Source: an uncultured virus (IMG/VR IMGVR_UViG_3300042343_001623) (lineage: Duplodnaviria; Heunggongvirae; Uroviricota; Caudoviricetes). From it: a stretch of DNA of 56,762 bases. A model generated the notes under the pieces. It saw only the letters and a list, made by a program, of their open reading frames with translations. It was not told the origin of the DNA and made no database searches. Both the position numbers and the translations under genes were made by a program. Every line of letters begins with the position of its first letter. The first letter of the stretch is position 1. The stretch is from the IMG/VR virus record IMGVR_UViG_3300042343_001623; one strand, given 5' to 3'. Shown here piece by piece: positions 1 to 56,762 of the stretch.

Positions 1-1321
1 ACTTCTTTCCGTCTCCGAAGTCTATATATCCGTCAATTCCATAAAAATCTTCTCTATTTCCAAGACCACTTACAAGTTCAACGGTGACTTTTCCGTTACT
101 TTTTTCTTCACACACCTTTTTGAATCTATTTTCTGTTGCCTGACCTTTTTCGTGTTGTTTCTTTAAAACATCAAGTATCTTTTCCATCACCCAATCTTGG
201 GTAATTTCATCTTTGAAGGATTTTAACATCCCCAAAAATCTGTTGAAATTTTTATCAAAGGTTGCGTTGTCCTCAGATTTTAGATTTAAATTATCCCACC
301 CCTTCTTTTTTGCGATTTTGTTCATCATAAGAACAAGAAAACACATAAGGGTGTAGTTCGTGTTTGCATAACTCAACACGGATCTTCCGGGTTGTTCTAT
401 ATCATAAAACCCTGACTCAATACCTTGTGATCTATCGGTCTCTTTCCAATTGGAGGAGTACTTGTGTCTAAAAACATCAAAGATAAGTTTGGAGTAGTTC
501 AACTTTTGGTTTCTTGACAATCTGTTGTAAACCACCATTTTAAATCTTGTTCCTTTACAAGGATCAACCGAGTCTTGTTCAGTCAAAATTCTTGATTCTT
601 TGATCTGTTCTTTGGGTTCTTCTTTCTTTTCTCTGTTAATTTGGTCGTTGTATAACTTATTTACAAACTCCCAGTTCACTACCTTCCAAAAGTTTTGAAC
701 ATATTCATCTCTTTTATTTTTGTATTTGAGATAATATGCGTGTTCCCAAAGATCCAACCCAAGAAGTGGATAACCACCATTTTTGATGATATTCATAAGG
801 GGATTATCTTGGTTGGAGGTGCAGATAATCTTCAAGGTGTTTCTTTTGGTGAGAACAAGCCAACACCACCCTGATCCAAATTTTCTTGTTGCGGTGCTTA
901 CAAACTTGTTTTTGAAATTTTCATAAGATCCGAAGTCTTTTCTGATCCTTTTCAAAATTTCTCCGTGAATATTCTGTTTTTCGGGTGTTAACATTTTCCA
1001 AAACAAAGCGTGGTTGAAGGCACCCCCTGCGTTATTTCTTACTGTTGTATTATATCTTGATATATTTTTTACAATCTTTTCAAGATCAACATCGTCTTCA
1101 CCTAACTTCTTCAATGCGGAGTTTAGGTTCTTTACATAACCCTTATAATGTTTGTTGTAGTGAACATTCATAGTCTCAGGATCAATAAACTTCCTTAAAG
1201 ATGCGTAACTGTAAGGTAAATTCTCAATCCCAATGGATTTCATTTCTGTTAACAGTGGGTCTTTCTGTTCGGCTAAGATGATTTGGTTTTTTAAAACATC
1301 GGTTTTGGTTTCAATAGACAT
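1..1321 (-). CDS. sodA: Fe/Mn superoxide dismutase (Mn-type signatures) fused to a >180-aa C-terminal domain; 3'-partial, runs off the window edge
   Basis: Not in the ORF track. Manual translation from ATG 1321 is open to base 2 (440 codons). Motifs: LPYSYASL..FIDPETMNVHYNKHYKGY, NNAGGAFNHALFW, FGSGWCWLV, TSNQDNP, GLDLWEHAYY. There is no stop after VVNWEFV; the frame continues through a charged linker into a second domain. Confidence 0.93.
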   Translation of the reverse strand, partial: MSIETKTDVLKNQIILAEQKDPLLTEMKSIGIENLPYSYASLRKFIDPETMNVHYNKHYKGYVKNLNSALKKLGEDDVDLEKIVKNISRYNTTVRNNAGGAFNHALFWKMLTPEKQNIHGEILKRIRKDFGSYENFKNKFVSTATRKFGSGWCWLVLTKRNTLKIICTSNQDNPLMNIIKNGGYPLLGLDLWEHAYYLKYKNKRDEYVQNFWKVVNWEFVNKLYNDQINREKKEEPKEQIKESRILTEQDSVDPCKGTRFKMVVYNRLSRNQKLNYSKLIFDVFRHKYSSNWKETDRSQGIESGFYDIEQPGRSVLSYANTNYTLMCFLVLMMNKIAKKKGWDNLNLKSEDNATFDKNFNRFLGMLKSFKDEITQDWVMEKILDVLKKQHEKGQATENRFKKVCEEKSNGKVTVELVSGLGNREDFYGIDGYIDFGDGKK

Positions 1322-1345
1322 AATGTGATAGTTTCTTAATAAATA

Positions 1346-3106
1346 TTAAGAGAAGTGTTCCGTAATTAAATTTAAGATTTCTTCGGCCACACTTCCGTCA
1401 TCAACATTATCCCCCATAACGGTTTCAAAAATATCTTTTTTCTTGGTTAGAATATCATAAATCGCACCTTCAATCGTATTTTCAAAGATCGGATAATAAA
1501 CGCTGACTTTGTTGTTTTGTCCAATCCTGTAAGCCCTGTCCTCAGCTTGAGAATGATCTGACGGGACAAATGATAGGTCGTTCATTATCACCACCTCGGC
1601 GGCGGTTAAGGTAATACCGACACCGGCAGCTTTTAAATTTCCGATAAAAACTTTAACATTTTCATCGTTTTGAAATTTGTCCACCGCTTCTTGTCTCTTT
1701 GTTTTGGAACAAGATCCATCAAGATAAACACAATCTTTTTTGTAATAATCCACAAACTGATTTAAAGTGTCGGTAAAATTGGTAAAGATAATCACCTTTT
1801 TTTCCTGATCTATTGCCGAGTTTGCAATTTCTATTGTATTTTGTATTTTTTCTTGGGCGATTATCTGTCTGACCTTCATTAATTTGGAGAACTGAAGTGC
1901 CAAAGATTTGGATTCCTCACTATTTCTATACCACTCATAATATTCACCCATCAAACTCTTATATAAGTTGGATTGTAGATTCAAATAGACGGGTGTTCTA
2001 ATTTTATCGGGAAGATCCAAGATGTCTTCTTTTAATCTTCTTAAGATGGTGGGTTGAGTTCTTTCTCGGAGTTCTTCAAGATTTGATGCTCCGTTTACAT
2101 TCCATATCAACCTGTTTCCTGCTCTGAATTGAAATCCGTTACAATACCTTCTTACATATGCCATCCAATTTTGAGCAACGGAAGAGTCAACCAACTCCAA
2201 AAGGTTAAAATAGTTAATCGGTCTTGAGGTAAGTGGGGTTCCTGTAAGCAACCAAACCCGACCAATTTTTTCTGCCACATCATTACAAAGTTTGGTTCTC
2301 GCTGCTTTTTTATTTTGAATATAATGTGCTTCATCAATAATAACCAAATCAAAGTTTTCTTTAAGAATGGTAGAGTTTTCTCTATTTGATTCATCGTGGA
2401 AGTTTTTGATGATATCATAATTTACAATTACATAATCAGCACTTTCCCACTTTTTCCCTTCAACTATTGATATGGTTTTATCGGTATAGTTTTTAATTTC
2501 TCTATACCAATTGATCTTCAAAGAGGCGGGACAAATAATTAAAACCTTCTTGGATTCAACTTCCAAAGATGCAATTACTGTTGAGGTTGTTTTTCCAAGA
2601 CCCATATCGTCAGCCAATATAAACTTATCATTAGAAACCAATTTTTCGATTGCGATTTTTTGGTGTTCCATAGGTGGTCGGACAGAATACTTATCATAGT
2701 CTATTTTTACCTCTTTTTGTTTCTTCAACAAACTGGCTTTTGGTAAATAGAAGTCGTGTAAATCTTCACTTTCAAAAAACTTCCCCCACACATGAAACGC
2801 CTTATCACCCTCAACCAATAGTTTTTCAATATAAACTTGTTTTGGTGGTTCGGATAATAATTTATCAAGAAATATTTTCTCTGAAAAATAAAAATCAATA
2901 TCAACCCACTTTCTGGCGACCTTTGGGGTTTTGTCGTGGTTTTCTAAAATATATGTCGCTTGGTTTTTGGAGATCTTAAAGTTCTTTTGATTTTTTGAAC
3001 TTTTTTTTAATTTCAGGATATAATTATTGGAACCTTCATAGGTGTCCAAAATTGACATCGCCTTAACTTCAGGCAAATTATGTGTCTTGGATGTTTTTTC
3101 TCCCAT
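1346..3106 (-). CDS. SNF2-family (HARP/SMARCAL1-like) helicase/ATPase
   Basis: ILADDMGLGKT, LIICPASLKINW, IIDEAH, LLTGTP, LRRLKEDIL.LP.K, GVGITLTAA, QAEDRAYRIGQ motifs. Confidence 0.93.
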   Translation of the reverse strand: MGEKTSKTHNLPEVKAMSILDTYEGSNNYILKLKKSSKNQKNFKISKNQATYILENHDKTPKVARKWVDIDFYFSEKIFLDKLLSEPPKQVYIEKLLVEGDKAFHVWGKFFESEDLHDFYLPKASLLKKQKEVKIDYDKYSVRPPMEHQKIAIEKLVSNDKFILADDMGLGKTTSTVIASLEVESKKVLIICPASLKINWYREIKNYTDKTISIVEGKKWESADYVIVNYDIIKNFHDESNRENSTILKENFDLVIIDEAHYIQNKKAARTKLCNDVAEKIGRVWLLTGTPLTSRPINYFNLLELVDSSVAQNWMAYVRRYCNGFQFRAGNRLIWNVNGASNLEELRERTQPTILRRLKEDILDLPDKIRTPVYLNLQSNLYKSLMGEYYEWYRNSEESKSLALQFSKLMKVRQIIAQEKIQNTIEIANSAIDQEKKVIIFTNFTDTLNQFVDYYKKDCVYLDGSCSKTKRQEAVDKFQNDENVKVFIGNLKAAGVGITLTAAEVVIMNDLSFVPSDHSQAEDRAYRIGQNNKVSVYYPIFENTIEGAIYDILTKKKDIFETVMGDNVDDGSVAEEILNLITEHFS

Positions 3107-3116
3107 AACGTAATAA

Positions 3117-3145
3117 AAAATAGTTTATTTTTGTGTATTTATCAA
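3117..3145 (-). promoter_or_regulatory. Putative sigma70-like early/middle promoter for the SNF2 gene
   Basis: Minus strand TTGATA-N17-TATTTT, ending 10 nt before the ATG at 3106; overlaps the divergent TATTTAT motif. Confidence 0.45.
3136..3142 (+). promoter_or_regulatory. TATTTAT putative late-promoter motif (one of about 15 copies upstream of genes)
   Basis: The motif also occurs at 4513, 6326, 9555 (TATTTAA), 10472, 12062, 23494, 27884, 32796, 33269, 33930/33954, 36328, 52607, 53682 (+) and 1345-1339 (-). These copies are intergenic and on the coding strand shortly before an ATG. Confidence 0.7.
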
Positions 3146-3149
3146 TAAT

Positions 3150-3623
3150 ATGAAAGACCTGATCAAAAAAATATTAAAAGAGGAAACATCAGATCTCAAA
3201 CCCGCATTGATTAAAGCATTCTATGGTTTCATGGAAATGGAGACACAAGGTTATGAGATTTATGTTGATATTCCTGAAAACAGATTTAGATACAATCCTG
3301 AGTCCATTTGGATCATCAATCCAAAGACCAAAGGATGGATTATAGGATTACTAAAATCAGGAAAACTTTGGTATTATGGCCCACTTTACGACAATTTTTT
3401 AAATTGGTTTAATGAGGAACGTTCTGTATTTGAACAACTTATAAGGATGTGGGTGGAGGACGTTCTCAAAAGAGGGGTATTAACAATTCCGGTCCCAATG
3501 CCGGCAGCGATCCGTTCGGTGGGGGACGTTCTCAAAAGAGGGATATTAACAACACGGTTTCACTTCGCTCCAGGGGACGACCGGGTGGAAGACGTTCTCA
3601 AAAAAGGAATTAAAATATCATGA
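3150..3623 (+). CDS. Hypothetical protein with MKDLIKKILKEE leader and two C-terminal 22-aa repeats with variable halves
   Basis: 157-aa ORF; tandem paralog of 3620..4027; ATGA overlap with the next gene. Confidence 0.85.
   Translation: MKDLIKKILKEETSDLKPALIKAFYGFMEMETQGYEIYVDIPENRFRYNPESIWIINPKTKGWIIGLLKSGKLWYYGPLYDNFLNWFNEERSVFEQLIRMWVEDVLKRGVLTIPVPMPAAIRSVGDVLKRGILTTRFHFAPGDDRVEDVLKKGIKIS
3453..3615 (+). repeat. In-frame 66-nt tandem repeat: constant ~33 nt plus variable 33 nt (2 full units and a third constant half)
   Basis: GTGGAGGACGTTCTCAAAAGAGGGGTATTAACA at 3453, GTGGGGGACGTTCTCAAAAGAGGGATATTAACA at 3519, GTGGAAGACGTTCTCAAAAAAGGAATTAAAA at 3585; homologous unit at 3923-3988 and 3989 in the paralog. 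Confidence 0.9.
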
Positions 3624-4027
3624 AAGACCTAATCAAGAAAATATTAAAAGAGGAAACATCGGATATCAAACCGTCTTTGATCAGAGCATTCTATACTTTC
3701 ATGGAGATGGAAATGGAGGGTTATAACATTTATGTAGATACTCCTGAAAATAGATTTGAATACAATCCTGAATCCATTTGGATTATAAATCCAGACACTA
3801 AAGGATGGATTATAGGATTTAAAAGGTTCGGAAAACTTTGGTATAACACTCAACTTTACGAAAATTTTTTAATTTGGTTTAAGGAGGACAAATCTGTATT
3901 TGAACAACTTATAACGATGTGGGTGGAGGACTTTCTAAGAAGAAAAGTGTCAACAATACGAATGATTTACACCGATATGAATCCCGAGGTGGAGGACGTT
4001 CTCATTACAGGAATTGAACTACAATGA
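3620..4027 (+). CDS. Hypothetical protein, paralog of 3150..3623 with one 22-aa repeat unit
   Basis: 135 aa, exactly 22 aa shorter than the paralog; shares PENRF.YNPESIWIINP.TKGWIIG and SVFEQLI.MWVED. Confidence 0.85.
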   Translation: MKDLIKKILKEETSDIKPSLIRAFYTFMEMEMEGYNIYVDTPENRFEYNPESIWIINPDTKGWIIGFKRFGKLWYNTQLYENFLIWFKEDKSVFEQLITMWVEDFLRRKVSTIRMIYTDMNPEVEDVLITGIELQ

Positions 4028-4497
4028 AAGACTTAATCAAAAAAATTTTAAAAGAGGAAACAGAAGAGGTATTGGTAATACCGGGTTTTAATATTTTTCT
4101 TGATGGTGAAGAAGGATTACTTAATTTTTTGAGAAAATACGGTCATAAAAAATGGTCATTTAATGATGATTTAGATTTTTTCAACAGAAAAATTCTTGTA
4201 ACTCTTTTTGATAACCCTGAAGACCTAAAATATTTAAATAATTTGGTTGATGTTTATGGTGAACTTGATCTTTATAGGGTTAAAGATTTAAAAAGTTTAA
4301 ATAATTTAAAACGTGTGTATGGTAATATGGATATTCGTGGAACTTCAATCACATCGTTAGATAGTTTGGAATATGTTGAAGGTGCTTTAAGGGTTAATTC
4401 AAAACTTATTGAACCAATTCTTGAACGAATAAAGTCAGGGAAACTTAAAGTTGAGGAACTATATCATTATTTCGACCAAGTACCACTACCCGAATAA
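4024..4497 (+). CDS. MKDLIKKILKEE-leader protein with short leucine-rich (LxxVxGxLxL-type) repeats
   Basis: LNNLVDVYGELDL / LNNLKRVYGNMDI / LDSLEYVEGALRV periodic units; only the first 13 codons match the two upstream genes. Confidence 0.75.
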   Translation: MKDLIKKILKEETEEVLVIPGFNIFLDGEEGLLNFLRKYGHKKWSFNDDLDFFNRKILVTLFDNPEDLKYLNNLVDVYGELDLYRVKDLKSLNNLKRVYGNMDIRGTSITSLDSLEYVEGALRVNSKLIEPILERIKSGKLKVEELYHYFDQVPLPE

Positions 4498-4524
4498 AAA
4501 ACTTATTTTCAATATTTATAGTGT

Positions 4525-5037
4525 ATGAATAGAAAAGTACCTATAAACAGGCTTTCAAAATTTTTTGGTGATAAAGATTTTTCTTTAGAATTAGAGATGG
4601 GTCAAGAATGGCTCTATGGTGATATGAACTTTACATTAGTTTTATATCAAATAGATCAGTCCAAAACAAAAAAAAGTAATGTTTACGGTGAAGTAGAAGA
4701 AGATGGAATTGTTTATAAAACACCCGTTGAATTCAAAGGTTATGTAAGAGTTATGGAACCCCAAAATGAAAACTTGGGATCCACCAAACTCAGAAACTTA
4801 GAACCTGGAAATATTCAAATATCTGTTTATATTTCAGAACTTGAAGAGTTGGGTATAGACATAAAATATGGTGATTATATCGGTTATTATGAAACCGAAT
4901 CAAGAGTCAGATATTATACTGTAGTAAACGACGGAAAAGTAACTTCAGACAATAAACACACTTACGGAGGGGTATATCCTTATTATAGGACAATTATTGC
5001 TTCACCCGTTAAGGACAACGAATTTAGAGGAAACTGA
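4525..5037 (+). CDS. Putative neck/head-closure protein (T4 gp14-like)
   Basis: LVLYQID..KT...VYGE motif, size, and position before the tail terminator and sheath genes. Confidence 0.5.
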   Translation: MNRKVPINRLSKFFGDKDFSLELEMGQEWLYGDMNFTLVLYQIDQSKTKKSNVYGEVEEDGIVYKTPVEFKGYVRVMEPQNENLGSTKLRNLEPGNIQISVYISELEELGIDIKYGDYIGYYETESRVRYYTVVNDGKVTSDNKHTYGGVYPYYRTIIASPVKDNEFRGN

Positions 5038-6074
5038 TGGGATTTCCAAAGAAGATAAAGAAGAAAATTGACTTAGTTCCTGATAAGATACTTCTTGATA
5101 GGAGGGAACAACTTTTGGATTATATTACAGAAGATGGAACTTATCTTCCCAAAAGTATTCTACACGAAGATCTTGATTTGGGAATGTTGGAGTTTGTGAA
5201 GAATGATCTTTCAACCGTTGTGTCAGGAAAAAAAATACCCACCATTGATATTATCATTACGACTCAGAATTGGGCACAATTTGCTGAAACTTGGAATTTT
5301 ACGGATTTAGATGAAAATATAAATCCACCCTTTATCGCTACTGTTAGAAACCCTGATGTAAAATTCGGAACCAATCCGGCTCTGAAATATAACATTCCAA
5401 ACAAAAAAATGTTTTATTATGCCAAGGTTCCAACGTGGGATGGAAACAGAAAAGGTATGGATATTTACAAAATACCTCAACCTGTTCCTGTTGATATAAC
5501 ATTCAATGTCAAGATTTTTTGTAATAGAATGACTGAGTTGAATGCATTTAACAAAGTCGTTGTTTCTAAATTTGCTTCACGACAGGCTTATACATTTATT
5601 AAGGGTCACTATATTCCGATTATATTAGAAAATGTTTCGGATGAATCTGTTTTGGATTTGGAAAAAAGAAAGTACTATATTCAAGATTATAGTTTTACAA
5701 TGCTTGGGTTTTTGATTGATGAAAAAGAGTTTGAGGTCTATCCAGCCATTAATAGAATCCTTCAGATGGTTGAGGTGGTCCCTCCAAAAAGAAAGAGGCA
5801 AAAATTTGTTGTTCCTGATTTAAGAGATTCTAACTTTTCTTTTTCTTACTTAAATGGGCTTACAACTTTAAGTCAAAAATTTGATTTCAATGCCGATCTG
5901 ACCTTTGGTGATTTAATCAATGTTGAAAGTTACTATGTCTACGTCAATAATGAATATTTTGGTGAAAACTCTCCTTTAGTTTTTGTAAATAATGGTGATA
6001 TTGTTTCGATTACCATTAGGAAGGTGGACGATAATGAAGATAGTAAAATTATGGTGACATCAAAGTTGATTTGA
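5037..6074 (+). CDS. Putative tail terminator/sheath stabiliser (T4 gp15-like)
   Basis: PQPVPVDITFNVKIF..RMTELN pattern; directly upstream of the sheath gene. Confidence 0.5.
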   Translation: MGFPKKIKKKIDLVPDKILLDRREQLLDYITEDGTYLPKSILHEDLDLGMLEFVKNDLSTVVSGKKIPTIDIIITTQNWAQFAETWNFTDLDENINPPFIATVRNPDVKFGTNPALKYNIPNKKMFYYAKVPTWDGNRKGMDIYKIPQPVPVDITFNVKIFCNRMTELNAFNKVVVSKFASRQAYTFIKGHYIPIILENVSDESVLDLEKRKYYIQDYSFTMLGFLIDEKEFEVYPAINRILQMVEVVPPKRKRQKFVVPDLRDSNFSFSYLNGLTTLSQKFDFNADLTFGDLINVESYYVYVNNEYFGENSPLVFVNNGDIVSITIRKVDDNEDSKIMVTSKLI

Positions 6075-6215
6075 TCATTCACCATATATGTCTTTCTTTT
6101 TTTTACAATTATCCGTAATTAATTTTTCCACAAATTTGTGTATTTTAATACCATTCTTCATACAGTAATTTTTTAATACTAAATGATGTTCTTCTGATAT
6201 TTTTATATTCTTCAT
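6075..6215 (-). CDS. Small ribbon-helix-helix-like DNA-binding protein (46 aa)
   Basis: Below the ORF-track cutoff. MKNIKISEEHHLVLKNYCMKNGIKIHKFVEKLITDNCKKKKDIYGE has an alternating beta-strand start (KNIKI), then helix-G-helix. Its stop abuts the stop of 5037..6074. Confidence 0.7.
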   Translation of the reverse strand: MKNIKISEEHHLVLKNYCMKNGIKIHKFVEKLITDNCKKKKDIYGE

Positions 6216-6221
6216 GTAGAA

Positions 6222-6249
6222 AATATACGTTAATGACGTATTAAATCAA
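6222..6249 (-). promoter_or_regulatory. Putative sigma70-like promoter with internal palindromic operator for the small RHH gene
   Basis: Minus strand TTGATT-N16-TATATT; ATACGT-N5-ACGTAT inverted repeat at 6225-6241. Confidence 0.45.
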
Positions 6250-6366
6250 GGATAAAAAAAGAAGAAAAAATTATCTTTTTTTGAAAATTTGTTTTGTAAC
6301 CCCATTCTTTTGAGATTTTCCATAATATTTATGAAAAAATAAAAGTAAAGAATTTTTAATCAAAAA

Positions 6367-9300
6367 ATGGCAACAGCAAATTCAGTATTCGTATCTCCTG
6401 GAGTATATACTTCAGAACGAGACTTATCATTTGTGGCTCAAAGTGTTGGTGTTACCACATTAGGTCTCGTCGGTGAGACTTTACAGGGACCCGCGTTTGA
6501 ACCCGTCTTCATCAGAAATTTCGATGAATTCCAATTGTATTTTGGAGGAACCAATCCAACCAAATTTGTAAACACTCAAATCCCAAAATATGAAGCGGCT
6601 TATATAGCTAAAGCATATCTTCAACAATCTAATCAACTTTTTGTAACAAGAATTTTGGGTCTTTCGGGATATGATGCTGGACCATCTTGGTCTATCAAAA
6701 CAATATCTAATCCCGATGTGAACACCATAGGTCTTTCTTCTGACTTGGGCACCTTTGGTTTCACTTTCGTCGGTACAACAGCATCAACCACTAGTATAAC
6801 TATCACTCTTTCAGGTGGTGGTGCTAGTTCTTATATTTCAAGTGTCACTGGAAACACTGTAACTTTTGCAGATGGTACAAGTTCTACTATCTTGGATGAA
6901 CTTGAGGGTTTTGCTTTTGATGTTATTTCCGATAATACTTTATCTGGTGATACAGCATATGTATATGGTTCTTTATCTGCCGGTACGTTCAACGCTCTCA
7001 CCGCTGCTGGTTTCACTGAACTCGTCAATGTTTTTGGTTGTGATAATCTGAACGAGTCAAGTGCTGATTTAACAGCAGTTAGTAATGACACTTGGTACTA
7101 CGGTTTGTTTGAGTTGACAAATAATACATACTCAGGTCTTTCATTCTCTTCTCGTATTTCGACTCTTGTAACCAATGGTACAGGTTCGTATACAGGAACT
7201 TGTGTTGGTTTTGTGAACTCCTATACCGCTGACACTTATTCTGATTCACATGATTTGATCGTGGGTACATTCAGATCTCGAGGAGTTTCTCAATACACCG
7301 ATAATACTAATCCTACTTATGAGGTTACAGGAACTACCGATGTTGTTATGTTAGACAACTTGGATGGTATTTCACAAAATCCTTTCAACAATTTCACAGT
7401 TTCTGGTATTACCAAAGATTCTGTCACCTTCAGTTTCCAAACTTCTTTCCAATCATCGAATACCGACTTTGTCGGAAAAGTATTTGGTAGATCTAACTTT
7501 AACAAAGATAGAACCGAGGTTCCTTTGTTCATCGAGGAGGAATATTCAGGTCTTTTAGCGACACTTTACAACCAAGGTAAAGTTAGAGGTCTCTCTACAA
7601 GTTTGGTGTCGTTCGATTCCGCTCAAAGTTTGGATCCTAACACTATCGGTTGGTACTGTGAACAATATCAGACACCCGCGACACCTTACGTGGTTTCAGA
7701 ACTGCGTGGTGATATAGTGGAAAGATTGTTCAGATTTATTTCAATTTCTGACGGAAACAATGCAAATAGACAAATTAAGATTTCTTTGGTCAACATGTCT
7801 TTCGCAAACAATAACTTTGACATTTTAGTTCGTGATTTCTACGACACAGATGAAAATCCTGTTGTTTTAGAGAGATTTGCAAACTGTACGATGAATGTTT
7901 CAAGTCCGAGCTACATCGCTCAGAAAGTCGGAACAGCTAATGGTGAATATGAGTTGAAATCTAAGTACATCATGCTCGAATTAGTGGAGGGTCACCCAGT
8001 TGACGCACTTCCTTGTGGATTCGAAGGTTATATTTCGAGAAATTACTCAACAAATATTTCACCTTTCTTGGTCTATAAAACACAATACTACACACCTGGT
8101 CAACTTGTTTATACCCCTCCATTTAACATTCCTGTACTAACAGCGGGTGGTGGAGCTTCTAATGTAAGAAGTTCGGGAGATAAGGTAAGAAGAACTTACT
8201 TGGGTATTTCGAATGTACAAGGATTCGATGCTGACTTCTTCTCCTACAAAGGAAAACAATTACCTGACAATATAGCTACTGACACCACCTCGGCAGATTG
8301 GAACTACCTAACTCAAGGTTTCCATATGGATGTTAATGCAAGTGCAATTACAATACCAAGTACTTACGTCACTTCAGGTCAAACAGCTTACCAATGTGGT
8401 GTTGCTACCTTCCAAGCAGAACCAACATCTTCATCAAGTCCATACTATAAAATTTTCTCACGTAAATTTACTATTTTACCGGCAGGTGGTTTTGACGGGT
8501 GGGACATCTACAGAGAATACAGAACTAACGCGGACGCTTACCAACTCGGAGATACAAAATATCTTCTTGGGGCCGCAGCAACGGCTCAATTCCCTGACGC
8601 GTCAGGATGGGGAGCATTCAAGAAAATTACCGATGGTGAAAACACAGAGTGGGCGAATACTGACTACTACGCTTACCTCAAAGGTTTCCAAACATTCAAT
8701 AATCCAGCGTCTGTCAACATCAACGTATTTGTAACACCGGGTATTGATTATGTAAATAACTTAGCTTTGGTACTAGACGCTATTGATATTGTAGAACAGG
8801 ATAGAGCTGACTCGATTTACATTACCACTACACCCGATTATGAAATGTTTGTGTCATCCACCTCGAATCCTGATGACTTCATCTACCCAACAGATGCGGT
8901 GGTTAATTTAGAGGACAGTGACATCGATTCGAACTATACCGCTACATACTACCCTTGGATTTTGGTAAAAGATAGTGTGAACAATACAAATCTTTGGATC
9001 CCACCAACATCTGAGGTTGTAAGGAACTTAGCTCTTACCGACAACATTGCTTTCCCTTGGTTTGCATCGGCGGGTTACTCGAGAGGTTTGGTTAATGCGG
9101 TCAAAGCAAGAAGAAAACTCACACAAGAAGATAGAGACATCCTTTATCAAGGAAGAATCAACCCGATCGCAACATTCTCTGATGTGGGTCCTGTGATTTG
9201 GGGTAATAAAACTCTCCAAGTTCGTGAGTCGGCACTTGACAGAATCAACGTAAGAAGATTGTTGTTACAAGCTCGTAAGTTGATTTCAGCGGTTGCTGTG

Positions 9301-9549
9301 AGACTTCTCTTCGAACAAAACGACCAACAAGTTAGACAAGACTTCTTGGACGCAGTCAATCCAATCTTGGATGGTATAAGAAGGGACAGAGGTTTGACGG
9401 ACTTCAGAGTGACGGTTTCAAGTTCTCCTGAAGATATTGATAGAAACCAATTGACTGGTAAGATTTACATCAAACCAACAAGATCTTTGGAATTTATTGA
9501 CATCGAATTTGTAATCACACCAACAGGTGCATCATTCGAAAATATCTAA
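6367..9549 (+). CDS. Contractile tail sheath protein (gp18-like)
   Basis: N-terminal FVSPGVYTSERD; C-terminal YYPW, WFASAGYSRG, LY.GRINPI, WGNKTLQ..SALDRINVRRLL, IYIKPTRSLEFI.IEF. Confidence 0.96.
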   Translation: MATANSVFVSPGVYTSERDLSFVAQSVGVTTLGLVGETLQGPAFEPVFIRNFDEFQLYFGGTNPTKFVNTQIPKYEAAYIAKAYLQQSNQLFVTRILGLSGYDAGPSWSIKTISNPDVNTIGLSSDLGTFGFTFVGTTASTTSITITLSGGGASSYISSVTGNTVTFADGTSSTILDELEGFAFDVISDNTLSGDTAYVYGSLSAGTFNALTAAGFTELVNVFGCDNLNESSADLTAVSNDTWYYGLFELTNNTYSGLSFSSRISTLVTNGTGSYTGTCVGFVNSYTADTYSDSHDLIVGTFRSRGVSQYTDNTNPTYEVTGTTDVVMLDNLDGISQNPFNNFTVSGITKDSVTFSFQTSFQSSNTDFVGKVFGRSNFNKDRTEVPLFIEEEYSGLLATLYNQGKVRGLSTSLVSFDSAQSLDPNTIGWYCEQYQTPATPYVVSELRGDIVERLFRFISISDGNNANRQIKISLVNMSFANNNFDILVRDFYDTDENPVVLERFANCTMNVSSPSYIAQKVGTANGEYELKSKYIMLELVEGHPVDALPCGFEGYISRNYSTNISPFLVYKTQYYTPGQLVYTPPFNIPVLTAGGGASNVRSSGDKVRRTYLGISNVQGFDADFFSYKGKQLPDNIATDTTSADWNYLTQGFHMDVNASAITIPSTYVTSGQTAYQCGVATFQAEPTSSSSPYYKIFSRKFTILPAGGFDGWDIYREYRTNADAYQLGDTKYLLGAAATAQFPDASGWGAFKKITDGENTEWANTDYYAYLKGFQTFNNPASVNINVFVTPGIDYVNNLALVLDAIDIVEQDRADSIYITTTPDYEMFVSSTSNPDDFIYPTDAVVNLEDSDIDSNYTATYYPWILVKDSVNNTNLWIPPTSEVVRNLALTDNIAFPWFASAGYSRGLVNAVKARRKLTQEDRDILYQGRINPIATFSDVGPVIWGNKTLQVRESALDRINVRRLLLQARKLISAVAVRLLFEQNDQQVRQDFLDAVNPILDGIRRDRGLTDFRVTVSSSPEDIDRNQLTGKIYIKPTRSLEFIDIEFVITPTGASFENI

Positions 9550-9562
9550 ACAACTATTTAAT

Positions 9563-9593
9563 AAAAGGGGGAGAAAAGGTCTCCCCCTTTTTT
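9563..9593 (+). terminator. Rho-independent terminator after the sheath gene
   Basis: AAAAGGGGGAGA-aaagg-TCTCCCCCTTTT followed by TT. Confidence 0.8.
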
Positions 9594-9598
9594 AAAAA

Positions 9599-10462
9599 AT
9601 GAAACTACTACGAAAAATAATATCAGAATATGTAGAGGAAAAAGTCCTCTCTGAAGGTTTTGATGAAGACTTGACCCCTGATTCAAAGTATTACGCTTTT
9701 GATTGGGACGACAATATTGTTTATATGCCGACCAAAATATTGGTTTTATCTGATGACAATAGAGAGGTAGGTATGGGTAGTGAAGATTTTGCAAAATACC
9801 GTGAACAAATCGGAAAAGAACCCTTTATTTATCACGGACTCACTATTGTTGGTTTTGCAAAAGATCCTTTTAGACATTTCTCAGTTGCTGGTGATAAACA
9901 ATTTGTAATTGATGCACTTACCGCACCTCCCGGTCCGTCGTGGAACGACTTTGTAGAGTGTTTAAATGGAGGATCTATATTTGCAATTATTACAGCAAGA
10001 GGTCACTCACCAAAAGCGATCCGAGAAGCTTGTAAAAATTATCTTCTGATGAACTACAATGGTTTGAATGGAAATGTTTGTTACGAAAATTTAAAAAAAT
10101 ATCGTGAATTAACAGGTGAAGTTACAAACTCTTCAAAAACCCAAATGATAGACGAATACCTTAATTTGTGTAAATTTTATCCAGTGACATATGGAGAGGG
10201 AAGTGCTCAAAATCCGGAACAAGGTAAAATAAATGCATTAAGAGAATTCATAGGATATGTAAAAGAAATGTCTGCAAAATTAAACAACAGAGCATTTTTC
10301 AAGAATGATGTAAAGAATTTTTTTGTACCCCAAATAGGATTTTCTGATGACGATCTTAGAAATATAGAAAAAATCAAAGGATTTCTAGAAAAAGAATATC
10401 CAGAAGAGAGTCCAGTAAAAGTTTTTGCAACACATGGAGGACAAAAAAAAGAAATAAAATAG
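9599..10462 (+). CDS. HAD-superfamily phosphatase-like protein
   Basis: YAFDWDDN (DxD motif I), IITARGH (motif II), GFSDDD..N (motif IV). Confidence 0.7.
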   Translation: MKLLRKIISEYVEEKVLSEGFDEDLTPDSKYYAFDWDDNIVYMPTKILVLSDDNREVGMGSEDFAKYREQIGKEPFIYHGLTIVGFAKDPFRHFSVAGDKQFVIDALTAPPGPSWNDFVECLNGGSIFAIITARGHSPKAIREACKNYLLMNYNGLNGNVCYENLKKYRELTGEVTNSSKTQMIDEYLNLCKFYPVTYGEGSAQNPEQGKINALREFIGYVKEMSAKLNNRAFFKNDVKNFFVPQIGFSDDDLRNIEKIKGFLEKEYPEESPVKVFATHGGQKKEIK

Positions 10463-10551
10463 AAATTATAATATTTATAATTAAAATAAACAACCTAGTG
10501 AACTAACTAGATAAAGAAATAAAATAAACTGAATAAAAGTAAATAGAAAAT

Positions 10552-11040
10552 ATGGCAGACTTACTAATGAAAATGCCGGTTCCTTATGAACCCAAAAGAA
10601 AAAATAGATTTATCCTCAGATTTCCTTCATCTTTGGGTATAAATGAGTGGTTTGTTGAGTCAACCTCAAGACCAAAAATAACTATCAATTCCGTTGCTAT
10701 TCCGTTTTTGAATACTGAAACGTATGTTGCCGGTAAATTCAATTGGGACACTATTAACGTCACCTTTAGAGACCCGATTGGACCGTCAGCAGCTCAAGCA
10801 CTGATGGAGTGGGTTAGATTACATGCGGAGTCCGTTACAGGTCGTATGGGTTATGCTGCGGGTTACAAAAAGGATATTGACCTTGAACTCTTAGACCCAA
10901 CCGGTGTTGTGGTTGAAAAGTGGATCCTACAAGGTACGTTCCTTACTGATGTTAACTTTGATTCATTGGGGTATGGCGAAGACGGTCTTGCTACTATTAC
11001 CGCAACACTTCGTCCTGATAGATGTATCCTTGTTTATTAA
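10552..11040 (+). CDS. Tail tube protein (gp19-like)
   Basis: EPKRKNRF, YVAGKFNW..I.VTF.DPI, LLDPTG.VVEKW.L.G.F...VNF..L; 162 aa, downstream of the sheath gene. Confidence 0.9.
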   Translation: MADLLMKMPVPYEPKRKNRFILRFPSSLGINEWFVESTSRPKITINSVAIPFLNTETYVAGKFNWDTINVTFRDPIGPSAAQALMEWVRLHAESVTGRMGYAAGYKKDIDLELLDPTGVVVEKWILQGTFLTDVNFDSLGYGEDGLATITATLRPDRCILVY

Positions 11041-11096
11041 GTTTATAATTATATATTTGTAAGAGATATTGACTTTATTATATTTCAGTTTATTTT

Positions 11097-11125
11097 AACC
11101 TCGGAGCCAATCTCCGAGGTTTTTT
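11097..11125 (+). terminator. Rho-independent terminator after the tube gene
   Basis: AACCTCGGAG-ccaat-CTCCGAGGTT followed by a T tract. Confidence 0.8.
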
Positions 11126-11128
11126 ATT

Positions 11129-11884
11129 ATGGACACTTCAAAAATTTACGGACAAGAAAATTTCAACTTACCACACGATGTGGTTCCATTACCTTCACAA
11201 GGTAAATTTTATGATTCAGGGAAAAAATCACTAAAGGTCGGTTACCTTACGGCAGCAGATGAAAACCTATTAATGAGTCAAAACCTCAAGGATGTCAACA
11301 ACATGATCATAACTCTACTGAGGAGTAAAATATATGAACCTGACATTCAACCAGAACAACTTTTGGAAGGAGACGCTGAGGCAATTTTAGTTTTTTTGAG
11401 AAACACTGCGTTTGGATCACAATACAAAATTAAAACAACGGACCCGAAAACAAATGAAATGTTTGAGACCGACATAAATTTGGATGAACTAAACTTCAAA
11501 AAGTTAGAAAAAGAACCTGATCAAAGTGGACATTTTACAATCAAACTCCCAAAATCAGGAAATGAAGTCAAAGTAAAATTACTAACTCTTGGAGATCAAT
11601 TTGCTTTGAGAAAACTAAGAGACTCATATCCTTCGGGAATGGTGGTTCCAATAATCACAAAACGTTTGGAGATGAATATTGTCTCTATAGACGGAAATGA
11701 AGACAGAAGTGATATATCAAGATTTATAAATATACTTCCAATAGCCGATTCGAAATTTTTGAGAACTGAACTAGAAGGATTGGAACCTAGACTTGACCTA
11801 AAACAAAGAATTATAGCCCCGTCAGGAGAAGAGGTACAGGTCAATGTATCCTTTGGGGCTGAATTTTTTCGCCCTTTCTTCTGA
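11129..11884 (+). CDS. Tail/baseplate hub assembly chaperone (T4 gp26-like)
   Basis: LPSQGKFY, LTAADENLL, L..GD..AILVFLR...FG..Y, LP.SG..V..KLLT.GD, C-terminal FFRP; follows the tube gene. Confidence 0.7.
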   Translation: MDTSKIYGQENFNLPHDVVPLPSQGKFYDSGKKSLKVGYLTAADENLLMSQNLKDVNNMIITLLRSKIYEPDIQPEQLLEGDAEAILVFLRNTAFGSQYKIKTTDPKTNEMFETDINLDELNFKKLEKEPDQSGHFTIKLPKSGNEVKVKLLTLGDQFALRKLRDSYPSGMVVPIITKRLEMNIVSIDGNEDRSDISRFINILPIADSKFLRTELEGLEPRLDLKQRIIAPSGEEVQVNVSFGAEFFRPFF

Positions 11885-12041
11885 TTACAAGCAAATACAA
11901 CTCAAAGAGTTCTATTACTTGGTGAGAAATACGTCTATGACTTACCAAGACTTACAAATGATGCCGGTTTACGAAAGAAAATTCATGATAAAAGAACTTT
12001 CCGATGAATTTCAAAGAATAAATGAAAAAAGGAAAGGATGA
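11844..12041 (+). CDS. Small tail assembly protein (gp51-like); possibly a +1 frameshift extension of 11129..11884
   Basis: EFYYLV....MTY.D...MPVYERKF.I..L pattern; overlaps the upstream gene by 41 nt in the +1 frame; start uncertain. Confidence 0.6.
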   Translation: MYPLGLNFFALSSDYKQIQLKEFYYLVRNTSMTYQDLQMMPVYERKFMIKELSDEFQRINEKRKG

Positions 12042-12081
12042 TCAGAAATTTCAAATTCATCTATTTATAAAATAAAAATAG

Positions 12082-15000
12082 ATGCCATATAGTCCATTAA
12101 GTTTTGATAATAGTATTTCTGAATTTTTCAGAACAAATAATATTATCAGAAATCTTCCACCCTACACCGTAGAAGGTAGTTTCTCTACCCAAGTTTCAGG
12201 GGAAAATGGTATATTTCCAATAAAACTTAGGAACATGGCGGTCCAAGATTCAGCCGAATTGATAGAGATATATCCTGAATATTTAGAAAAACAATACCTT
12301 TTGAATTTTTTTGGGCCCCAAGATGGATTTGGGGTTCCGATCTCCATACAAGACATTCAAAATATAGTTACAAATAGAGACACCTACTACACATTTGTAG
12401 CTTCGTTTTACCCACTACAAAACATTGTATTCCAAATCAACCCTGTTGGTTCGGAAGCGTCATTAAGTAACGACTCAAAACTTGCGCAGATCTCTGCTGA
12501 TTTGTTGAAACAACAGTTTCAATATAGAATTGGTCAAGAAATTAGAGAAGAAACTTTTGGACGAATCAATTTATTGGACGCATTATCGGATCCTTACGAA
12601 GCAACTGCGTTATTAACGGGGAACCGAACTTTGATAGAAAGAAATTGGCAGATTTCACAACCTGACAATTTGGTGGGTAAAGGATTAGATTTAGTTTCAA
12701 GGATCACAGGTGTGTATAGTCCATATTCTTGGATTCCCGGAGATTACTTTGACGATTCGGCACCAGTCACGGCAAACGAACAAACAACTGTAGGTGGGAG
12801 AATTGTAAACGACTTAAGACAAGCGATTTCATCTGTTATAGGAATTGGTAGACCCGAATTAGACCCTTCATATAACTTTTTACAAAACACAGGTGGAGGT
12901 CAAAAATCTGTTTTATTCAATAATCTTGAATTTAACAAGTATAGACCCGAATACAGAAGTTCTCAAGTACAAGCTGCTCAGACCTTACTTGGACAGGGGA
13001 TACAATCAATAGCCGAATTAGGTAGAGCACTGGGTGGAACACAACCACCCGCGGGACAATACTATCTTGGAACACAACAAACACCGATCCCTAATTTAGT
13101 CGCACCACCAAATGAACAACCATCGGGTATGGATGGTGTTCCTGTTTATGGTTATACCATTTTGGGAAAAACATATGAAGGGGAAGGGTTAGACGGTACT
13201 TTCAGATTCGGATTTGCCGGTAGATCATTCTATAATCAAGGAGATATTCAAGGAGGTTTTTCATGGGCGGGTGCGGAAACAACACCTATTGGTGCTTTTG
13301 TAGGCCCTAATGGCACAACCTTTGGTGGAAATGCGTCTTCGACATTCGGAGGGACGGTTTCTGACGGATTTGCATTTACAAAAGATTCAATATTAGATAA
13401 AACACAACAATTAGTTTTATCAAACCCAGGTGGTGGAAAAGCCTTTGAAAGTGTTGGTAATGCAATAAACCAAGTATCCAAAATATTCAATGATGGCTAC
13501 AAAGAGATAACTAAAGGTTCTAAAGTAATCAAATATGTCAATGAAAATGGTATTGAAAAAGGGGCTGAATATTGTAGGATATTCACCAAAGATCAACCAT
13601 TCACAACGATGAGTAGATTACAGAAAAAAACACGTAACATCCGCGGGTTTACCTACTCCAACTTAGATTCGCCATATAATCTTAATATTACACCAACCAA
13701 AGGTGAAGATTCGACCAATTTAACAAACGAAGGGGTAAAAAAATACATGTTTTCCCTTGAAAACTTGGCTTGGAAACCATCGAACAAACAAGGATATACT
13801 GTTCAGGATTTACCTTTATGTGAGAGGGGACCTAACGGTGGAAGAATAATGTGGTTTCCACCCTACGAACTCACTTTTGCCGAGACTTTGTCGAGTCAAT
13901 GGAACAAAACTGAATTTATAGGAAGACCTGAACCTGTTTATACTTACGGAAACGCAACAAGAGGGGGGACCTTGGCGTTCAAAATTATCGTGGATCATCC
14001 TTCAGTTTTGAACCTTATTGTTGACAAAGTTATGAAAGGTCAAACCACGGAAGAAACAAACTCGATTTTGGAATCCTTTTTTTCTGGGTGTAAAGAATAT
14101 GATCTATACGAATTGGCTGCTTTATATAATACTATTCCTTTAACTGAGTTACAACAAATACAAGAAATACTTAACGTAACGACAAATACGACAACAGTTG
14201 AGGGAGTGATCACTCAGCTTTCAACCGAACAACCCATTACTGAAACAAACACAGAACCGCAAGGACCATCTAAAACAGATGATGTTGCGGTGACAGTAAA
14301 TCCCATAGTATTACCCCCCGTCAATACCGAAATCCTTTGTTATTTCAGAAATAAATATCCCCTACCAAACCAAACCGTTCAGTCATTTCAAGTATACTGG
14401 GATCAATATAAAAACATGAAAAACACCTATGTGGGTTGTGCGGCAAGTGACCAAAAAGAATCCGTGGGTAATTTTTTCCAAATTGTTATTAATGAAAATA
14501 TCAACGATTTGAATGGATTGTGTGATGAAATAGAAGAATTGTGTAATCAAAAATATAAAGTTACACTCAATTTAGTAGGAAATACGTCAAGTATTGCTTC
14601 AGATGAGTACAATCTATCATTATCACAAAGAAGAATCGATTCAATAAAAAAATATATACTAGATTACAAGGGGGGTACTTTGGGAAAATTTGGATTGAAT
14701 GATCTTTTGATTATTAAAGAAGACCCTCAAGGTGAAACAAATGCAACCTCCGCGGAAGACGGTCCTTTGAATCAAACTGTGTGTTCGTTACTTGCAATTC
14801 AAAACCGTAATGTACGAGTATTACTTGATGCACAACCGCCGGACCCAGTTCCGGCACCGGATGACGCAATAGAAGAAACTGCATCACCACAAAATGACAT
14901 AAATACGGATCCGAAAGACTTAATAAATGGGATTACCCCACCCTTGGGTCAAAAGACGGTTACGACCACAAGTGAAACCATAAGAAGGGAAATTAGTGCT

Positions 15001-16830
15001 TTACCAGGTTTATCGAAAAAAGTTTTGAGAAATTTACTTACAGAATGTTCATATTTTGAAATGTTGAAAGAGGATTCACCTGTTATTTATGATTCTTTGA
15101 AAGAAAAACTTAAATATTTTCATCCAGCCTTTCACGCAATAACACCAGAAGGATTAAATTCGAGATTGACCTTCTTGAATCAATGTACAAGACCGGGATC
15201 TACAATACCTATAATTAATGATAGGGGTCAGGAGGTGATAAATGATTCGGAAAACACATCGTTTGGTGCTCCTCCGATATGCGTTTTGAGAGTCGGTGAT
15301 TTTTATAATACGAAAATTGCAATCAACTCAATAAGTTTATCCTATGAAGGATTAGATATTAATCCTGAAGGAATAGGTATTCAACCCATGATTGCCGCAG
15401 TTCAAATTGCTTTTGACTTTATAGGAGGATCAGGACTCAAAGAACCGATTAATCGACTTCAAAACGCCTTGTCGTTCAACTACTATGCGAATACAGAGAT
15501 GTATGATGAGAGAGCTGAAGCAAGTGAGGATACGAGTGTAATTGATAATAACTTGTATAAACAAATTCAAGATAATCAAAGAGTAAAAACTCAGGGAGAC
15601 TTATCACAACAGAATAATGGTGGAACCTATATTGGTACAGTTGTTGCAACCGAAGTAAATGGAACTGGATTTACGGGTACTTTGAGTTATGAAAAAATTA
15701 TGAACGAAACTAAAAATGGGGTAAAGAGCTATGCTTTTGCACTAACAAATAACCTCAAATCAATTTCGTCTGACAAAGGGTGGGGATTTATGTATGAAAT
15801 AAATAATTTAAAAAGAAACTATCAAAACGGTAATTTTTATACCGGATCAACAACAATTTATGGAAGTCCTCAGAATATACAGGGTAAAGTTGATGAAATA
15901 TTTACAACCGCTCAGGGTTATTTTGAAAATGACGAAGGTTATCTCATGAGTGGTATTGCTCAGGAACCACTTAAAAACAAAACAATAAGGACTGTAAGGA
16001 AGAATTTAATTGAATATATTACGCAGAAAAAAAACACAGTAAGTTCTGATGTTATGTTAAAAATTAGTGAAATTAACACTAATCAGGTCAACCTAATAAC
16101 AAACATAAATAAAATCAACTACGTAACAACTCAAAAATCTGATGGATTTTTTGACAATAAAGGTAACTCTACGATTGCTGACGTGGCATTACCAACCACC
16201 GACAGCTCATCTCCCTTCCTCGAAATTTTCACATTAATTGAATACATCGATTATATTATAAACATCCTCGATGAATACTACGTCTTTGATCCTACACAAT
16301 ACATATCCAATGACGGTCAGTACTATTATGAATATTTAACACTTTATAAAGAAATAGTTAGTGAAGTAAATAGATTGGACGTGAACAGAGAAGCGGAAAT
16401 TGACACATTGTTAGATACGATTGGCACGCCGGTCAGTGGTCCAGGTATTGTTACTCAACAAACGGTTAGTTCTATATCACAAGCCACAGTATCACAACCT
16501 GGATTTATAGATTTTTTGTTGAAAAATGTAGATGACGATGAAAAGTCAAAAACAAGAGAATACTTGAAGAAAATTATTAAAAAAATGTACACTGATCACG
16601 GATATGAAAAAGATAAGAAAGAAACCGAAACACAATTTAATAAAATCACCACAGAGATTAATAGTGAATTCGAAGTTTTCGAGCCATTCCAAAACTCAAC
16701 AGGATTCGCATTTGGTATAGTTCAAAATATTAGTCCAAACACCACACAAATTGATGAATTAAAGAATTTATACGACGGGGTAAATACAGGACCAAATGAC
16801 TCGTTTAACGGAAAAGAAAACTTTGTATAA
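12082..16830 (+). CDS. Large baseplate/tube-initiator-like protein with an embedded OmpA-like domain
   Basis: WFPPYELTF.E.....W....FIGRPEPVYTY..ATR.G.L.F and FGAPPICVLRVGDFYN....I.S.SLSY (tube-initiator-like); LVGNTS..ASDEYNLSLSQRR..SIKKY...GE...NR.V (OmpA_C-like). Confidence 0.55.
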   Translation: MPYSPLSFDNSISEFFRTNNIIRNLPPYTVEGSFSTQVSGENGIFPIKLRNMAVQDSAELIEIYPEYLEKQYLLNFFGPQDGFGVPISIQDIQNIVTNRDTYYTFVASFYPLQNIVFQINPVGSEASLSNDSKLAQISADLLKQQFQYRIGQEIREETFGRINLLDALSDPYEATALLTGNRTLIERNWQISQPDNLVGKGLDLVSRITGVYSPYSWIPGDYFDDSAPVTANEQTTVGGRIVNDLRQAISSVIGIGRPELDPSYNFLQNTGGGQKSVLFNNLEFNKYRPEYRSSQVQAAQTLLGQGIQSIAELGRALGGTQPPAGQYYLGTQQTPIPNLVAPPNEQPSGMDGVPVYGYTILGKTYEGEGLDGTFRFGFAGRSFYNQGDIQGGFSWAGAETTPIGAFVGPNGTTFGGNASSTFGGTVSDGFAFTKDSILDKTQQLVLSNPGGGKAFESVGNAINQVSKIFNDGYKEITKGSKVIKYVNENGIEKGAEYCRIFTKDQPFTTMSRLQKKTRNIRGFTYSNLDSPYNLNITPTKGEDSTNLTNEGVKKYMFSLENLAWKPSNKQGYTVQDLPLCERGPNGGRIMWFPPYELTFAETLSSQWNKTEFIGRPEPVYTYGNATRGGTLAFKIIVDHPSVLNLIVDKVMKGQTTEETNSILESFFSGCKEYDLYELAALYNTIPLTELQQIQEILNVTTNTTTVEGVITQLSTEQPITETNTEPQGPSKTDDVAVTVNPIVLPPVNTEILCYFRNKYPLPNQTVQSFQVYWDQYKNMKNTYVGCAASDQKESVGNFFQIVINENINDLNGLCDEIEELCNQKYKVTLNLVGNTSSIASDEYNLSLSQRRIDSIKKYILDYKGGTLGKFGLNDLLIIKEDPQGETNATSAEDGPLNQTVCSLLAIQNRNVRVLLDAQPPDPVPAPDDAIEETASPQNDINTDPKDLINGITPPLGQKTVTTTSETIRREISALPGLSKKVLRNLLTECSYFEMLKEDSPVIYDSLKEKLKYFHPAFHAITPEGLNSRLTFLNQCTRPGSTIPIINDRGQEVINDSENTSFGAPPICVLRVGDFYNTKIAINSISLSYEGLDINPEGIGIQPMIAAVQIAFDFIGGSGLKEPINRLQNALSFNYYANTEMYDERAEASEDTSVIDNNLYKQIQDNQRVKTQGDLSQQNNGGTYIGTVVATEVNGTGFTGTLSYEKIMNETKNGVKSYAFALTNNLKSISSDKGWGFMYEINNLKRNYQNGNFYTGSTTIYGSPQNIQGKVDEIFTTAQGYFENDEGYLMSGIAQEPLKNKTIRTVRKNLIEYITQKKNTVSSDVMLKISEINTNQVNLITNINKINYVTTQKSDGFFDNKGNSTIADVALPTTDSSSPFLEIFTLIEYIDYIINILDEYYVFDPTQYISNDGQYYYEYLTLYKEIVSEVNRLDVNREAEIDTLLDTIGTPVSGPGIVTQQTVSSISQATVSQPGFIDFLLKNVDDDEKSKTREYLKKIIKKMYTDHGYEKDKKETETQFNKITTEINSEFEVFEPFQNSTGFAFGIVQNISPNTTQIDELKNLYDGVNTGPNDSFNGKENFV

Positions 16831-17147
16831 TGGAATATTACAATAGATACACCAAATTTATATTGAACGGACAACAATCTGTTGTACCCTTCGTTGAATT
16901 GCCTTCAAAATCCACAGATAAAAAGTATATTTACAAGGTGGGACAATCAAGATTGGATAAAATAAGTCAACAATTTTATAACACACCTTATTTTGGATGG
17001 TTGATTTTGCAAGCCAATCCCCAATATGGTGGAACGGAATGGTCAATTCCTGACAACGCAGTTATTATTGTTCCATTTCCTCTGTTACAATCATTACAAG
17101 ATTATAAATCAGCTTTAGAGACACATTTCTTGTATTATGGCAGGTAA
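16830..17147 (+). CDS. LysM-like baseplate wedge protein (gp53/gpX-like)
   Basis: YKVGQSRLDKISQQFY..P..GWLILQANP....IP....I.VP. Confidence 0.75.
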   Translation: MEYYNRYTKFILNGQQSVVPFVELPSKSTDKKYIYKVGQSRLDKISQQFYNTPYFGWLILQANPQYGGTEWSIPDNAVIIVPFPLLQSLQDYKSALETHFLYYGR

Positions 17148-20100
17148 TATTTCGGAAGAAAAATTATATTATCAGGATTATAATAACGTAATATTGGTAG
17201 ACCCCAATAAGGTCTTTAACGCCGATGGTGTACCAGTTGATCGTTTGGTTCAACCCGAAAATCTTATAACATATGCGAATTTAACTTGTAATGTAATTCC
17301 AAGAACAAAGCTTGCGGTTGGAGAAAACTTTAGTACACCTATACGACAAATTCAATTAGCTAAAATTAACTTTCTAAAACCTTCCGACAAACAATATTTG
17401 GACACCACTTGGACCAATGAACTACTTGGTGATTATGGAAGTATCGGAAATACAAACAAATTGAACCAAACCTCTGAAGAACAGAGAAAAAACCTCACCA
17501 ACACCAACTACGACACACAATTGTTGGGTATTAAAAGTATATCAATCAGAAACAATCAAATCTTTATTCCCGAAGTTAATATTGAATTAGAAGATGTACA
17601 GGGTAGAGCTTTATTTGAAAAAGGGGAAAAGTCACCATACGCCGCTTTTTTTCAACTACCATATCCTCTATTTGAACTAACCGTCAAAGGGTATTATGGT
17701 AAAGCTGTCAAGTATGAGTTGAATTTGGTTTCTTTCAACGCTAGATTCAACCCGAGCAACGGTAACTACCAAATATCTTTGAAATTAATGGGAAGAACAC
17801 CCGCTCTTTTTTCTGATATTAATTTATCGTATATGTACGCACTTCCGTACATGTACCCCTCAACCTTTTATACAGATACGACGACAAATAATCAGACTAC
17901 GGATGATGTTGCTCAAAACCTGAAAACTCAAATAACACAAGAGACGACAAGAGGATATCAAAAACTTAGAGAAGTTTACTCAGTTTACAAATCCAAAGGT
18001 TTGATTCCACAGGACTTTCCTGTGATGAATTTAGATCAGTTGAGGATAAAACTTGATTTATTAATCAATCAACAACTGTCATCATTTGGAGAAGAAAATT
18101 TTTCAGTATTGAGTGATATTGCTAGATATGAAGATGATCTACAGAAGTTCTATGCTAATATTTTTGGTACTTCTTCGGGGGCTTGGTTTACTAAGTGGAC
18201 ACAAAAAAACAATTACTACATCTCAAATACAGACCAATCGACAAGATATTATCCGATCAATTCAAGTGACACGACACTATCATCAATCAAAAGTGAACTT
18301 CAAAATTTAATTGATGAATATTCGAAAAAACTTCTTGACAACCCAACCCTTGGGGAGAGAGGTCAATACTCTACAGGAAAAATAAAAGGTAAATCATCTT
18401 CAATCGATATTAATATATCAGTTGATGACATAATTGTAACAGAACAATTCGACTTAGATTTTGAAACCAAGTACAAAACTGAATTTGGAGTTCAAAGTGC
18501 AACTACCGCACAGATTCAACAATTTATTCAAACATATACTTCAACAATATTGGATTCAACATATATAGACCCCAAAAATCTACAAGTTATTGATAACTAC
18601 GGTTTGGTGAAAAAGGGTCCTAATGTTGGTTTCGAACAAAAAATTGCACAAATAAGAAAACAACTTAAAGAAAAAAGCGAAGAAATAGAAAAAGCACTTA
18701 CCGACTCATTATTAGAAAAAATAATAGACCCAAATTTCGGACTCGGATTTAATCCGACGATTCGGAATGTGATGGCGGTAATTATGGCTCAAGTTGATGC
18801 TTTTTTGAGATTGATGGATGAAGTTCACAGTAAAGCGTGGGATAAAAGGAAAGACCCTAAAAGATTAAGTACTATTTTAGGAGGTATAAATACTGATAGT
18901 ACCATTCCGATCCCTACGGAAGATCAGATTGTTTACCCTTGGCCGTCCTATACGGAAGTAAAAGATGTTGAAAATAAAATAGTTGTAAAATATCCTGGTG
19001 ATTCAACAGCTTTTCAAAAAACAGACGCTTATAATTTTGAGATATGGCCCGAAGTTGAATTTGTTGAACAGTTTATGTCGGGTATGATACCATACGACGA
19101 ACAGACGTTAAAGAACCCAATTCAAAATGCAGAACAGACCCCCCCATATGTTTCGTCCAACGCACTTGAATTTCCTTTCAAAAACATACCCTACCTCAAT
19201 CTGACTGATGTGTCGGTATTATATGAATTATTTGAAAGAACATTAGCAAGTTCATACTATATTGGGTTAATGAAAGGAGGATCGAGTTCTCAACAATTGT
19301 ATAAAGTATTAGGTGATTTTGAAAAATACAACTTATTACAACAAATAAATGATTCCATTTCATTACTTGAATTATTTAAAAAGACACCCCTCGATTATCA
19401 AAATTATAAAGAGGTTTTGAGAAGTTCGTCCAATAATGGAACTGGGTTATATTGGAATCAATATATTAGGGATATTTTTGCAACTCCGTATATAGAAGAA
19501 CAAGTCAAAAATAGTTCCGAGATTCTGAGTATTGAGTCCTTGGGTAATAATTCCGCAACCATTAATGGGGAGCAAGAAACAACCAACACCCTCACATCTT
19601 ATATCAAGAGTAGCGATTCGACAATCAAAGACCTTCTGAATACATATCCCTTTGATAATCCAAATTGGAGAATTAATAATTTAGCGGGTTTTCAAGGGGC
19701 TTCTGAAAATAAATTTTATGACACAACAAAGGTACTTAACTTTTTTTCAGAGAAAAAGGTAATAACTAATTTTACTGACGTTGGATCAAAAACCGAAATA
19801 AGACCATTCAATTACTTCAATTGGCAAGAAAACCAAATAACACAAACAACACCCAATGGTGATGACTTGTCTAATATTAATACTGCAAGTAATTTAAAAA
19901 GTTTTTTTGATCAAAGAACAGACAATAGAAAAAAAGTAATTTTGGAAGGATCGGTGTACTATTCCGATTATACAAATAATGTAACGGCCACACAAACTAC
20001 CTCTATTCTCAACACACCTTATTTTGTAAATGCATTTACTGAAGGTTTACAAAATTATAAACAATTAGACAGTCATCCTTTCAAAGCGGCGGCATACTTG

Positions 20101-23100
20101 TTTTTGAACTCCCTACCTTTGGCAACAACATTAGAAAAATACATTTCAAAAACCGACAACACAAATGAGTTTTTGAATTATATAGCATCTACAATGACCA
20201 AATTTTCGGGTGTTCACAAACTCCCTTTTGCTTGGATATTAAAATATGGAAGTATTTGGAATAGGTATAAAACTTATATTGAAACAGGTGTTGATTTCTT
20301 GGATGAATGTTGGAAAGATATAGATTTTGCGGGTTTATACGATCCTATTGGTAGTGCAACCACCAAAACATATAGTTCATCTACGGTTACATATACTATG
20401 GTTGGACAACCGACCAGTGTAAACCAAAACCAAATATTTGGTTTATTCCCTACTAATATAACAACGTTTCAAGTAGGATTTTATCCAAAATTAGTAAATG
20501 ATTTAATGTATTTCTATATTGGAAAGAATGTTTTTAGTGGTTATACAGATTCTGAATTTCAGAACGCAATAAGTCAAGGATTGAATATCAAGAATAATGT
20601 GAAGTCTAACTTTTCCCAAGTCGGACTCAATAGTACAAATCAATTCAGTTCATTGGGTTACTATTCTTATTTTGATCTCGAAGGTTTGGTAGATTTTTCG
20701 GGTAGTGGTATTACTGATTGGGTTTTATTCCCTAGTATCGGGGCTCTAAGATTTAATCAAACTTATTTGGAATATCTTAAGAATGGTACGGTTACAGAAT
20801 ACTTGGCAGAGGACAACGCGTATTATAACGGTTCGGCACGAATGAATTGGAATAGCCCAAACTTCGGATATTTCAACACGACAACAATCAAAAAACCAAC
20901 TCCGAGCGAATATATGAAATTTGTTTTCTCAGGTCAGGAAAAAATTCAAGAATCTTTTACTTTAGCTGCGAAATACTCATCAATCGAGGAAATTTTTGGT
21001 GTTTTCGATAAAAACACTTTGGATTTATTCGAACAAATGTTTTTGAAATTCTGTGAACATCCAATAAATTATGACAACGCACAACTTGGATCAGGTAATT
21101 TCAACAATATTTTAACTCAAAGCCTATTATCTGAAACCGAAAACTTCAAGTTCAAAAATTTTGCTGGTCTTCTAAGGGAATTTTTTAAAGTCAATCCTTC
21201 GGGTGTTTCTTCGGACCCAACCCAATTATCATATCAATTAGCATCATTCCAAGAAAAAAGAATACTAAATTTTGTAAGAACATTTATGGATTTGGATGTT
21301 GTTCTTAAACTTGGTAATTGTGGAAATTACGACAGAAAATTGTTTGATAGTTTATCAGGGAACCAACTATTAATACCCACACAACCATATACTTTTAGTA
21401 AATACGTTTCTAATACCTTACCAACAACAAACGGTAGTGTGACATTATTACAATCAAAAGCATTGAACCCCGATGCTTGGAATGCCTTGGAAGAATATGT
21501 TGGATTCTCAACAATATCAGGTCTCACATATACAGACGGAGGATCTTATATTACAGACTTTTTCCCTACTATGGATATTGAATTTACGTCCGAAAATGTA
21601 CAAATTTTGAATAAAGTTATTAAGATTTTTGCAAACGAAAAAATACAAAATCCACAACTAACCAAGACACAATTTCAAACAACCCTCACAAACTATATTA
21701 ATACACTTAATCAAAATCACAGTAATGTTTTGAATTACACCTTGGACCAAGTGAAAAATCAAATTCCAACAATAATTCAAAAACCTGTTGATTTTACATC
21801 GAGAATAGATGGTGATACTGTTAAAAATGACCTTTGGAGGTTATTCAAAACATTGGATGAAAAGTGGGTTGCTGGTGCAAACTTCAAAGAAAAGACATTA
21901 TTCGAAGAGTTTTTGTTTTTCGATCGTAGAAACCGAGACATTGGACAGAAATTTATTATAGATATTTACTCAATAAGAACATATCTCACGGAAAAAAGGG
22001 ATAAAACATCTTTACTTAATTTCATAAGTGCAATCTTCAAAGAAAATAGATTCAACTTTTTTGCTTTACCTTCGTATGTGAATTTTTATGGTTTACAAGA
22101 ACCAGGATTAAATTCAGGACCGACAATTGGTAGTGACGATATAGGATCTTTGGCCTTTGGGACTTTCTTGGAGGTTGACTATCAGAATTCAAAACCAAAA
22201 TACCTTTGTCAGTTTATTGGTAGATTGAGTGAACATTTGAAAATTGGAGAAAACTATTATTTCGGATCGGATGGATTAGACTTAGAAAACTCACCCGATA
22301 CTTTAATTGATACTAATCAAGATCAAAATGCGGATTTGGGATTGAGTAATAAGGTTGTTGCATTTGCAGTTGACTTCGGAATACAGAATCAAAACATTTT
22401 TACTTCATTATCTTTGGATCAAGCACAACATAAAGTGACCGCGGAATCTATTGATATTCTGATGGGTTTATCTAATCAGTATAACTCCAATACCGCTATG
22501 CCACAACCACAAGGATTATATGACCTCTATAAAAGTAGAAGTTATAAATGTGAAGTAGGTAGTATGGGGTCTATGTTAATTCAACCCACCATGTATTTCC
22601 AATTGAGAAATGTCCCAATGTTTTCGGGAGCGTACTTGATTTTAGGGGTAGAACATGACATACAAGTTGGTGGTGAATTCACAACAAAATTTACAGGAAC
22701 AAAAGTTTCTAAGTATGAGGATGAAACTCCGGAACAATTGGTCGCTGTTGTAAATAGAAATTACATTAATAAAATTAAGGACAGAATCAAAAAATATAAA
22801 ACAGAAGAGAATTTTATATTATCAACTCGAGTTGATGACCAAGCGGCCACATCATCGCCAACGGGTCCAGCGGCAGCCATCGACACTTGTTCACGAAAAA
22901 TCAATGAGGTATTTGCCCAAGTCCCAACAAAAGACGCTTCGTCACAACCTATCGAAACTAAAATTTCGGATGAAGAATTATTCAACATAATTTCTGGAGT
23001 TACAAGCGATAAGAAGGTTGGTATAAATGCATTTATATTTCCACATCTTTTATATAACTACGACAATTCACCAAATTACGTTCAAAATAACTTATATAGT

Positions 23101-23493
23101 TTTATATTAGAAAGTGCTAATAATATTAAGTTATTAGGGTCAACAGGTCTTTATTCGGAAGATAGTTATATAAATGGATGTTTGTGTTATCAATTGAAAG
23201 ATAATTCTGTTGTTCCTTTGGCAACATTTGAGTCACCCGAAAAATGTGTTCAGGCTTTTATTAGTGTCAACCAAGTGTGGATCAGCGCTTTGATGAAAAA
23301 CCCAACCGTTTCGGGTACAACATATAATATTGAACCAAGAAGTAATATGAGTGAAGACGAAAAAAATCAATTGTTTAATAGTCTCAAAAATTGTTGGATA
23401 AAATATAAGGAAACTATAGGAGGTTCGGTTCTTGAAACTGATGATAAAAAAATCCGTGATAATATGAACCTTTACCTTTTAAGGATAACATGA
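17137..23493 (+). CDS. Very large baseplate hub-like structural protein (2118 aa)
   Basis: N-terminal LGIKSISI.....PEV.IELEDVQG and C-terminal C.V.SMG...IQP.MYF.L.NVPMFSG.Y.I..V.H.I....F.T.F.G resemble split gp27/gpD-type hub folds; follows the LysM gene. Confidence 0.5.
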   Translation: MAGNISEEKLYYQDYNNVILVDPNKVFNADGVPVDRLVQPENLITYANLTCNVIPRTKLAVGENFSTPIRQIQLAKINFLKPSDKQYLDTTWTNELLGDYGSIGNTNKLNQTSEEQRKNLTNTNYDTQLLGIKSISIRNNQIFIPEVNIELEDVQGRALFEKGEKSPYAAFFQLPYPLFELTVKGYYGKAVKYELNLVSFNARFNPSNGNYQISLKLMGRTPALFSDINLSYMYALPYMYPSTFYTDTTTNNQTTDDVAQNLKTQITQETTRGYQKLREVYSVYKSKGLIPQDFPVMNLDQLRIKLDLLINQQLSSFGEENFSVLSDIARYEDDLQKFYANIFGTSSGAWFTKWTQKNNYYISNTDQSTRYYPINSSDTTLSSIKSELQNLIDEYSKKLLDNPTLGERGQYSTGKIKGKSSSIDINISVDDIIVTEQFDLDFETKYKTEFGVQSATTAQIQQFIQTYTSTILDSTYIDPKNLQVIDNYGLVKKGPNVGFEQKIAQIRKQLKEKSEEIEKALTDSLLEKIIDPNFGLGFNPTIRNVMAVIMAQVDAFLRLMDEVHSKAWDKRKDPKRLSTILGGINTDSTIPIPTEDQIVYPWPSYTEVKDVENKIVVKYPGDSTAFQKTDAYNFEIWPEVEFVEQFMSGMIPYDEQTLKNPIQNAEQTPPYVSSNALEFPFKNIPYLNLTDVSVLYELFERTLASSYYIGLMKGGSSSQQLYKVLGDFEKYNLLQQINDSISLLELFKKTPLDYQNYKEVLRSSSNNGTGLYWNQYIRDIFATPYIEEQVKNSSEILSIESLGNNSATINGEQETTNTLTSYIKSSDSTIKDLLNTYPFDNPNWRINNLAGFQGASENKFYDTTKVLNFFSEKKVITNFTDVGSKTEIRPFNYFNWQENQITQTTPNGDDLSNINTASNLKSFFDQRTDNRKKVILEGSVYYSDYTNNVTATQTTSILNTPYFVNAFTEGLQNYKQLDSHPFKAAAYLFLNSLPLATTLEKYISKTDNTNEFLNYIASTMTKFSGVHKLPFAWILKYGSIWNRYKTYIETGVDFLDECWKDIDFAGLYDPIGSATTKTYSSSTVTYTMVGQPTSVNQNQIFGLFPTNITTFQVGFYPKLVNDLMYFYIGKNVFSGYTDSEFQNAISQGLNIKNNVKSNFSQVGLNSTNQFSSLGYYSYFDLEGLVDFSGSGITDWVLFPSIGALRFNQTYLEYLKNGTVTEYLAEDNAYYNGSARMNWNSPNFGYFNTTTIKKPTPSEYMKFVFSGQEKIQESFTLAAKYSSIEEIFGVFDKNTLDLFEQMFLKFCEHPINYDNAQLGSGNFNNILTQSLLSETENFKFKNFAGLLREFFKVNPSGVSSDPTQLSYQLASFQEKRILNFVRTFMDLDVVLKLGNCGNYDRKLFDSLSGNQLLIPTQPYTFSKYVSNTLPTTNGSVTLLQSKALNPDAWNALEEYVGFSTISGLTYTDGGSYITDFFPTMDIEFTSENVQILNKVIKIFANEKIQNPQLTKTQFQTTLTNYINTLNQNHSNVLNYTLDQVKNQIPTIIQKPVDFTSRIDGDTVKNDLWRLFKTLDEKWVAGANFKEKTLFEEFLFFDRRNRDIGQKFIIDIYSIRTYLTEKRDKTSLLNFISAIFKENRFNFFALPSYVNFYGLQEPGLNSGPTIGSDDIGSLAFGTFLEVDYQNSKPKYLCQFIGRLSEHLKIGENYYFGSDGLDLENSPDTLIDTNQDQNADLGLSNKVVAFAVDFGIQNQNIFTSLSLDQAQHKVTAESIDILMGLSNQYNSNTAMPQPQGLYDLYKSRSYKCEVGSMGSMLIQPTMYFQLRNVPMFSGAYLILGVEHDIQVGGEFTTKFTGTKVSKYEDETPEQLVAVVNRNYINKIKDRIKKYKTEENFILSTRVDDQAATSSPTGPAAAIDTCSRKINEVFAQVPTKDASSQPIETKISDEELFNIISGVTSDKKVGINAFIFPHLLYNYDNSPNYVQNNLYSFILESANNIKLLGSTGLYSEDSYINGCLCYQLKDNSVVPLATFESPEKCVQAFISVNQVWISALMKNPTVSGTTYNIEPRSNMSEDEKNQLFNSLKNCWIKYKETIGGSVLETDDKKIRDNMNLYLLRIT

Positions 23494-23509
23494 TATTTAT
23501 AAATAAAAA

Positions 23510-23734
23510 ATGACCACTAAAGAAACATTAGATAGATTCTTGGGGAAGAACACAAGAATTACGGAGAGGTCTATCGGGCCCAACCAAAAAGAAGTTTGTG
23601 ATTTGGACACAAACGAGTGTTACATTATTTCAACAAGTGATGGACTTATTGAAAGAGTGGACAATAACAGAATTACCAACCGTAATGTTCAAGTAAGAAC
23701 AAGTGGAGGTATAAAGCAACTTTTAAACGATTAA
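23510..23734 (+). CDS. Hypothetical protein (74 aa)
   Basis: ORF preceded by TATTTATA and an A-rich start; tightly packed with neighbours. Confidence 0.7.
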   Translation: MTTKETLDRFLGKNTRITERSIGPNQKEVCDLDTNECYIISTSDGLIERVDNNRITNRNVQVRTSGGIKQLLND

Positions 23735-23737
23735 AAA

Positions 23738-24400
23738 ATGTCAGCGGAAAAAAGAATTTTAGAAGAAATCAAAAGATATCGTCAAATCAACAAATATATT
23801 GTAGAACAAGAATTGGCTGGTGAGGTGCCTGATGTGGGTGCTGAGGAATTACCAGCAGCAGATGCGGGTGCTGAGACATTACCGGCGGCAGATACGGGTA
23901 CAGAACCAACCCCAATTGATACGGCAACAGATCCTGATGTTGAGAAAGTGGGTGATACTGAAACTACCGATGTCACCGACACTACAGAAACAACAGATGG
24001 TGGTACTGAAGAATTAGATATTACCGATTTGGTTACAAAACAAGATGATATTTTGTCAAAGCAAACTGAAATGACAGATCAGATTCTTTCACAATTGAAT
24101 GACTTACAGGATAAACTATCTGAAATGGACAAAATTTTACAAAAGGTAGATAGTTTGGAAGTTAAGTTTGAAAAATACAGACAAAAAACTCCTGAAGAGA
24201 AATTAGAATTAAGATCCTTGGACTCTTATCCCTATAGTCAAAAACTTACCGACTTTTTTGACGTAAAACAGGATGAGATGGAGGCTTCAGGTAAAAACGA
24301 ATATGTTTTAACAGATGACGAAGTAACAGGATACGATGCTAGTACAATTAAGAAATCATTTAATGTATATGACGAGAGTTTACCTTTGAACAGATATTGA
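23738..24400 (+). CDS. Acidic coiled-coil protein, possible prohead core/scaffold-type protein
   Basis: Very acidic low-complexity N-half; heptad-like LNDLQDKLSEMDKILQKVDSLE; ILEE/IVEQ motifs near the N-terminus. Function is inference. Confidence 0.45.
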   Translation: MSAEKRILEEIKRYRQINKYIVEQELAGEVPDVGAEELPAADAGAETLPAADTGTEPTPIDTATDPDVEKVGDTETTDVTDTTETTDGGTEELDITDLVTKQDDILSKQTEMTDQILSQLNDLQDKLSEMDKILQKVDSLEVKFEKYRQKTPEEKLELRSLDSYPYSQKLTDFFDVKQDEMEASGKNEYVLTDDEVTGYDASTIKKSFNVYDESLPLNRY

Positions 24401-24426
24401 TTTAAAACAATTTTATAATTATTATT

Positions 24427-24462
24427 AAGGGGTCAGCGGTAAAATCCAAGACCCCTTTTTTT
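24427..24462 (+). terminator. Rho-independent terminator ending the structural block
   Basis: AAGGGGTC-N15-GACCCCTT followed by a T tract. Confidence 0.65.
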
Positions 24463-24464
24463 AT

Positions 24465-24493
24465 TTGACAATACGAAACTTTAAATCTAATTT
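24465..24493 (+). promoter_or_regulatory. Putative sigma70-like promoter of the replication block
   Basis: TTGACA-N17-TAATTT, 26 nt upstream of the SSB ATG; a second TTGATT-N17-TATTAT lies at 24397-24425. Confidence 0.5.
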
Positions 24494-24519
24494 TTATCAA
24501 ACCTTTTAATTAACACATT

Positions 24520-25371
24520 ATGGCAACATCTTTAGACGCGGTACTGGCTCAGTACGAAAAAAACACCAAACCAACCGGTAATGGTAACTCAATGGATCGT
24601 GAAGATCGATTGAAGAAGTATTTCACAACTATCCTTTTGCAAGGAGAAACTTCAGGACGGAAGCGAATTCGTATTCTACCAACTCCCGACAATTCTTCAC
24701 CATTTAAGGAAGTTTGGTTCCACGAAGTACAGGTTAACAAACAATGGCTTAAGCTCTATGATCCAGGAAAGAATGACAACGAACCTTCACCGTTGAATGA
24801 CCTATATGACGAACTTATGTCTACGGGTAAAGCTCAAGACAAAGAACTTGCAAGTCAATATCGGTCTCGTAAATTCTACATTGTAAAGGTAATTGACCGT
24901 GATGCTGAAGAGGATGGTGTAAAATTCTGGCGTTTCAAACACAACTATAAGAACGAAGGTGTGTTGGATAAGATCATTCCGATTTGGCGTGAAAAAGGTG
25001 ATGTAACCGACCCAACCAAAGGACGAGACCTTATCATCACCCTCACAAAGTCCAAATCCCCAAATGGAAAAGAATATACCACAATTCAATCCATAATGCA
25101 CGACGACCCATCTCCTTTGGCTACAGACAAGAAACAACAAGAAGAGTGGCTTGCTGACGAATTGACTTGGGAGGATGTGTACTCGAAGAAGCCTTATGAA
25201 TATCTTGAGGCAATCTCTCGTGGAGAGACCCCACGTTGGGACAACGCAACGGGCAAATATGTGTATGGTGAAGAAGGAACATCTGAGTTCGGTGGTGGAG
25301 GAACCACAGATGAAGAAAGTGACCTTGATCCACAACACAACGAACTTCCCTCGGCGGAACTTCCATTCTAA
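24520..25371 (+). CDS. Single-stranded DNA-binding protein (T4 gp32-like)
   Basis: IRILP, PF.EVWFH, KVIDR..EEDGVKFW.F, D.TDP..GRDL.I; acidic tail ending ELPF; precedes uvsX. Confidence 0.8.
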   Translation: MATSLDAVLAQYEKNTKPTGNGNSMDREDRLKKYFTTILLQGETSGRKRIRILPTPDNSSPFKEVWFHEVQVNKQWLKLYDPGKNDNEPSPLNDLYDELMSTGKAQDKELASQYRSRKFYIVKVIDRDAEEDGVKFWRFKHNYKNEGVLDKIIPIWREKGDVTDPTKGRDLIITLTKSKSPNGKEYTTIQSIMHDDPSPLATDKKQQEEWLADELTWEDVYSKKPYEYLEAISRGETPRWDNATGKYVYGEEGTSEFGGGGTTDEESDLDPQHNELPSAELPF

Positions 25372-25378
25372 AAATCAC

Positions 25379-25402
25379 GGGGAGGTTTTCCTCCCCTTTT
25401 TT
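25379..25402 (+). terminator. Terminator/attenuator between SSB and recombinase
   Basis: GGGGAGG-tttt-CCTCCCC-TTTTTT. Confidence 0.75.
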
Positions 25403-25416
25403 AACTTATAAAAATT

Positions 25417-26433
25417 ATGGCAATCAAGAAAAAAGATTTTACTTCGGTAAAGAAGAAGTTTTCGACTTCGGCAAAATATAAACCACAAAAATACCTTGAC
25501 TTGGGTCAAGAATTTTTGGACGCTACAGGTATGCCAGGACCGGCACTTGGTCACCTTAATATGTTCTTGGGTCACTCCGATACGGGTAAGACAACTGCAC
25601 TTGTAAAATCGGCAGTTAGTGCACAACAAAAAAATATCCTACCTGTTTTTATTATTACAGAACAAAAATGGAGTTTTGATCACGCTAAAATTATGGGATT
25701 CCAATGTGAAGAAGTTGTTGATGAAGAAACGGGTGAATTGGATTGGGATGGATTCTTCCTTTTCAAAAACGACTTTGATTACATTGAACAAATCACCGAT
25801 TATATCAATGAGGTATTGGACGCACAAGATAAAGGTGATATTGACTACGATCTTTTGTTCCTTTGGGACTCGGTTGGTTCTGTTCCCTGTAAAATGACGT
25901 TCGATGGTAAAGGAGGAAAACAACACAACGCATCGGTTCTTGCTGACAAGATTGGGATGGGTATCAACCAACGAATTTCGGGAAGCCGTAGGTCAGATAG
26001 TAAATACACCAACACTTTGGTAATCGTCAATCAGCCTTGGGTTGAACTTCCTGATAATCCTTTTGGTCAACCGAAGATTAAGGCGAAAGGGGGTGAGGCG
26101 ATTTGGTTGAATTCATCCATCGTTTTCTTATTTGGAAATCAGAAAAATGCGGGAACAACTAAGATCAGTGCTACTAAAGACGGACGTAAGGTAAAGTTCG
26201 CAACACGAACCAAAATTTCTGTGATGAAAAATCACATCAATGGGTTGGGGTATGAAGATGGTAAAATTTTGGTCACACCTCACGGGTTTTTGCATGGTAA
26301 AGATGCGTCAGAGGAAAAGACCTCTATTGAAACCTACAAAAAAGAACATGCTGACTATTGGAAAGAAATCTTGGGGTCAGGTGGAGAATACAAATTAGAA
26401 GAAGATGTTGAATCTTTAAGTGATTTGTTGTGA
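25417..26433 (+). CDS. uvsX: RecA/UvsX-like recombinase
   Basis: Walker A GHSDTGKT, FIITEQK, Walker B FLWDSVGS, VIVNQ, KGGEA, KNH. Confidence 0.88.
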   Translation: MAIKKKDFTSVKKKFSTSAKYKPQKYLDLGQEFLDATGMPGPALGHLNMFLGHSDTGKTTALVKSAVSAQQKNILPVFIITEQKWSFDHAKIMGFQCEEVVDEETGELDWDGFFLFKNDFDYIEQITDYINEVLDAQDKGDIDYDLLFLWDSVGSVPCKMTFDGKGGKQHNASVLADKIGMGINQRISGSRRSDSKYTNTLVIVNQPWVELPDNPFGQPKIKAKGGEAIWLNSSIVFLFGNQKNAGTTKISATKDGRKVKFATRTKISVMKNHINGLGYEDGKILVTPHGFLHGKDASEEKTSIETYKKEHADYWKEILGSGGEYKLEEDVESLSDLL

Positions 26434-27434
26434 GAACTTTATTAGTTGATGGAAATAACCTCCTGAAAATCGGATTTCACGGAGCTAAGAACTTATACTC
26501 TCAAGATAAGAAAGTAGGAGGTATTTTCCATTTTTTGAATACACTTAGAAAACAACTTACGGAATATAACTACGACAAAATTCTTGTATTTTGGGATGGT
26601 GAGTATAACTCTTTGGAAAGAAGAAAGATTCTTGCAGAATACAAAGCAAATAGAATCAAATCCGATGATTTTGACACAGAATCCTTTTACGAACAAAAGA
26701 ACCGTATCCAACTTTATTTGGAAGAATTCTTTGTAAGACAAGTAGAACAAGCAGAATGTGAGTCTGATGATCTAATTGCATTTTATACTCAAAATTCTGA
26801 CAACGAACAAGTAACTATTTATTCGGGGGATAAAGATCTAACACAACTCATGAAAGAAAATGTGTGGATCTATAATCCGTTTAAGGGACTAATAAAGTAT
26901 GGTGAGAAGATTCAGATAGTAAAAGATCTGTATGTTCCATCAGAAAATATGGCAGTCTTCAAGATTTTTTGTGGTGATAAGTCGGATAATATAAATGGAG
27001 TTTATTTTCTTGGAGAAAGGACTTTGGTTAAGTTATTCCCCGACCTATTAACAAAAAAGATGGAAGTAGAGGAAGTATTGGGTTTGGCTGAGAAACTTTT
27101 TGAAGAAAACAAAAACAACAAAACGTTACAAAACCTTTTGACTGGTAAAACAAAAGATGGTATATTTGAAAAAGAACTTTATGAAGTCAACAGAAAGTTA
27201 ATTGATCTACGAAACCCACTTTTAACACAAGAAGCAAAAAATGAAATATTAAGTCTAATCAATGAGAGTTTAGACCCCGATGGTAGATCATACAAACAGG
27301 CGATGAAACTTATGAGAGAAGATGGTCTGTACAATTTTTTACCGAGAGGGGACAATGCGTGGGTTGATTTTATCACCCCTTTTATGAAGTTAACAAGAAA
27401 AGAAAAACAAACCTTTAAAAAACAAAAAAAATGA
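26430..27434 (+). CDS. 5'-3' exonuclease/flap endonuclease (T4 RNase H / PolI N-terminal family)
   Basis: LLVDGNNL, VFWDG, R......YKANR, ESDDLIA, SGDKDLTQL, GDKSDNI.GV..LGE.T; GTG start overlapping the upstream TGA. Confidence 0.92.
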   Translation: MRTLLVDGNNLLKIGFHGAKNLYSQDKKVGGIFHFLNTLRKQLTEYNYDKILVFWDGEYNSLERRKILAEYKANRIKSDDFDTESFYEQKNRIQLYLEEFFVRQVEQAECESDDLIAFYTQNSDNEQVTIYSGDKDLTQLMKENVWIYNPFKGLIKYGEKIQIVKDLYVPSENMAVFKIFCGDKSDNINGVYFLGERTLVKLFPDLLTKKMEVEEVLGLAEKLFEENKNNKTLQNLLTGKTKDGIFEKELYEVNRKLIDLRNPLLTQEAKNEILSLINESLDPDGRSYKQAMKLMREDGLYNFLPRGDNAWVDFITPFMKLTRKEKQTFKKQKK

Positions 27435-27880
27435 AAGAACAGGAATTGAAAAAAATGGAATTGTTGATTACCCTCAACGACAACTTTGTGGTACAACGAT
27501 TCTTTAATGTACGGGATTATCAAGAAAACGCAGGACGATCTTTGAATCTCTATCACGAGTTGAATAATATCAAGAACATTATTCAAAATGATCTCAAGCG
27601 TAAGACCCTTGTGTATATGACCGATAATTATTTTCAGATCACCACCGATGAGTCCATTATGGAAACATCAAACACCGATGGACCCGAGAATTTTAACATT
27701 TATATTAAGGATGGAAATCGGACAATTTGTCACCTTCAGTTCGATGCGAAAGTTTACCCCCCAAAAGTTCGTTATACCGTTGATATACGACCACTTCTGA
27801 AAGGTGTTTTGCGTAACCTAACTGACATTTTTTCCGACGAAAATTTAACTTACTCTTACCTAGATTTAGAACTCGTTTAA
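27431..27880 (+). CDS. Hypothetical protein in the replication block
   Basis: 149-aa ORF with ATGA overlap; no motif recognised. Confidence 0.75.
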   Translation: MKEQELKKMELLITLNDNFVVQRFFNVRDYQENAGRSLNLYHELNNIKNIIQNDLKRKTLVYMTDNYFQITTDESIMETSNTDGPENFNIYIKDGNRTICHLQFDAKVYPPKVRYTVDIRPLLKGVLRNLTDIFSDENLTYSYLDLELV

Positions 27881-27913
27881 CTATATTTATAGAAAAATCA
27901 GGTAGTTTCATTC

Positions 27914-29299
27914 ATGGCAAATCAGAAAAATTTCGGTTATTTAGGTAATACCTTTCAGCTCCAACTTCTCAATCAAATCATCTTTGATAAGAAGTTTTCG
28001 GGGTCTATTATGGAGGTTATTGAACCCACGTACTTTGACAACAAGTATTACTCAATCATTGTCCAAATGGTAAAGGAATACCACGCAAAGTACGAATCTA
28101 TTCCGAACATTGCCACACTTGAACAACTAACTATCTCTGAAATTTCTCAAGAACAAGCCCGCAAGGTAATCATTGACACACTTGAAAATGTCAAGAACGC
28201 ACCACAGGAGGGGCACGAGTTTGTACAAGACAAAGCATTGAAGTTTTGTAAACAACAAGTTATGAAGAAGGTGCTTGAAAGAGCACAGAAAATCATCGAT
28301 AAAGGTGATTTCGAGAATTATGATGCGTTGGAAGAAATGGTGAGAGAGGGGTTACAGGTTGGTAATATGGAACAAGACACAGCAGATGTGTTCAGTGATT
28401 TAGATGATGTTTTGGCGGAAGACTATAGACACCCAATCCCGATGGGGATTAATGGGTTAGACAATCTTCTGAGTGGTGGATTGGCGAAGGGTGAAATTGG
28501 TGTTATTCTCGCTCCGACGGGGGTGGGTAAGACAACTATACTCACAAAAATAGCAAACAACGCTTTCAATATGGGTTTCAATGTCCTTCAAATCTTCTTT
28601 GAAGACAACCAAAAGATTATCCAAAGAAAGCACTTCACCTTGTGGACAGGACTTGCAAACTCTGAACTTCCTGCACACAAAGACGATGTGATGGAAAAAG
28701 TTAGAGAAATCCGAGAATCACAACCCAACAAGTTGATGCTTAGAAAACTACCATCGGATACTCTAACCATGAGTCATATCAAGAACTACATTCGTAAAAT
28801 CAAATCTGAAGGCGTGACTATTGACCTTTTGGTTGTGGATTATATTGATTGTATTCTTCCTGACAAAAGTATGGCAGGAGCAGATGATTGGAAGAGTGAA
28901 GGATCGGTAATGAGAAAGTTTGAAGCGATGTGTACGGAGTTGGATATTGCGGGTTGGACGGCAACTCAAGGTAATAGATCGTCAATCTCTTCTGATGTTG
29001 TAACCACAGATCAGATGGGTGGATCAATTAAGAAGGCTCAAGTCGGACACGTGATTATTTCAATTGCGAAATCACTTCAACAAAAGGAGATGAACCTCGC
29101 AACGATCGCCATCACCAAATCTCGTATTGGTAGGGATGGTATTGTATTTGAGAATTGTAAATTCAATAACGAGTTATTGGATATTGACACTGAGCAGAGT
29201 GTTACTTTCTTGGGATTAGAAGAAAAGAAAGAAGAATCGGCAAAACAGCGTCAGAAAGAATTGATGGATAGAAGAAGACAACGAGAACAAACACTTTAA
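27914..29299 (+). CDS. dnaB: Replicative DnaB/gp41-like helicase
   Basis: [41 protein letters not shown]. Confidence 0.92.
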
Positions 29300-29312
29300 T
29301 TTATACAAAAAA

Positions 29313-30272
29313 ATGGAAAAAATCTTAACAGAAAATAAGAACAGATTTGTGCTGTTTCCAATTGAACACCACGATATTTGGGATTACTATAAAAAAGCAG
29401 AATCCGTATTCTGGACTGCTGAAGAAATTGACCTCTCTTCCGATCTTATTGATTGGGAAAGACTCAATGACGGAGAAAAACATTTCGTTAAAAATGTTTT
29501 GGCATTCTTTGCGGCTTCGGATGGAATTGTAAACGAGAATCTCGCAGAGAACTTTGTAAGTGAAGTTCAATATACGGAAGCAAAATTCTTCTACGGATTT
29601 CAGATTATGATGGAAAACATCCATTCTGAGACCTATTCATTGTTGATAGACACTTATATCAAAGACAAAGAAGAACAAAACTATTTGTTCAATGCAATTG
29701 ACACCATTCCTGCGGTTCAAAAGAAAGCACAATGGGCTCTAAAGTGGATCGGGTCCGAGTCATTTATTGAACGATTGATTGCCTTTGCGGCGGTTGAAGG
29801 GATCTTCTTCTCAGGATCATTCTGTTCAATTTTCTGGCTCAAGAAAAGAGGTTTGATGCCGGGTCTTTCATTCAGTAACGAACTTATCTCACGAGATGAA
29901 GGGTTACATTGTGACTTTGCGGTTCACCTTTACAACAACCACATTGAAAACAAATTGACAAAAGACCGGATTATGGAAATCATCGGTTCGGCACTTGAAA
30001 TTGAAAAAGAGTTCATCACCGAATCACTTCCTGTTGATTTGATCGGAATGAACAAAGACTTGATGAAACAATATCTTGAATATGTTGCGGATCGTTTGCT
30101 AGTTGATCTTGGGGTTGGAAAAGTTTATAATTCTGAAAATCCTTTTGATTTCATGCAAAATATCGCAATGGAAAATAAAACCAACTTCTTTGAGAAAAGA
30201 GTTTCCGACTATTCCAAAGCTGCGGTGGGTGTGAACGAAGGAAAATCATTCTCAACAGACGAAGACTTCTAA
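29313..30272 (+). CDS. nrdB: Ribonucleotide reductase class Ia beta subunit
   Basis: [67 protein letters not shown]-terminal FSTDEDF. Confidence 0.98.
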
Positions 30273-30284
30273 ATTATTAAAACA

Positions 30285-32750
30285 ATGTATGTAACAAAAA
30301 GAAACGGAGAAAGGGAACCTGTAAAATTTGATAAGGTAGTTCTCAGAATTAAAAAGCAAACCTATGATCTGAATACAGATTATGTTGATCCGATTAGTGT
30401 ATCGAAGAAGGTAATTGCGGGAATTTATGATGGAGTAACAACGGATCAATTGGATAAGTTGGCAGCTGAAACGGCGGCATCAATGATTCCGATTCACCCT
30501 GACTATTCATTCTTGGCTTCAAGAATTGCTATTACTTCACTATACAAACACGTACCTAAAGAGTTCACTACGGTTGCTAAAAATCTATACGACTATATCA
30601 ATCCCAAGACAGGTGAAAGGGCAGGTATGATTTCCGATGAAACCTATAAGGTTATCAAAAAACACGGTAAGGATCTGAACGCTATGATTGTTCACGATCG
30701 TGACTTTGAGTTTGATTTCTTTGGTTTCAAGACCTTGGAAAAATCATATCTTTTGAAGGTGGATGGTAATGTTGCAGAAACACCACAACACCTTTATATG
30801 AGGGTTGCTGTTGGCATTTGGGGTGATAACTTGGAGATGGTACAAAAGACATACGATATGTTGTCACAGGGTCTCTTTACCCACGCCACCCCCACCCTTT
30901 TCAATGCTGGTACAACCCGTCCACAACTTTCTTCTTGTTTCCTTTTGGATATTGACGATGATTCAATACCTGGTATTTACAAGACCCTCTCTGATTGTGC
31001 ACTTATTTCACAATCTGCAGGTGGTATTGGTATTAACATCCATAAAATCCGTTCAAAGGGTTCATATATTAAGGGAACCAACGGAACATCTAACGGAATC
31101 ATCCCGATGCTCCGTGTCTTTAACGAAACTGCAAGATATGTTGATCAGGGGGGTGGAAAAAGAAAAGGTTCAATTGCCATCTATTTGGAGCCGTGGCACG
31201 CTGACATCTTTGAATTCCTTGATTTGAGAAAAAATCACGGTAAAGAAGAACTCAGGGCTCGTGATTTGTTCCTTGCTCTTTGGACACCCGACCTTTTTAT
31301 GAAGAGGGTTAACGAAGATGGTGATTGGACATTGTTTTCACCTAATGAAGTTCCAGGTCTTATTGACGCATATGATGATGATGAGAACGATCTTAAGTTC
31401 ACCCGTCTTTATGAACAATATGAAAGTGAGGGTAAAGGACTCAAAACTGTAAAAGCAAGACTTCTTTGGGAAAAAATCCTTGATTCGCAGATTGAAACAG
31501 GAACTCCATATATGCTTTATAAGGATGCTGCGAACAAAAAGACGAATCAGAAAAATCTTGGAACGATTAAGTCTTCCAACCTGTGTACCGAAATTCTTGA
31601 ATATACGGACAAGAACGAAACTGCGGTTTGTAACTTGGCATCTATCGCTCTTCCCAAGATGGTGGAAATTCCTACTGGTAAAGTTAGGAGTCGTAATAAA
31701 AGATTCAGAACCTTTGACTTTGATAAGTTGTTTGATGTTACTTACCAAGCGACCATCAACCTCAATCAGGTGATTGATATCAACTATTACCCAACACCTG
31801 AAACCAAAACATCCAATATGAAACATCGTCCTATTGGATTGGGTGTTCAAGGATTGGCTGACACATTCGCTATGTTGGGTTATGCGTTTGAATCGGATGA
31901 GGCGAAGACCCTCAACAAGGAAATCTTTGAAACGATGTATTATGCGGCGTTGTCGGCGTCTAATGACTTGGCAATTCAACACGGATCATATGAATCATTC
32001 AAAGGATCACCGGCTTCCAAAGGTATTTTACAATTTGATATGTGGAATATCAATGAAGGTGATGATCTATCAGGAAGATGGGATTGGGATAAGTTGAAGA
32101 CATCTATTATCGAAAAAGGATTGAGAAACTCATTGTTGTTGGCACCGATGCCAACCGCATCTACAGCACAGATTCTTGGAAACAACGAATGTTTTGAACC
32201 CTTCACCTCCAACCTCTATAAGAGAAATACCCTTTCAGGTGAATATGTTGTAATCAACAAATATCTTGTAGAGGACTTGGTTGATCTCGGTCTATGGAAC
32301 AATGAAATCCGAGTTAAACTTTTTGCTGAGGAAGGATCAATTCAAAATATCAACGAAATTCCTGACCACATCAAAGAAACTTACAAGACAGTTTGGGAGA
32401 TGAAAGGTAAAAATCTTCTTGATATGGCAAGAGACAGAGCGATCTTCATTGATCAATCACAATCTCTCAATATGTTTATGAAAGATGTTACTCACTCAAA
32501 ACTTTCTTCAGCACATTTCTACGGTTGGGGACTTGGACTAAAGACGGGTATGTATTATTTGAGAACCAAAGCTAAAGCTTCGGCACTTAAAGGACTCGGA
32601 GTTGATATGAATGAAATAAAAATCAATGAAGATTATTTGATACAATCGGTTCCTGTAACACAGGTAAATATTCCTGATGAAATCACAACCGAGATGATGT
32701 CAAAAGTATGTTCAATAGATGATCCCGACTGTTTGACTTGTTCAGCATAA
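30285..32750 (+). CDS. nrdA: Ribonucleotide reductase class Ia alpha subunit with N-terminal ATP cone
   Basis: V.KRNG..E...[52 protein letters not shown]-terminal CLTCSA. Confidence 0.98.
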
Positions 32751-32755
32751 CAAAT

Positions 32756-32788
32756 AAAACTCCAACCAAGTGTTGGAGTTTTTTATTT
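32756..32788 (+). terminator. Rho-independent terminator after nrdA
   Basis: AAAACTCCAAC-caagt-GTTGGAGTTTT followed by TTATTT. Confidence 0.8.
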
Positions 32789-32843
32789 CTAATAATATTT
32801 ATTTTTCATGAGACAATTAATTAAAAGAATATTAAAGGAAGAA
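32778..32843 (+). repeat. Cassette 5' repeat, copy 1 (T-tract + TATTTAT + leader codons); copy 2 at 33251-33315
   Basis: GTTTTTTATTTCTAATAATATTTATT is identical at 32778 and 33251, each followed by ATGAGA(C/G)AATTAATTAAAAGAATATTA(AA/CG)GGAAGAA. Confidence 0.9.
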
Positions 32844-33230
32844 TTTAATGTTCCACAACCAGGTGAATCATCAGGTGAACCAATATCACAAGAACAAAAA
32901 GATAATATGGATTGTAGAGTAGATTATCTTACCATAGATGAAATTTTGGATGGAAGAATAAAAGATATACCATATTATAAAGAAGTTGTGGAAGATATAA
33001 TGAATAAAGATTATTCATGGGGTGTAACAAAAAAGGTAATAGAGTATGCTAACTATATGAAGAATAATCCTCAATCTTTGGAAATCTTACCACCTATTGT
33101 AGTTATAGATGATAAGATACAAGATGGGGCACATAGAATATCGTCTATATTTCTGTTGTATCAATATATGGATAGGAATAATTCTTTTTGGACTAATGTT
33201 AAATTAAAAGTAGAGTTTTGTTATACGTAA
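32808..33230 (+). CDS. MRQLIKRILKEE-leader protein with a ParB/sulfiredoxin-like domain
   Basis: LPPIVV.D..IQDGAHRI matches the ParB-N 'PI.V.....I.DG.HR' signature. Confidence 0.65.
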   Translation: MRQLIKRILKEEFNVPQPGESSGEPISQEQKDNMDCRVDYLTIDEILDGRIKDIPYYKEVVEDIMNKDYSWGVTKKVIEYANYMKNNPQSLEILPPIVVIDDKIQDGAHRISSIFLLYQYMDRNNSFWTNVKLKVEFCYT

Positions 33231-33261
33231 ATTACCACATAGTGGTAGGGGTTTTTTATTT
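33199..33261 (+). repeat. Cassette 3' repeat, copy 1 (63 nt); copy 2 at 33872-33934
   Basis: TTAAATTAAAAGTAGAGTTTTGTTATACGTAAATTACC(A/G)CATAGTGGT(AG/TT)GGGTTTTTTATTT, 60/63 identical; copy 1 contains a TACCAC-ata-GTGGTA hairpin before the T tract. Confidence 0.92.
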
Positions 33262-33279
33262 CTAATAATATTTATTACT

Positions 33280-33864
33280 ATGAGAGAATTAATTAAAAGA
33301 ATATTACGGGAAGAAGCTAACTGGAAGTGGGATAGTTTTGACGATGCAATTCCGTTACCTGATGGGGAGTTAAAAAAATATATTTTACATTCCACCACTA
33401 TAGATCCATTATTAATTTACAATAATGGTATTGAACCTCATTGTGCTTCAAAATCTTCACAATGGACTAACTATAGATACCCATGTAGTGTTTTCGCCAT
33501 GAATGGGTATCATGAAATATGGTCACAACGAGATACTGAAGGGGTTGTGGTTATTGATACAACATTATTAAAAAACAAATGGTGGTATGACCCAGCATTA
33601 TATAATGAAAAACAACACGATTATACCAAAATAGCAATTGTTACTGATGAAAAAATACCTGCCGATGCAATAATAGGTGTGTTGTGTATAAGAGACCTAT
33701 TTAACATGAAAAATGAATTTCATAGAACAAAATCTGATGAGTCCACACAAAAATACCTTGATGCCGTTATGAAAGAAAACTCCGAAAAATGGTCTTACGA
33801 TTGTGATGCTAAGCGTGAGTATGAGCTTGAGTATGAAAGGAAAAAGAGGAATCAGGAGTTTTAG
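33280..33864 (+). CDS. MRELIKRILREE-leader protein with a putative ADP-ribosyltransferase/Tpt1-like fold
   Basis: YILHST......IYNNGIEP ... SVFAM ... VVVID ... IVTDEKIPADAI resembles the H-x-T...I...G-L/I-x-P ... IP..AI pattern of ART/KptA-like proteins. Confidence 0.5.
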   Translation: MRELIKRILREEANWKWDSFDDAIPLPDGELKKYILHSTTIDPLLIYNNGIEPHCASKSSQWTNYRYPCSVFAMNGYHEIWSQRDTEGVVVIDTTLLKNKWWYDPALYNEKQHDYTKIAIVTDEKIPADAIIGVLCIRDLFNMKNEFHRTKSDESTQKYLDAVMKENSEKWSYDCDAKREYELEYERKKRNQEF

Positions 33865-33965
33865 AAAAGGATTAAATTAAAAGTAGAGTTTTGTTATACG
33901 TAAATTACCGCATAGTGGTTTGGGTTTTTTATTTATAAAAATTTACTATACTATATTTATCTGTA

Positions 33966-34442
33966 ATGGCAAACGGAAAAACTTATGGTATAGCATTTCC
34001 TTTTAGGGATTCACTCAAAGGTGACTATTTGGCACTGACTGAAACTCCCGAACAGGAAATTAGATCCAACCTCATCCATCTTCTTCTCACAAGGAAGGGA
34101 TCAAGATATTTTCTTCCAGATTTTGGTACTCGTTTATATGATTTTATTTTCGAACCTTTGGACGGACCGACATTTGGAGCTATTAGAGCCGAAATTCAAC
34201 AAGCGGTAGACACCTACATTCCGAATTTAAAAATCGACAGTATTGAAATTATCCCTCTTTGGCAAGACACTGAAACTTTTGCTAATGGGGAATATGTAAG
34301 TGACCAACCTGAATATAAAATATTTGATATTTATAGAACAGCTGGACAAGGTGTTCAAGAATATACTGCGAAAGTAAAAATTTCTTTCACCATAACCTCA
34401 GATGCATTTGAAACAAAAGATTTTGTAATACTTAATATCTAA
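33966..34442 (+). CDS. Baseplate wedge protein (gp25-like)
   Basis: GIAFPF, IRSNL.HLLLTRKGSRYFLPDFGTRLYDFIFEP. Confidence 0.92.
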   Translation: MANGKTYGIAFPFRDSLKGDYLALTETPEQEIRSNLIHLLLTRKGSRYFLPDFGTRLYDFIFEPLDGPTFGAIRAEIQQAVDTYIPNLKIDSIEIIPLWQDTETFANGEYVSDQPEYKIFDIYRTAGQGVQEYTAKVKISFTITSDAFETKDFVILNI

Positions 34443-34443
34443 A

Positions 34444-36282
34444 ATGGCAAATAGTAGAATACCATATACAAGTAGGGATTTTGAGGCGGTGAGATCCGAC
34501 CTCATTAATTATGTTAGACAATATTATCCTGATGTCATTGATAATTTCAATGATGCATCCATTTTCTCAGTATTATTGGATCTAAATGCTGGTGTTGCAG
34601 ACAATTTGAATTACCAAATTGACCGTAGTATACAGGAAACCGTGTTACAATTTGCTCAACAAAAATCTTCTGTTTTTAATATCGCAAGAACATATGGTTT
34701 GAAGATTCCTGGTAATAGACCTTCAGTGGCGGTTGCGGATATATCAATTACTGTACCGGCTTTTGGTGATAAAGAGGATGAAAGATATTTGGGGGTTCTC
34801 AGAAGGGGAAGTCAGGTTATTGGTGGTGGTCAAACTTTCGAATTAATTTATGATTGTGATTTCTCTTCGCAATATAATTCCCAAGGGTTTACCAACCGAA
34901 CCAAAACACCAAATTTTGATGCAAATAATGTTCTTATAAATTATACAATTACTAAAAGGGAACCAGTCATAAATGGTATTACAAAAGTATTCAAGAGAGT
35001 CGTAACACCTGCTGATTCAAAACCATTTTTGAATATATTTTTACCTGAAAGAAATGTGTTGGGGGTGACCTCTGTAATTCAAAAAGATGGTACAAACTAC
35101 GCAAATGTTCCATCAAACGCCGAATTTATATCATCTACTGACAAATGGTATGAGGTATACGCATTAGCTGAAGATCGTGTATTTGTGGAAGATTCCACAA
35201 AACCTAGTGACAAACCGGGGGTCAAAGTTGGAAAATATATTCAAACAAACAACAGATTTATCACAGAATTTACACCCGAAGGGTTCTTGAAAATGACTTT
35301 TGGTGGTGGAACCACTTCTTCTCAAGAATTATTAAGTAGTTTTTCTAACACAGGTGTTTTACCAAATATTCAAACTTTGAGTAATAATTTTTCTCTTGGT
35401 GCGACACTTAAGCCAAATACAACTTTGTTTATACAATACCGTGTCGGCGGTGGTAAAGGAACTAATTTGGGTACAAATATAATTACTCAGATTGGTAATG
35501 TTGATTTTGCTATTAATGGACCATCAAGTGTGATTAATAATCAAGTCAGGGGATCCTTGAGAGTAACCAACCCTGTTGCTGCCGTTGGCGGGGCTGACAA
35601 ACCAACCATAGAAGAGGCAAGGAACTTTGTCGCTTACAACTTCGCGGCACAAAAGAGAGCGGTTACAATCAACGATTATCAATCTTTGATTCAAACCATG
35701 CCAGGACAATTTGGTGGTCCTGCAAAAGTTAATATCACAGAAGAAGACAACAAAATTAAAATTCAAATGTTGTCATATGATGCCGACGGAAAACTTACTC
35801 CGATAGTTTCGAATACCATCAAACAAAATGTCGCGAATTATCTTTCAAACTATAGAATGATAAATGACTACATTTACATTGAAAGCGGACAAGTCATCGA
35901 TTTGAAATTCCAAGTTCAAGTTGTATTGGATGCGGTTCAAAATCAAGGGGAAGTAATAACAAATATTGTCAATACAATTTCGACATATATGGATCCGGTC
36001 AACCGAGTGATGGGTCAAGATGTTTATATTGCTGAACTCACCAGTTTGATTCAAAATGTCGCAGGTGTCATCACTGTCACCTCAATAAATGTGTTTAATA
36101 TGTTGGGTGGTCAATATTCATCAGATCCTATCAGTCAACCATATTCCGACGAGACCACAAAACAAATTCAATTGATAGACCAAACCATCTTTGCTCAACC
36201 AAACCAAATGTGTCAAGTAAGATTTCCGAGTAAAGATATTTTGGTTTCAACAAAAAATTTCTCGGGAGTCAACATCTCCTAA
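34444..36282 (+). CDS. Baseplate wedge protein (gp6/baseplate J-like)
   Basis: YTSRDFE.VR..L, A...SSV..IAR..G, FG.G, Y.VGGG..TN, N...A.GG.D, Q.RAVT..DY. Confidence 0.9.
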   Translation: MANSRIPYTSRDFEAVRSDLINYVRQYYPDVIDNFNDASIFSVLLDLNAGVADNLNYQIDRSIQETVLQFAQQKSSVFNIARTYGLKIPGNRPSVAVADISITVPAFGDKEDERYLGVLRRGSQVIGGGQTFELIYDCDFSSQYNSQGFTNRTKTPNFDANNVLINYTITKREPVINGITKVFKRVVTPADSKPFLNIFLPERNVLGVTSVIQKDGTNYANVPSNAEFISSTDKWYEVYALAEDRVFVEDSTKPSDKPGVKVGKYIQTNNRFITEFTPEGFLKMTFGGGTTSSQELLSSFSNTGVLPNIQTLSNNFSLGATLKPNTTLFIQYRVGGGKGTNLGTNIITQIGNVDFAINGPSSVINNQVRGSLRVTNPVAAVGGADKPTIEEARNFVAYNFAAQKRAVTINDYQSLIQTMPGQFGGPAKVNITEEDNKIKIQMLSYDADGKLTPIVSNTIKQNVANYLSNYRMINDYIYIESGQVIDLKFQVQVVLDAVQNQGEVITNIVNTISTYMDPVNRVMGQDVYIAELTSLIQNVAGVITVTSINVFNMLGGQYSSDPISQPYSDETTKQIQLIDQTIFAQPNQMCQVRFPSKDILVSTKNFSGVNIS

Positions 36283-36351
36283 TGATTTTTCTTGGTATAT
36301 GACTATTTTATAAAATACGAAATTCCGTATTTATAAAAAAATGCCCGACTT

Positions 36352-39300
36352 ATGTCAAAAAGTTTTAGAATAAGAACCGAAGTAGGAGTTGACCAACAGA
36401 TTCAACTTGAACTCAACCAAGATTTTGATTATTTAGAAATACTTTCTTTAAAATTAAGACAAAGTGATGTCTATGACCGCAATTGCTCCGATTACGGAGT
36501 GATTGCAGGTAGGGTTATTGTAAACAAAGGGTATGGTATACCAAATGCAAGAGTTTCAGTTTTCATTCCATTATCAGACGTTGATTCCCTGAATCCTTTA
36601 ATATCAACATTATATCCATATAGAGATTTATCTACTAAAAACGAAGACGGATTTAGATATAATCTATTACCTTACGAACCAAGTTATCCTGGACATGCGG
36701 CAACTGGTACATTTCCATCGGCAAATGATGTTTTGACGAGGTCCGAGGTTATTGAAGTATATGACAATTATTATAAATTCACAACCAAAACCAATGAAAG
36801 TGGTGACTTTATGATTGTCGGAGTACCTGTGGGTGAAGTTGCTTTAAATGTGGATTTGGACTTATCGGATATGGGTTGTTTTTCTTTATCACCATCCGAT
36901 TTGATAAGAATCGGAAGAGCATCTGAAGGTCAGTTTGAGGGGGGTAGATTCAAAAGTTCAACAGATTTAGAAAGTTTACCGCAAATTGTGAACTTTGTAA
37001 GAAGTGTAAATGTAAGTCCATTTTGGGGAAACAACGAAATATGTCAAATAGGTATTGCTCGAGCAGATTTTGATCTGAGAGATTTAGGAATTACCATAAC
37101 ACCACAGGCTGTGTTTATGGGATCAACATTCTCTTCATCCAACAGGGATTATATTCAAGATCAATCATCAAGATCTACAAGTTGTAAAATAAAACCAAAG
37201 TTGGGTGATTTATGTGGGAGTCAAACATCACCAGGAAGAATTTTATCAATTAGACAAACGGAGGGGGTGGACGAAAACGGAGATCCCGTTCTAGAACAAT
37301 TTAACTTGGAAAATGGTGGACGAGTAATCAATGAGGATGGATCATGGTTGGTTGAAGTCCCCATGAATTTGAATTATGTAACAACAAACGAATTCGGAGA
37401 ACAGATATTATCTAACGATCCAAGCGTTGGAATTCCAACCGAAGGAAAATACCGTTTCAAAATAGAATATGATACAAATCAGAAATTTAATGATGTTCTT
37501 CAAAGGGCCGACTTTTTAGTTCCGAATATACGTGAATATGGGTGGGATGAGGAGGGTAGAGTAGATCCCGCATTTCTGAGTGAGAATACAACACAAAATC
37601 AACAGTTCCAAAAGTCTTATGCTTTTAGTTTGAATTGGTCTGATTATGTCGACAAAAATGTGGCAATAAGTTGTCAAGATTATTTTTACAACATGGTGTA
37701 TAACAAAGTATACACAGTAAGTAATTTAATAGATCAATATAAATCGGCGAATGTGAAAGACAAATTCACAGGGATTAAAAAAATATTAGACAGAACATGT
37801 GAAGCGGAGGTCAACAAATTTCCAACAAATGATGGTCACAAAGATTTTGATTTTTTGTTTTTCTTATTACAAATACTACTTTATATCCTCACGCCTATTG
37901 CTTGGATAGTAATTGTAATTGGACACTTGATTTTATCAGCATTGGCTTTTTTATGTCGTATTATTTGTAGAATCAGAAATAGTAGTCTACAAAATACTTT
38001 CAATATTGGATGTCCAGGTTTTTGTTCTGGTTGTGGTAATGAGAACTGTGAGTTTGTTTCTCCTTTGATTATATCATTACCTATGATAACTTATCCTGAT
38101 TGTACAACTTGTGAATGTCAGGCGGAACAGGGTGATGCACTACCAATCCCTGGAGATGAGGCTCAGATTACCCAACAAAACGATTTGGGGACATCACTAA
38201 TTGTTAATTTGAACTCATCTGAGTTTTATAATAATAGTGAAATTATTGATGAACAATTTTCTAATGCCGAGTTTGATTTGACTGATGATTGCGGTGATAT
38301 AGAAATTGATTCTTCAGTTGTGTCATGGTATGTTCCGGTTGGAAGTCAAACCATTACAGTTACTGGTGACGACATGTCTCCAATAGATCAAGAAATATTT
38401 AGAGAAATTGTGCAAGATCTTTTGGCGGGATCAACTGTTGGTAATATCAATGCTAGAGTACCTCGAACTTATAGAATTCTAAAAATTAGCGATGGTATAA
38501 ATTATATTGATATTGCTGGTGAACAAAAAGTTAAAATAACACATAATAATATAATTTGGTCGGACGGTGTAACTTTAGCTCAAAAACTTAATAACTTTGC
38601 AAGTAGACAACTTTATTTCGATGGTCAAAACCTTATTAAAATAGAAGTCAATAAATCACAATATCCAAGTGATCCGATTTTTGACTATATAGTTCCAATT
38701 TTAATTGAACCAAATTCTGAAATTATACAAGGTAGTCTTCTTACTTTTCAAGATCCAACTCAATCTGAAGATCCAAATGTTGGAGAAACAGAATTTGTAA
38801 ATACGTGGGGAAGTGGACTGTTGAAAACAGTGACTTATGCGAATTACGATGATATAAATAATTCTTCATCATCGGCAAACATTTATATAAATGTACCCAA
38901 TGAACCATATAAGATTGAATACCCTACTGATATTGAATATTTTCAAGTCATAAAAAAATTCAAAATTTCAGAACTTATTGATATTTCGAATTCGGTAGGG
39001 GGAAATAATGTTGTATTAAAAAATTTCATACAAGAATACTTACTTCATACTCAAGAAATTTCCTTAAAATCCTATAGAGAATTTAATGGAGATGATTACC
39101 AACCGGATGATAATCAAGTGGCTGATGGATATAATACTGTAATTAATTATTTAAATGATAATTATCAATGTAATTGTATTAGAACATTTGAGTTTAAACC
39201 TATTGAATGTCATACTAATTATCAAAATTTAGAAGTTGCGTTTTTAGTTAGAGGTGTCGACCCTCATACTCCAGCACAAGAAATAACGTATGATCTCTCA

Positions 39301-41679
39301 AGAATTTTCGGTTATGATGGGTGGGGACTGGAAGGTGCTGTTGTTACGGGTCAATATAAATTGAATATACCAATTCAAAGTACACCGGATTATCTATTAG
39401 CAGAAACAAATGACTATTATACCACCGCGGTAAATCACAATTTCAATAATAACTTTACTAATAGTCCTTCAAATCAATTATTTTATAATTCTTACTTAAG
39501 ATTATCTGATCAAAACACTGGTAAATCTGGGCAACCGGATACACAGAATTTTTTAAGTTTCGAAAGTGATTTCTATAAATTTTATATAGATACGGGCCGT
39601 ATTACCGAGCACTTTGTTTTTCTAGGAGATGATTTCAATATCGATAGTAATGACATAATATATCAATGGTCAATTCAACAACCAGGTTATAATTCGCTAG
39701 GTGGTTATCTTCAATATCCTGTTGATACAAGCGCACCCACACTTCCAAATCAGTACGATGATTATTTTACTTTCGAAACAGAAGGTGGTATTACTCCCAC
39801 AAACAATGGGACTTTGTGGAATAATGTGGAAGGATTGCCCTACATGACTTCGAGACTTGCGATTATACCCGATTTTTATGCTGAGGACTTTCAATTTTAT
39901 ACCAATGAATCCTGTAAGAGAAACAATGGTGAATACACACCATTAGAACTATCAAACTCCAAAAACAGAGTTCCCCGACCAGGAAACGGGAGATTGATGT
40001 CATATACATATAAATTGTATAATGATTTACCAAACTTACAATACAACAATAAGAATGGTATGGTATTTCGATCTGACAGACTTCCGGCTTCTACAAATGA
40101 ACAAGGATCACTCTTCCAAGGAGATGGATCAACCCCAACAAATATTCAAAACCTCGGTTTAGAGTCTGAGGTCTCTGATAATAGGTTTGCTCTCCATCAA
40201 AATACCGACTTTTATATTGGAACTTATGGTAGTACAACATTTGGAACCTTAACAACACAACCAAGTCAATTGACAGGTGTTTATACAGTCGCTGGTAATA
40301 TAGGTACTGCGGGGGATACTGGTAATTATGAAGATTCGGTTGAAGAATATGATAGTGCTAATGACCCTGCTTGGTCTGGTATTACTGAAATTCTACAATC
40401 ATTCCAATGCGGAGGAATGACTGAATTGGATTGTTATTATATTGATGAAAATAATGATATTCAGATTAGTAATGTAGTAGATACACCTGAAGGATGTAAC
40501 CCCGATGAAGTTCAGAATGGTTGTTACAGAATATTCAACGAAATTCCAGGAATTGTTGACGACATTTCAAATTTCAATGAATGGAGAAATAGATTTTTAA
40601 TATCTTTTGCTCTTTGTCGTGATGTTTTTTCATTTGATTTTATAAATAATTGGGTCAACGGAACCTTGTTTATGCCCACCTTTCAAATGAATACATTTTA
40701 TGATTCTGATAATCAACCCTATTATTCATATTGTAAGGATCTGATTGCTTTCAATGAACAGACAAATAGTTTTTATTATAGATCATCCCCTTGGTCGGTA
40801 CAAGAAAATCAATTCGGTGGTACTTTTGTTGGAAAACCAGGTCCTAAAAAACCATCTTCAATCGATTTATATCAAGGTGCAAATACAAAACAATTGGGTA
40901 GACCAACAACAATCATGGACTTAGGACCCAAGGATCAATTTACAAAATTTGTTTGTTATTCGGAAACTTTCGAAGGTTATAATATTAATAATTTAAAATC
41001 AACAAGTTTTAATCCATTGGAGGACTTAATTAATTTTTATGTCATATCAAGATTATTGAGTGTTAATGCATTTGCAAATATAGATCAGTTTTTCTCAAGA
41101 CCCGATAAAAGATTGGATGGGGATTTTTCTCAATTGGTTTCTTATCAATCGGAATTTGGTATTTTACCATTTTTAGGGTTGAATTATAATTATGATTCAA
41201 TCTCTTTCGAGAGACAATTTGGTAATTCTGATTTTCTTTTCGCGGTAATGTTTACCGCCGATACTGAAACAAGAAAAGTTGTTAGTCCAGGTATTTTACC
41301 ATACATTAATTTTGGATATCCTCACACACAACACGTTCCATTTTATAAATGGAGAAGATTCTTTGGAACCCCTTATACCTCAGATACTTGGTTTGGTTCT
41401 GAAGGAAACAACTGGATTACTCAATATCCTTTCTTGTCGAATGGATATCAAAATTCAGATTTCACAAATGCAAACTCAGACTATTTCAATCAACAACTTG
41501 GAGCTGGTCTATTTGCACTATATGATGAAAATGGTACTCCAAGATTTGATGTTAATTCATTGCAATTAATCTCAGAACCTTATGATAAAAATCTAATCGG
41601 GGCTCCATTTCATTTTTATTTTGGTACGAAGGTCGGAAATTCAGCTTTGGATTTATTTATTAAGAAATACGGGAATTGA
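36352..41679 (+). CDS. Large putative structural protein with an internal hydrophobic segment and Cys-rich cluster
   Basis: 1775-aa ORF in the baseplate block; N-terminal GRV....G.GIPNARVSVF and TNESGDFMI.GVP.G (prealbumin/carboxypeptidase-regulatory-like beta sandwich); 34-aa hydrophobic stretch. Confidence 0.6.
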   Translation: MSKSFRIRTEVGVDQQIQLELNQDFDYLEILSLKLRQSDVYDRNCSDYGVIAGRVIVNKGYGIPNARVSVFIPLSDVDSLNPLISTLYPYRDLSTKNEDGFRYNLLPYEPSYPGHAATGTFPSANDVLTRSEVIEVYDNYYKFTTKTNESGDFMIVGVPVGEVALNVDLDLSDMGCFSLSPSDLIRIGRASEGQFEGGRFKSSTDLESLPQIVNFVRSVNVSPFWGNNEICQIGIARADFDLRDLGITITPQAVFMGSTFSSSNRDYIQDQSSRSTSCKIKPKLGDLCGSQTSPGRILSIRQTEGVDENGDPVLEQFNLENGGRVINEDGSWLVEVPMNLNYVTTNEFGEQILSNDPSVGIPTEGKYRFKIEYDTNQKFNDVLQRADFLVPNIREYGWDEEGRVDPAFLSENTTQNQQFQKSYAFSLNWSDYVDKNVAISCQDYFYNMVYNKVYTVSNLIDQYKSANVKDKFTGIKKILDRTCEAEVNKFPTNDGHKDFDFLFFLLQILLYILTPIAWIVIVIGHLILSALAFLCRIICRIRNSSLQNTFNIGCPGFCSGCGNENCEFVSPLIISLPMITYPDCTTCECQAEQGDALPIPGDEAQITQQNDLGTSLIVNLNSSEFYNNSEIIDEQFSNAEFDLTDDCGDIEIDSSVVSWYVPVGSQTITVTGDDMSPIDQEIFREIVQDLLAGSTVGNINARVPRTYRILKISDGINYIDIAGEQKVKITHNNIIWSDGVTLAQKLNNFASRQLYFDGQNLIKIEVNKSQYPSDPIFDYIVPILIEPNSEIIQGSLLTFQDPTQSEDPNVGETEFVNTWGSGLLKTVTYANYDDINNSSSSANIYINVPNEPYKIEYPTDIEYFQVIKKFKISELIDISNSVGGNNVVLKNFIQEYLLHTQEISLKSYREFNGDDYQPDDNQVADGYNTVINYLNDNYQCNCIRTFEFKPIECHTNYQNLEVAFLVRGVDPHTPAQEITYDLSRIFGYDGWGLEGAVVTGQYKLNIPIQSTPDYLLAETNDYYTTAVNHNFNNNFTNSPSNQLFYNSYLRLSDQNTGKSGQPDTQNFLSFESDFYKFYIDTGRITEHFVFLGDDFNIDSNDIIYQWSIQQPGYNSLGGYLQYPVDTSAPTLPNQYDDYFTFETEGGITPTNNGTLWNNVEGLPYMTSRLAIIPDFYAEDFQFYTNESCKRNNGEYTPLELSNSKNRVPRPGNGRLMSYTYKLYNDLPNLQYNNKNGMVFRSDRLPASTNEQGSLFQGDGSTPTNIQNLGLESEVSDNRFALHQNTDFYIGTYGSTTFGTLTTQPSQLTGVYTVAGNIGTAGDTGNYEDSVEEYDSANDPAWSGITEILQSFQCGGMTELDCYYIDENNDIQISNVVDTPEGCNPDEVQNGCYRIFNEIPGIVDDISNFNEWRNRFLISFALCRDVFSFDFINNWVNGTLFMPTFQMNTFYDSDNQPYYSYCKDLIAFNEQTNSFYYRSSPWSVQENQFGGTFVGKPGPKKPSSIDLYQGANTKQLGRPTTIMDLGPKDQFTKFVCYSETFEGYNINNLKSTSFNPLEDLINFYVISRLLSVNAFANIDQFFSRPDKRLDGDFSQLVSYQSEFGILPFLGLNYNYDSISFERQFGNSDFLFAVMFTADTETRKVVSPGILPYINFGYPHTQHVPFYKWRRFFGTPYTSDTWFGSEGNNWITQYPFLSNGYQNSDFTNANSDYFNQQLGAGLFALYDENGTPRFDVNSLQLISEPYDKNLIGAPFHFYFGTKVGNSALDLFIKKYGN

Positions 41680-43421
41680 ATACTTACGATAACATATCAA
41701 TTGTTCCACCCAACTTCCAATTCATTGGGGGTATAAATGACGGATTGACCTATCCTTTGACTCTAAATCAGTCTTCTCGAAATTATGTTCAGGGTGATCA
41801 AAATCGTGTCTTAAGTTTACAAGATCAATACAATACGGAAAGAAATAAAAATTTGAAATTTAGAATATCATCTAAGTTTCAATTTATTATGGATAATAAT
41901 ATAAGCGGAACTACAAATTTCGATCAATTCAAAAATAATTTATATTATGTAAATCCTGAAAGTTCTGTTTTAGGTACTCAACCTTGGGGTGGTTATCCAC
42001 AATATTATGAATTTGATTTTTTCAGAAACGATACAAATAATTCTCATATAGATTATAAACCTGTTTCTGCATATTCGTATAATTGGTCTTTTGCTATTAC
42101 CTATCCTCACAAAAATGTGAATAGAAATATGTTTTGGGTTGATAATCAAGGTTTTGCTTTGAATTTTTTAGCTAATAATGGTATACCCTATAAAATCAGA
42201 AAAAGAAAAATTAAGGGAAAACCATTATTGGTTTTTGAATGTCCTGTACCTCATAATCTTTCTAAACTCAACTATGTTCTTCTTCCCGTAACCTTCAATG
42301 GTAAAAATATATTTCCAATTTATTCCCTTGGTGATGAAAATTTTGAGAGTGAAATATACAAATTCACAATTTATGACATTGGTTACGGATCGACTTTCAA
42401 TGAGGGTGATTTAGGTACATTTAAAAAAGTTATTGATCCCAAAAATGTAGAAGAAACTACCTCAATTTATTATTGCCGTGAACATAAAGTTTTGGTTACA
42501 AATGATGATATAAATGTGGTGAAAGCGGGTTTTGAGTTAAATGGTTTTAATCCCGAGAAAAAACTTGAATATGCGAGTTTAACACCAAATAATGAAAAAA
42601 GAATATCTATCAAAAATGCAACACAATCCTACTCTGTAATTTCAGATAAAGATATTGTCATTACGGGTTTGACCGACAATAACGGACTTCCTGTAACCAA
42701 GTTGTTTCATACTATTATTAATAAAGGATATGCGGGATATTTTAACAAACCAAAAATCCCAAATCAAAATAAAGGAGGGTTGAAAACAGGATGGGGTTTC
42801 AATATTACAAGTGGAGAAACAAATACTTGGTGGCAAGACACCAATTTGAATGCTGTTTTACCTCTCGATGTAGGATCTTATCAGCAATCCAATGGGTTGG
42901 GTGGTGGTAAAGCCGGAAAACAAGGAGATAATGGAGGGGGAGTTAGTTTTACTTTTTATTACAATAAACCACTGTCGAAAGACGACACTTTGGTTGGTGA
43001 CTTTTGTGAATTTAATAAGACAACACAAACTGAGTTTGTAATTTCTGAAAATTATCATAAGATAAATTTTAATCAATCTGTTTTTTCAACAGACATTAGA
43101 TCAGAAGGTTATTATTATAAACCTCACTATGAAATACCTGTGAGAAGTTTCTCAACGTATGTTGAAAATTTCAATGGTTCTACCGGTATAGATAATTTAC
43201 CGTATTGGGCTTATTACTCACAAAATTATAATAAATGGATTTGGAGAGATTTGTATGACCCTGGTTTTATTGATCAGGATGGAAATGGTGTGGATTACCC
43301 CTTCTCGAATAATGCAAACTATGTATTCAAAAATTTTATATTTAAATTAATCCCTGAAGGAAGTAAATATAAAAACTTCACTCAAATTATCTATCAACCA
43401 ATTTCAGATGATTGTCAATAA
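41676..43421 (+). CDS. Putative structural protein (TTG start overlapping the upstream TGA)
   Basis: 581-aa ORF, co-oriented and overlapping its neighbours; Asn/Tyr/Phe-rich. Confidence 0.65.
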   Translation: MNTYDNISIVPPNFQFIGGINDGLTYPLTLNQSSRNYVQGDQNRVLSLQDQYNTERNKNLKFRISSKFQFIMDNNISGTTNFDQFKNNLYYVNPESSVLGTQPWGGYPQYYEFDFFRNDTNNSHIDYKPVSAYSYNWSFAITYPHKNVNRNMFWVDNQGFALNFLANNGIPYKIRKRKIKGKPLLVFECPVPHNLSKLNYVLLPVTFNGKNIFPIYSLGDENFESEIYKFTIYDIGYGSTFNEGDLGTFKKVIDPKNVEETTSIYYCREHKVLVTNDDINVVKAGFELNGFNPEKKLEYASLTPNNEKRISIKNATQSYSVISDKDIVITGLTDNNGLPVTKLFHTIINKGYAGYFNKPKIPNQNKGGLKTGWGFNITSGETNTWWQDTNLNAVLPLDVGSYQQSNGLGGGKAGKQGDNGGGVSFTFYYNKPLSKDDTLVGDFCEFNKTTQTEFVISENYHKINFNQSVFSTDIRSEGYYYKPHYEIPVRSFSTYVENFNGSTGIDNLPYWAYYSQNYNKWIWRDLYDPGFIDQDGNGVDYPFSNNANYVFKNFIFKLIPEGSKYKNFTQIIYQPISDDCQ

Positions 43422-44211
43422 ATTTAAATTAGTAAGGGATAATATATCCAAAAAATTAACCATTCCTTTGGAGGTTAAGTTCGATCCTTATGGAAGACAA
43501 CAAATGTTGGAAACCTATACGGATGAAATAGTTCAGGAAATTATTAATCCGCCGGTTGATTATGAGGTTGCTCGATTTTCACATGAGCAGTATGCACTTT
43601 CTTTGACAAGCACTAACTATCAGTTTTATTTTTTTGATAATTCAGTTCCGATACAAAACGTAGGAAATAATTCAACATATTGGAAAAATACATATACAAC
43701 TGATTTTACCAATGACGAATTATATTATTATTCGAACGCTTTTACAAATTCTTTTTTCAAACTGGATCTTTATGACTCAAGAAACAAAGAAATACAAAAG
43801 GTTTACTTGACTCTCATATTACCCGTCCAACAAGGAAAGTTCGAACCTGTAACATTACAAAACGGTGACGAAGTAGAAATTAGAAAACCTAACTATCAAT
43901 TGGACTTTATTGGGGATAAGGAGGGATACTTTATTTATTGGTTAAAAGACGTTGAAGTGTTGGGTTTGACTGAATTTTACATGAGTGCAAAATTCTTTAA
44001 TGGTAAAACAGGTGAATTTGTTAGACTTATAAATAAACCTCAATCAACAATTGCTGGAAATAATTCTAACTTTAATCCCGAGGATTTTTTCTATTACAAA
44101 GTAAATTTGAATTACAATAATTTTACATACACATTATCTACGTTCAACAATCCATTTAGAGCCGGAACAACTATGAACCCAATTAAATTCTATGAGTACG
44201 TAAATTCATAA
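43408..44211 (+). CDS. Putative structural protein
   Basis: 267-aa ORF coupled to its neighbours. Confidence 0.65.
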   Translation: MIVNKFKLVRDNISKKLTIPLEVKFDPYGRQQMLETYTDEIVQEIINPPVDYEVARFSHEQYALSLTSTNYQFYFFDNSVPIQNVGNNSTYWKNTYTTDFTNDELYYYSNAFTNSFFKLDLYDSRNKEIQKVYLTLILPVQQGKFEPVTLQNGDEVEIRKPNYQLDFIGDKEGYFIYWLKDVEVLGLTEFYMSAKFFNGKTGEFVRLINKPQSTIAGNNSNFNPEDFFYYKVNLNYNNFTYTLSTFNNPFRAGTTMNPIKFYEYVNS

Positions 44212-45305
44212 TGTTCAGAAAAATAAAAATATCACCCGAAGTAATTAAACAAAAAGTTTTTGATGTCACCTATGATGGTGAACAAATAGGTTACTATTCG
44301 GGTATGACCGAAGTTCTTTCGGGTGGAATAAACGGAGCTTCTTACTATACCGGTATGACTGTTCCGATTTATTTAACAAAGAACTTAAAAGACTTGGGTT
44401 TTTATTCTGAATTTGATGGATTTATCCATCAAAAAGACGTATTAAATAACTTTGTGATGTATTTTTCAGGCAATCCTTATGTCTTGATTGTTAAAAATAC
44501 CTCCGATGCGAAGTTCAAAAGTTTCTTAAGGGATGCACCTTATATTATTGATTGGGGTGATGGAACCTCAACCGAAACATTTGTTTTTAATGAAACAACT
44601 GAATCCTTCGACGTTTTAAGTCATACTTATGCAACTACAAATTTTAAATATATTGTTAAGATTACTCAAGAAAATCAGTGGGGGACATCTATAGTTGAGA
44701 AGACGATACAGATACCCTATTATCCCGCCCCCGTTCCGAATCCTACAGGAACGATATATTTTGTTCCAAATTCAGGAAGCTGGTCGGGTATTCCGATAAA
44801 CGCACAATATATCTTCACTGAAGATTCAAACTTTAATGCGTCTTCAGAATTTTCATCGAATTTTGTGACAACACCATTTGTGATCTCAGGTGAAACAAAA
44901 TCAAGGATCAATGAACTCCGTAGATACGGAAGTAACAAATATCCTGTGGGGCAACCTTTGGTAAAAAACTCAGGTGTTTATGGTCAGATTAACTCTATAA
45001 ATCCACTTTATACTTCTTATACTATTGAAGGTGTGGATTACTACGATTACCCCAACGGACAGACGATATTCTTTATAAATTCGAATGGTTTTGATTCAAA
45101 TAATTTACAAACAACACTTGTAACTAAAGATGAAAGATTAATTGGGTTTGTAAGTCAACCGGAAATACAATCAAATGTATTTATTGAAAGAGATAAAGCT
45201 TCGGGATTGGAATCACTTGAAAGGCTCGGTGAAGTGGACAATCTTGGGGACTTATCCAAATACGGTTATAAATATTTTAAATTAAATAAGGATGGCATTA
45301 GGTAG
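44211..45305 (+). CDS. Putative structural protein with a PKD-like module
   Basis: IDWGDGT...SHTY....Y.V.I motif; TAATG coupling. Confidence 0.6.
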   Translation: MFRKIKISPEVIKQKVFDVTYDGEQIGYYSGMTEVLSGGINGASYYTGMTVPIYLTKNLKDLGFYSEFDGFIHQKDVLNNFVMYFSGNPYVLIVKNTSDAKFKSFLRDAPYIIDWGDGTSTETFVFNETTESFDVLSHTYATTNFKYIVKITQENQWGTSIVEKTIQIPYYPAPVPNPTGTIYFVPNSGSWSGIPINAQYIFTEDSNFNASSEFSSNFVTTPFVISGETKSRINELRRYGSNKYPVGQPLVKNSGVYGQINSINPLYTSYTIEGVDYYDYPNGQTIFFINSNGFDSNNLQTTLVTKDERLIGFVSQPEIQSNVFIERDKASGLESLERLGEVDNLGDLSKYGYKYFKLNKDGIR

Positions 45306-46200
45306 TTACGGTACAATAAGACCTTCGGATGTATCACCCGAAGATGTTGAGATCATTTTGTTATATACCGAATCAAGGGATGTAACAAATAATTTCACCT
45401 TAAAAAAGTTGAATGCACCTTCCATTCTAACTCCGTATTTTCACAATACAGTAACAGGGGGAAATCCAAATATTGAAGTAATTGGTGGACTTTATAATTT
45501 ACAACTTCCCGCCGAAGAGTTCAATGCTTTAGGTATTTACACCTTGGTTGTCCGTCCAATTGAAATAAGAACTTTGATCACCGATTGTGGTGTATTATCG
45601 GCATTACCAAATGTGAATGGTATTGTTATTGACTTAAATAATGTTCCACAACAATTCAGAAATAAGTTCATTAATCAAGGGTTGGTTGGATTTAGAGTTG
45701 AATATTTGAATAATGACGGAACAAAAATTCCGAACTTCTTTAGGATTGTAACTTCATCCTTTTTCTGTGAACCAGTTGTAACAAACCTTACAAATACATC
45801 AGAAAAAGCAATTCGTTATAGATATGTTGATGGTAGTTCAAACCTTATGTTTTTGACTCTTACACCATCGGCCGCACCTACGAACAAACCTTCCGCCGTT
45901 CCATTTATCGGACAGCCAAATCAAAGTATTATCATTACAAATACCTTCTTCGATCCTCAAACAATCGAAATAGAACTCGTTGAACACGACGCATCTACCT
46001 TGGCTCTTGCTCTTTACGGGAATCAGACCAAATCTATGGAGGATGGTATTTACACAATCTATGATTCTGACAATAACATTTACAAACAATACAACTTGTT
46101 TGAAATCAGAAACGAATTTAGTGAACTTCTTTATGAGGTTCGTCAAAATAGAGGTGACAATATTGATTTCAGTAAAAACTTTAACACAATTATTAGTTAA
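45292..46200 (+). CDS. Putative baseplate/structural protein
   Basis: 302-aa ORF coupled to its neighbours in the baseplate operon. Confidence 0.6.
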   Translation: MALGSYGTIRPSDVSPEDVEIILLYTESRDVTNNFTLKKLNAPSILTPYFHNTVTGGNPNIEVIGGLYNLQLPAEEFNALGIYTLVVRPIEIRTLITDCGVLSALPNVNGIVIDLNNVPQQFRNKFINQGLVGFRVEYLNNDGTKIPNFFRIVTSSFFCEPVVTNLTNTSEKAIRYRYVDGSSNLMFLTLTPSAAPTNKPSAVPFIGQPNQSIIITNTFFDPQTIEIELVEHDASTLALALYGNQTKSMEDGIYTIYDSDNNIYKQYNLFEIRNEFSELLYEVRQNRGDNIDFSKNFNTIIS

Positions 46201-49151
46201 TGGCCACAGGAAATTACAGAGTACCTGCAAACGGAAACAACACCTTCTCGGACAATTTGGTCGGGTTTCAGGTGGTGGACGGGGGAGGTCTCACTCAAGG
46301 TAATTTTGAATTTACAAGAGGTATAGTTGAAAAGGCCAACAGAGAATTTAGTGTCGGATCTTTTTCTAAACCTATTTCATTAGAAGATTTACAAGTAAGA
46401 AGTGTTGCTGAGGCAAAAAAAATATTTGCAAAAGAATTTAGTGTCGTTCCAAACTTCGATTTATCTGAAGTAACAAATTATTCACTTTATGGTTCTTTAC
46501 AAAAAAGATTTGCGGCAACAATTCAACATGTGATTAACTTCTTCCCAGCGGCGTTAGAAGTGGATGGATTATATTATGATTATACATCTGCAAATACGGC
46601 ATATGATATTTCATATGATGCGGTAGGTAATGAAACTGAATTTAAGATAAATGTTGATAGGATCAAAAATCCTTTTGATATTGATTTCTCTCAAAATGCC
46701 GAGATGAATATTTCGGCAAGAGAACAAGTAATATCGCAATATAGAAATTTACCAGCAACATTCATAAATTATTCTTTGTTTTTGAATGGTGTCGAATATC
46801 CTGTAAATGACTTTACACCGTCACAAAACTTAACTTCGGGTTATATAACTTTTATTGTTGAAGGAAATCCATTCTCAGGAGTTACATCGACATTTGACTC
46901 CTTGGTGATTCGTTTGAATGACACCAAAACCGAAATGGTTTTTTCGGAAAATTTTGATGAACTCGGAAAATTTCTTCTAAACAGGTTAATTATCCCAAGA
47001 TATACTGCTTTTTTTAAAGTTCCAAGACAAACACCTGATGGTCAAAATTACACAGGTAATGAATATGTGACTTGGCCTTTAGATGGTCAATGGAACTTGG
47101 ATATTAGAACCAATTTATATACACAATATCTCGAAAAATTAAATACTTTGTCAGAGGAGATGGACAGATTCAAGTCCAATCTTATTTCGAGATTCTTAAC
47201 TACTGGCGCTTTTAAAGATTTCGACACGGAAGATCAAAAAGTCGAAAAAGTATTACAAATTTATGGAAGAAGTTTTGACGAATTAAAAAAATTTATTGAT
47301 GGACTTGCGTACATAAATTCTGTTCACTACAATCTACCAAACAGTGATATACCATCCCAACTATTATCTAATTTAGCAACAACGTTGGGATGGAGTGAAG
47401 ATGTTTCACAAATCACAAATGAAAACTTTCTCAATTCAATTTTTAATGTTGGTAGTAACCCGATTTATTCGGGATATTCAAGGGATTATACACCTACCGA
47501 ACTTAACTTCCAATTTTACAGAAACTTAATTCTTAACTCGGCATATCTTTTTAAATCCAAAGGAACCAAAAAATCTATCGAGTTTTTATTAAGAATGATT
47601 GGTGCTCCCGACTCTATGGTGGAATTCAATGAAACAATTTATTTAGCCGATGGTCCGATTAATGTCGAACAATTCGATGCTTACTGGTCTCAAATTTCGG
47701 GTGGGTCAAAAGTTGATGAAGTGGTTGTCTCCGACACCTCAAACATATATCAATTTCAGGGGGTACAATATTGTGCGTATACTGTCGACACACAAATTAA
47801 ATTTGTAAATTTATTTAGATCGGATTATCCGTTCGATGATGAGGGTTATCCAAAACCACCCACCAATAACAATAGTTTCTTTTATCAACAAGGTGCGGGT
47901 TGGTACGATAGAACACCATATCACGTTTCACCTCTCGAGGTTGACACCACCTTATCGGTATACACAGGAACTAACCCCGTAAACGTAACAAAATATCAGA
48001 ACTTTACCTATGGGTACAAGTATTTGAATACTTTCTCTTCTTTCCCTGAAATAAGGATGGGATTTCATCTAAAACCAATCCCCGACAATCAGAAGAGTTG
48101 GACTAATACACAACTTGGATTAAGAAGAAGTACTGTACCGGGATATGAAGCTTATTATTACCTCAATGATGATAGACTTGTATTGAATGCTAAAAATATT
48201 GATTTGAATCTGAATATTGCAAAACCATTGGAATATGATGTTTGGAATATGTCAGTTCAATATAACTATCCAATACCATCTACAGGTTTGACAATAACAT
48301 ATCCTGGCGATCCATATCCTTTCGTCATCAATCCTAAGCCGACGCAAAAAACTTTCTTCGAGTTTGCTCAGACTTTCTATAACAAGATGGTCAATGTCCC
48401 AAATAGATGGTATGATACTGATGGTAAAACTTCAGGTTATCCTCTTCTACAATCTTTGTATTGGAAATATTTGAATTCGCAAAGTACGGTCGGAATTCCA
48501 TCGAACCAATTTACATATCAAAAAATGATAGACTTCACCATTCAAATTGGTGATAGATGGATGAGATTGGTCGAACAGATGATTCCTTCAACAACTATAT
48601 GGAATGGGGGAGTCAGAGTTGAAAATACACAATTCCATAGACAAAAGTTTGTATATAGAAGACAGAGGGGTTGTCAGATTATTCCTGTACCGTGCAAAAA
48701 TTGTTGGCTTGAATGTTACATCTTCACACAAGATTGTATTGATGAGACTGTAGAATGCTCAATCTATCCTTGGTCCGTCGGGTCTTCCATTAATTCTTTC
48801 AATTCAATTCTGACGAATAGACTCGATGCGTGTTTACTATCCAATTCCTACACCTACCCCGAAGTTAATTTGAATTCTATATTATCCGAATGGTATGTTG
48901 ATTTGAAAATTGGAAACCAACAAATTGTCTTAGAAAAGTTTTATGAGGGGTATGGATCGACGGATGCACCAACAACAAATGATTGGTTGAATGCTCTTAA
49001 TACCTACCTTACAGATTTACACAGTTATGGATTTAACTATTATATAAATAATAATCAACTTACAGTCTCAAATACGAATTGTTATGAGTTATTTTCACAA
49101 GACACATTCTATTTAAGAGTAGGTATCAATTTTACGTTTAGTCTTAATTAA
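46200..49151 (+). CDS. Baseplate wedge protein (gp7/P2 gpI-like domain)
   Basis: DIPSQLL.NLA.TLGW and YLFKSKGTKKSIEFLLR.IG match the tail_P2_I-type 'L..LA...G ... .KGT..AI' pattern. Confidence 0.65.
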   Translation: MATGNYRVPANGNNTFSDNLVGFQVVDGGGLTQGNFEFTRGIVEKANREFSVGSFSKPISLEDLQVRSVAEAKKIFAKEFSVVPNFDLSEVTNYSLYGSLQKRFAATIQHVINFFPAALEVDGLYYDYTSANTAYDISYDAVGNETEFKINVDRIKNPFDIDFSQNAEMNISAREQVISQYRNLPATFINYSLFLNGVEYPVNDFTPSQNLTSGYITFIVEGNPFSGVTSTFDSLVIRLNDTKTEMVFSENFDELGKFLLNRLIIPRYTAFFKVPRQTPDGQNYTGNEYVTWPLDGQWNLDIRTNLYTQYLEKLNTLSEEMDRFKSNLISRFLTTGAFKDFDTEDQKVEKVLQIYGRSFDELKKFIDGLAYINSVHYNLPNSDIPSQLLSNLATTLGWSEDVSQITNENFLNSIFNVGSNPIYSGYSRDYTPTELNFQFYRNLILNSAYLFKSKGTKKSIEFLLRMIGAPDSMVEFNETIYLADGPINVEQFDAYWSQISGGSKVDEVVVSDTSNIYQFQGVQYCAYTVDTQIKFVNLFRSDYPFDDEGYPKPPTNNNSFFYQQGAGWYDRTPYHVSPLEVDTTLSVYTGTNPVNVTKYQNFTYGYKYLNTFSSFPEIRMGFHLKPIPDNQKSWTNTQLGLRRSTVPGYEAYYYLNDDRLVLNAKNIDLNLNIAKPLEYDVWNMSVQYNYPIPSTGLTITYPGDPYPFVINPKPTQKTFFEFAQTFYNKMVNVPNRWYDTDGKTSGYPLLQSLYWKYLNSQSTVGIPSNQFTYQKMIDFTIQIGDRWMRLVEQMIPSTTIWNGGVRVENTQFHRQKFVYRRQRGCQIIPVPCKNCWLECYIFTQDCIDETVECSIYPWSVGSSINSFNSILTNRLDACLLSNSYTYPEVNLNSILSEWYVDLKIGNQQIVLEKFYEGYGSTDAPTTNDWLNALNTYLTDLHSYGFNYYINNNQLTVSNTNCYELFSQDTFYLRVGINFTFSLN

Positions 49152-52100
49152 TGGCATTATCAACATTATCATACAGTTATACGACAGGTGCGGATTGTTA
49201 CAACACCCACGATGGTAATATACAAGTGCTCCTGAATTCGAGTGCGCCACCTATGACCGTTAATTGGGTTTCACCAAATTTGGGTTCAGATACTGTAAGT
49301 TCGGGTGATAGTCTTTTAAGTTCGAGACTAAATTTGTCGGCGGGGACATATTACGTAGAAGTAAATGATGTAAATAATCAATCAACACCGGATGTACTTG
49401 AAATAGTTGTTCAATCATATTTCATTCCTGTTTTTTCAAGAATTGTAAACACAACTTGTGGATCTGCAGATGGACTTTTAACTATAAGTTTATCGGCTGG
49501 AACCGCACCATTTAGTTTAGATTTATACAAAGACGGATCTTTATTTTCTCAAGTAACCACGAATTCAATATCATATTCATATTTCAATCTGTCGGCGGGA
49601 ACGTATTATATCTCAGGTACAAGTGGTAATGGTTGTACCGCAACAACACCAAGTGTAATTATTCAATCCTCAACAACTTTAGATTACGGTTTTTGGGTGG
49701 TAAATGATTCCAATTGTGGGGTTCACAATGGTAAGTTGACAATAACAGGGTTGACAGGAACTGCACCATATACGTATGAGTGGACTAGTTTTACTCCTGC
49801 AAGGACAACACAAACTGTCACGGGCTTAACTGCAAGTACATATTCAGTAATAGTTACAGATTCTACAGGTTGTTCTTTGGCTAAATCTCAAACTATTGTA
49901 ACATCCGATCCGTTAGGGTTGGAAAGTGCTATTGCAACCTCACCCACCTGTTTTACTAATGATGGTCAAATTCAGTTGGTTTTCACGGGTGGTGAATTAC
50001 CATTCTATTATTCAGGATCGAATGGATATAGTGAAATATCATATTCGAGGACTCTTACTCTTACAGGATTGTCGGCAGGAGAGCTGGGTATACAGGTACA
50101 AGACGTTGGACTATGTAGTTTTCTATATCAAACAAGTTTAAATACAACCAACGGATTTAATTTAATATCTCTAACCACAACAAATTCAACGTGTTCAACG
50201 TTAGGAGGGTCAGTCACCACGGTGATTGCTGGTGGAGCCGGTCCTTATACTTATACCTTAGTCAAACCTGGTGGTGATACAGAAGTACAAAGTACAAATT
50301 TTACAACAGCAACTTTTTCTTCACTTGACAGCGGAGATTACACTATAGTAATCTCAAATCCTATTTGTACATACAGCGAAGAATTTACAATTATAACACA
50401 AGATAAATTTTCAGTTGTTGTTTTACCCGATGCGGAAATTTGTCAAAATGTTAATGGAAGTATACAAGTCGACATTTCAGGTGACATTCAATATCCCGTA
50501 CAATATCAATTGTATTTTGAAAATAATATTGTAGACCAAAGTAATCAAAGTTCACAAGATTCATATACCTTTTATAACTTAGACAATGGATTATATCAGG
50601 TTGTGGTGACAGATACGAGTGGGTGTGAAATAACAAAAGATGCGGTACTACCTAACTTGGGATATCTTGATTTCTTTATTCAAGGAACCAATGGGACGGT
50701 GGGAAATACAGGATCGGCGATTGCTTATATAACGGAGGGTAATGGTCCATTCACATTTCTTTGGTCAAATGGTGAAACAACACAGAGTATTTCTAACCTA
50801 AGTGCGGGTACATATTCAGTAACCATTACCGATATACACGGATGTTCTCAAACAAAGTCGGTAAATATTATTTCGGCAACACAAATTGTATGTTATGAAA
50901 CTTACTCTGTATGTGAATCTGAATTTCAAATAACATATAACAGAAAAAGATCATTATTCAACATGTTGAATGAGGGATTTTATGACTTAACAAATGGGAC
51001 GGGTATTGATTGTACTTTAAATAGTGCAATTTTCCAAACAGATATTACAGTAAGCGGTGTCAGTTACACGGATCAATTCTATACGGCCACAACCCTAAAT
51101 GATGTACCTGGTGACAATGATTATACTGCATCAATTTCAGGTCTATTGGATTCGATTGAGGGAATCAGTTCATATACCTTTGATCTACTAAATAATAAAG
51201 TAACAGTTTTTTCTGACTGTGATAATGGAAATATTTTAGAAAATGAAACAATTTGTTTTTCAGTATCCATAGATTATGATATTAGTTGTGTTCAAAGTGC
51301 AATTCCACCAACACCATCAGTAACACCAACCACCACAGTTACACCAACGATTACATCGACACCTGCGGTTAGTCCAACTAATACCCCAACCATTACACAA
51401 ACACCAACATTAACACCTACATTAACTCCAACACCAACCGTGACACCTACAGTAACTCAAACCTGTTTCAGTCATCTTGTTTACTTAACAACGGATCCGA
51501 GAGACGCATGTTATGCGGCGGGAACGGCAACTACAGTCTATTCACCGAGTGCGGTATTGGGACCTGGTTCATATGTTTATTCAGGATCCAATTGTACCTC
51601 TCCAATTGGAGATGGAGTATTTATTAGACCTGTAACAAGTCCGATTAACCAAGATGTCTTACAGATTGTTGGAACATTGGGTATTGCGGTCTCTTACAAC
51701 TGCACGACTCCAATTCCTGCATCACCGACGGTTACTCCGACACAAACTAAGACACCAACTCCAACACCTACCAAGACACCATCAGTAGTTAGTTACACTT
51801 GTAAAGTGTATGATGTATCTGGTGCAATAAGTTCAGGGACTCTGTGGGGATATACTGATTGCGGAGGAAATGCTCAAACTATATTTGTTTTAGCAGGAAA
51901 CTCAGAAACCATTTGTGCGGTAGTTGGAAGTGTAACAATACTAAGTGGTGCGGGACCAGGTGCAATTCAAATCATGGGATCACTTTGTTTTTTACCTCCG
52001 TCACCAACTCCTTCAGTTACACCAACTAGAACACCTACCTCATCACCCATAGTGACACCATGTACACCTCATACGGTTTATATTAGTACATCTAAAACTG

Positions 52101-52303
52101 CGGTTTGTGATGGGTCTGCACCTACGACTGTTGTTTATCTATACAACACAAACGTTACGGCCGGATACAATGCATATACCAACAGTTCTTGTACGACACC
52201 CGTCCAAATAGCGAGATTTATTTCACCAACTTCGGTTTCATCACCATCAACAGTTTTCCAAGTCTCAAATCCTTCGGGTAATTTGATCAGCACCGCTTGT
52301 TAA
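49151..52303 (+). CDS. Fibre/adhesin-like protein with tandem SprB-type repeats and Pro/Thr linkers
   Basis: Repeated C...DG.I.....GG..PY.Y.W ... L.AGTY.V.VTD..GC units (e.g. GNGPFTFLWSNGETTQSISNLSAGTYSVTITDIHGCS); TPTPT tracts near 51305-51463, 51706-51785 and 51995-52060. Confidence 0.8.
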   Translation: MALSTLSYSYTTGADCYNTHDGNIQVLLNSSAPPMTVNWVSPNLGSDTVSSGDSLLSSRLNLSAGTYYVEVNDVNNQSTPDVLEIVVQSYFIPVFSRIVNTTCGSADGLLTISLSAGTAPFSLDLYKDGSLFSQVTTNSISYSYFNLSAGTYYISGTSGNGCTATTPSVIIQSSTTLDYGFWVVNDSNCGVHNGKLTITGLTGTAPYTYEWTSFTPARTTQTVTGLTASTYSVIVTDSTGCSLAKSQTIVTSDPLGLESAIATSPTCFTNDGQIQLVFTGGELPFYYSGSNGYSEISYSRTLTLTGLSAGELGIQVQDVGLCSFLYQTSLNTTNGFNLISLTTTNSTCSTLGGSVTTVIAGGAGPYTYTLVKPGGDTEVQSTNFTTATFSSLDSGDYTIVISNPICTYSEEFTIITQDKFSVVVLPDAEICQNVNGSIQVDISGDIQYPVQYQLYFENNIVDQSNQSSQDSYTFYNLDNGLYQVVVTDTSGCEITKDAVLPNLGYLDFFIQGTNGTVGNTGSAIAYITEGNGPFTFLWSNGETTQSISNLSAGTYSVTITDIHGCSQTKSVNIISATQIVCYETYSVCESEFQITYNRKRSLFNMLNEGFYDLTNGTGIDCTLNSAIFQTDITVSGVSYTDQFYTATTLNDVPGDNDYTASISGLLDSIEGISSYTFDLLNNKVTVFSDCDNGNILENETICFSVSIDYDISCVQSAIPPTPSVTPTTTVTPTITSTPAVSPTNTPTITQTPTLTPTLTPTPTVTPTVTQTCFSHLVYLTTDPRDACYAAGTATTVYSPSAVLGPGSYVYSGSNCTSPIGDGVFIRPVTSPINQDVLQIVGTLGIAVSYNCTTPIPASPTVTPTQTKTPTPTPTKTPSVVSYTCKVYDVSGAISSGTLWGYTDCGGNAQTIFVLAGNSETICAVVGSVTILSGAGPGAIQIMGSLCFLPPSPTPSVTPTRTPTSSPIVTPCTPHTVYISTSKTAVCDGSAPTTVVYLYNTNVTAGYNAYTNSSCTTPVQIARFISPTSVSSPSTVFQVSNPSGNLISTAC

Positions 52304-52304
52304 A

Positions 52305-52577
52305 ATGGCAAATATAAGATTAAACTCAATAACAGGAACTCCCCCATTCGAAGTATATGTTTCAGATGTAAACGGAAATAATCAATCTTTGGTGGGGATC
52401 GTATTAAATAGTGTACCGCCAACAGTCACAATAAATATTCCTGCAATTTTTAATAATTCACCGCAAATTGGACTTACAGTAATTGATAGTAATGGATGTA
52501 ATTTATTTTATATAATTCCCTGTAATACTGAAACAGATATTTGTTACTTTGGAATTGATATTGAGGAGCAAACATAA
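52305..52577 (+). CDS. Small protein resembling a single SprB-like beta module
   Basis: ITGTPPFEVYV ... VIDSNGC. Confidence 0.6.
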   Translation: MANIRLNSITGTPPFEVYVSDVNGNNQSLVGIVLNSVPPTVTINIPAIFNNSPQIGLTVIDSNGCNLFYIIPCNTETDICYFGIDIEEQT

Positions 52578-52628
52578 ATAAAGTATTTCAAATACCTTTT
52601 TTATTGTATTTATAAAAAAACTCCTTAA

Positions 52629-53669
52629 ATGGCTGAATATATTCTTAGAATATCCTCTAACTCAAACGCGAAAGGTCCTTTCGATGTTTATACTGGTGAT
52701 ACATCTATAACTTCACCAATTTATTCATCGGCGACTTTCGACGATATGATTGTGGGGGTGACTTTGGATTTACCTGGTTCACCTTCGGGAGTTGTTTACC
52801 AAATTTATGTGGTCAATAAAGAAGAAGGATGTGACGACAACTTTCAACAGCAGGTTGTCCTTGTTACAGAAACAACAACTTCTCCTGTTACACCAACTGT
52901 TACACCAACCAATACACCAACACCATCTATTACCCCATCCTTTACTCCGACACCTACAGTTACACCTACCCCTGGTCTCAGCCCAACTCCAACACCTACT
53001 ATCACTCCAAGTATATCCGAAAGTCCGACACAAACTCCAACTCCGACACCTACACCGAGCGCGACACCATTCAGTTATCAAGCCTACCTATTCCCCGAAC
53101 CACAAGATATTACATCGAGAAACGCTATAGGACAATATATGTATGACGGAGCAAAAACTTGGTTTGGTTGGGGTAACTCGGGTGTTCCTGGAAGTTTAAA
53201 TTATTCTGATAATATGGACTACTATGCTCACTACAGTGGATTTACAAACGGAAGTTCAGGAAACTTTATTACACAAGTTTCTTCACTCAGTAGTGCAATG
53301 TTCCAATCATCGGGTAATGACCCATATGGATGTCCAATTAACCAATATGGTTTTGGAACCATTAATATAAATAGTTCTTTGGTCAATACAAGTGTTAAGT
53401 ATTTCTATTCGATATGGTTGCCACTCGGTGGTATGAACGGAACGATGTCTGAAATGACTGTCAATGTTGGAACAAACCCATGTTCATATAATATTGGTGC
53501 GGACTTAATACCTGATAGTATAAAACAAACAAATGTCACTGTTACTTCAGGTGCTGCTATTCCGGCTGGTACATATAGGGTACTTTGGATAGATCCAAAC
53601 TTACATATTCCTAACACATTACCACTCGGAACGGGATTATATTTTTCTTCAGGTGAATACGTTCCATAA
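52629..53669 (+). CDS. Two-domain protein with a long Pro/Thr linker, putative virion appendage
   Basis: About 65-aa [13 protein letters not shown] tract (approx. 52868-53070); own TATTTATA motif. Confidence 0.7.
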
Positions 53670-53700
53670 ATGTAAATTTGATATTTATATAGAAAACTAA

Positions 53701-55377
53701 ATGCCACTCTCATTTAAAAATCCATCAAATCCAATCCAAGTCTACGGACCAAGTTCCGTACCACGGGAGGCGACATATGGAACAAACTTTAGTAATTATG
53801 AGATAGGTGGTTTTATGCAGGTCTATACACTTCAAGACCTGATTTATACAATACCAACGGGTCAAACAGGACTCATCGAGTACACAGGAAATACAATTCC
53901 TATTCGTTTCATAAAGGGACAAAATAACACGTTTAATCCTGATGTTTTATTTCTTAATTCCGATAATATTTCATCGGGTAGAAGAAAACTCGGTATGTTG
54001 GCTTATGTCCAAGAAAACCAAACAACATATCAGTATGTAATAGATGATTATGATACGTTATGGGATCAGTTGTTGACTTTGAGTGGGGCTTCGGCAATCA
54101 CACAGACAGACTATACAACGACGGTCAACTCCTTATCACAAATAGGTAGGGATTTTATTTCATTATGGACAGGGTCTACTATTGAGGATGTCAGTGGTGT
54201 AACAAGAGCAAATGCTAGATGGAGAAAATTTCCAAATATAGATGTATTTGTTACGGGTGGTACGTATTACCCTGAAAGTTCAGAAATAATATTTACCAAC
54301 AACACAGGTGGGACATTCAATGTCACCGGATTAACAAGTGGATTTACAGTTAGTGTTTCGGCAAATACTGGTTTAGGTCTCGAAAGTAATACTTTATATA
54401 CTATCTATAACAGTATTTTGGATCCGAACTTAGAAGTACCTGAAGATGTCGGTGGTGTAGAGGCGGGAACAACAGTGTCACAACTCACCGGATTAACGTT
54501 GGTACAATTATTTGATGAATTATTATTTCCAACCTTAAATCCAACTTACACAATACCAACTATTGGAATATCAGGGGTTGCGAACACAATAGTTGAAGTT
54601 GGATCTACTTTGAGCCTTAATATAAGTGCCAGTTCAACCAAAAATGATGCAGGTATTTTTACACAACTGAGATTACTAAGGAATGGATCCTCAATTTTCA
54701 CAGATACAACATTAACAAATAGTTCGGCAACAAATATTGCCGCTCAATTTGGATTTCAGGATCCGAATAATCCTAATTCCGGTTTTACAATAAGTCCTAC
54801 ACCTTATTCAGAATCCTATACTGTACCAGCACCCGCAGGATCAAATACCTCAACGGCCACAGTGTATAAATCCGATGGTAATTATAACGCGGGTTTAGCA
54901 AAAAACGACAGTAAAGGATCCGCAGATACAAGAACCGCATTAGTAAGGAGTGTAAATGCTCCTCAAGCGGCGGCAAATAATTTTGAAAGTACATCATATA
55001 CATACACAGGAATTTACCCATACTATTGGGGTACTTCTGTCACACTTCCAACTACATCAACAATTGCTGATGAAATTTCGGGAGGAACTGCAAATAAAGT
55101 TTTGAGTTCCGCTAGTGGAACAATAACTATTAATTTTAGTGCTAGTTCAGAGTACTTATGGTTCGCTCATTTTGAAAATTATACAACCAAAACAAAGTGG
55201 TTTGTTACTGAATTAAATCAGGGTGCTATAGGTGGTGGAAGTAATCTTTTCAACACACCGCAAATAGTAAGTGTGGATAGTTCCGACGGATATTGGAATA
55301 CAATCAATTACAAAATATATATAGGTAACTATCAAACATCAACTTTCGCAGATCCTATGCAATTAAGAAACTCGTAA
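53701..55377 (+). CDS. Thr/Ser/Gly-rich putative structural (fibre-associated) protein
   Basis: 558-aa ORF with its own TATTTATA motif; beta-rich composition. Confidence 0.65.
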   Translation: MPLSFKNPSNPIQVYGPSSVPREATYGTNFSNYEIGGFMQVYTLQDLIYTIPTGQTGLIEYTGNTIPIRFIKGQNNTFNPDVLFLNSDNISSGRRKLGMLAYVQENQTTYQYVIDDYDTLWDQLLTLSGASAITQTDYTTTVNSLSQIGRDFISLWTGSTIEDVSGVTRANARWRKFPNIDVFVTGGTYYPESSEIIFTNNTGGTFNVTGLTSGFTVSVSANTGLGLESNTLYTIYNSILDPNLEVPEDVGGVEAGTTVSQLTGLTLVQLFDELLFPTLNPTYTIPTIGISGVANTIVEVGSTLSLNISASSTKNDAGIFTQLRLLRNGSSIFTDTTLTNSSATNIAAQFGFQDPNNPNSGFTISPTPYSESYTVPAPAGSNTSTATVYKSDGNYNAGLAKNDSKGSADTRTALVRSVNAPQAAANNFESTSYTYTGIYPYYWGTSVTLPTTSTIADEISGGTANKVLSSASGTITINFSASSEYLWFAHFENYTTKTKWFVTELNQGAIGGGSNLFNTPQIVSVDSSDGYWNTINYKIYIGNYQTSTFADPMQLRNS

Positions 55378-55378
55378 A

Positions 55379-56762
55379 ATGGCTATTATATTAAACGATA
55401 ATTTAGAAACCTTTTCACCCAAACCGTTAGATGAACGATATGGTCCGTATACAAGTGTTACAGAAGCAAACAATAGTATACTATATGCGAATAGGTATTT
55501 AGGATTAACCGTTGGTATAATTACAGGAACAACAACTCAGGAGGGTCCAAATGATTATCCGAGATATTTGACTGTTGAAAGTGGGGTCACAGAATATTGG
55601 TACTGGACTGGTATTACTGACTTGGATTTAGTTATCAAGACAATTGATGTTTCTTCAGGGTCAAGTGGATCTTCTGGAACATCAGGTTCTTCAGGATCAA
55701 GCGGAACATCAGGTTCTTCAGGATCAAGCGGTACATCAGGAAGTAGTGGATCTTCTGGAACATCAGGATCTAGTGGAACTTCAGGTTCTTCAGGATCAAG
55801 TGGTACTTCAGGAAGTAGTGGTTCTTCAGGAACCTCAGGATCTAGCGGTACTTCAGGTTCTTCAGGGTCAAGTGGTACTTCAGGAAGTAGTGGATCTTCA
55901 GGAACATCAGGATCTAGCGGTACGTCAGGAAGTAGTGGTTCTTCAGGGACATCAGGGTCAAGTGGAACTTCAGGAAGTAGTGGAACTTCAGGTTCTTCAG
56001 GATCAAGTGGTACTTCGGGATCTAGCGGGTCAAGTGGGACATCAGGATCATCTGGTTCAAGTGGTACATCAGGATCTTCAGGTTCGAGTGGTACATCAGG
56101 ATCTTCAGGTTCGAGTGGAACATCAGGAAGTAGTGGATCTTCAGGTTCGAGTGGAACATCAGGAAGTAGTGGATCTAGCGGCACATCAGGTTCATCAGGT
56201 TCAAGTGGAACATCAGGGAGTAGTGGATCGAGTGGTACATCAGGATCTTCGGGTTCAAGTGGAACATCAGGTTCTAGTGGATCGAGTGGTACATCAGGAT
56301 CGTCAGGATCAAGTGGAACATCAGGTTCTTCGGGAACTTCAGGGTCAAGTGGGACATCAGGTTCTTCGGGAACTTCAGGATCAAGTGGAACATCAGGTTC
56401 TTCGGGAACTTCAGGATCAAGTGGAACATCAGGTTCTTCGGGAACTTCAGGGTCAAGTGGGACATCAGGTTCTTCGGGAACTTCAGGGTCAAGTGGGACA
56501 TCAGGTTCTTCGGGAACTTCAGGTTCTTCAGGATCCAGTGGAACTTCAGGTTCTTCGGGATCTAGTGGAACTTCAGGATCTAGTGGGACTTCAGGAAGTA
56601 GTGGATCTTCTGGAACATCGGGATCCAGTGGAACGTCAGGATCTAGTGGAACATCTGGTTCTTCAGGGTCAAGCGGAACTTCAGGAAGTAGTGGATCCTC
56701 AGGAACATCGGGTTCAAGTGGTACTTCAGGAAGTAGTGGAACCTCAGGGTCTTCAGGATCAA
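55379..56762 (+). CDS. Putative fibre protein with a long (S/T)-S-G triplet repeat; 3'-partial
   Basis: Not in the ORF track. ATG at 55379 gives MAIILNDNLETFSPKPLDERYGPY...RYLGLTVGI...EYWY, then SSGSSGSSGTSG... open to the window end. Confidence 0.9.
   Translation, partial: MAIILNDNLETFSPKPLDERYGPYTSVTEANNSILYANRYLGLTVGIITGTTTQEGPNDYPRYLTVESGVTEYWYWTGITDLDLVIKTIDVSSGSSGSSGTSGSSGSSGTSGSSGSSGTSGSSGSSGTSGSSGTSGSSGSSGTSGSSGSSGTSGSSGTSGSSGSSGTSGSSGSSGTSGSSGTSGSSGSSGTSGSSGTSGSSGTSGSSGSSGTSGSSGSSGTSGSSGSSGTSGSSGSSGTSGSSGSSGTSGSSGSSGSSGTSGSSGSSGTSGSSGSSGTSGSSGSSGTSGSSGSSGTSGSSGSSGTSGSSGSSGTSGSSGTSGSSGTSGSSGTSGSSGTSGSSGTSGSSGTSGSSGTSGSSGTSGSSGTSGSSGTSGSSGTSGSSGSSGTSGSSGSSGTSGSSGTSGSSGSSGTSGSSGTSGSSGTSGSSGSSGTSGSSGSSGTSGSSGTSGSSGTSGSSGS
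55652..56762 (+). repeat. 9-nt periodic coding repeat (about 123 X-S-G triplets) with a 6 x 36-nt higher-order block at 56303-56518
   Basis: Gly codons stay in 9-nt phase at the positions checked (55658, 56225-56279, 56702); unit TCAGG(A/G)TCAAGTGG(A/G)ACATCAGGTTCTTCGGGAACT occurs six times. Confidence 0.95.

Follow-up and report, generated by a model that had tools for sequence, protein, structure and literature searches.

Unrelated 30-nt cassettes alternate in frame with conserved 36-nt repeats in a hypervariable protein family of freshwater Bacteroidota phages

Two adjacent genes of an uncultured lake phage end in short in-frame repeats that are separated by segments of fixed length and unrelated sequence. 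This raises the question whether such a locus encodes a protein at all or is a CRISPR-like array, and by which process the variable segments change. The window, by which we mean the whole analysed DNA of 56,762 nt, belongs to a large, T4-like phage with a genome of 35% GC, whose available sequence is 29–36% complete and whose lineage recurs in lake metagenomes filed 2020 to 2024. A 35-nt direct repeat occurs in five copies at 3452, 3518, 3584, 3922 and 3988 (spacing 66, 66, 338 and 66 nt), which confirms the in-frame 66-nt repeats described in an earlier note on this DNA; a degenerate repeat pattern gave 5 matches in the window compared with 0.02 expected from shuffles. The earlier note had divided each period into a constant and a variable half of 33 nt. 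The 66-nt period stands, but the family-wide conservation of the base preceding GTGG and of the codon following ACA sets the boundary differently, and the corrected unit is a 36-nt repeat (VEDVLKRGVxTT, 12 aa) followed by a 30-nt insert (10 aa; Table 1). Within the original division we reproduced the counts: 31/33 identity of the constant halves, 13/33 identity of the first two variable halves (10/33 and 12/33 for the other pairs, with 8.9 expected from composition), six positions common to all three variable halves, 21/33 GC in each of the first two and 13/33 in the third, and the peptides IPVPMPAAIRS, TRFHFAPGDDR and IRMIYTDMNPE. The palindrome GAGGACGTTCTC pointed out in the constant half is not conserved in relatives, as for example in L033, which has GAGGATGCTCTC.

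Table 1 Features of the repeat-containing locus and of a related reading frame in the window.
Feature	Position	Strand	Remarks
Shared N-terminal leader MKDLIKKILKEET	3150..3188	+	Direct repeat family D2; motif scan
Gene 1, 157 aa	3150..3623	+	ORF; ~100-aa N-terminal domain, then repeat-insert-repeat-insert-terminal repeat
Repeat 1, 36 nt, encodes VEDVLKRGVLTI	3452..3487	+	First base is the last base of a Trp codon
Insert 1, 30 nt, GC 0.67	3488..3517	+	Same insert in L019, in another array context
Repeat 2, 36 nt	3518..3553	+	33/36 identity with repeat 1
Insert 2, 30 nt, GC 0.63	3554..3583	+	Sole insert of homologues P0008 and P0024
Terminal repeat, degenerate (VEDVLKKGIKIS), including stop codon	3584..3623	+	Contains the start codon of gene 2 (ATGA at 3620)
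Gene 2, 135 aa, paralogue of gene 1	3620..4027	+	ORF
Degenerate repeat of gene 2	3922-3957	+	Repeat search
Insert of gene 2, AT-rich, GC 0.40	3958-3987	+	Conserved in P0056 and P0061
Terminal repeat of gene 2	3988-4027	+	Repeat search
Gene 3, 157 aa	4024..4497	+	Same 13-aa leader; different repeat-containing body; no array
ORF, 194 aa	33280..33861	+	Just upstream of gp25-like baseplate wedge gene (33966-34439; gp25 domain)

Gene 1 has 268 homologues at E ≤ 0.001 and no family in Pfam, PHROGs or PADLOC; a profile search at E ≤ 0.001 puts the family at 528 cluster representatives. Nearly all close homologues (215 of 217) parse as the N-domain followed by 0–6 repeat/insert units, with 314 insert instances, 241 of them unique, and the association of array and N-domain holds down to 40% identity. 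The search of related phages that the earlier note had recommended thus yielded hundreds of homologues that carry different inserts after the repeat. The distance from motif to motif is predominantly 22 aa (n = 451, versus 65 at 23, 43 at 24 and 26 at 21). Distant members contain up to 19 repeat motifs per protein, in long arrays whose loops are of many lengths and of ordinary protein composition, with a normal codon periodicity (GC1 0.45, GC2 0.39, GC3 0.30). At its base, the array family is a repeat protein.

The AlphaFold model of the gene 1 product has a pLDDT of 83.3. For the fold of the N-domain, Foldseek against the PDB found no match at E ≤ 0.001, the ESM Atlas gave no usable match, and the best VIA-align hit, the N-terminal domain of MCM8/9 with Z 5.3, is under the meaningful range of the tool. 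In a six-repeat (five-insert) member the pLDDT falls below 50 over residues 96–208, which is the array part; the predicted structure therefore gives no support for a binding surface and no information on the loops. The repeat and leader peptide strings were absent from the papers searched, and a keyword search of the literature for in-frame CRISPR-like or hypervariable phage repeats returned nothing on this family among the entries listed; the outline of a paper on repeat-protein mining (PMC10392669) names other systems.

The inserts behave as unrelated sequences. Among the 217 homologues their pairwise identity is bimodal, with 19 pairs at 8–9/10 or 7/10 and the remainder equal to shuffled controls, and the 241 unique inserts fall into 222 unrelated families. 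Since inserts are thus either 8–9/10 identical or shuffle-like, the sharp boundary between conserved and scrambled sequence is not a product of drift, as had been argued from the window. Compared in shifted registers and as reverse complements, 283 inserts were no more similar than the shuffled control, and an origin by frameshift is thereby ruled out. In composition the inserts approach random DNA with a GC content near 52%. At codon positions 1 and 2, GC in the window's clade is 0.52 for the inserts versus 0.33 for the N-domain; the spread of insert GC equals the binomial expectation and its mean is clade-specific (0.52 vs 0.42). Relative to a random-DNA model, Trp (77 vs 43.6) and Phe (96 vs 54.2) are enriched and Cys is depleted (39 vs 70.3), residue biases that point to selection at the protein level.

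The array is kept open as a reading frame. In 80 DNA loci of a sister clade, 352 unique inserts lie between adjacent repeats; 347 of them are in frame and open, one contains a stop and four shift the frame. Their lengths are quantised in codons (30 nt, n = 282; 33 nt, n = 42; 36 nt, n = 10; 27 nt, n = 7; 24 nt, n = 5), and each of the other five frames has stops in 34–65% of the same inserts. The window's 36-nt repeats and unrelated 30-nt inserts have the dimensions by which CRISPR arrays are recognised, namely repeats of 23–47 nt and unique spacers of similar length. CRISPR arrays are non-coding, however, whereas here the inserts are open, residue biases are present, and in P0079, P0105, P0108 and P0113 a further C-terminal domain follows in frame beyond the array. 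An untranslated, phage-borne CRISPR mini-array that is open by chance would account for the geometry and the sharp boundaries, but is contradicted by this frame test, by the in-frame downstream domains and by the link to the N-domain at 40% identity; moreover, no Rfam family reached the gathering score in the whole window, where the E-value mode produced weak matches only, such as a partial Twister-P5 over insert 1 (E 0.35) that we take as chance. The sharp boundaries would likewise suit a remote target of a diversity-generating retroelement (DGR), in which, as here, variation is confined to a short C-terminal stretch of a phage protein beside invariant flanks. Against it, whole segments are replaced and the differences between the simply unrelated inserts are not restricted to adenines; RVT_1 was found in none of five records, among them the 110-kb contig of this phage, nor in four larger relatives; and no template or second insert copy was present within the 88 kb of the phage at up to 6 mismatches. 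We regard both the remote DGR target and the mini-array as barely credible; in agreement with the earlier note, the array protein belongs neither to the DGRs nor to the CRISPR arrays of the classical kind.

The repeats, in turn, are conserved beyond what their peptide demands. For repeats of the same locus the identity of synonymous codons reaches 0.83 and for repeats of different loci 0.75, versus 0.50 expected from background codon usage, and codons that are rare in the background prevail: GGG in 201/277 (background 11%), GTG in 162/277 (12%) and ACC in 159/277 (18%). Distant pairs in the window's clade show the same conservation at synonymous sites. Because rare codons are kept at these sites, the repeats must be constrained as nucleic acid, too. 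Repeats of one array share lineage-specific variants even though they enclose unrelated inserts. In three phage genomes no scattered copies of the repeat core occur in other places. RNA folding predicted a small hairpin for the repeat that is no better than that of shuffles (z −0.3 to −1.2), and the 139-nt array gave z 0.28.

Inserts also move between arrays. The insert HNGSEEVRGQ has five different right-hand neighbours, both window inserts are found singly and in other combinations, and 33 protein pairs share an insert despite less than 60% identity of their N-domains. Conversely, unrelated inserts are found in orthologues whose remaining gene sequence is 90% identical at the nucleotide level; the scale of insert turnover is 5–10% amino-acid divergence of the N-domain. 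The hundreds of related phage genes with different inserts show that cassettes get replaced, as a whole and not by gradual mutation. A different reading is ordinary tandem duplication, after which unconstrained linkers would have diverged quickly and purifying selection would have acted on the helix motif only. It could draw on the age of the motif, on the ordinary loops and codon periodicity of distant members and on old, conserved AT-rich inserts such as that of gene 2. It is already contradicted, however, by the bimodal identity without intermediates, by the unrelated inserts of close orthologues, by GC-rich inserts in an AT-rich genome and by the synonymous-site conservation of repeats with rare codons, and we consider it very improbable.

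Three other viral contigs have inserts identical to those of the window, and a strain of ~99% identity spans the whole region with 10 differences, of which the 9 listed all lie outside the two GC-rich inserts. The within-population hypervariability for which the earlier note had proposed a test was thus not seen in assembled contigs, in which rare variants are invisible. Lake contigs frequently break off within the repeats; co-existing variants would produce this, and so does the normal behaviour of assemblers at any repeat. A contig of 152 nt from an RNA library is exact over 3755–3900, which is no proof of transcription.

We propose, with about an even chance of being right, that the array is translated as part of a modular, hypervariable protein and that recombination within the repeats exchanges its cassettes, much as in the gp38 adhesins of T-even phages. 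A folded N-domain of ~100 aa is followed by a tandem array, in which conserved units of 12 aa (36 nt) take turns with 10-aa cassettes (30 nt) of arbitrary sequence. The nucleotide-conserved repeats would act as short recombination modules, through which the recombinogenic T4-type replication and recombination machinery may swap, add and delete cassettes, both between paralogues and between co-infecting phages; the breakpoints would then lie inside the repeats. Recombination between repeats of different arrays, which the earlier note had not considered, would explain much of the pattern, and for the targeted rewriting mechanism that the note had favoured we found no candidate enzyme. For gp38, exchanges take place in or near conserved glycine-rich motifs and draw on a large shared library (PMC3157838). 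In both cases a T4-type phage encodes a protein whose N-terminal part is conserved and whose C-terminal part is made up of short conserved motifs and hypervariable segments in alternation, and the mosaic arrays with inserts in different contexts add to the likeness. No match to gp38 was found in sequence or family, with neither Pfam nor PHROGs assigning a family. The arrays differ from gp38 in that they form true tandem repeats, in 1 to ~19 copies and with a period of strictly 36+30 nt, and combine random-like variable parts with synonymously conserved repeats of rare codons. Against the recombination reading, ordinary unequal crossing-over should homogenise whole units together with their inserts, but only the 36-nt part is homogeneous. 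Furthermore, recombination reshuffles cassettes without creating them. If the pool of cassettes were closed and ancient, many pairs of intermediate similarity and an AT-rich composition would be expected, and neither is seen in the window's clade, so that new cassettes must still have some source.

Such a source could be a process resembling CRISPR spacer integration. In its general form, which we judge unlikely though well above negligible, exactly 30 nt of foreign or new DNA would be written between duplicated 36-nt recognition repeats and thereby produce a random 10-aa display library that is virion-borne or injected. A more specific version, rated slightly lower still, has 30-nt pieces of foreign, most plausibly host, DNA integrated by the host Cas1-Cas2 in trans or by an unrecognised phage integrase, with selection purging frame breaks. 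The geometry resembles that in Flavobacterium columnare: the II-C and VI-B arrays of this bacterium have 36-bp repeats, new spacers of 28–32 bp, mostly 30 bp, and GTTGT at the leader-distal end of the repeats (PMC8092290). The reverse complement of the phage repeat starts with GTTGT as well, at the end away from the N-domain, which would correspond to the repeat end away from the growing side in these Bacteroidota arrays (PMC8092290). The phage itself carries marks of Bacteroidota, namely a SprB repeat, a type IX secretion sorting domain and a TonB-dependent receptor barrel. Unrelated, random-DNA-like inserts of fixed length with a clade-specific GC content look as if each clade sampled its own host, and lineage variants shared by the repeats of an array around unrelated inserts, as well as the degenerate terminal repeat, are in line with integration. 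Relatives also differ by the gain and loss of inserts, and at least 6 array pairs share the distal insert and have the extra one proximal to the N-domain. Rare frame-shifted repeats exist, as would be expected from occasional insertions of 29 or 31 nt.

On the other hand, polarity is weak, with the first insert shared across arrays in 16/71 and the last in 21/71 cases, and insert order is scrambled between relatives, unlike in CRISPR arrays. Inserts of 33 nt (12%) and 36 nt (3%) are common and those of 29 and 31 nt rare, which looks like selection at the codon level and not like the ruler of an integrase. The phage array further differs from those of Bacteroidota in being translated, kept open and embedded in a protein between domains, and the searches made found neither cas genes nor a matching bacterial repeat nor protospacers. 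Pfam scans of 118 ORFs over ~140 kb of phage (59 in the 88-kb record and 59 in an extra 51.6 kb; genome 29–36% complete) detected no reverse transcriptase (RT) and no Cas family, Cas1 included, and PADLOC found no cas gene among 47 ORFs of the 88-kb record, so the statement that the window lacks RT and cas genes holds. Family searches for RVT_1 and Cas1 were negative in four related records, including a 281-kb relative that is 96% complete. The repeat, searched exactly or back-translated, had no match in the bacterial and archaeal reference genomes of 185,579 species, and a viral-contig scan for the VEDVLNRGVSST clade gave no match. The 24-nt cores of the window inserts were found in IMG/VR in arrays only, and the inserts had no match in cultured phages or plasmids; the protospacer-like matches proposed in the earlier note were therefore not seen for the two window inserts, just as its non-coding template and RT were not found in the DNA described above. 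Finally, a search of 940 kb from related phages and of two large relatives gave no source for any of the 283 inserts, which, together with the phage's own 88 kb, rules out self-derived inserts for the DNA searched. Six short matches from three inserts, in the short loci L138 and L151 and one of them at a locus end, form the exception in the related DNA.

The leader of gene 1 calls for a separate comparison. The same leader stands at the start of gene 2 (3620) and gene 3 (4024), and the gene at 33280 begins with a variant of it; the depth of lake-metagenome contigs rises several-fold exactly over the three leader stretches of the genes at 3150, 3620 and 4024. The body of gene 3 is leucine-rich-repeat-like by eye, with a weak Recep_L_domain match (E 0.0046) below the cut-off. 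The leader peptide MKDLIKKILKE ends in L-K-E, and T4 capsid-targeting sequences are cleaved at L/I-x-E. T4 internal proteins are likewise encoded by tandem, highly variable small genes that open with the same ~11-aa peptide with an L-x-E end. The phage encodes a T4-type prohead protease (Peptidase_S77 by Pfam scan). Unlike the T4 internal proteins, many members of the array family have no leader, among them those starting with MSKDL, L032 and L033.

These features could also belong to a multi-core precursor, in which the 12-aa units would serve for recognition or cleavage and the 10-aa cassettes would be set free as active or decoy peptides, either by the prohead protease of the phage or by a cyanobactin-type route. 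In cyanobactin precursors (PatE) nucleotide-identical flanks surround hypervariable cores. The arrays resemble PatE in their fixed-length hypervariable cores, their recognition sequences identical in DNA and their variable number of cassettes, and the end of the leader fits the L/I-x-E rule. They differ in their phage context and in their long folded N-domain: the “leader” would here be a 100-aa domain with a confident fold prediction and not a short peptide. An L/I-x-E site is absent from the repeat of the window's clade, near-random cores are unusual for bioactive peptides, and no maturation enzymes of known peptide pathways were among the Pfam matches of the 118 ORFs from this incomplete genome. 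We find the precursor reading quite improbable.

Returning to the exchange of cassettes by recombination, the array protein probably serves in specificity or binding, as a module that is virion-borne or delivered to the host. Shortly downstream of the array genes lies the block for tail sheath and baseplate. In P0284, a homologue of the ORF at 33280..33861, which precedes the baseplate wedge gene, is fused ahead of an array-family protein (BLASTP 48% over 188 aa, E 4e-61). From this context, a role as adhesin or in binding may be supposed.

In conclusion, the arrays occur in a large family of freshwater Bacteroidota phages, and their unrelated cassettes number in the hundreds. Should these cassettes merely be shuffled, the family would still be the clearest case, in tandem form, of a design that T-even adhesins have made familiar, in which the motif is the recombination handle and the loop is the payload. 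If, instead, a dedicated mechanism writes them, phages would possess, next to DGRs and to fibre genes that are invertible or shuffled, a third natural means of diversifying proteins in a targeted manner, and the array protein would be a natural scaffold for the display of random peptides. Should this writing resemble spacer integration, the virus would have co-opted the CRISPR adaptation of its host for protein diversification, or would use an integrase of the same geometry.

The array feature at the C-terminal ends of genes 1 and 2, which have a common N-terminal domain of 100 aa (83% nucleotide identity across 300 nt), is real, reproducible and unusual. The counts of the earlier note (31/33 matching positions in the constant halves, 13/33 in the variable halves, 6 positions common to all segments, 21/33 GC) were reproduced, and the repeat pattern lies far above chance with 5 matches against 0.02 expected. 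The alternation of repeat and insert stands, but the register of 33 + 33 nt is better replaced by a 36-nt repeat and a 30-nt insert: family-wide conservation also takes in the base preceding GTGG and the Thr/Ile codon that follows ...ACA. The small palindrome noted in the repeat is not conserved in relatives.

Positions of the array genes and of the other features described in the text
Feature	Position	Remarks
Gene 1	3150-3623 (+)	array with inserts 1 and 2
Gene 2	3620-4027 (+)	paralogue with array
Gene 3	4024-4497 (+)	without array
Inserts 1 and 2	3488-3517, 3554-3583	gene 1
Leader stretches	3150-3188, 3620-3658, 4024-4062, 33280-33315	
Partial Twister-P5 match	3469-3504	end of repeat 1 and insert 1
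ORF beside the gp25-like baseplate gene	33280-33861	
SprB-repeat protein gene	49151-52300	1050 aa
Pro/Thr-rich tandem repeats	51300-53000	within and beyond the SprB-repeat gene
Imperfect tandem repeats	55650-56762	continue past the window end
TonB-dependent-receptor-like outer-membrane barrel	G001 record, L035 18805-19968	388 aa; host-like envelope protein upstream of the window
Protein with C-terminal type IX secretion sorting domain	G001 record, L036 2590-4179	530 aa; host-like envelope protein upstream of the window
Tandem gene-3-like genes	L017 443-2599	related contig
ORF with EKIVEV repeat run	G006 203212-204414	281-kb related phage; 401 aa

Of the 268 and 220 matches obtained in two word-indexed protein searches, the best 120 each make up 217 distinct proteins. 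Among these listed matches, 215 parse into the N-domain followed by zero to six units of 12-aa repeat plus 10-aa insert (17, 123, 47, 20, 4, 3 and 1 proteins with 0, 1, 2, 3, 4, 5 and 6 units, respectively), and the array closes with a degenerate terminal repeat or a conserved tail. An exhaustive profile search yielded 528 cluster representatives at E ≤ 0.001, the longest with up to 611 aa and up to 19 repeat motifs. The dominant period in this set is still 22 aa (451 cases), with 21, 23 and 24 aa occurring less often. Longer, conserved, protein-like loops are a further feature of the longest arrays. Three large related genomes each encode one or two array genes. The ORF with the EKIVEV run was a loose-motif match and is unrelated to the family. 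No matching family was found in Pfam, PHROGs or PADLOC, and no published account appeared in literature searches by peptide string or among the listed results of keyword searches.

The array is translated. In the sister clade, whose repeat reads VEDTIQNGVKxT, all adjacent repeat pairs at 80 DNA loci were evaluated in any frame: 347 of 352 unique inserts were open and in frame, one had a stop and four shifted the frame. Insert lengths step by codons (282 inserts have 30 nt, 42 have 33, 10 have 36, 7 have 27 and 5 have 24), and the other five frames contain stops in 34-65% of the same inserts. For the window's clade (repeat VEDVLKRGVxTT), only 61.5% of 10-codon inserts should be stop-free under a random-DNA model fitted to their peptides; among the matches listed, only a handful of 215 proteins, which may include contig ends, terminate inside a would-be insert. 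A few proteins run past an insert into a shifted repeat frame (e.g. ...WRTFLIERF), so insert length errors do occur, albeit rarely. Several members have an extra domain in frame C-terminal to the array. Compared with the random-DNA model, Trp and Phe are enriched about 1.8-fold and Cys is depleted to about 0.55-fold, which indicates that selection sees the insert peptides.

Cassettes are replaced whole and not gradually mutated. The 241 unique inserts among the matches listed form 222 unrelated families, with 18 pairs identical at 8-9 of 10 residues, one pair each at 6 and 7, and the rest like shuffled controls. In the sister clade, 283 unique inserts form 235 unrelated DNA families with a small tail of intermediates. 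Neither shifted registers nor reverse complements revealed insert similarity. Gene 1 and its orthologue on the related contig L012 are 90% identical in N-domain DNA, whereas their inserts are unrelated and mismatch starts exactly at the repeat edges, which bears out the sharp boundary earlier held against drift. The hypervariability claimed before is seen between relatives. Over short periods the array does not change: it is identical in three other contigs, and a strain of about 99% identity spanning the locus shows 10 differences, the nine listed all outside the two GC-rich inserts.

Cassettes are also shuffled between arrays. At least one common insert was found in 70 of 87 pairs at 95-98% N-domain identity, in 46 of 142 at 90-95%, in 58 of 688 at 80-90% and in less than 1% of pairs below 80%, and 33 protein pairs have a common insert despite less than 60% N-domain identity. 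A single insert is seen with varied neighbours, positions and terminal sequences; each of the window's two inserts stands alone in the homologues P0005 and P0008, and in P0007 (locus L019) a third insert precedes insert 1. Hybrid terminal repeats suggest that the joints lie inside the repeats, where cassettes would be exchanged by homologous recombination, a process at which T4-type phages are efficient. Recombination at conserved motifs is documented for gp38 adhesins in PMC3157838; these motifs serve as exchange sites, and the array repeats may play a like role.

The repeat is conserved at the nucleotide level, as nucleic acid. Different sister-clade repeats have a synonymous codon identity of 0.83 when they lie in one locus and 0.75 when they lie in separate loci, compared with 0.50 predicted from background codon usage, and GGG, GTG and ACC occur in 58-73% of the repeat copies versus 11-18% in the same genomes. 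Genes of the window's clade keep the codons GTG GAG GA(C/T) GTT CTC AAA AGA GG(G/T) even where their N-domains are 40% identical. An RNA hairpin of the repeat is weak and does not beat shuffles. The weak Twister-P5 match, due to CCGGTCCCAATGCCGG, is probably a chance one: its E value is 0.35, and its 17.9 bits fall short of the gathering score, 37.6.

The inserts look like random DNA foreign to the phage. Their amino-acid make-up corresponds to random DNA whose base frequencies are A 0.26, C 0.24, G 0.28 and T 0.22, and in the window's clade GC at codon positions 1 and 2 is 0.52 versus 0.33 in the N-domain; the window's inserts 1 and 2 have 63-67% GC. Around the clade mean, GC at these two codon positions spreads as a binomial would (sd 0.108, expected 0.112), so the source is compositionally uniform. 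Sister-clade inserts (0.42 at positions 1 and 2, again with binomial spread) have ordinary codon periodicity (GC1 0.45, GC2 0.39, GC3 0.30) and a GC only moderately above background genes (0.41, 0.30, 0.24). No insert source, and no non-coding template copy as envisaged earlier, was found in the phage's own 88 kb, nor did a source turn up in related phages (940 kb of DNA), two large related genomes, or cultured phages and plasmids. In IMG/VR the cores of both window inserts matched only inside arrays, and protospacer-like matches of the kind anticipated were seen neither there outside arrays nor in cultured phages or plasmids.

Reverse transcriptase and Cas1 are absent from the sequence available. 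No known DIVERSIFYING enzyme was detected: reverse transcriptase, Cas and integrase families are missing from 118 ORFs in about 140 kb of this phage (scanned with Pfam; PADLOC on 47 ORFs). RVT_1 is absent from five related records, and both Cas1 and RVT_1 from four further ones, including one of 281 kb with 96% completeness. To our knowledge, CRISPR adaptation is the sole process that gives unrelated fixed-length inserts between duplicated repeats. The array is also like Flavobacterium CRISPR arrays, as reported in PMC8092290, in its 36/30 geometry and its GTGGT-free, GTTGT-type repeat end. Due to these two points the main rival is that a CRISPR-like process integrates inserts into a translated array, but we consider it unlikely: the sequence searched has no cas genes, reference genomes have no host arrays with the phage repeat (neither the exact nor the back-translated repeat occurs in those of 185,579 species of bacteria and archaea), the DNA searched has no protospacers, and the polarity of insert gain is weak, not clear. 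A DGR, a classical CRISPR array and drift were each rejected as the identity of the feature, in line with the poor fit to the first two recognized before.

The viral record containing the window has 88 kb (completeness 29%, CheckV); a 110-kb contig from this phage shares an overlap with it that is 99-100% identical. Pfam matches identify a large T4-type myovirus: gp23 capsid protein, gp20 portal and gp21-type prohead protease; large terminase; gp25, T4 baseplate proteins and tail sheath; gp32; ribonucleotide reductase, B-family polymerase and PhoH. Further matches point to a host among the Bacteroidota, namely a protein with SprB repeats, a TonB-dependent-receptor barrel and a sorting domain for type IX secretion. 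At least half of the words sampled from the stretch are present in each of 18 metagenome runs from lakes or fresh water. Within the SprB-repeat gene and beyond it, Pro/Thr-rich repeats have periods of 12-30 nt (ACACCAACA...). At the window end, more than 1 kb of repeats made of TCAGGATCTAGTGGAACT-type units, whose periods range from 9 to 144 nt, would encode, judged by eye from the DNA, a long Ser/Gly/Thr-rich tract.

Genes 1 to 3 lie in tandem and have identical first 13 residues, MKDLIKKILKEET, and nearly identical leaders of 11-13 residues (MKDLIKKILKEET / MRELIKRILREE) start four genes of different kinds. Contig depth in lake metagenomes is several-fold higher over exactly the leader stretches, and the contigs continue into many unrelated sequences; the leader is thus a widespread 5' cassette. 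In gene 3 it is followed by leucine-rich-repeat-like units, and L017 has four gene-3-like genes of 140-219 aa with LQSVGGxLDIRGTQIKSL-type repeats in varying number. Gene-3-type genes are a second variable family at the array locus. The array-family protein P0284 has, fused to its N-terminal side, a homologue (48% identity, E 4e-61) of the ORF next to the gp25-like gene, a Rosetta-stone hint that the ORF product and the array protein may work together.

This fusion, and the position of the array genes adjoining the tail and baseplate block, suggest that the array protein may be a virion-associated specificity protein. Alternatively, the common leader ending L-K-E and the encoded T4-type prohead protease suggest that it could be packaged and injected; the T4 capsid-targeting sequence has a similar ending, and L-K-E would fit its cleavage rule. 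Neither the virion-associated nor the injected role explains the origin of new cassettes. With its tandem arrays, this large phage protein family shows the "conserved handle, hypervariable payload" design in a new form.
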